Positions 1-37,914 of a stretch of DNA of 37,914 nt are shown piece after piece. The DNA is taken from positions 1 to 37,914 of the forward strand of contig NIVC01004156.1 of assembly GCA_002269645.1 (NCBI GenBank), given 5' to 3'. A program made the position numbers and the translations under genes. Below the pieces are notes generated by a model. It ran no database searches. It was not told where the DNA came from and saw nothing but the letters and a program-made list of their open reading frames with translations. The stretch comes from Macrostomum lignano. Lineage: Eukaryota. The stretch's first letter is position 1. Each line of letters begins with the position of its first letter.

Positions 1-314
1 TCATCATTGATAATCCTCCACATGACTACACCGCTTCCCCATTGATAATCCTCCCCTTGACTACTCCGCTTCCCCATTGATATTCCTCCCCTTGACTACT
101 CCGCTTCCCCATTGATATTCCTCCCCTTGACTACTCCGCTTCCCCATTGATATTCCTCCATTTGACTACTCCGCTTCCCCATTGATAATCCTCCCTTTGA
201 CGACTCCGCTTCCCCATTGATATTCCTCCCTTTGCAACTCCGCTTCCCATTGATAATCCTCCTTTGACAACTCCGCTTCCCCATTGATAATCCTCCATTT
301 GACTACTCCGCTAC
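1..314. repeat. 35-bp minisatellite, about 9 copies, in a beta-catenin intron
   Basis: Unit CTACTCCGCTTCCCCATTGATATTCCTCCCCTTGA; period 35 (61 to 96). Confidence 0.95.
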
Positions 315-1080
315 CATGAAGAATCTGCCCTCCGCTACTGGTTCTCATGAAGAATCTGCCCCTCAGCTACTGGGTCCTCATAAAGAATCTGCCCCTCAGC
401 TACTGGATCCTCATAAAGAATCTGCCCTCAGCTACTGGGTCTCATAAAGAATCTGCCTTTCCGCTACTGGGTTCTCATAAAGAATCTGCCCCTCCGCTAT
501 TGGATTCTCTTGAAGAATCTGCCCCTCCACTACTGGGTTCTCATGAAGAATCTGCCCCTCCACTACTGGGTTCTCATGAAGAATCTGCCCCTCCACTACT
601 GGGTTCTCATGAAGAATCTGCCCCTCCACTACTGGGTTCTCATGAAGAATCAGCACCTCCGCTACTGGGTTCTCATGAAGAATCTGCCCCTCAGCTACTC
701 CGCTCCCCTCAGCTACTCCGCTCCCATGAAGAATCCGCCCCTCAGCTACTCCGCTCCTCATCAAGAATCCGCCCTCAGCTTATCCGCTCCCATGAAGAAT
801 CCGCCCCTCAGCTACTCCCGCTCCCATGAAGAATCCGCCCCTCAGCTACTCCGCTCCCATGAAGAATCCGCCCCTCAGCTACTCCGCTCCCATGAAGAAT
901 CCGCCCCTCAGCTACTCCGCTCCCATGAAGAATCCGCCCCTCAGCTACTCCGCTCCCATGAAGAATCCGCCCCCTCAGCTACTCCGCTCCCATGAAGAAT
1001 CCGCCCTCAGCTACTAGCTCTCCGCTCCCATGAAGAATCCGCCCCTCAGCTACTCCGCTCCCATGAAAAATCCCTCAGCT
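315..1080. repeat. Two abutting 33-bp minisatellites in a beta-catenin intron
   Basis: CATGAAGAATCTGCCCCTCCACTACTGGGTTCT (about 315-672), then CATGAAGAATCCGCCCCTCAGCTACTCCGCTCC (about 673-1080). Confidence 0.95.
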
Positions 1081-1146
1081 AGGACTAACCGTCCTCTTAG
1101 CCTTCTTAATCACCCGAATTATTGCTCATCCCTACTCGACCCGCAG

Positions 1147-4100
1147 GCCTGCCGCCTGGCATTCGCCACCCAGCTGGACCTGATCGAGTGCCTGCTGGCT
1201 GCGGCCGCTCGCCCGTCCAACGCCGACATGCTACGCACCTGCATTGGCGCCCTGTGTCACATCAGCCGCTCCGAGCAGGGCTGCGTGTGCATCTTCCAGT
1301 GCCGGAGCGGGCCGTGCCGCTGCTGGTCCACCTGCTTGGCCAGGGTGACGATCGCGTGTTGTTCTATTCTATCACCTGTCTGCGCGCCATTCTGCTGTGT
1401 GTTGAAGAGGCCCGAGCCGAACTGCGCGCCTGCGACGGCGTTGTTGTGATAACGCGCCTGTTGCGTCATGGCGACATTCGATTTCTGGCTCTGCTGGTCG
1501 ACTGCCTGCAGCTGGTTGCTTTTGGTAAGTAATTTGGAATGTTAAAACTCAATGAAGGTAGCTGTTGGTAGGTCCGTGGTATAGATAGCGGTGTCCACTG
1601 TTGGTAGGTCCGTGGGATAGATAGCGGTGTCCACTGTTGGTAGGTCCGAGAGGTAGATAGCGGCGTCCACTGTTGGTAGGTCCGAGAGGTAGATAGCGGC
1701 GTCCACTGTTGGTAGGTCCGAGAGGTAGATAGCGGCGTCCACTGTTGGTAGATCCGAGAGGTAGATAGCGGTGTCCACTTTAGCTCCGTGTAGTGTCCTC
1801 TGTAAGTCTTAGGGTTTAAAGATAGTAGTTCCGCATGCCTCCCCTCTGCCTCATCGCCAGGCAACGAGGAGACGAAGCTGTTGATCCTGAAGTCGGGCGG
1901 CACGGTCGAACTAGTTGACATTCTTCGCCGCGCGCAACTATGAGAAGCTTCTGTTTGTGACAGCTCGCCTGCTCAAGGTCCTGTCCGTCTGCTCCAGCAA
2001 CAAGCCCGTCATAGTTGAGTCGGGCGGCATGAACGCTCTTGGCCGGCACCTGCGCTCCGAATCTGGCCGCCTCGTCATCAACGTGCTGTGGACTCTGCGC
2101 AATCTGAGCGACCAGGTAGTCTTTTACTTCATTGTTTATTACGAGGGTATTCGAGTATTTTGTAACGATTTTTAAAGCATTTGAGCTCTCTGACATCTGA
2201 GCGATTTCCCATTAGCCCTCTGACATCTGAGCGATTCCCTATGAGCCCTCTGACATCTGAGCGATTCCCTATGAGCCTCTGACATCTGAGTGATTTCCCA
2301 TTAGCCCTCTGACATCTGAGCGATTTCCCATTAGCCCTCTGACATCTGAGCGATTTCCCATTAGCCCTCTGACACCTGAGCGATTCCCTATGAGCCCTCT
2401 GACATCTGAGTGATTCCCTATGAGCCCTCTGACATCTGAGTGATTCCCTATGATCCCTCTGACATCTGAGCGATTCCCTATGATCCCTCTGACATCTGAG
2501 CGATTCCCTATGAGCCCTCTGACATCTGAGCGATTCCCTATGAGCCCTCTGACATCTGAGCGATTCCCTATGAGCCGTCTGACATCTGAGTGATTCCTAT
2601 GAGCCCTCTGACATCTGAGCGATTCCCTGTTTATTTCGATACAACATGCCTCACCTAAACACTCCGCAGGCCTATCACCTGCGCGACATGGACCAGCTGC
2701 TCCGCGACTTGGTCGACCTGCTCGGCTCCCAGGACATGGACTACGTGATCTGCGCCGCTGGGATTCTCTGCAATTTGACCTGCTGGAATCCGCACAACAA
2801 AGCCGTAGTGACTGGCTCCAATGGCGCCGTGGCGCTCACCCAGACTCTGTGCGCCGCCCAGGACCGAGGTCACTGAGCCCGTTGTGTGCGCCTGCGCCAC
2901 ATCACGCACCAGCACGATCAGGTAATGATCTGGTAAACTGGGGATCTGGGTTAGCTTATTGACTGTCACTTAAGGATCTGTCACAACCGACTGTCATCCA
3001 AAAGTCTGTCACACCCGACTCAACCAAGGATCTGTCACACCCGACTCAACCAAGGGTCTGTCACACCCGACTCAACCAAGGGTCTGTCACACCCGACTCA
3101 ACCAAGGGTCTGTCACACCCGACTCAACCAAGGGTCTGTCACACCCGACTTAACCAAGGGTCTGTCACACCCGACTCAACCAAGGTTCTGTCACACCCGA
3201 CTCAACCAAGGGTCTGTCACACCCGACCCAACCAAGGATCTGTCACACCCGACTCAACCAAGGATCTGTCACACCCGACTCAACCAAAGGTCTGTCACAC
3301 CGACTCAACCAAGGATCTGTCACACCCGACTCAACCAAAGGTCTGTCACACCCGACTCAACCAAGGGTCTGTCACACCCGACTCAACCAAGGGTCTGTCA
3401 ACACCCGACTCAACCAAGGGTCTGTCACACCCGACTCAACCAAGGGTCTGTCACACCCGACTCAACCAAGGGTCTGTCACACCCGACTCAACCAAGGGTC
3501 TGTCACACCCGACTGTCACCCGATCTCGTCCCCCACATCCGCCAGGCCCACGCCGCCGCCGAAGCGGTCCGCTACCACTACGGCGTCACGGTGCTGCTGA
3601 AGCTGCTGACGGAGGTCCAGTCGCGCCGGCCGCTGGTCAAAGCTGCTCTCGCCTCTGCCGCAACCTGGCCCTATTTGACGAGAACTGCGCCCCGCTGCGC
3701 GAGCAGGGCCTTGTTGAAGCCGCCGTAGATGCCCTGCAGCAGCTCAGCGCTCCCGGCTCGCCAGGCGGCAGTCTCATCTCTGGCGACGTGCTTGACGGCG
3801 TTGCCTCCGAGGAGGTGACCGAGGCCGCGCTGGCCTGCCTGCAGGCCCTGTGCCGTGAGCACCTGTCACGTGAGGCCCTGCTAGGCCTACGGCCCCCTGT
3901 GATGCCGCTGCTAGCCCAGGCTCTGCACTCTAACCAGGAGCACATCCAGCGCTGCGTTGCCGGCCTGCTGGCCGAGGTGACCGCCGATCCGCGCGCCGCC
4001 CAGCAACTCGAAGGCGAAGGCGCCGCCGCCCGGCTCACTCAGCTGCTGCACTCGCGCAACGACGCCGTGGCAACCTACGCCGCCGCTATTCTGTACCAGA

Positions 4101-6244
4101 TGGCTGCCGACAAGCCGGCCGACTACAGGGCCAGGCTGCAGTCCGAGCTGGCCCACTCGCTGGCCCGCGACCAGCCCGGCGAGCCGCCCGCCTACACCTG
4201 GAACGACGCTGGCGGCGCTGGCAGCGTGAGCATCAGCCGCCAGTTCGACGCGCACAGCATGGACGGGCCGCGCTCCTACCAGCAGCAGGGTTAGTCGGAA
4301 ATCTTTTATTGAAAATCTTCTATTTCTCCAGAAGTAGTATGTAGAGAATATTGTTGCAGTTTTTTCTTCTGTTTGGCAAGCTAGAAAGATTTATCCTTGG
4401 CCTATTGAGAGAATGCCAAACTGGTGGAAAGAAATGAACCCGGTTTCGCCTCAGTCGGGCAGTTTGGCTTTCAACCATAGACAAAATGGCTCACTCTAAA
4501 TCTACTGTAGAATCTTATGACGCCTTTTCGAATTGTATTTTTGTCTATGGTCGAAACTGTAGCTCGATATAAGGAAATGAAGATCATGTATCAAACCATA
4601 GTGCTACAGCAGTTTGCATGTTTAGTAATTTTATCTACTTAGCCATGTGTTATCATGTTTAGACAATTCACAAGTAAACTACTTTTAGTAGTACGCTTAT
4701 TTACTAATTTTTAGTGCTCTGACTGGATGGCTTTGCTTTATTCGCATATTTATAATTAATGAATACCATAACAGCTACATGACTATGCATATCATACCAC
4801 TTGAATGCTTATTAACAAATCTCCTTTGCTATGACTAATTAACTCATACAGTTAGTTTATTGAAATGAATGAAATTATTTGGCTTCAATATTCAAGGCAA
4901 CGGCCGACAGTCGAGAGGGAGACTGAACCCCTGACTAATGAGTACTGCAGCTGTGCATTTTTGTGCTATTTGCGTATAACTGTATTGTGTTGACTAACAC
5001 GGCTCGCAAACTATGAGTAGTATTTTTAGTTTATTTAATTTTTCACAAATCTTTGTATGTTTCTCTCATTCCAATGTCATCAGCGTTGACTCGTTGAATG
5101 GCTTGAATACGTTTTTTTTATAATGACCTTTGCCGTTAATGACCAACCTCTGATAAGGTCGCGACGCGTTGGTGTGAACAAAAATTGACCATCAAGTTGC
5201 GAAATCCGACTAGCCTAATTTGGCGACAAACCACCCCATTTTCGGTGCATAAGTCATGATAGATTGTAGATCACAGGGCTAGACTGACACAGAACTCTGC
5301 ACCTGTCTTAGTTTCTTATGGTCCTAGCTTAGTGTGTTTCTATCTATTTAAGAAGTTCTGTTCTTTATCTGTATAAATGTATGAATATAAATGTGCTTTG
5401 ATTCTGTAGTACTCAAACCGTTTGTTTCTATTGTTAGATATCTAGCTCTTTGTTTCTAATTATAGAAATCTAGTTTTTCTTTGTTTCTAAAAATAGACAT
5501 CTTGCTCTTTGTTTCTAATTATAGAAATCTAGTTCTTCTTTGTTTCTAAAAATAAAAATCTAGCTCTTTGTTTCTAATTATAGAAATCTAGTTTTTCTTT
5601 GTTTCTAAAAATAGACATCTTGCTCTTTGTTTCTAATTATAGAAATCTGGTTTTTCTTTGTTTCTAAAAATAGACACTCTTGCTCTTTGTTTCTAATTAT
5701 AGAAATCTGGTTTTTCTTTGTTTCTAAAAATAGACATCTTGCTCTTTGTTTCTAATTATAGAAATCTGGTTCTTCTTTGTTTCTAAAAATAGACATCTTG
5801 CTCTTTGTTTATAATTATAGAAATCTGGTTCTTCTTTCTTTCTGCAAATAGAAATCTTGCTCTTTGTTTTAAATTAGTATAAATCTATATAAGTCTTTGT
5901 TTCTATTTAAGAATAATTGGGGTTTTTGTCTTACTTAATAAAAACCAGGCTTGTTTTTTATATAAAAAACTCCACTGTGTGTTGTTTTTTATCGTCAGGT
6001 AATTTCTTAACTTCTTTATTTATCATATCATATTTATCATATATACAAACGCTTTCAGTTGAGCACACTGAGCACACCTATTCTGTCATTAAATGCCCCC
6101 TCCCCATATTCCAAGAAAGTTCATCCTCGTTTTTTAACTTTTGCAGACGGAAATCAGAGCGGTGCCCCATCGCCTCATCACTCCGGCTCCTTGCACAACA
6201 GCCGCTACAATCTGCAGTCGCTCACCGAACAGATGGACGTGTAG
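1147..6244 (+). CDS. CTNNB1: Beta-catenin/armadillo family protein. 5' exons lie outside the window, paralog identity is unresolved, and the reading frame has about 5 indels as assembled.
   Basis: Exons 1147-1524, 1861-2115, 2670-2921, 3546-4289 and 6147-6244 have AG/GT boundaries and matching phases. Translation follows beta-catenin ARM repeats: [127 protein letters not shown]. Frameshifts at about 1303-1313, 1929, 2865-2869, 2890-2893 and 3651. The last exon is the least certain. Confidence 0.9.
1560..1778. repeat. 36-bp intronic minisatellite, about 6 copies
   Basis: Unit GTCCACTGTTGGTAGGTCCGAGAGGTAGATAGCGGC inside intron 1525-1860. Confidence 0.95.
2188..2628. repeat. 30-bp intronic minisatellite, about 15 copies
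   Basis: Unit CTCTGACATCTGAGCGATTCCCTATGAGCC inside intron 2116-2669. Confidence 0.95.
2960..3520. repeat. 26-bp intronic minisatellite, about 20 copies
   Basis: Unit CTGTCACACCCGACTCAACCAAGGGT inside intron 2922-3545. Confidence 0.95.
5420..5880. repeat. AT-rich dimeric minisatellite (28+31 = 59-bp period)
   Basis: Alternating CTAGCTCTTTGTTTCTAATTATAGAAAT and CTAGTTTTTCTTTGTTTCTAAAAATAGACAT in intron 4290-6146. Confidence 0.9.
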
Positions 6245-7156
6245 GGGCTGCCGTCTGCTGAAGCTGAAGTCCCCCAGTTACTCTGTCGGGGAACTTTTTA
6301 AATTACACTTATTAATCGCTTTTTTTCTGGCTGTGCCTGAGGCTTTATAAGCTTTTTTTGTGTGTGATCTTTTTAATAATTGTTTTATTGTTTTTTTTCA
6401 ATAACTGAAACATTCCATCTTTGGCCTGTTGTTACATTTACTTATTAGGATTTTTTACGTTTTTAAATAATTGTGAGTAAACTTTAAAAAACTAAATATT
6501 TATTGCTTCTTATGCTACTGGTATTTCTGCTTTTTAGTAGTATTTTATGTTTATTTAAGCGAAATCATTATAAATTTAGCAGAAAATTGGATATAATTGC
6601 TTGTTATATCATATCCAAAAATCATATCCAATACCACCGCGCTCACTGCTACACAGTTGTAATCGGTTAATTTGCTCTGTTTTTCATCTTCCGGACTGTG
6701 TTTTATCGATTTCTTTATTATCATTGCTTGTTTTTCATTCTATTCAATTTCTGAATTTCTGACCCTACATATACTACTGCTGTGATATGCTATAGCGGTT
6801 TCATATGTTTATCAAAAGCTTATCGCTATGACAAAGCACTGCAAGCTTAAGGAACCAAAAATGTGTGCCCCGACTGCAGCTTTGCTGGTGTCTCACTAAC
6901 TCAAAATAATTTACTAAACTACTTGAGTAAGTAGTAATTGATGAATTGCGCTTGAGTTTCTAATAATTTTTCAGCGTCAAAAACTTGTTTTCTCTATTTA
7001 TTGTCAGAAAAAAATGTAAGACAAATAAACATAACACTAAAACAAATCCTTCTTATTGCAAATGGTGATTTTCTTCTTTGCTATTACTGTAGGTACTTGA
7101 AGCATATTTAAGAGGTTTTGTCAGTTACAAATCTTTTTAGTCACAGACAATTAGAT

Positions 7157-7167
7157 GTCTTTCTGTG

Positions 7168-7199
<32 letters not shown>

Positions 7200-7234
7200 C
7201 TGTTTGTCTGTCTGTCTGTCCTGTCTGTCTGTCC

Positions 7235-7282
<48 letters not shown>

Positions 7283-7305
7283 CTGTCTGTCTGTCTGTCT
7301 GTCTT

Positions 7306-7336
<31 letters not shown>

Positions 7337-7345
7337 GACTGTCTT

Positions 7346-7400
<55 letters not shown>

Positions 7401-7457
7401 TTCTGTCTGTCTGTGTGTCTGTCTGTCTGTCTGACTGTCTTTCTGTCTGACTGTCTT

Positions 7458-7514
<57 letters not shown>
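7157..7514. repeat. (TCTG)n microsatellite
   Basis: Near-pure TGTC/TCTG tract about 115 bp upstream of the paralog 1 start. Confidence 0.97.
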
Positions 7515-7632
7515 AACCGTCTATCCATTAGCAATGCACTGGTAGCATTAGTTTAGCAGAATATTTTCACAATCACTGACTCGACTATTCATGGGCTTCA
7601 GCAGTCATTTATTCATTGCCTCTCCTAAGAGC

Positions 7633-8431
7633 ATGCCGCCGCATTGCTGCTTACTGGCGCTGACGCTGCTTGCGGTGGTCAGCGGCTCCCCTCCGACCGG
7701 CAGCGGCACCTTCTACTGCGACAGCGCCAACCGCTTGAACATCCTGGCCGGTCCGGCCGTGCAGCTGGTGACCCGCAACCAGTCCGCGCATTCCTACCGA
7801 CCCGGCTCGCACTGCGAATTCCGGGTCCGCTCGCTGCCGGGCAGCCTGCTGTTCGTTCGCCTGGACGACTCCAACGGCGGTCTCGATGTCGGAGCCAGCC
7901 TCAGCCTGGCCTCCGGCTCCCGCCAGCTGCTAAACGCGTCGCCGCTGCTGCCAGCTCACGCCACCAGCTTGGTGACACCTGCTGGACAGCTCAGTCTGCG
8001 GCTGTCCGTGTCAGCCAGTGCACTGGCCAAGCCCGGCCTGACCGTCCTGGTCCGATCGTTCCTGCACTGCCCGCCGGCTGGGTGGAGCTGTCCAACGCTT
8101 GCTACGGCACCACTGCTGACGGCGAGCTGCCAGCGCGGCTGTCCTTTGCCAACGCCCAGTTGGCCTGCAACTCTATGCGGTCCAACCTGCTGACGCTGGC
8201 CTACGGCGTGCAGGCCGGGGCTGGCATTGAGAATGTGCGACAGCGGCTGGCCGGCTGGAGCCGCGGCCTGGGCGTCTCCAAGGCCTGGATTGGCTTGACG
8301 GATGCCACCGACTGGGCCGCTTCGCCTACTACTGGCTGGACAAGGGCCGCTTCGGAGAGTGAGTGGTGGCGAGACTGTAGTACAGACAGACACTAAAGCG
8401 GTCAGACAGACCGACAGACAGACAGACAGAC

Positions 8432-8486
<55 letters not shown>

Positions 8487-8563
8487 GTGAGTGGTGGCGA
8501 GACTGTAGTACAGACAGACACTAAAGCGGTCAGACAGACCGACAGACAGACAGACAGACAGAC

Positions 8564-8632
<69 letters not shown>

Positions 8633-8635
8633 TAC

Positions 8636-8682
<47 letters not shown>

Positions 8683-8885
8683 AACAAACACTAAGACCGA
8701 CAGACAGACACTGAAACACTAAGACAGACAGACAGACAGACACTGAAACACACAGACACTAAGACAGACAGACAGACAGACAGACACTGAAACACTAAGA
8801 CACTAAGACAGACAGACAGACAGACACTGAAACACACAGACACTAGGACAGACAGACAGACAGACACTGAAACACTAAGACACTA

Positions 8886-8929
<44 letters not shown>

Positions 8930-9629
8930 GGACTGACCCAAAACACTAAGACACTACTAAGATAGGCGTAGACAGGAAAACATTAAGATCTACCCTACCT
9001 CAAGCGGAAACTAAGGCAGGCAAGCAAAAGATAAGAGCATCTAACAATCCTGTTAGCAAATATTCCAAGAGCGAATTCGCCCCCGCTAACTCAAACAATT
9101 CAGGCACTCAGAAATCGGCTGCTCATCCGGCAGCTCAGCTTATCGGGACTGCCGGGCTTCGGAGCGCTGCGGCCTGATGTCCTGGTCCAGCAGCAGCAGC
9201 AGCCGCCCGCTGCTCATGTCGGCCTGCTCAGCCGCCCGGCCGTTCGTGTGCGCCATGCCGATCGGCGGCACGGACCGGTTCGACCCGTCCCCGACCGGCG
9301 CCCTGCCGAACGCTACCAGCTTCAGCGGCGAGGCCACTCCAACCGTCATGTGGCTGTGGATTGCCGTGCTGTCCGCCTGTCTGGTTGTCGGCCTGCTGAC
9401 CGCCGCCATCTGCCTGGCTGTGCGCTACTGCGCCGGTGTGAAGCCGCCCAATGCTCAGACTCGTCAATTGTATCAGCTGAGAGCAGCTCAGCCCAGGCTG
9501 CAGCCGCCGCCGCCGCCACCTTACACACCAGAGGCGAATAACCAGTCTGCTGCCCTCCCGCCTCTGCACCAGCTGCCGCCGCCGCCTTACACGCCTGGCA
9601 ATTTTACCAGTGCCAGTGCCGATGTTTAG
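7633..9629 (+). CDS. Type I membrane protein: signal peptide, divergent CUB domain, C-type lectin-like domain, TM helix, cytoplasmic tail with two PPxY motifs (paralog 1)
   Basis: Exons 7633-8358 (donor GTGAGT at 8359) and 9104-9629, phase 2. Signal-like [18 protein letters not shown]; CUB-like [23 protein letters not shown]; CTLD C-P-A-G-W...CY...AQLAC...WIGLTD...YYWLD...ERC...RPFVC; [26 protein letters not shown]. Single-base frameshifts at about 8071 and 8313. AATAAA at 9644-9649. Confidence 0.8.
8383..8960. repeat. (CAGA)n microsatellite with AGACACTAAG/CACTGAAA interruptions
   Basis: Fills intron 8359-9103 and is the reverse complement of the 7157-7514 tract. Confidence 0.97.
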
Positions 9630-9643
9630 ATTATTAGAGCTGT

Positions 9644-9649
9644 AATAAA
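9644..9649 (+). terminator. Poly(A) signal of receptor paralog 1
   Basis: AATAAA about 15 nt after the stop at 9629. Confidence 0.6.
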
Positions 9650-9831
9650 ATCTGTGAAATTCTGTACAATTATAATAGCTGTTGCGTCTACTAATATTTA
9701 GCTTATCATTGGGGTCATTTTCAATGCTGGCGTGGTCTTTCGTTCGTTATTTTAGCATTCCAATCATTTTCTCTCTAAGTGAGAAACTTATTCAGTACCT
9801 CATTTACCCTATTTACACTTACTGATGAGAT

Positions 9832-10815
9832 CACCAACTCACCCCAATGTACACTCTCCTGACCTCACTTGCCCCAATGTACACTCTCCTGACCCCACTC
9901 GCCCCAATGTACACTCTCGCCTGACCCCACTTGCCCCAATGTACACTCTCCTGACCCCACTCGCCCCAATGTACACTCTCGCCTGACCCCACTTGCCCCA
10001 ATGTACACTCTCCTGACCCCACTCGCCCCAATGTACACTCTCGCCTGACCCCACTTGCCCCAATGTACACTCTCCTGACCCCACTCGCCCCAATGTACAC
10101 TCTCGCCTGACCCCACTTGCCCCAATGTACACTCTCCTGACCCCACTCGCCCCAATGTACACTCTCCTGACCCCACTCGCCCCAATGTACACTCTCCTGA
10201 CCCCACTCGCCCCAATGTACACTCTCGCCTGACCCCACTTGCCCCAATGTACACTCTCCTGACCCCACTCGCCCCAATGTACACTCTCGCCTGACCCCAC
10301 TTGCCCCAATGTACACTCTCCTGACCCCACTCGCCCCAATGTACACTCTCGCCTGACCCCACTTGCCCCAATGTACACTCTCCTGACGCCACTCGCCCCA
10401 ATGTACACTCTCCTGACCCCACTCGCCCCAATGTACACTCTCCTGACCCCACTCGCCCCAATGTACACTCTCGCCTGACCCCACTTGCCCCAATGTACAC
10501 TCTCCTGACGCCACTCGCCCCAATGTACACTCTCCTGACCCCACTCGCCCCAATGTACACTCCTGACGCCACTCGCCCCAATGTACACTCTCCTGACCCC
10601 ACTCGCCCCAATGTACACTCTCGCCTGACCCCACTTGCCCCAATGTACACTCTCCTGACCCCACTCGCCCCAATGTACAATCGCCTGACCCCACTCGCCC
10701 CAATGTACACTCTTGTCTGACCCCACTCGCCCCAAGTACAATCGCCTGACCCCACTCGCCCCAATGTACACTCGCCTGACCCCCCCTCGCCCCAATGTAC
10801 AGTCTCCCGATCCCA
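9832..10815. repeat. 30/32-bp minisatellite, about 32 copies, intergenic
   Basis: GCCCCAATGTACACTCTCCTGACCCCACTC alternating with GCCCCAATGTACACTCTCGCCTGACCCCACTT. Confidence 0.97.
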
Positions 10816-11133
10816 CCCAACCACTTATCGCAGTTTTTATAGTATTATTATATAATTAAGTGCTACATTGTTTTTTATTTCAGAATCAGTGCTTACTTAT
10901 TATTTATCTGTTTTATTTTCGGTGATCAATTTTAAGAGTGTCGATTTTCGATTTTGTGCCTGTATTCCAATTTTTTAGCTATAAACTTCCACCCGCGCTT
11001 TTTATAACTGTTTATCTCGAAATGAATTCTTTGACGAGCAGAAATGAAATAAAAACTCTGAATTCCCCAAAATGTGTTCCTGTATTCGTCTCTCGACCTG
11101 GCCCTAAAGTTTAGCATAATATACTCGTTTCAG

Positions 11134-11843
11134 CCAAATGTACACTTGGTTCCCACCAGCCTCAACCCCAATGTACACTCGGTTCCCACCAGCCTCAACC
11201 CCAATGTACACTCAGTTCCCACCAGCCTCAACCCCAATGTACACTCGGTTCCCACCAGCCTCAACCCCAATGTACACTCGGTTCCCACCAGCCTCAACCC
11301 CAATGTACACTCGGTTCCCACCAGCCTCAACCCCAATGTACACTCGGTTCCCACCAGCCTCAACCCCAATGTACACTCAGTTCCCACCAGCCTCAACCCC
11401 AATGTACACTCAGTTCCCACCAGCCTCAACCCCAATGTACACTCGGTTCCCACCAGCCTCAACCCCAATGTACACTCGGTTCCCACCAGCCTCAACCCCA
11501 ATGTACACTCGGTTCCCACCAGCCTCAACCCCAATGTACACTCGGTTCCCACCAGCCTCAACCCCAATGTACGCTCAGTTCCCACCAGCCTCAACCCCAA
11601 TGTACACTCAGTTCCCACCAGCCTCAACCCCAATGTACACTCGGTTCCCACCAGCCTCAACCCCAATGTACACTCAGTTCCCACCAGCCTCAACCCCAAT
11701 GTACACTCGGTTCCCACCAGCCTCAACCCCAATGTACACTCAGTTCCCACCAGCCTCAACCCCAATGTACACTCAGTTCCCACCAGCCTCAACCCCAATG
11801 TACACTCGGTTCCCACCAGCCTCAACCCCAATGTACGCTCAGT
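11134..11843. repeat. 33-bp minisatellite, about 21 copies, intergenic
   Basis: Unit CCCCAATGTACACTCGGTTCCCACCAGCCTCAA; ends about 25 bp before ATG 11869. Confidence 0.97.
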
Positions 11844-11868
11844 GCTACAATAATCTAAATAATTGCTT

Positions 11869-14191
11869 ATGACCAACTCCGCATCTTTAACTTGCCTGGC
11901 GGCGTTGCTGCTGCCGCTGCTGCAGCCGGCGCAACCTCAGCTGACGCTGGCGCCACCTCCGGCGAGCTTTTACTGCGACACCCCGGCCGGGATTACATCA
12001 GGCAGTCGGATTTCTATGTGCACACCAGGCCGGCTGGCTCAGACAGGTATCGGCCAGGTGACAGGTGCTCGTTTCACGCGGTGTCACAGAATCCCGGGGC
12101 GCTCTACTTTGTCCAGGTGAGTCGTGCATGTAGCGACCTCTGCCCAGTTATTAATGTGCGGTGCACCTGAAGGCTGCGTACGGCTGTTCAGTCCCAGGAC
12201 TAGGGGGGGGGGTCGCCACACACACCCTCAATTACCCCAGCTAATGCTGGCACCCATTTTACAGCTGGGTGAATTGAAGCAATGTAGAGTCAAGCGTCTT
12301 GCTCATGGACACAAATTGTTCCAGTTGGGGTTGGGAATCGAACCCCAGTCCTTTCAGTCGCGAGTCCAACGCTCCAACCACTAAGACTTGTATTAATTGT
12401 CAAATTTGAGAAATCTGTCAACAATGGAGTTCTTGGTGGAGTAGAGATGTTGGTATTTTATTTGCGTTTTCCCATTTCTTATTACTTATGAGTAGCAAGT
12501 ATCCAATTCGTGTTCTCCCCGCCCGGGCTTTGCTTCCTACCCAGATACTAAACGTCTCCATGCCGACGGCTAATCTGTCTGTCTGGTCGGAGCAGCACAA
12601 CCTGCTCACCGTTCCCATGGGCGGCTCCCCGCCTGGTCACGACATGGCCCTCACCACTTCGCGGCCAACTGTTACTGTCGCCTTTGTCGCTGCCGCCGCT
12701 GCCGACGCCTCTTCCACCACCGGTGTCGGCGTCATCCTCCGGTGCGCCAGTTCAGCGGCTGCCCGCCAGACTGGCGGCCCTACGGCGGCTACTGCTTTGG
12801 CAACGCCGGCTCGGCTGGCCCGCTTCTGAGCTTTGATGACTCGCAGACCGCCTGCGTTGCTATGCGGGCCAACCTGCTGCATCTGCCGCCTGGCCTGCCC
12901 GGCATCGAGACCATCACCGAGCTGTACAGGCAGCTGCCTGGCCAGCTGACCAAGGACAACTGGATTGGCCTGACGGACTACACCAGCGCTGGCCAGTTCT
13001 ATTATTATTGGCTAGATGGCTCGCAGTTCTATGAGTGAGCTCTATGAGAATGACTTTGGGTTGACTCAAGAGTGACTGAGGCTACTCAAGAGTAACTGAG
13101 GCTACTCAAGAGTGACTGAGGCTACTCAAGAGTAACTGAGGCTACTCAAGAGTGACTGAGGCTACTCAAGAGTAACTGAGGCTACTCAAGAGTGACTGAG
13201 GCTACTCAGGAGTGACTGAGGCTACTCAAGAGTGACTGAGGCTACTCAGGAGTGACTGAGGCTACTCAGGAGTGACTGAGGCTACTCAGGAGTGACTGAG
13301 GCTACTCAGGAGTGGCTGAGGCTACTCAGGAGTGACTGAGGCTACTCAGGAGTGACTGAGGCTACTCAGGAGTGACTGAGGCTACTCAGGAGTGACTGAG
13401 GCTACTCAGGAGTGACTGAGGCTACTCAAGAGTGACTGAGGCTACTCAGGAGTGACTGAGGCTACTCAGGAGTGACTGAGGCTACTCAAGAGTGACTGAG
13501 GCTACTCAGGAGTGACTGAGGCTACTCAGGAGTGACTGAGGCTACTCAAGAGTGACTGAGGCTACTCAGGAGTGACTGAGGCTACTAAGGAGTGACTAAA
13601 GCTAATCAAGATTAACTGAGGTTACTCAGGAGTGACTGGGGCTACTCAATATGAACTGATGCCATTCAAGAGGGACTAAAGCTACTCAAGAGTGACTGAG
13701 GCTACTCAAGAGGGATTGAGTCTACTCAATAATGACTGAAGCTACTCAAGAGTGACGCAAAAGTAACTGAGCTCACTAACTAAATCAGACTCAAAAAAGC
13801 CCCCTCCCTGCTGCTGCTGCAAGAAGGCTTGAATAATTATTTCTTAACCATCGCCAGGCCCGATCTGATTGGCTGTCAGAGCTCCCGCCTTGGCAACAAT
13901 CGCAACTGCCAGCTAGAGGAGCGCTGCGCCTTCTTCATCACGAACATACTGTACCTGTTTAGGTTCATCGTCATGGACAAGTGCAGCGCTAAGCGAAGCT
14001 ACGCCTGCTTTATGCCGGCCGGCGGTGCGGCCGAATTCTACAAGGTGCCGAAGTTCTCCATTTTCTCGTCGGGCGCTTGGGCCTGGGCCATTGTTATTGG
14101 CTGCCTGTTCGCTATCGGTGTGGCCATCGGCATTGTCTACGCCGTGCTGCGTCTGTGCCACGCCAGGCAGTCCAAGGCGGCGGACGTCTAG
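11869..14191 (+). CDS. Type I membrane protein: signal peptide, divergent CUB domain, C-type lectin-like domain, TM helix, short tail (paralog 2)
   Basis: Exons 11869-12116, 12545-13034 and 13858-14191. Aligns to paralog 1 (FYCD, YRPGDRCSF, CPPDW..YGGYC, ACVAMRANLL, WIGLTD, YYWLD, IGC..ERC) and shares the phase-2 intron after WLDxxxFxE. TM AWAWAIVIGCLFAIGVAIGIVYAVL. Single-base frameshifts at about 11989 and 12740. Confidence 0.8.
12150..12385 (-). mobile_element. tRNA-derived SINE, antisense, in intron 1 of receptor paralog 2
   Basis: Minus strand reads CTTAGTGGTTGGAGCGTTGG (A box), then GGGGTTCGATTCCC (B box, 12333-12346), then TTGTGTCCATGAGCAAGACGCTTGACTCT...CAGCTGTAAAATGGG, which resembles CORE/V-type central SINE domains. 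The 3' boundary is uncertain and no TSD was identified. Confidence 0.7.
13062..13755. repeat. 20-bp intronic minisatellite, about 34 copies
   Basis: Unit GAGTGACTGAGGCTACTCA(G/A) in intron 13035-13857. Confidence 0.96.
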
Positions 14192-14312
14192 CTGTCACTG
14201 GAGAGCCGCGAATCTAACATAAAATGACTCGTTTTTTATCAGGAAATTCCAAATCGATTTCTGAGAAAATCAACCCTACATAAATCCTAGCATAAAATAT
14301 ATTTTAATCCCC

Positions 14313-14790
14313 ACAGATTTCTAGGAAAATCCCAGCAGATTTCTAGGAAAATCCCAGCAGATTTCTAGGAAAATCCCAGCATATTTCTAAGAAAGTCCCT
14401 TCAGATTTCTAGGAAAATCCCAGCAGATTTCTGGGAAATCCCAGCAGATTTCTGGGAAAATCCCAACAGATTTCTAGGAAAATCACATCAGATTTCTAGA
14501 AATATTTCAGCATATTTCTAAGAAAGTCCCATCAGATTTCTAGAAATATTTCAGCATATTTCTAAGAAAGTCCCATCATATTTCTAGAAATATTTCAGCA
14601 TATTTCTAAGAAAGTCCCATCAGATTTCTAGGAATTTCTAGAAACATTTCAGCGTATTTCTACGAAAGTTTCAGCAGATTTTTAGGAAATCCCAGCAGTT
14701 TTCAAGAAAAAATTTGCAGATTTCTACGAAAGCCCCAGCTGATTTCTTGGTGAATCCCAGCATATTTTCAGGAAAATCCCACCAGAGTTC
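14313..14790. repeat. Degenerate ~22-bp minisatellite, intergenic
   Basis: Unit CAGATTTCTAGGAAAATCCCAG and variants. Confidence 0.9.
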
Positions 14791-15070
14791 TTTCAAAATA
14801 CAGTTTGGTGATCGCAACAATTCCATCTTAGCAGTCTCTGCAAAAATTGCAACACACAAATCGCTGCAGATTCTTAAAACTTAAATTCTTAAATTGAATC
14901 GGTTTTTCATAGAACTATTCTCCTGATTTTTTTAACTGTTGTTCGTACTCTGTGTACTTTTAATCTACTCTGCAATGAACTTTTTGAGCCTTATAATTTC
15001 ACGATTTTAAAGATTGCTCTTATTTATTCCAATTCATCTATAAGCGTCTATAAGGATAGTGGCAGCGTTA

Positions 15071-15250
15071 GTTGCTAGGCAGTTTCAGGTGTTGCTAGGC
15101 AGAGATTTCAGGTGTTGTTGCTAGGCAGAGATTTCAGGTGTTGTTGCTAGGCAGGGATTTAGGGTGTTGCTAGGCTGGGTTTCAGGTGTTGCTAGGCTGG
15201 GATTTCAGGTGTTGCTAGGCAGGAATTTCAGGTGTTGTTGCTAGGCAGGG
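15071..15250. repeat. 20-26-bp minisatellite, 8 copies, upstream of the zinc-finger gene
   Basis: GTTGCTAGGC starts at 15071, 15091, 15117, 15143, 15166, 15188, 15211 and 15237, mostly linked by ATTTCAGGT. Confidence 0.93.
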
Positions 15251-15382
15251 ATCTCAGCCAATCGCATTCACCGCGAATTCCACCCATTGCCAAACCTTGC
15301 TGCTGAAATCGCTGAAATCGCAGCAGCAGCCAATCCAGTCCGGTTAGCAACAGTTCGCACCAGCAAAAGCATCCCGGCAGTC

Positions 15383-16255
15383 ATGGCCACCGACCACCAG
15401 TTCCAGCGCCAGCCGCCTCCGCCGGCCCTCGCCAGTCGATTTCTGGCCTCGATTCTGTCGGCCGCTCCCGGTGACCCTGCTGAGCTGAGCACGCCAGAGG
15501 CGGTGTCCAACTCGTCAAGCGGCGACACCTGCCGACAGCAGCAGCAACTTCTGCAACAGCAGCAACAACAACAGCAACAGCAGCAGCAACTGCTGGCCAA
15601 GCAGCCGGAGCAGCAGGAGTGGTCCAGGCGCATCTCGGCCGGCCTCTGTCCGCACTGCGACGCCCCGGCTGCCACGGACGAGCAGCGCGACTTTCACGAG
15701 CGGGTGCACGCCATGGACGAGCTGTACCGCTGCCAGCTGTGCGCCGCCCGCTTCGCCTACGCCTCCTCATTAGAGATGCACGTGGCCATGCACACGGACC
15801 CCGACCTGCACTACCGCCTGCACTGCACCCGGGCCAAGCCCAACACTCAGCATCATTTCGCTTCTCCGCCGCCGCCTAAGAAGCTCTACCTCAGCACATT
15901 CCTTGGCAACAGCGGCGGCGGCGGTGGTGGCAGCGGCGTGTCTTCCGCCCAGCAGCTGCTTCCGCCGCAGCTTCAACATCATCATCAGCAGCAGCAGCAG
16001 CTGGGCTGCGTGACAGCCAATCAGCCGCCGGTGTCCATGCACACCTCCCTGATGCCCGGCGCTGCGTACGGGCTGGCCTCGGCGCTGGATGACTCGGCGC
16101 TGCACCGCCAGATGCAGCAGCTGCAGCAGCCGGGCCAGCCGAGTCAGCAGCAGCAGCTGCAGGCGCACAGGCAGCACAGGTGTCCTCACTGCGGCAAGTC
16201 CTATGTCCGGCTCGGCAACTTGCGCAACCACCTGCAGCGGTCGCATCAGGCCTGA
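15383..16255 (+). CDS. C2H2 zinc-finger protein with polyQ/polyG tracts, about 290 aa, single coding exon
   Basis: Intact ORF from ATG 15383. Three fingers: CPHCDAPAATDEQRDFHERVH, YRCQLCAARFAYASSLEMHVAMH and HRCPHCGKSYVRLGNLRNHLQRSH. GC-rich codon usage like the neighbouring genes. The frame stays open upstream, so the start is not certain. Confidence 0.85.
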   Translation: MATDHQFQRQPPPPALASRFLASILSAAPGDPAELSTPEAVSNSSSGDTCRQQQQLLQQQQQQQQQQQQLLAKQPEQQEWSRRISAGLCPHCDAPAATDEQRDFHERVHAMDELYRCQLCAARFAYASSLEMHVAMHTDPDLHYRLHCTRAKPNTQHHFASPPPPKKLYLSTFLGNSGGGGGGSGVSSAQQLLPPQLQHHHQQQQQLGCVTANQPPVSMHTSLMPGAAYGLASALDDSALHRQMQQLQQPGQPSQQQQLQAHRQHRCPHCGKSYVRLGNLRNHLQRSHQA

Positions 16256-18023
16256 GCTGGCTGGCTCTAATCTTATCTGTCTGGCGCTTTCACAACACAA
16301 CAGACTGCAACACAGCTGAGTAAAGAGCGGCTGCTTTAGCTGGACAGAGAATTAACAAGCAGAGTTTCATATTTTTGCCCGAAGAAGAAGAAAAAAAGCA
16401 ATTTTCAAACATTTTCAAGTTAACAAAATGAAAAAACACACAAATTTATTTATTTATATAAGAGCGAGGCGTCGGTCCCTCCAACCATTTTGTTGTTGCA
16501 ATGTTTCTGTCTCTTTCTGTTAATTTAATTTTGTGCATTGATTTTTTTCAAATTTCTGCTTATTTGTTAGTTTGTTTTACTTGCTTATAATGCCCCTAAT
16601 TTGTACTCTCGATCTGCAAGGTTTCTTTGATTTAATCGCCGTGTTGCGCCGGCCGTCAGCTGCGCACCGATCCATTATAATAGTATTATTTACTATATAT
16701 AATAATATTAGATTCATTATGCAGGTATGCTCATGTCGTAGGTTATTAGATTAGTTCTCACCGTGCTTGCTGTCCTCTCCATTGTTTGCTTCATATTGTT
16801 ACACTACTTACTTGTGTGCTGTCTGCCGCCTGTGTACTCGAGCTGATTGATAATATTTGAATATTTAATAATCAAATTAAATATGCGAAAGAATGCAAGA
16901 CACGGGCGCTTTTCACTTCTCGAACAGCGCGTCCTGGCTCTGTGCCCCCGGCCCTCTACATATTCAACCGTGAACTTTTAGTCTTTCCTGTCTCTCTGCT
17001 TATATTTATAATTGATTTATCTGCTATTAAAGTTTTTTACAGAACACTTGTGTTCGCTATAGGAATATCCTAGCAACCGGCCCAGATCTATCGGCCTTAC
17101 GCAATGCCCCCCCCGCACTGTTCGTGTATCTCCAGTGTTCCCTGGCTGTACATTTTTGCACTCGGATGTCTGGCAGTTAAGAAACATTCTCAAAAAAATC
17201 TGCTTTATTACATAATTTGTTATAACTGATTTTGGTCAATTCGGCCGCCTACAAAATATAGTTTATAATAACTGGTATTGCTGCTTTAATTGTCCCGAAT
17301 CCTGCATACGGACGTACCATATCTACGTGCATGCATAGGTCACCTGTAAGTCTGCCATGCCCCAGCTAACTGTTGCTTATTTATCAACCGCAATGACACA
17401 ACACTAACCACACCTCTGTAATGAGTACACAGATCAAGTCACATTCTCTCTGTGCTACTGTGGCCCGTGTGTCCCTATTACCTGTTGGATTCAATTTCTG
17501 ATGGCTCCCATTGATTTCTGTTGTTGAATTTCAGACAGCAGAGACTGGGTGCCTTGTCTTGCTTGTTTCATGCTTTCGCATAGTCATTTGCTGAATTTGT
17601 AAGCCTAATCTCCAAAGCCGCGCCCCTGTTAATCCCAGATCTGCATCATATTCGCTTATGTTGATGTTGCAATTCATCTCCCATAAATACCCCCGACAGT
17701 TCTGTCCGTTCGGTAAGGACTCTGCATGTATTTGAGTTCGCAGATCCTTGATTCATCTTATGTATAACTTAAAGCAAAGCTTTTTTGTCTGCATGTGTAG
17801 GGTGTGAGCTCGTATCTAATGTGTTTGTGTGATAATTTCCCAAATTTGTTAAAGTTTAGCGTCGATCGAACTAAGTTTCTGAAGTTTTTTTCTGTTCAAT
17901 TTCCCAATGTAATTTTTCCATGCATTACAATCAAATGGAAAATACATACGTCTTTATATGCATAACAAAATCGATGGCATGGTTGATTTGTTCTTTTGAA
18001 TATTTACTAATACATACAAATTC

Positions 18024-19440
18024 ATCAGCCACCACCCCATCCACCGCCTGCCCTAATGTACACATCAGCCACCACCCCATCCACCGCCTGCCCTAATGTA
18101 CACATCAGCCACCACCCCATTTACCGCCTGTCCTAATATACGCATCAGCCACCACCCCATTTACCGCCTGTCCTAATATACGCATCAGCCACCACCCCAT
18201 CTATCGCCTGCCCTAATATACGCATCAGCCACCACCCCATCTACCGCCTGCCCTAATGTACACATCAGCCACCACCCCATCCACCGCCTGCCCTAATGTA
18301 CACATCAGCCACCACCCCATCCACCGCCTGCCCTAATGTACACATCAGCCACCACCCCATTTACCGCCTGTCCTAATATACGCATCAGCCACCACCCCAT
18401 TTACCGCCTGTCCTAATATACGCATCAGCCACCACCCCATCTATCGCCTGCCCTAATATACGCATCAGCCACCACCCCATCTACCGCCTGCCCTAATGTA
18501 CACATCAGCCACCACCCCATCCACCGCCTGCCCTAATGTACACATCAGCCACCACCCCATCCACCGCCTGCCCTAATGTACACATCAGCCACCACCCCAT
18601 TTACCGCCTGTCCTAATATACGCATCAGCCACCACCCCATTTACCGCCTGTCCTAATATACGCATCAGCCACCACCCCATCTATCGCCTGCCCTAATATA
18701 CGCATCAGCCACCACCCCATCTACCGCCTGCCCTAATGTACACATCAGCCACCACCCCATCCACCGCCTGCCCTAATGTACACATCAGCCACCACCCCAT
18801 CCACCGCCTGCCCTAATGTACACATCAGCCACCACCCCATTTACCGCCTGTCCTAATATACGCATCAGCCACCACCCCATTTACCGCCTGTCCTAATATA
18901 CGCATCAGCCACCACCCCATCTATCGCCTGCCCTAATATACGCATCAGCCACCACCCCATCTACCGCCTGCCCTAATGTACACATCAGCCACCACCCCAT
19001 CCACCGCCTGCCCTAATGTACACATCAGCCACCACCCCATCCACCGCCTGCCCTAATGTACACATCAGCCACCACCCCATTTACCGCCTGTCCTAATATA
19101 CGCATCAGCCACCACCCCATCTATCGCCTGCCCTAATATACGCATCAGCCACCACCCCATCTACCGCCTGCCCTAATGTACACATCAGCCACCACCCCAT
19201 TTACCGCCTGCCCTAATGTACACATCAGCCACCACCCCATCTACCGCCTGTCCTAATTTGCGCATCAGCCACCACCCCATCTATCGCCTGCCCCAATGTA
19301 CACATCAGCCACCACCCCATCTATCGCCTGCCCCAATGTACACATCAGCCACTACCCCATCTATCGCCTGCCCCAATGTACACATCAGCCACTACCCCAT
19401 CTACCGCCTGCCGGAATTTACGCATCAGCCACCACCCCAT
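18024..19440. repeat. 40-bp minisatellite, about 35 copies, with a 240-bp higher-order period
   Basis: Unit CCCTAATGTACACATCAGCCACCACCCCATCCACCGCCTG. The lines starting at 18061, 18301, 18541, 18781 and 19021 are identical. Confidence 0.97.
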
Positions 19441-19452
19441 CCGCTGCCTAAA

Positions 19453-19471
19453 CTAATTTTATTTTATAAAG
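19453..19471 (+). promoter_or_regulatory. 3' splice acceptor (candidate trans-splice site) at the TMX2 5' end
   Basis: Branch-point-like CTAAT (19453-19457), T-rich tract TTTATTTTAT, then AAAG ending at 19471. The next base starts the TMX2 frame. Confidence 0.65.
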
Positions 19472-20601
19472 CTCAAAGCTTCTGCATTGCTAACAATATT
19501 CTTGGCGCTGCCAAGCCTGAGATCTCTGGTCAGCCAGTCCGCTGTGGACCAGGCCCTGACCCTGATGCATCCCTACTTCCTGGTCAACTTCCTAATGGCT
19601 GGCGCTTTCATCATAACCAAAACGCTGCCTCCGGTATGCGACTTTCTGTTCGATAACTGCCTGCTCGAGCTGCGCCAGTGGGAGATCTTCACCTTTCTTG
19701 GCTGCGTTATTGTCTTTAAAAACAAGCGCCAGCCCACGGTGGCCAGCTATCTCACCAACTTCTGTATGTACGCCAAGATGTCCAATATGGTGATGTTCTT
19801 CCAGGAGAACCCGGTTTACGCTGTCGCTTATGCCATCGTCTGGCTTGTGCAGGTAAGTGTTTAATCTCTTTGAGACAGGCAGAAAGACAGAGACAGACAC
19901 TAAGGCAGACACTAAGACAGACAGACAAACACTAAGGCTGACAGACAGACAGAAAGGCTGACAGACAGACAGAAAGACAGACACTAAGACAGACAGACAG
20001 ACATACAGACAGACACTAAGGCAGACAGACAGACAGACACTAAGACAGAAAGACAGACAGACAGACGCTAAGGCAGACAGACAGACAGGCTGCGAGTCAA
20101 CTGCCCATCCCCTGCTTCTCGGATTCTCAGGCTTCGCTCCTTCGCCAGCCGGTGTACCGCGGCCCCGACACCATCGTGTATTTCAACGACAAAACCCTTG
20201 AGGAGGAGCTGAAATCCTGCGACCCCCGGGTCTACTGGCTGATTGAGTTCTACGCCGTGTGGTCGCCGCCGTGCGCCGACCTCGCCCCGGTGTTCGCCCG
20301 CCTGTCAAATGACTACGGGCTGGACAATCTGCGCTTTGGCAAACTGGACGTCACCAAGTACCCGAAAGTGGCTGAAAAGTACGGCATCGACCAGAGCGGC
20401 TGGAGCCGCCAGCTGCCCACCGTGGCGCTGTTCAAAGCCAACAAGGAGGTGGACAGGCGGCCGCTTGTGGGCGCCAAGAAGCGCGTGGCCAGGTTCGTGT
20501 TCAGCTACGACAATCTCGTGTCGGCCTTCGGGCTGGCCGAGCTGTATAACGAGTGCACAAAGAACCCGCTGCGACCCGGGGCCGCTAAGAAGACCGACTG
20601 A
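19472..20601 (+). CDS. TMX2: Thioredoxin-related transmembrane protein 2. No ATG at the expected N-terminus; first genomic ATG is at 19565.
   Basis: Exons 19472-19852 (donor GTAAGT) and 20131-20601. Motifs match TMX2: [71 protein letters not shown] (SxxC site), [24 protein letters not shown]-terminal KKTD is a KKxx ER-retrieval signal. Confidence 0.93.
19872..20088. repeat. (CAGA)n / AGACACTAAG microsatellite in the TMX2 intron
   Basis: Same motif family as 8383-8960. Confidence 0.93.
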
Positions 20602-20885
20602 AGACTCAACTAGTTGCTATGGCCTTCAACCTGGCGATTGAGCTGGAGCTGTGCCAGGATTCTGTTAGCAAAATAATTTGCGCATTTCATTAATTCTCTT
20701 AGCCTTTTTATCTGCTGTGCATTCAGCGAGACTCAAACTGCTTGAATCAGTTGGATGAGTTCATAAAATTATTAAGAATTTATCCTCCGCCTTAGGTTTT
20801 GCCTCGCTTCTGCCACCTTTTTGCGTCTGACTTAGCACCAGTCAATTAAAACTAGCTTGCATAGCATAGTCTGTGCAATTTCTAA

Positions 20886-21612
20886 CTCCCAGATCCTCAG
20901 TTGCTGGGTCACTGCCAGCCTCCCAGATCCTCAGTTGCTGGGACACTGCCAGCCTTCCAGATCCTCAGTTGCTGGGCCACCACCAGCCTCCCAGATCCTC
21001 AGTTGCTGGGCCACTGCCAGCCTCCCAAATCCTCAGTTGCTGGGCCACCACCAGCCTCCCAGATCCTCAGTTGCTGGGCCACTGCCAGCCTCCCAAATCC
21101 TCAGTTGCTGGGCCACCACCAGCCTCCCAGATCCTCACTTTCTGGGCCATTGCCAGCTTCTTGCATCCTCAGTTGCTGGGCCACCGCCAGCCTCCCAAAT
21201 CCTCAGTTGCTGGGCCACCACCAGCCTCCCAGATCCTCACTTTCTGGGCCATTGCCAGCTTCTTGCATCCTCAGTTGCTGGGCCAACATCTCAGACCATC
21301 AGTTGCTGGGCCAACATCTCAGACCCTCAGTTGCTGGGCCAACATCTCAGACCCTCAGTTGCTGGGCCAACATCTCAGACCCTCAGTTGCTGGGCCATTG
21401 CTAGCTTCTTGCATCCTCAGTTGCTGGGCCATTGCGAGCCTCCCAGATCCTCAGTTGCTGGGCCACCGCCAGCCTTCCAAATCCTCAGTTGCTGGGCCAC
21501 CACCAGCCTCCCAGATCCTCACTTTCTGGGCCATTGCCAGCTTCTTGCATCCTCAGTTGCTGGGCCATTGCCAGCCTCCCAAATCCTCAGTTTGCTGGGC
21601 CACTGCCAGCCT
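20886..21612. repeat. Composite 26-35-bp minisatellite downstream of TMX2
   Basis: Core ATCCTCAGTTGCTGGGCCA with variable linkers (CCAGCCTCCCAG, TTGCCAGCTTCTTGC, ACATCTCAGACC). Confidence 0.93.
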
Positions 21613-22817
21613 TCAGACCAACTAGCTGATTTACCGCACTGCGATATTGCAGTCTTACTGCCTAATGGCAGATAGAGTTATGATTCTGTGCCGCAAGCAG
21701 TACGTGTACATTAGATACATTAGACTAAACGCCATGCATGCTACTCGTAGTTCAAGTGAGCAGCTGATTCTGACTCGAATTGACAGCATTCTAATCAATA
21801 CTTAGTAGGATTTCTAACCCATCTACCGCTTAGAAGTTTATTAACGCAATATGCTAAACTATGATTTATTATAAATCACAGTCGCCTCATTTGGACAATC
21901 CTCGTGTGCGTGAGAATGCAATTAGTCCTTACTGTATGCGAATCTGTACTACCTGTAGTCAGTGGATAGTATTGTTGTTAGTATTGCTCAACAATGCCTT
22001 CTGTTAGTTGTTTTGACCAATCTTTGTTAGCGAATTGTCAATCCTTGTGCAGCCGCTGCTTGTTGGAATTGTCATTTTTTACCATTCTGATTTTCGGCCA
22101 CTCCCGCTGTCCAAGTGGCTAAGTTAAATTAATAAAACAAAATAAAATAGCTTTGGATTTTTTATTGCAATTTCACTGCGTTATTTTGTGTGCTAATTAT
22201 AATTATCCGATGTGATAAGATAAGACCTGAGGGAGAGAGATAAGATTAGATAGCACAAAAGAAGCCGCCATAAAATGCGTCTAAATCAATTGCAAGGCTT
22301 GGCTCTTAGACTAGCAGCAATTAGTTCTATAGAATTATCGACTAGGAATTATTCTCAACGTGCTGTGAAACTTGGGCGTCAAAAGAGTCAATGTGCAGCT
22401 TAGGACTGTCGTCTAGGCGTGTTGCGCAATCTTTAAAAGGTGAAAGTCCATGTACTTTACAAGCACGAAGCTTCTTGTCAGAAAGAATTCGGTGTATTAA
22501 TGTACTTTTATTGTATTTGAGCTGCAGTATCTAGGGAAGTATTTATGAGCAAGAAGCAGCATTTAGATTTGATAAAAATAAACTGATCATCCAGACCCGA
22601 AATATTTCAAAAAGTCGACTTTGTGATTGATTTAGGAGTGTTAATTTCTGGATCTCTTGACATCAGTAGCTAGGAGGAGAAAAACCCGGCGCCACTCCTA
22701 GAGTTACTCTTAAGGAGGTAGGAGTCTCCTGACTCTTGACTCCTCATCTTAGTTTCCTAGCACAGGCTCTCGGTTTCAAGTCCAAGTTAAACGCAGGAAT
22801 TCCATAGTCTAGGCCTG

Positions 22818-23035
22818 TATACATCCATCAATTGAATGTGCATCCACCCATTGAATGTACATCCATTCATTGAATGTACATCCATCCATTGAATGTACAT
22901 CCATCTATTGAATGTACATCCATTCATTGAATGTACATCCATTCATTGAATGTACATATATCCATTGAATGTACATCCATCTATTGAATGTAAATCCATC
23001 CATTGAATGTACATCTATCCATTGAATGTACATCC
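22818..23035. repeat. 19-bp minisatellite, about 11 copies, just upstream of COPS4
   Basis: Unit ATTGAATGTACATCCATCC. Confidence 0.95.
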
Positions 23036-23100
23036 AGCAGACCAGCCTATTCCAAGCCGGCGCGCACCCACCCCTCCTCTCCTGCATGCTCGGCGGGCCA

Positions 23101-25971
23101 ATGAGCGCTCAGCTAGAAGAAGAGCTTCGCCGCATCAGCGCCATAGACAACGCCTCCGTGGCGGTGCACAAATACGAGCTGCTGCTCAAAACCATCCTCA
23201 ACCAGGATTTGAACGCCGCTAAGCAGCAACTGCAGCTGTTTCTCAACTTCCTACTGGATGAGTCGGTTGGCCTGGCCGTGTCCAGACAGGTGGTGGCCGA
23301 CCTGGTCGAGTTGCTGAGCAGCCGGATTGAGTCCAGCGCCCAGGTCGGTTTGGAGACCTGCCAAGTCATGCTGGCCTGCCTGCAGAATCGGGCCATCTCG
23401 TTCGAGGACCAGATTGTGGGTGTCCGCCAGCTGCTGGCTCGCGGCCTGGAGGCGCAGGGCCGCTACCTGCAGGCCGCCGAGGCGCTTGCAGCCATCGATA
23501 TGGAGTCCGTGCAGAAGCAGTTCAGGTAAGCATGCCTTGCAGCCGTCATGGGATAATACAGGCCTATACTCAGATCCTCAGCTTGGGTCTCCGCCCCTCC
23601 TACAGCCCTCCCTCCGGATCTTCAGCTTGGGTCTCCGCCCCTCCTCCAGCCCTCCCTCCGGATCCTCAGCTTGGGTCTCCGCCCCTCCTACAGCCCTCCC
23701 TCCGGATCCTCAGCTTGGGTCTCCGCCCCTCCTCCAGCCCTCCCTCCGGATCCTCAGCTTGGGTCTCCGCCCCTCCTACAGCCCTCCCTCCGGATCCTCA
23801 GCTTGGGTCTCCGCCCCTCCTCCAGCCCTCCCTCCGGATCCTCAGCTTGGGTCTCCGCCCCTCCTCCAGCCCTCCCTCCGGATCCTCAGCTTGGGTCTCC
23901 GCCCCTCCTCTAGCCCTCCCTCCGGAGCCTCCGTCTGGGTCTTCGCCCCTTCAGCTCCAACTCTCCTGGATCCTCAGCTTGGGTCTCCGCCCCCTCCAAC
24001 CCTCCCGAATCCTCAGCCTGGGTCTCCGCCCTGCCTCCAGATCCACGGTAACCAAATTCCCTTCCACTCCGCCCCGATGGCAGCCGGGACGAGAAAGCCC
24101 GCGTCCTGCTGAAGACTGTGGAGCTCTACCTGCGCGAGAAGGACGCCGACAAGGCCGAACAGGCGCTGAGTCGCTGCCAGCTGGCCGCCAAGGACCCGCC
24201 GCACCTGCAGCAGTACAAGGTTAGTTGCTATGTAGACGCGAGTTAAGCAGAGTTAGCCGCGGTTAGTACGCAGCTATATAGGTACATAGCAGCTCTGAGC
24301 TGTGAACCCGCCACAGTTCCAGCACAAACTGCTCAATGCTTTTAGCTGCACACCTGCGGCTCAGGTGTGTTGCTATTTAGAGCACACGGCTATCACGAGA
24401 AAACCTGCATCATCCGATAACTGTCAGACCCATTTGATTAAACCTACCTGTCAGGTGTACTACGCCAGAGTCCTTGATTTAAAAGGCAAATTCTACGAGG
24501 CCGCTATGCGCTACATAGAGCTGTCGCTGCAGGCTGGCGAGACTGAGCACCAGATGCAGCACTTGGAAGCCGCCACCGTGTGCACCGTGCTGTGCCCGGC
24601 GTCCTCACAGCGGTCGGCCATGCTGGCCAGGCTGTACAAAGACGAGCGCTCGCAGCGGCTGGCCTGGCGCGGCCTTGTGGAGAAACTCTTCCGGGTGCGT
24701 CACCGCTCTTCAATTAGTCATGAGTCAACGCTCTTTAATTAGCCATGAGTCACCGCTCTTTATTAGCTTTGAGTCAACGCTCTTTAATTAGCCATGAGTC
24801 ACCGCTCTTTAATTAGCCATGAGTCACCGCTCTTTAATTAGCCATGAGTCACCGCTCTTTAATTAGCCATGAGTCACCGCTCTTTAATTAGCTTTGAGTC
24901 ACCGCTCTTTAATTAGCCATGAGTCATCGCTCTTTAATTAGCTTTGAGTCACCGCTCTTCAATTAGTCATGAGTCAACGCTCTTTAATTAGCCATGAGTC
25001 ACCGCTCTTTATTAGCTTTGAGTCAACGCTCTTTAATTAGCCATGAGTCACCGCTCTTTAATTAGCCATGAGTCACCGCTCTTTAATTAGCCATGAGTCA
25101 CCGCTCTTTAATTAGCTTTGAGTCACCGCTCTTTAATTAGCCATGAGTCATCGCTCTTTAATTAGCTTTGAGTCACCGCTCTTCAATTAGTCATGAGTCA
25201 ACGCTCTTTAATTAGCCATGAGTCACCGCTCTTTAATTAGCCATGAGTCACCGCTCTTTAATTAGCCATGAGTCACCGCTCTTCAATTAGCCACGAGTCA
25301 ACGCTCTTTAATTAGCCATGAGTCACCGCTCTTTAATTAGCCATGAGTCACCGCTCTTTAATTAGCCATGAGTCACCGCTCTTTAATTAGTCATGAGTCA
25401 CCGCTCTTTAATTAGCTTTGAGTCACCGCTCTTTAATTAGCTTTGAGTCTTCGCTCTTTATTGATAAATGCTTTGAGTCCCCGCCCTGCAGTCTTGAGCC
25501 AGCAGTTTAGCGGCAGCCAAAGGCATGGCAGTCTCTCGCCCCACTCCACACTACCAGGAGCGCCTCGTCCGCCGCGACGAGCTGCTGGAATTCTCGGCCA
25601 GCCTGCAGCCGCACCAGCGCCAGGCCAGCCCGAACTCGGACGGCCTCACAACCCTGGAGGCGGCGGTTGCCGAGCACAACCTGCTGGCGGTCAGCCGGCT
25701 GTATAACAACATCAGCCTGGCCTACCTGGGCCAGCTGCTGGAGGTGCAGCCGGAGCGGGCGGAGCAAATGGCCGCCCGGATGATCGCCGAACAGCGGCTT
25801 GTCGGCTGCATCGATCAGATTCGCGGCTTTGTGCAGTTCGAGGAGCGCCACCCGATGAGCCTGTGGGACTGCCGCATCCGGGACCTGTGCGAGCAGGTCA
25901 ACTCCGTCTGCGAGCGGGTGGCCGGCCTGCACCCGGACTGGTACCAGGCCGCCTGCCAGGCCAATGTCTGA
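23101..25971 (+). CDS. COPS4: COP9 signalosome subunit 4 (PCI domain), 404 aa
   Basis: Exons 23101-23525, 24084-24219, 24455-24694 and 25558-25971 total 1215 nt in a continuous frame. Motifs: ESVGLAVSRQ, RAISFEDQ, DMESVQKQF, YKVYYARVLD.KGKFYEAA, QRSAMLARLYKDERSQ, LQPHQ, AVAEHNLLAVSRLYNNI, AARMIAEQRLVGCIDQI, WD..IRDLCEQVN. AATAAA at 26085 and 26163. Confidence 0.96.
23570..24040. repeat. 44-bp minisatellite, about 10 copies, COPS4 intron 1
   Basis: Unit GGATCCTCAGCTTGGGTCTCCGCCCCTCCTACAGCCCTCCCTCC; period 44 (23581 to 23625). Confidence 0.95.
24700..25455. repeat. 25-bp minisatellite, about 30 copies, COPS4 intron 3
   Basis: Unit CATGAGTCACCGCTCTTTAATTAGC; begins about 5 nt after the donor at 24695. 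Confidence 0.97.
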
Positions 25972-26084
25972 TTGCGTGCCTGGCCCTAAGACTTGGCATT
26001 TTGTCCCCGCCTGATATATAGTGTTCTGTATTATGGAGTGTTCAGTTGAAATATAGGAATAGTTATACTCTTCATTGCGCTGTC

Positions 26085-26168
26085 AATAAACAAAGTTGGC
26101 AGTCAGTTTTGCCTCCCTTAATTCAGTTTGCTATTTAAATATCATGCAGAAGCATGCCAGTTAATAAA
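26085..26168 (+). terminator. Poly(A) signals of COPS4
   Basis: AATAAA at 26085-26090 and 26163-26168, each followed by T-rich sequence. Confidence 0.6.
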
Positions 26169-26284
26169 CTTCTTCTTTGTCTTTTCAATTAAGTCATGTA
26201 ACATGTAACATATAGACTGCTCAGATGAGCTTGTGTTGATGCTGGGTTCTGCTGGGGACAGGGGCTCAGGGAAGTGAGCTGAGT

Positions 26285-27595
26285 CAGGGAGGGGCAGGAG
26301 TGAGGAGGGCAGGAGTAAAAGGGGCAGAAGTGAGGAGGACAGGAGTAAGGGGGCAGGAGGGGGGGCAGGAGTGAGGAGGGCAGGGAGTGAGGAAGGCAGG
26401 AGTGAGGAAGGCAGGAGTGAAGAGGGCAGGAGTGAGGAAGGCAGGAGTGAGGGGGCAGGGAGTGAGGAGGGCAGGAGTGAGGAAGGCAGGGAGTGAGGAA
26501 GGCAGGGAGTGAGGAAGGCAGGAGTGAGGAGAAAAGGAGTGAGGAGGGCAGGGAGTGAGGAAGGCAGGAGTGAGGAGGGCAGGAGTGAGGAGGGCAGGAG
26601 TGAGGAGGACAGGGAGTGAGGAAGGCAGGGAGTGAGGAGGGCAGGAGTGAGGAAGGCACGGAGTGAGGAAGACAGGGAGTGAGAAAGGCAGGAGTGAGGA
26701 AGGCAGGCGTGAGGAGGGCAGGAGTGAGGAGGGCAGGAGTGAGGGGGCAGGAGTGAGGAGGGCAGGGAGTGAGGAAGGCAGGAGTGAGGAAGGCAGGAGT
26801 GAAGAGGGCAGGAGTGAGGAAGGCAGGAGTGAGGGGCAGGGAGTGAGGAGGGCAGGAGTGAGGAAGGCAGGAGTGAGGAGGGCAGGAGTGAGGAGGGCAG
26901 GGAGTGAGGAAGGCAGGGAGTGAGGAAGGCAGGAGTGAGGAGGGCAGGAGTGAGGAGGGCAGGGAGTGAGGAAGGCAGGAGTGAGGAGGGCAGGAGTGAG
27001 GAGGGCAGGAGTGAGGAGGACAGGGAGTGAGGAAGGCAGGGAGTGAGGAGGGCAGGAGTGAGGAAGGCAGGGAGTGAGGAAGACAGGGAGTGAGGAAGGC
27101 AGGAGTGAGGAAGGCAGGCGTGAGGAGGGCAGGAGTGAGGAGGGCAGGAGTGAGGAAGGCAGGAGTGAGGAGGGCAGGAGTGAGGAGGGCAGGAGTGAGG
27201 AGGACAGGGAGTGAGGAAGGCAGGGAGTGAAGAGGGCAGGAGTGAGGAAGGCAGGAGTGAGGGGGCAGGGAGTGAGGAGGGCAGGAGTGAGGAAGGCAGG
27301 AGTGAGGAGGGCAGGAGTGAGGAGGGCAGGGAGTGAGGAAGGCAGGGAGTGAGGAAGGCAGGAGTGAGGAGGGCAGGAGTGAGGAGGGCAGGGAGTGAGG
27401 AAGGCAGGAGTGAGGAGGGCAGGAGTGAGGAGGGCAGGAGTGAGGAGGACAGGGAGTGAGGAAGGCAGGGAGTGAGGAGGGCAGGAGTGAGGAAGGCAGG
27501 GAGTGAGGAAGACAGGGAGTGAGGAAGGCAGGAGTGAGGAAGGCAGGCGTGAGGAGGGCAGGAGTGAGGAGGGCAGGAGTGAGGGGGGCAGGAGT
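26285..27595. repeat. Purine-rich 15/16-bp minisatellite between COPS4 and MBOAT7
   Basis: GGCAGGAGTGAGGA(G/A) and GGCAGGGAGTGAGGAA variants; the + strand is strongly G/A-rich. Confidence 0.96.
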
Positions 27596-27666
27596 GAAGA
27601 CTGTTAGGCTTGTCAGTTCAAGCCGCAATAACCGGCATTGCAGTTTGCACGGACCAGAGCCGCGCT

Positions 27667-28303
27667 ATGACACCAGACGACTGGGTCTACGCCAGCCTGC
27701 TGCTTATCTCTCTGGCAGTCGGGCCGGTGTTCGCCCGCGGCCACCTCCGCTCAGCGCTGCCTTTCCTCCCAGCCTCAGCCGCTGTGCAGCTGGTGTCCGC
27801 CTTCGGCTTCCTGCTCTGCGCCGCCGTCTGCAGCTCCTTCATGTGGCACTCGGTGCTGGTCGCTCTGGTCTCCGCTTCCATCTGCTCGTTCGGGCCCAGG
27901 AATCGAGTCCACGCCCTCTGCGCCGCCTGGTGCTTCGGCTACCTGGCCTTCTTCCGCACTTGCCATCTGCTGGGATTCACCAAGCCCTCGCCGCATAGCA
28001 ACGCTGTCCAGCTGCTCATGACGCTGCGAATGGTCGGCGTGGCCTTCGAAATTGTCGACACCCGCCGGTTGGAACGGCGGCTGCGAGACTCGACGGACGA
28101 TGGCGAACGGCGGAGTCTGGAGCTGCAGCTGCGCTACACCGGGGTGTCGCCGAAGTTCTGGCAGGTTGGACAGACTCGAAATCTTTGGGATTCGATCCTT
28201 GGGAACTGACTGAACTCGCCTTTTTTCTGGAGTCCAACCGGACTTTCAAGGAACTGAAATTTTTTTCCTAATTTGAGCCCTACTGTCTCTCGATTTAGCG
28301 CCC

Positions 28304-28396
<93 letters not shown>

Positions 28397-30037
28397 GCTT
28401 GGATTTGGCGCCCTGCTGTTTGACGCACTCCCTGCCAGCTTATATCGCCGAGCCCGTTGCCCCACCCAGATTATGCTCTACGCCTACGCATACCCGGGCG
28501 TGCTCACCGGGCCCTACTACCGGTTCAGCATCTACCGGGACCTGGTTGACCGGCTCCAGGCGCCCGGTGCGCCGCCCCCGCCCGCCGTCGGCGCTGCCCT
28601 GTGGAAGCGCCTTGCCTACGCGCCGCTGTACGGCGTAGCCTACCTGATCTTGTCGCAGTGGTACTTCATTGACTACGCCAGGACTGACGACCTGCTGGTT
28701 GATTCCAGCTGGGCCTACAGGATCTACTTCATGTTCGCCATGTTCACCACCTTCCGCTGCCGGATGTACTTCGCCTGGGTTGTGTCCGAGTGCGTCTGCA
28801 TGCCCGTCGGCCTGGGCGGCTATCCGGCCGCGTCCGAACCGCGCTGCGGAGAGGTGAGCGAGACCTCTTGCTTTTTCTATACATATCGGTGATAGTATTT
28901 GATCGAATGACTGGCTGGTTGGGGTATTCTCTGTTTTCTGTAGGTAGGGTGTCTGCCTGATAATAGGCAGGGTGTCTGCTTGATAGTAGGTAGGGTGTCT
29001 GCTTGATAGTAGGCAGAGTGTCTGCTTGATAGTAGGTAGGGTGTCTGCTTGATGGCAGGCAGGGTGTCTGCTTGATAGTAGGTAGGGTGTCTGCTTGATA
29101 GTAGGTAGGGTGTCTGCTTGATGGTAGACAGGGTGTCTGCTTGATGGTAGACAGGGTGTCTGCTTGATGGTAGACAGGGTGTCTGCTTGATGGTGGACAG
29201 GGTGTCTGCTTGATGGTAGACAGGGTGTCTGCTTGATGGTGGACAGGGTGTCTTCTTGATGGTAGACAGGGTGTCTCCTTATGGTAGGCAGGGTGTCTCC
29301 TTATGGTAGGCAGGGTGTCTCATTATGGTAGGCAGGGTGTCTGCTTGATGGTAGACAGGGTGTCTGCTGAGCAGTGCCGGAGTGTCTGCTTACTGACCGC
29401 GGTGGCAGCAGGTTGCACTCAGTGACCCAGCAATCTTTTCACGCACGTCGCCACCAAGGGCCCAACGCGTCTTGAAGTCCTGGAAGAGCAGCGGCAGCAG
29501 CGGCAGTCTCGTCCAGCCATTGACGGAGCCGGCGACTTGAACAAAAGCGACGACATCAGCTACGAGTCGGTGCACAACATCGACGAGGCCGGCTGCGAGT
29601 TCGCGCCCACCGTGCAGGCTGGCATGAAGGCCTGGAACCGCTCTGTGCAGCACTGGCTCGCCGCCTTCGTCTACCGCCGGGTGCCCGGCCGGGCGCTCCG
29701 CCTGCCCGTCACCATGGCCGTCTCCGCCTACTGGCACGGCGTCCACGGCGGCTACTTCCTGTCCTTCCTGACCATCCCGCTGGCCCGCTACGCCGAGGAC
29801 GCGCTGGACCGGCTGCTCCGTCGGGCCAGGCTGAACCAGTCGGTGGCCTACTTGGCGCGCTGGTTCTTCAAGATGCGCGTGTTCGACTACACCTGCATGG
29901 GCTTCCTGCTGCTGGGGGCCGGCGACACGCTGCGCTTCTGGGCTGCCATTGGCTTCTGCCTGCACGCGGCCAGCTGCCTGCTGATTGCGGCCGACTGGGC
30001 GGCGGCCAGGCTGGCTGGCAGCGGCCGGCCGGCTTGA
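27667..30037 (+). CDS. MBOAT7: Lysophosphatidylinositol acyltransferase (MBOAT7/LPIAT1), 486 aa
   Basis: Exons 27667-28164, 28470-28853 and 29459-30037, all phase 0. N-terminus MTPDDWVYASLLLIS (human MSPEEWTY). Also WCFGYLAFFR, SNAVQLLMTLRMV, GVLTGPYYRF, FRCRMYFAWVVSEC, GMKAWNRSVQHWLA, catalytic SAYWHG and FFKMRVFDYTCMGF. Confidence 0.95.
28307..28392. repeat. (TC)n microsatellite, about 43 units, MBOAT7 intron 1
   Basis: Pure TC tract ending about 75 nt upstream of the acceptor at 28469. Confidence 0.98.
28942..29368. repeat. 23-bp minisatellite, about 18 copies, MBOAT7 intron 2
   Basis: Unit GGTAGACAGGGTGTCTGCTTGAT. Confidence 0.96.
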
Positions 30038-30221
30038 CAGAATTGCTCGGCCCTTCTATGTAATATGAGATTGTGTTTGTTTCGAAATTGGACTTGGATT
30101 TGTTAGATTTGTGTCCGGTCTGCACCCACCAAAATGCCTTTTTCTCTGGATTCGAGCAAATTTACCCGAGAATCTCCAGCCCGGACGAGAATCGCGCACC
30201 CATTGAAATTCTTCCCCATGA

Positions 30222-30541
30222 GAATCTTCCCCACCCATCTGAGAATCTTCCCAACCCACCTGACAACTTCCCCACCCACCTGACAATCTTCCCCACCCAA
30301 CTGAGAATCTTCCCCACCCACCTGAGAAGCTTCCCCACCCACCTGAGAATCTTCCCCACCCACCTGAGAATCTTCCCACCCAAGCTGAGAATCTTCCCCA
30401 CCCACCTGAGAATCTTCCCCACCCACCTGAGAATCTTCCCCACCCACCTGAGAATCTTCCCCACCCACCTGAGAATCTTCCCCTCCCACCTGAGAATCTT
30501 CCCCACCCACCTGAGAATCTTCCCCACCCACCTGAGAATCT
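30222..30541. repeat. 21-bp minisatellite, about 15 copies, downstream of MBOAT7
   Basis: Unit CCCACCTGAGAATCTTCCCCA. Confidence 0.96.
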
Positions 30542-31144
30542 AGTCTATTCTCCGTTGACACCCGCGCACAAGTCTGCTGTGTTGTGCGCAGACAAAATTG
30601 CCTCCCTTTCCAGTAAGTCAATTAGCACGGTTGCATATTTTGTTATTCGGCTTTAAAGGGCACAATGTTCTTGAAGCACTCGAATTTCAAAAGTGCAATC
30701 TACTTTAACTTTGTTTTTGGAATTTATCCTAATGATGTGTTATTAATGATGTTACATAATTACTCCCGTTGCATTTTGTCAATGCCATTTCTATTTCTAT
30801 TTTACCTAGATACTGAATGATTTGTTTCGATTCTATTTTGTCAATTATCTTGATTTATTGTCGTTGGCATTCTGAAAGCTTTCTATCGCAGCATGAGTTT
30901 ATTATTATTTTATGTTTTTCTTAGACTTGTTGCAAGATATCTTGGCCTAATGTATATCCGGCACAAGCTTAAACGGGAAATATAGCTAAATGTAAAGCTA
31001 AACAAATCAGAGCAGCAATATCCGTTGCTCGTTACTGATAAAAGTAGCTAATATTGAGAACATTTTGTTGTTAGGTTGTTTCCCAACTTTCTTTCAGAAT
31101 CAACTTTCAGCATTTTTGGTATATTGGATTCAAAGCTCAAAGGC

Positions 31145-31438
31145 CAGTGATTGACTGACAATCGGGGGTTACTGGCATGGCCTGTGATTGGCTGGCAATC
31201 GGGGGTTACTGGCCTGTGATTGGCTGGCAGTTGGGGGGTTACTGGCCTGTGATTGGCTGGCAATCAGGGGTTACTGGCCTGTGATTGGCTGGCAGTCGGG
31301 GGTTAATGGCCTGTGATTGGCTGGCAGTCGGGGGTTACTGGGCTGTGATTGGCTGGCAGTCGGGAAGGTGGGGGGTTACTGGCCTGTGATTGTCTGGCAG
31401 TCGGGGGTGGGGGTTACTGGCCTGTGATTGGCTGGCAG
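31145..31438. repeat. 32-bp minisatellite, about 9 copies, intergenic
   Basis: Unit GGGGGTTACTGGCCTGTGATTGGCTGGCAGTC. Confidence 0.94.
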
Positions 31439-32861
31439 TGGTGCGACTCGCTTCGTTTCACTAATTCACTTTGCCTAATTGTTTTAAATCCTAAAATTTG
31501 TCTGATAACCTTAAGCATGTCGGTTAAAATCTTAAAAGTACATCAGTGACGGCCAGTTTATCAGTATACAGGTCGGGCTACATGATGGTGTGTATTATAA
31601 ATTATCTTCCATGTTCTGCCTCTGCCAACTGGATCTGAAAGCCCAATCTTATAAGTAGTATATTGCCATACCCGTGAATAATGGGCCTCTGTGCGAGTAA
31701 TTGCAGCACAAAATGGCTTTCCTGTCACGGAAACGGAATTAAGGCACGTCGAATAAGAATGATAGTCATGATAATCTACTTGGCCGGAAAGATGTCGAGG
31801 CCCGTCTCTAAGGACTTGATCAGATTCGATTGATTTGCATCTAAACTGGGACTTGTTATGAACACGATTTGTGCTCAGTTCTCAACTTACAAGCCTTAAT
31901 GTTAAGTCTGTATTCTGGACTTATGTCTGCGAGATGAAAACGAAAATATGGTGTGATATCGTATAATTTTTTCACTGCTTTCTAGCGGTAGAACTTCCCC
32001 CAAGGGAGAAACACAGGCACACGAAATTCACGAAGACTGGTAAACGTTTCGTTACGCACCTTCTCAACGAGAATAAAGTCGCTAATTGTTGCCAGGGAGT
32101 CAGATTTGTCTCATAAACACAACTCAATACAACCCTTGAGCCGATCAGCACAGCGCCTCAGTGCAGCCTTGCCAAGCCTCCAAAATTACATCAGCACGTC
32201 GACCACATCTGTCTGCATCGGCTCTGGCTCTGTCGGAGCTTCTGGACCTTCAGCACACAGCACTCGGTCCTGTGTGAGCGTGTGCATGAGTAGCAGTATC
32301 AGCAGTATTATTAGCGCGGTTGCTCAGGAGTCGGCGGAATTGGCAGAATTTCTGTCAGCTCTGGTTGTGGGACAATGTCACCGGAGACGTTGCGCCAGGA
32401 TGCCCGCAGCCCTCATGCACTTTAGCCACCTGCGCATATTCTGCGTCCTCATTTCGCTTTTCCTCTCTATGCAGAGTTCTCCTTTTCTCCCAAGTTATTT
32501 TATTCCATCCCCGCAGCCAGCCCCCCCCCCGTTTCCTCCCACTTTCCCTCTGCCAGCCCCTCCAATCTGAAGTTCTTCTGTAAACAGATCCCGTGTCCTG
32601 GATGACCGCTCTATCAAGAGTTCAATCAAATATTTTTTTTAAAACTTTGTTTATCTACCAGGCTGACAGAGATCGAGCTGTACGCTCTTGAATTCGAAGT
32701 TTCATTATAACGAAAGCAAAATCCGTGACGCCCGTGTGTGCTGTGTTTACCTTTAAACCGGCTTTCGACTCCCCAGGTTGCTCAGAGCCAGAGGCCTCCA
32801 AAGTTCAACTCTCGTCCGCAGACCACAATTTCCACAACTGTGGGCTGGCTGTACGTAAAAG

Positions 32862-33445
32862 CTGTCCGACAATGGTGGCTCTGAAGTCAGCCTACAATGT
32901 CTGTCTGACAATGGTGGCTCTGAAGTCAGCCTACAATGTCTGTCTGACAATGGTGGCTCTGAAGTCAGCCTACAATGTCTGTCTGACAATGGTGGCTCTG
33001 AAGTCAGCCTACAATGTCTGTCTGACAATGGTGGCTCTGAAGTCAGCCTACAATGTCTGTCTGACAATGGTGGCTCTGAAGTCAGCCTACAATGTCTGTC
33101 TGACAATGGTGGCTCTGAAGTCAGCCTACAATGTCTGTCTGACAATGGTGGCTCTGAAGTCAGCCTACAATGTCTGTCTGACAATGGTGGCTCTGAAGTC
33201 AGCCTACAATGTCTGTCTGACAATGGTGGCTCTGAAGTCAGCCTACAATGTCTGTCTGACAATGGTGGCTCTGAAGTCAGCCTACAATGTCTGTCTGACA
33301 ATGGTGGCTCTGAAGTCAGCCTACAATGTCTGTCTGACAATGGTGGCTCTGAAGTCAGCCTACAGCTGTCTGACAATGGTGGCTCTGAAGTCAGCCTACA
33401 GCTGTATGGCTCTGAAGTCAGCCTACAGCTGTATGACAATGGTGG
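32862..33445. repeat. 39-bp minisatellite, about 12 near-identical copies plus shortened ones, upstream of the SSUH2-like CDS
   Basis: Unit CTGACAATGGTGGCTCTGAAGTCAGCCTACAATGTCTGT. A possible donor GTACGT at 32851 suggests it may fill a 5'-UTR intron. Confidence 0.96.
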
Positions 33446-33611
33446 CTCCGGTTCGCCTTGGCCAGCTTCACCACGGCAGCAGCCGTTGGGTGATGGAGGG
33501 GGAATCTGCGGCCTCCCATTGGCTCCGGCGGACTGGCTGAGCTCCCCTATTTCAGCGCCAGACTGCGGAGCCCCTGTCGACCCCAACGGCTGCACTTTCG
33601 GCCCTGCCATC

Positions 33612-34688
33612 ATGACAGCAGACTCAGAGAATCACTCCGGCTGGCGGCTGACCGAAGCGGACGCCCTCGAGCTGCTGGCTCGGCGCCAGAGATTTCGCCG
33701 CCTCCTGCACCGCTGCTGCTGTCGCCGTCCCGACGGCAACCAGGACGAAGCCGCCGCGCCGTCTGGCGTTCGGCTGGTCCACGGCGAGGCCTTCGTGTGC
33801 ACCCTGGCCAGCTGGTACGAGCGGCACAGCCTGCAGGACCGCCTGCTTCCCTGCCCGGAGGAGGAGCTCCACGGCGAGGACGACTGCCGACTGGTTGGCG
33901 ACCGGCGATCGGCGAGGCAGCAGCTGCTGCGGCGCTGCCTTCAGGATGACCCGGTGCCGGCCAGCAGCTGGGAGGCGAAGCGGCCGATCCCGGCGGCCTT
34001 CACCGAGGCGGAGGCGGCCGTCCCGCTGCCTGGCCGGGTCGGCCGGCCGGCCGCCTGTCCGAGCTGCCACGGCGTCGGCTACTCGAACTGCCGCCGGTGC
34101 AGGCGCAAAGGTCACGTGACCTGCCCCGGCTGCCACGGCGGCGGCGGAGGCGGCGGAGGCGGCGGCGACTCTCACCGCTGCTTCGTCTGCGCTGGCAGGG
34201 GCAGCGTCCGGTGTCCGGCCTGCGGAGGCCGAGTGTCCGGCGTCGAGTGCGGCCGCTGCGCCGGCGCCGGCCAGCTAGTGCCGAGCCGCTGGCTGCAGGC
34301 GACCTGGTCGGTGACCATCGACAGCGCGTTGCTGACGGCGGCCGGGCTGCCGGCCGGGCTGCTGGCCGAGGCGAACGGCCGGCCGGTGCATCGTCAGGTG
34401 GGGCCGCGGGTCGCCCTGAGCGAGTCCCGGTTCCCCCTGGGCCTGGTTCTGGCCGCTGAGGTCCTGACCAACCGGCACTTGGCCACCGAGGCTGGCGACT
34501 CGAACTGCCGGCTGCTGCTGCAGCGGCTCACCGTCCGCCTCGTGCCCGTCTGCGCCTGCGAGTTCAGCTGCGGCCGCCGCCTGTTTGTCTATGGCTGCGA
34601 CCGCCGCCTGCACTGGGAGAGGCGGCCGGAGCCGCCGCCGCCGCCTCCTCCGTCGGCCGAGTCAGCGACCGCCTGCGCCATCTTGTGA
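33612..34688 (+). CDS. SSUH2: SSUH2-like protein with six CxxCxGxG-type (DnaJ-like) zinc motifs and a C-terminal CaaX, about 358 aa
   Basis: Single-exon ORF from ATG 33612. Motifs CPSCHGVG, CRRCRRKG, CPGCHGGG, CFVCAGRG, CPACGGR and CGRCAGAG with no J-domain. C-terminal LLLQRLTVRLVPV...LFVYGCDRRLHW resembles SSUH2. Ends CAIL-stop. Upstream exons are possible. Confidence 0.75.
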   Translation: MTADSENHSGWRLTEADALELLARRQRFRRLLHRCCCRRPDGNQDEAAAPSGVRLVHGEAFVCTLASWYERHSLQDRLLPCPEEELHGEDDCRLVGDRRSARQQLLRRCLQDDPVPASSWEAKRPIPAAFTEAEAAVPLPGRVGRPAACPSCHGVGYSNCRRCRRKGHVTCPGCHGGGGGGGGGGDSHRCFVCAGRGSVRCPACGGRVSGVECGRCAGAGQLVPSRWLQATWSVTIDSALLTAAGLPAGLLAEANGRPVHRQVGPRVALSESRFPLGLVLAAEVLTNRHLATEAGDSNCRLLLQRLTVRLVPVCACEFSCGRRLFVYGCDRRLHWERRPEPPPPPPPSAESATACAIL

Positions 34689-35114
34689 CCCCGGCTGACC
34701 CGCCACCTCCGACCCCCCGCGAGCGAAGCTCCCCAATCTCTTTCCCAGCCAGCCGCAATCGCATGGCGGGGATCTGGCTGGGGGGGGGGGGGGGCGGCCG
34801 CTCAGTTCTCCACTGAATTCTCCCTGCTATCACCGAATTCCGATCGATCAAAGCGGCCGTGCAAATCGATCAGTTTTGTCAGCCGGCTTTCGGGGCCGGT
34901 GACGCCAGTTTAGAATATTTTTTGTGATGTCCTAGAGACTCCCAACCAGATTTTTTTCTGTTGAAAATATTTTCTTAATATTATAAACTGTACAGACTGG
35001 CTTTGTGGGTAAATATAGATTTTTCTGAGTGGAGTGAACAGCCTTTGAAAGTGGGACTCGATCTTTAATTATTTAATCATAAAACTGACCGCTTGGTCTT
35101 ATGACTCGCAAATG

Positions 35115-35672
35115 GCTGTTAGACTGGCTTTTAAGCTGTTAGACTGGCTGTTAGACTGGCTGTTAGACTAGCTGTTAGACTGGCTGTTATATTGGCTGTT
35201 AAGCTGTTAGACTGGCTGTTAGACTAGACTGGCTGTTAGACTGGCTGTTAGACTAGACTGGCTGTTAGACTGGCTGTTAGACTGGCTGTTAGACTGGCTG
35301 TTAGACTAGCTGTTAGACTGGCTGTTATATTGGCTGTTAAGCTGTTAGACTGGCTGTTAGACTGGCTGTTAGACTAGCTGTTAGACTGGCTGTTATATTG
35401 GCTGTTAAGCTGTTAGACTGGCTGTTAGACTGGCTGTTAGACTGGCTGTTAGACTGGCTGTTAGACTGGCTGTTAGACTGGCTGTTAGACTGGCTGTTAA
35501 GCTGTTAGACTGGCTGTTAGACTGGCTGTTAGACTGGCTGTTAGACTGGCTGTTAGACTGGCTGTTAGACTGGCTGTTAGACTGGCTGTTAGACTGGCTG
35601 TTAGACTGGCTGTTAGACTGGCTGTTAGACTGGCTGTTAGACTGGCTGTTAGACTGGCTGTTAGACTGGCTG
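35115..35672. repeat. 12-bp minisatellite, about 45 copies
   Basis: Unit ACTGGCTGTTAG with a recurring GTTATATTGGCTGTTAAGCT variant block. Confidence 0.96.
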
Positions 35673-37871
35673 ACTAACAATGTTACTCAAAAAAGCAGAG
35701 GCCCTCAGAAGCGCAGGCAAAGTCTAAAGAAAAGGGTCTAATGGCCCATCTGGCCCAGAGCCCCGGCTCTGTGATTTTCCAACTCGGACAAACTCGGAAA
35801 GGGCAGCTTTTATGCCCCGACTGCCGAGTTGAAGGGGGGCTTCTCTGCATTGAAATTGCATCCTTAATGCGGCCTGGGTCGGGCAGCTCGCCCCCCCCCC
35901 CGGCCCCATCCTGCACTTTTTGCCTCTCCCTGAGTCTCCAGCTCATCTTCAATGCTGCGGCGACCCGGCCGCTTGGCTCTCGGCTGCCACAAAAAAGCAA
36001 TTCAGTCATTTATGCAGAAGCAGAAAGAGCCAAGCAAAGAAGGTTCTGAGCTTCCCCACTCGCACTTATCACTCACTCCATTGAGTCTCCAGCTTTCAAT
36101 CCGCAGTTTCCACTCGGACTGGGCTGCAGGGCCATGGAGAGCTTGAACGAGGATCATGGATTGCCGACTCCATAGTTTCAGTCAGACGATCGCGCGGTGT
36201 CATTTTTACTCAAGAATTGTTTGAATTGCTTGAAACAATGTTTTCAGCAGGCTGCTCTCATTTTAAACACATAAACACTAACTCGAAACTTGTCTATCAA
36301 CTGCGCAAGGTTTCCAATCCAGATTGTCTGGTTTAGGCGTCCTTGGCCGCAGTTCAATTCCCACTCATTTCTCTTCTGGCTGCTTCTAGAAGAGGAAATC
36401 GAAAGCAAAAGTGTCCGCCCGGAGGACGGGCCGGCCGGCACTCGACAATTTTTTACGCCTCGGCAATTTTTTCGCACGTTTCTCAACCGAGCGAATTTTG
36501 GTGAGTCGAGCTGGCGATAATCGTTACACATTTTGCTGAGCTCAGGCTCAGGCCAGTGCCGCTGCTGTCTTCTTCAATCATTCACGCCTTGTGGGAGCAG
36601 CTTCTTAGCGAGGCTATTCTCCCATTTTGAGCGTTCTGGGCCCTAGAAATTTAATAACCTCTTCAACAGCAGATGAGTTGCATGAGTTGCATGAATAGAT
36701 TCAAAATTGCATGAGTCTATTAAGTCCGCTAGAGAAGCTCCGTTCAAGTCTCGCAAATTAGAATTTGTTGGAGTGAAATTATAGTTAATTTCGATACATA
36801 TCGGTAGATATATCATAGGCCAGGCTCTAAAACGGAGACACCTTTAGTTATTCTGGGGTGGGCGGTTGTGCAGTCGGAGGACCTGCCAGACGCCAGAGGT
36901 GGTCGAGACCATCCTGTTGTACGCTGTGCCTTGATTTCCCAGCTGACTGACCCCATTCTGAAAATTAGGGAAATCCCCAAGAAACATGCTGAAGCGAAGT
37001 GCCGCAGGATGGCATGCATGGGTGTACAAACTGAATGCATGGTGGGTCCGCATCTATCGCTACTTTTCTGCGAAACCGGACGAGACCGGAAGATCAGATA
37101 GGACCAGCGATCGCTCACTGCCTAAGTGGCGAACCTCAGCTCAATTCAGCTCTGATTCTCCTTGCCATCTCTCAATTTCTTGCCCCAACCCCCTCTCTCG
37201 CTTCTGCAGATTCTGCAACATCGGTTCCGCTCTGCTGTCCTTCTCTGTCTCTCTCAGCTTAAGCCCCAGCCGTCTTCATTTTCGCAGATCTCCGAGTCCC
37301 GGGAAAACTAAGTTAGTGGCCGGCCGATTCTGTCCTCGCTCGCTTTTCTGGTCGTCTCCCCAACTGCAATTAGGCTCGGCGCAAGCAGCCTCTTCTTCTG
37401 GGCAGGGGGAGGGGGCAAAATCTCCCGCCTCTTCCGGCATTCTCTATTCCATCTGCCCGCCCACCCCGTGTCAATAGAGTGAGTGGCCGGCTTTGCTTTT
37501 GCGTTTTTGGCCGCTTTTTCGTCCGGCTGCTTTCTGCCTGGCTGAAAATGAAGATCAGCATCCTGTGTAAGAGAGGCCGGGCCCGCAGGAAGCGCGGGAG
37601 TGCCAGGCCAGTGTCAGGCAGACTGCCGTTGCATTGGCCTCCTCATGGGGGTCCGCGACAGGCCCTCAGAGCAAGCTGAAGTTATAAAGCATAAGATGCC
37701 AAACAATCTGCACTAAACAAGTGCTACTCCTCCTGAGGCTGATCAAATCATGTCTTGGACATCTCATGTCCAAGATTACCAGTATAATTTTACTTCAATT
37801 TCCCAGCACTGCTACTAATGAGTAAACTGCTGAGAATGTTCAACTTATTACATTTGCATTCTCCACAATTG

Positions 37872-37914
37872 TGTTTAGTGTCTTTGTGTTTAGTGTCTTA
37901 CTGTCTGTCTGTCT
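37872..37914. repeat. Start of another (TCTG)n / TTAGTGTCT microsatellite, truncated by the window end
   Basis: TGTGTTTAGTGTCTTTGTGTTTAGTGTCTTACTGTCTGTCTGTCT is the reverse orientation of the AGACACTAA/CAGA family. Confidence 0.75.

What the first reader, a model, noticed from the sequence alone, without database searches (positions are those of the whole stretch)
19453..19567. TMX2 has no start codon where one is needed; a flatworm spliced-leader AUG would supply it exactly in frame
Seen: a strong acceptor (CTAAT, T tract, AAAG|19472) is followed in frame by [31 protein letters not shown] before the first ATG (19565). An in-frame TAA lies just upstream at 19454. This segment resembles the hydrophobic N-terminus of human TMX2 (MAVLAPLIALVYSVPRL, recalled). 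The nearest plausible upstream ATG-plus-donor (GTAAGG at 17713) is phase 1 and does not fit. Established: flatworm spliced leaders end in AUG, which can act as the initiator Met. Inference: trans-splicing creates the start codon, giving a ~284-aa protein with its N-terminal hydrophobic segment.
Basis: partly seen in the sequence, partly recalled or inferred. Interest (0 to 1): 0.75.

Follow-up and report, generated by a model that had tools for sequence, protein, structure and literature searches.

The report
Flatworm TMX2 gene lacking upstream ATG
In this Macrostomum lignano window the TMX2 gene's reading frame runs 31 codons upstream of its first ATG, which the worm's ATG-ending spliced leader could explain by a mechanism already known in flatworms, but the sequence alone cannot separate this from two ordinary alternatives.

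Summary
The sequence facts are correct: an in-frame TAA at 19454, an AG at 19470-71, 31 ATG-free codons, the first in-frame ATG at 19565, and a two-exon TMX2 gene of 283 codons. The window is from Macrostomum lignano. Its 35-nt spliced leader (SL) ends in ATG, and 45% of its conserved genes are trans-spliced.

All 95+ complete TMX2 homologues carry at least 6 residues (median 12) upstream of the position of this ATG. Four weak tests (p about 0.02-0.09 each) suggest the frame is coding upstream of it. A missing start codon is therefore likely.

First, the acceptor is not strong: ATAAAG does not fit the species' YTNCAG motif, and it is also a canonical TATA box (TATAAAG) about 100 nt before the ATG. 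Second, cis-spliced upstream ATG exons are not excluded.

No RNA evidence was reachable. My weights are: SL-AUG initiation at 19472 about 0.38, a cis 5' exon about 0.28, and the gene's own ATG at 19565 about 0.22. An SL AUG serving as initiator is already established (Cheng et al. 2006), so this would at best be a new member of a known kind.

The parts
19454..19456 (+). In-frame TAA stop that closes the TMX2 frame upstream
   Evidence: Translation of 19454-19852 starts with a stop codon.
19453..19471 (+). T-rich tract CTAATTTTATTTTATAAAG. It can be read as a branch-like CTAAT, a pyrimidine tract and an AAG acceptor. It can equally be read as a TATA box (TATAAAG, 19465-19471).
   Evidence: Sequence. 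TATAAAG occurs only twice on the + strand of the window. The bases do not match YTNCAG (PMC8629364).
19472..19564 (+). 31 ATG-free codons in the TMX2 frame ([31 protein letters not shown]). The first 11 codons are AT-rich and use atypical codons. The last 20 look like coding sequence.
19565..19567 (+). First in-frame genomic ATG. It aligns with an internal conserved hydrophobic position (L of LLxP[YH][YH]) in homologues.
   Evidence: Alignments A1 and A2.
19472..19852 (+). TMX2 coding exon 1. Its 5' limit is provisional; the donor is cag|gtaagt.
19853..20130 (+). Intron, phase 0, filled by an (AGAC)n microsatellite; the acceptor is ttctcag|g.
   Evidence: Homologue alignment is continuous across the junction.
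20131..20601 (+). TMX2 exon 2. It carries the thioredoxin domain with WSPPC, a C-terminal KKTD, and the TGA stop.
18023..19441 (+). 40-bp tandem repeat, 35.5 copies, with a 240-bp higher-order period. It ends 30 nt before the AG. Every unit carries an ATG that opens an out-of-frame ORF running through the TMX2 start, so the repeat must be absent from a translatable TMX2 mRNA.
17331..17351 (+). Candidate cis 5' mini-exon ATGCATAGGTCACCT followed by the donor GTAAGT. It is phase 0 and joins 19472 in frame (MHRSP-LKAS...).
17658..17718 (+). Candidate cis 5' exon (ATG 17658 to 17712) followed by the donor GTAAGG. It is phase 1 and joins the second AG (exon start 19479) in frame.
19536..19552 (+). 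Two further in-frame AG acceptors, giving exon starts at 19538 and 19553. With an SL AUG, the 19538 start would give [15 protein letters not shown], which has the N-terminal length typical of invertebrate TMX2.

Best explanation
The TMX2 pre-mRNA of Macrostomum lignano is SL trans-spliced at the first AG after the T-rich tract (19471|19472). This removes the upstream 40-bp repeat with its 35 out-of-frame ATGs. The 35-nt SL ends in AUG, which then sits directly in frame with CTC AAA GCT. It is the first AUG on the mRNA, so scanning ribosomes start there. The product would be a 284-aa protein whose first ~20 residues ([19 protein letters not shown]) form a signal-peptide-like hydrophobic segment ahead of the conserved HPYF transmembrane region.

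Shown: the sequence facts, the species, the SL sequence and the general mechanism (from the literature), and the fact that homologues extend upstream of the genomic ATG.

Inferred: that trans-splicing happens at this site, and that the extension is translated.
For: - Species. The M. lignano UniProt model P0042 matches TMX2 exon 2, its 3'UTR and the CSN4 exons of the window almost exactly, apart from frameshifts.
- SL. The sequence is CGGTCTCTTACTGCGAAGACTCAATTTATTGCATG. 30% of all genes and 45.3% of human-conserved genes are trans-spliced (PMC8629364).
- Mechanism. The SL AUG is in frame in 28% of S. mansoni trans-spliced mRNAs, and more than 40 cDNAs need it (Cheng 2006, via PMC9851317). The SL's final ATG is described as a start codon in Macrostomum (PMC10468722).
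- Homologue N-termini. Among 102 TMX2 homologues, the number of residues upstream of the column of the window's first Met has a median of 12. Invertebrates have 9-15, bivalves 22-23 and fish 21. Only four truncated fragments have 0-2.
- Signs that the frame is coding upstream of the ATG. A family HMM gains 4.3 bits from the extension against 2.2 +/- 1.1 for shuffles, p about 0.05. In 19505-19564, all 5 Leu codons are CTG, 5 of 6 CTG trinucleotides are in frame (p about 0.02), and GC at codon positions 1/2/3 is 0.70/0.50/0.80. ALLTIFLA resembles fish ALLTTFFA, p = 0.03-0.06.
- No ATG lies in any frame from 19377 to 19564. 19472 is the only in-frame AG upstream of the coding-like stretch.
- The repeat upstream must be removed for TMX2 to be translated.
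Against: - No transcript, read or annotated protein for this gene could be reached (supplement searches).
- The acceptor ATAAAG|C does not fit YTNCAG, which is found at 44% of M. lignano trans-splice sites. Its -3 base is A.
- The same bases form a canonical TATA box about 100 nt before ATG 19565.
- Codons 1-11 of the extension have GC3 of 0.36 against 0.75-0.86 in the gene. They use TTG (twice), CTA, GCA, TCT, ACA and ATA, each of which appears 0-1 times in the other 252 codons. The codon-usage score of the whole extension sits inside the non-coding distribution.
- Cis-spliced ATG exons that fit exist upstream.
- A stop-free run of this length is common here, at 31% of positions.
Confidence: 0.38

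Rival explanations
1. A conventional cis-spliced 5' exon, lying upstream of the 1.4-kb tandem repeat, carries the ATG. It is spliced to the AG at 19471 or 19478, so the repeat lies in a ~2-kb first intron. Candidates are ATG 17331-17345|GTAAGT joined to 19472 (MHRSP-LKASALL...) and ATG 17658-17712|GTAAGG joined to 19479 (MLMLQFISHKYPRQFCPF-A-SALL...).
For: - All four GT[AG]AG donors in the unique DNA between the upstream gene and the repeat have an ATG-open frame that joins in frame to one of the AGs.
- Shuffles give 1.1 +/- 1.0 such donors, with P(>=4) = 0.03. Other regions of the window give 0-2.
- GT[AG]AG is the species' donor motif, and mean intron length is 1.1-1.4 kb.
- 55% of conserved genes are not trans-spliced.
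- This reading explains the homologue N-terminal lengths and the coding-like signals as well as the SL reading does.
Against: - No evidence of transcription for any of these exons.
- At least one phase-0 candidate is expected by chance in 37% of shuffles.
- The gene is otherwise intron-poor, with one 278-bp intron in 850 nt of CDS.
- It relies on the same weak AAG acceptor and has the same atypical codons at 19472-19504.
Confidence: 0.28
2. There is no missing start. TATAAAG at 19465-19471 is the core promoter. Transcription starts near 19495, where a CA lies 30 nt downstream of the box. The first AUG on the mRNA is 19565, and the protein is 252 aa starting MHPYF. The open frame upstream of the ATG is chance.
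For: - There is a canonical TATA box about 100 nt before the ATG. Only two TATAAAG sites occur on the + strand of 37.9 kb.
- No ATG lies in any frame from 19377 to 19564, so 19565 would be the first AUG.
- Composition switches from 32% GC to about 65% GC near 19505, where a transcript would begin.
- The first 11 'codons' look non-coding.
- Stop-free runs of this length are common, at 31% of positions.
- An M. lignano promoter defined by RAMPAGE (ELAV4) ends with TATTTAAG about 25 nt before the presumed start.
- The first transmembrane segment, [15 protein letters not shown], would be intact.
Against: - The protein would have the shortest N-terminus of about 98 complete homologues. All of these have at least 6 residues upstream of that column, and the Met aligns with an internal conserved Leu.
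- There are coding-like signals in 19505-19564 and an HMM gain, each at p about 0.02-0.05.
- The ATG context is poor, with C at -3 and C at +4.
Confidence: 0.22
3. Two other solutions to the same missing start.
(a) The SL is added at one of the downstream in-frame AGs, giving exon starts at 19538 or 19553. The 19538 start yields [15 protein letters not shown], which matches the typical invertebrate N-terminal length.
(b) This copy has lost its own ATG. For example, ATA at 19496 lines up without gaps with the Met of a bivalve TMX2. The copy would then use a near-cognate codon or be a decaying paralogue in a polyploid genome.
For: - There are in-frame AGs at 19536-37 and 19551-52.
- The 12 residues before PYF match insect homologues in length.
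- An ungapped alignment from ATA 19496 to bivalve P0008 gives p = 0.03, and to P0011 p = 0.05.
- M. lignano carries duplicated gene copies.
Against: - These AGs have no pyrimidine tract. Each is preceded by out-of-frame AGs a few bases upstream that would be used first.
- The bivalve match fails for P0018 and P0044.
- The rest of the ORF is intact, with all family-invariant residues present.
Confidence: 0.12

Closest known systems
Flatworm mRNAs that take their initiator Met from the 3'-terminal AUG of the spliced leader (Cheng, Cohen, Ndegwa & Davis 2006, J Biol Chem 281:733; called 'slORFs' in PMC9851317)
   Same: The organism's SL ends in AUG. A candidate acceptor places that AUG in frame with a conserved ORF. 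That ORF has no genomic in-frame AUG where homologues have N-terminal residues.
   Different: In the published cases the SL-mRNA junction was seen in cDNAs. Here no transcript was available. The acceptor is atypical for the species, and two ordinary alternatives remain open.
Thioredoxin-related transmembrane protein 2 (TMX2) of other animals
   Same: Identity to mollusc, arthropod and nemertean TMX2 is 44-52% over about 87-93% of the length. The protein has a thioredoxin domain with WSPPC, a C-terminal di-lysine motif (KKTD), and N-terminal hydrophobic segments beginning at the P[YH][YH] motif.
   Different: The open frame extends 31 residues upstream of the column where invertebrate homologues have 9-15 and fish have 21. 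The first genomic Met sits inside the conserved motif rather than at the N-terminus.
SL trans-spliced and operon genes of Macrostomum lignano (Ustyantsev & Berezikov 2021; Wudarski et al. 2017)
   Same: This is a conserved housekeeping-type gene. The flanking genes (C2H2 zinc finger, TMX2, CSN4) are on the same strand. Tandem repeats fill the intergenic space, as that study describes for operons. A public model (P0042) fuses TMX2 to CSN4.
   Different: The repeat-adjusted distances are about 1.0-1.4 kb, at or above the 1-kb operon threshold used in that study. The acceptor hexamer ATAAAG does not match [T/C]TNCAG.

Membership tests
TMX2 (thioredoxin-related transmembrane protein 2) | Thioredoxin-fold domain | tested here: met
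   Pfam PF00085 scores 50.5 bits (cut-off 23.5) over residues 144-237.
TMX2 (thioredoxin-related transmembrane protein 2) | Best full-length matches are proteins named TMX2, and family-invariant residues are present | tested here: met
   Hits named TMX2 from molluscs, arthropods, fish and cnidarians have E-values of 1e-86 to 1e-45. The invariant residues W171, C175, S186, F196, K198, D200, P223, R236 and P238 are all present.
TMX2 (thioredoxin-related transmembrane protein 2) | Atypical single-Cys active-site motif (S-x-x-C) and a C-terminal di-lysine ER-retrieval motif | tested here: met
   WSPPC aligns with the family consensus WSPxC, and the C-terminus is KKTD. That these are the defining motifs of TMX2 rests on my own knowledge of the family.
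TMX2 (thioredoxin-related transmembrane protein 2) | N-terminal hydrophobic (membrane) segments ahead of the thioredoxin domain | tested here: met
   Kyte-Doolittle peaks fall at residues 36-47, 70-77 and 114-123, with a further peak at 2-12 if the extension is translated.
SL-AUG-initiated flatworm mRNAs (Cheng et al. 2006) | The species has a spliced leader ending in AUG | tested here: met
   The window is M. lignano. Its SL is ...CAATTTATTGCATG (PMC8629364).
SL-AUG-initiated flatworm mRNAs (Cheng et al. 2006) | The mRNA is SL trans-spliced at the proposed acceptor | not testable with these tools
   No M. lignano reads or transcripts are held. Look-ups found nothing. The SL itself is absent from the window, as expected for trans-splicing.
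SL-AUG-initiated flatworm mRNAs (Cheng et al. 2006) | The SL AUG is in frame with the conserved ORF, with no intervening stop | tested here: met
   An exon start at 19472 is in frame, and there are no stops up to 19565. By chance this holds for 1/3 of AGs.
SL-AUG-initiated flatworm mRNAs (Cheng et al. 2006) | The genomic ORF lacks its own AUG where orthologues have their N-terminus | tested here: met
   Complete homologues have 6-24 residues (median 12) upstream of the column of the first genomic Met. There is no in-frame ATG back to the stop at 19454.
SL-AUG-initiated flatworm mRNAs (Cheng et al. 2006) | Translation actually starts at the SL AUG | not testable with these tools
   This needs ribosome profiling, N-terminal proteomics or reporter assays.
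M. lignano SL trans-splice acceptor sites | [T/C]TNCAG immediately before the exon (the top motif, found at 9,551 of 21,754 sites) | tested here: not met
   The site reads ATAAAG|C. The motif is present at only 44% of sites, so missing it does not exclude trans-splicing.
TATA-box core promoter | TATAAA-type box about 30 nt upstream of a transcription start, with the first AUG downstream being the start codon | tested here: inconclusive
   TATAAAG lies at 19465-71, and ATG 19565 would be the first AUG. The position of the transcription start cannot be tested.

The most novel reading that the evidence does not exclude
TMX2 of M. lignano has lost its own initiator codon, perhaps by ATG to ATA at 19496. 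It now depends entirely on the trans-spliced leader's AUG, which also gives the protein a vertebrate-like, signal-peptide-like hydrophobic N-terminus that other invertebrate TMX2 proteins lack. That would be an example of an in-frame SL AUG making a native start codon dispensable and reshaping how a membrane protein is targeted.
Probability: 0.12. Interest if true: 0.4.

Novelty: new member of a known kind. Interest (0 to 1): 0.25.

Why it matters
If the SL AUG is the real start, pipelines that trim the SL, including its ATG, before ORF calling will truncate or mis-start this protein and others like it in Macrostomum. The predicted topology and targeting of TMX2 would also change, from 252 aa without a signal-like segment to 284 aa with one. 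This is useful for annotation and is one more documented case of a known flatworm mechanism. It does not open a new question.

Tried and rejected
An exact-match scan of metagenome contigs for the exon's 5' end found nothing.
- Homologue databases. Neither homologue search returned a Macrostomum TMX2 apart from the broken fusion model P0042, and no flatworm orthologue was named. The suggested comparison of flatworm 5' ends could therefore not be made.
- Closest homologue. P0001 (52% identity, Logan run DRR639055, organism unknown) has its own ATG 7 nt after an acceptor-like site and was not informative.
- Gene lists. Supplements of Grudniewska 2016 and 2018 hold no TMX2 entry.
- Promoter sequences. 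Those in Wudarski 2017 are stored truncated, so general TATA use in this species could not be assessed beyond one primer.
- Codon-usage score. The log-likelihood was trained on only 892 codons from the window. It places the whole extension in the non-coding range, but training windows are self-scored, so I used it only qualitatively.
- Rfam and the SL in the window. Rfam found nothing in the window, and the SL sequence is not encoded there.
- ATA 19496 as a former start. The alignment with a bivalve Met held for only 2 of 4 bivalve sequences, so I kept it as speculation only.

Full report
**Observation.** Every coordinate in the finding is correct.
- TAA at 19454-56 is in the TMX2 frame, and AG lies at 19470-71.
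- The frame then reads [31 protein letters not shown] before the first ATG at 19565.
- Exon 1 ends at 19852 (cag|gtaagt). An intron filled with (AGAC)n ends at 20130. Exon 2 runs to TGA at 20599-601.
- This gives 283 codons, or 284 with an added Met, and a C-terminal KKTD.
- No ATG occurs in any frame between 19377 and 19564.

On their own these facts are not unusual. A stop-free run of 37 codons is found at 31% of positions in this repeat-rich window. Three of the seven AGs between the stop and the ATG are in frame, as expected by chance.

**Gene and species.**
- The protein is TMX2. Its best matches are mollusc, arthropod, nemertean and fish proteins named TMX2 (44-52% identity, E down to 6e-86). 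It has a Pfam thioredoxin domain, a WSPPC motif, and all family-invariant residues.
- One hit, P0042, is a Macrostomum lignano UniProt model. It matches TMX2 exon 2, the 3'UTR and the CSN4 exons of this window almost exactly, apart from frameshifts. The window is therefore M. lignano.
- Flanking genes on the same strand are a C2H2 zinc-finger ORF (15383-16252) and CSN4 (from ATG 23101).

**Background from papers.**
- M. lignano has one 35-nt SL, CGGTCTCTTACTGCGAAGACTCAATTTATTGCATG.
- 30% of its genes and 45.3% of human-conserved genes are trans-spliced. The top acceptor motif is [T/C]TNCAG, found at 9,551 of 21,754 sites (PMC8629364).
- All flatworm SLs end in AUG, and the AUG can act as initiator (Cheng et al. 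2006, cited in PMC12582326).
- In S. mansoni the SL AUG is in frame in 28% of trans-spliced mRNAs, and more than 40 cDNAs need it (PMC9851317).
- The Macrostomum genome paper explicitly calls the SL's final ATG a translation start codon (PMC10468722).
- The proposed mechanism is therefore established. Only its use by this gene is in question.

**Is a start codon really missing?**

I aligned 102 homologues. The number of residues upstream of the column of the window's first Met has a median of 12. Invertebrates have 9-15, bivalves 22-23 and fish 21. Only four obviously truncated fragments have 0-2. The window's Met aligns with an internal conserved Leu of the LLxP[YH][YH] motif.

Further tests are each weak:
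- A family HMM gains 4.3 bits from the extension against 2.2 +/- 1.1 for shuffled extensions (p about 0.05).
- In the 20 codons 19505-19564, all five Leu codons are CTG (the gene's preferred codon). Five of six CTG trinucleotides are in frame (p about 0.02). GC at codon positions 1/2/3 is 0.70/0.50/0.80.
- ALLTIFLA resembles the fish N-terminus ALLTTFFA (p = 0.03 against shuffles, 0.06 against random ORF peptides).

Taken together, I judge it about 75-80% likely that coding sequence extends upstream of 19565.

1. The acceptor is not strong. ATAAAG|C misses both specified positions of YTNCAG other than the AG, and its -3 base is A.
2. The same bases are a canonical TATA box, TATAAAG at 19465-71, one of only two on the + strand.
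   - A CA lies 30 nt downstream of it, and composition jumps from 32% to about 65% GC near 19505.
   - A transcript starting there would have ATG 19565 as its first AUG.
3. The first 11 codons of the extension (19472-19504) have GC3 of 0.36 against 0.75-0.86 in the gene.
   - They use TTG (twice), CTA, GCA, TCT, ACA and ATA, each seen 0-1 times in the other 252 codons.
   - The whole extension scores within the non-coding range on a codon model that is admittedly small.
4. Cis-spliced alternatives were dismissed too quickly.
   - ATG 17331-17345|GTAAGT is phase 0 and joins 19472 in frame.
   - All four GT[AG]AG donors in the unique upstream DNA can be joined in frame to some AG.
   - Shuffles give 1.1 +/- 1.0 such donors, with P(>=4) = 0.03. 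Control regions give 0-2.

**A constraint common to all readings.** The 40-bp tandem repeat (18023-19441) carries an ATG in every unit. These open an out-of-frame ORF (19216-19656) that runs through the TMX2 start. A translatable mRNA must therefore lack the repeat. That requires trans-splicing, cis-splicing, or transcription starting downstream of 19376.

**Weighing.**
- Prior odds for 'SL AUG needed' are about 0.45 x 0.1-0.15. Prior odds for 'ATG on a small upstream cis exon' are about 0.55 x 0.05-0.15. These are similar.
- The sequence does not separate the two. The excess of fitting donors nudges slightly toward cis-splicing. The in-frame first AG, and a conserved gene in a heavily trans-spliced genome, nudge toward the SL.
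- The TATA/ATG-19565 reading explains the AT-rich first 11 codons. It conflicts with the homologue N-termini and the coding-like 20 codons.
- My estimates are: SL AUG at 19472, 0.38. Cis 5' exon, 0.28. Own ATG 19565, 0.22. Other (SL at 19538/19553, or a lost ATG with near-cognate initiation), 0.12.

**What could not be done.** No RNA evidence for M. lignano is reachable with these tools.
- A metagenome scan was empty.
- No Macrostomum or other flatworm TMX2 orthologue is in the protein collections.
- Supplements of the transcriptome papers do not list TMX2.

**Verdict.** Even if it is true, it is one more instance of a mechanism described in 2006. Its main value would be for gene annotation in Macrostomum.

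Noticed in passing
window 18023-19441: A 40-bp tandem repeat with 35.5 copies at 94% match, and a 240-bp higher-order period at 97%. It ends 30 nt before the TMX2 AG. Each unit has an ATG, and the last units open a 146-aa out-of-frame ORF (19216-19656) across the TMX2 start.
   Followed up: partly
window 19873-20088; also about 7112-7553 and 8397-8758: (AGAC)n/(GTCT)n microsatellites. One fills most of the only TMX2 intron, and similar tracts recur elsewhere in the window.
   Followed up: no
window 20886-21612 and 22820-23030: Two more tandem repeats (34-bp and 19-bp units) lie between TMX2 and CSN4. The 19-bp array ends about 70 nt before the CSN4 ATG (23101). This repeats the TMX2 arrangement of a repeat directly in front of a gene's 5' end. 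It fits the published remark that repeats inflate intergenic distances in M. lignano operons.
   Followed up: partly
window 20260-25780 (protein P0042): The public M. lignano model A0A1I8FLT... fuses TMX2 exon 2 and its 3'UTR to CSN4 and contains several frameshifts. It is a mis-annotation, and it may reflect a read-through (polycistronic) transcript covering both genes.
   Followed up: partly
window 17026-17045: ATTAAA is followed by gttttttacag|aac. TTACAG is an exact match to the M. lignano trans-splice motif [T/C]TNCAG. It lies between the zinc-finger gene and TMX2, and its role is unknown.
   Followed up: no
window 7552-8393 and 12574-13035: Open frames with WIGLTD-type motifs suggest C-type lectin-like genes. 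They were not checked against any family library.
   Followed up: no
L001 560-600 (Logan run DRR639055): The contig of the closest TMX2 homologue (52% identity, organism unknown) has an acceptor-like tttttctttacag|gtcaatt just 7 nt before its ATG. An AUG-ending SL would be out of frame there.
   Followed up: no
window 19496-19498: The in-frame ATA sits where an ungapped alignment places the initiator Met of a bivalve TMX2 (P0008, p = 0.03). The match does not hold for two other bivalve sequences.
   Followed up: partly
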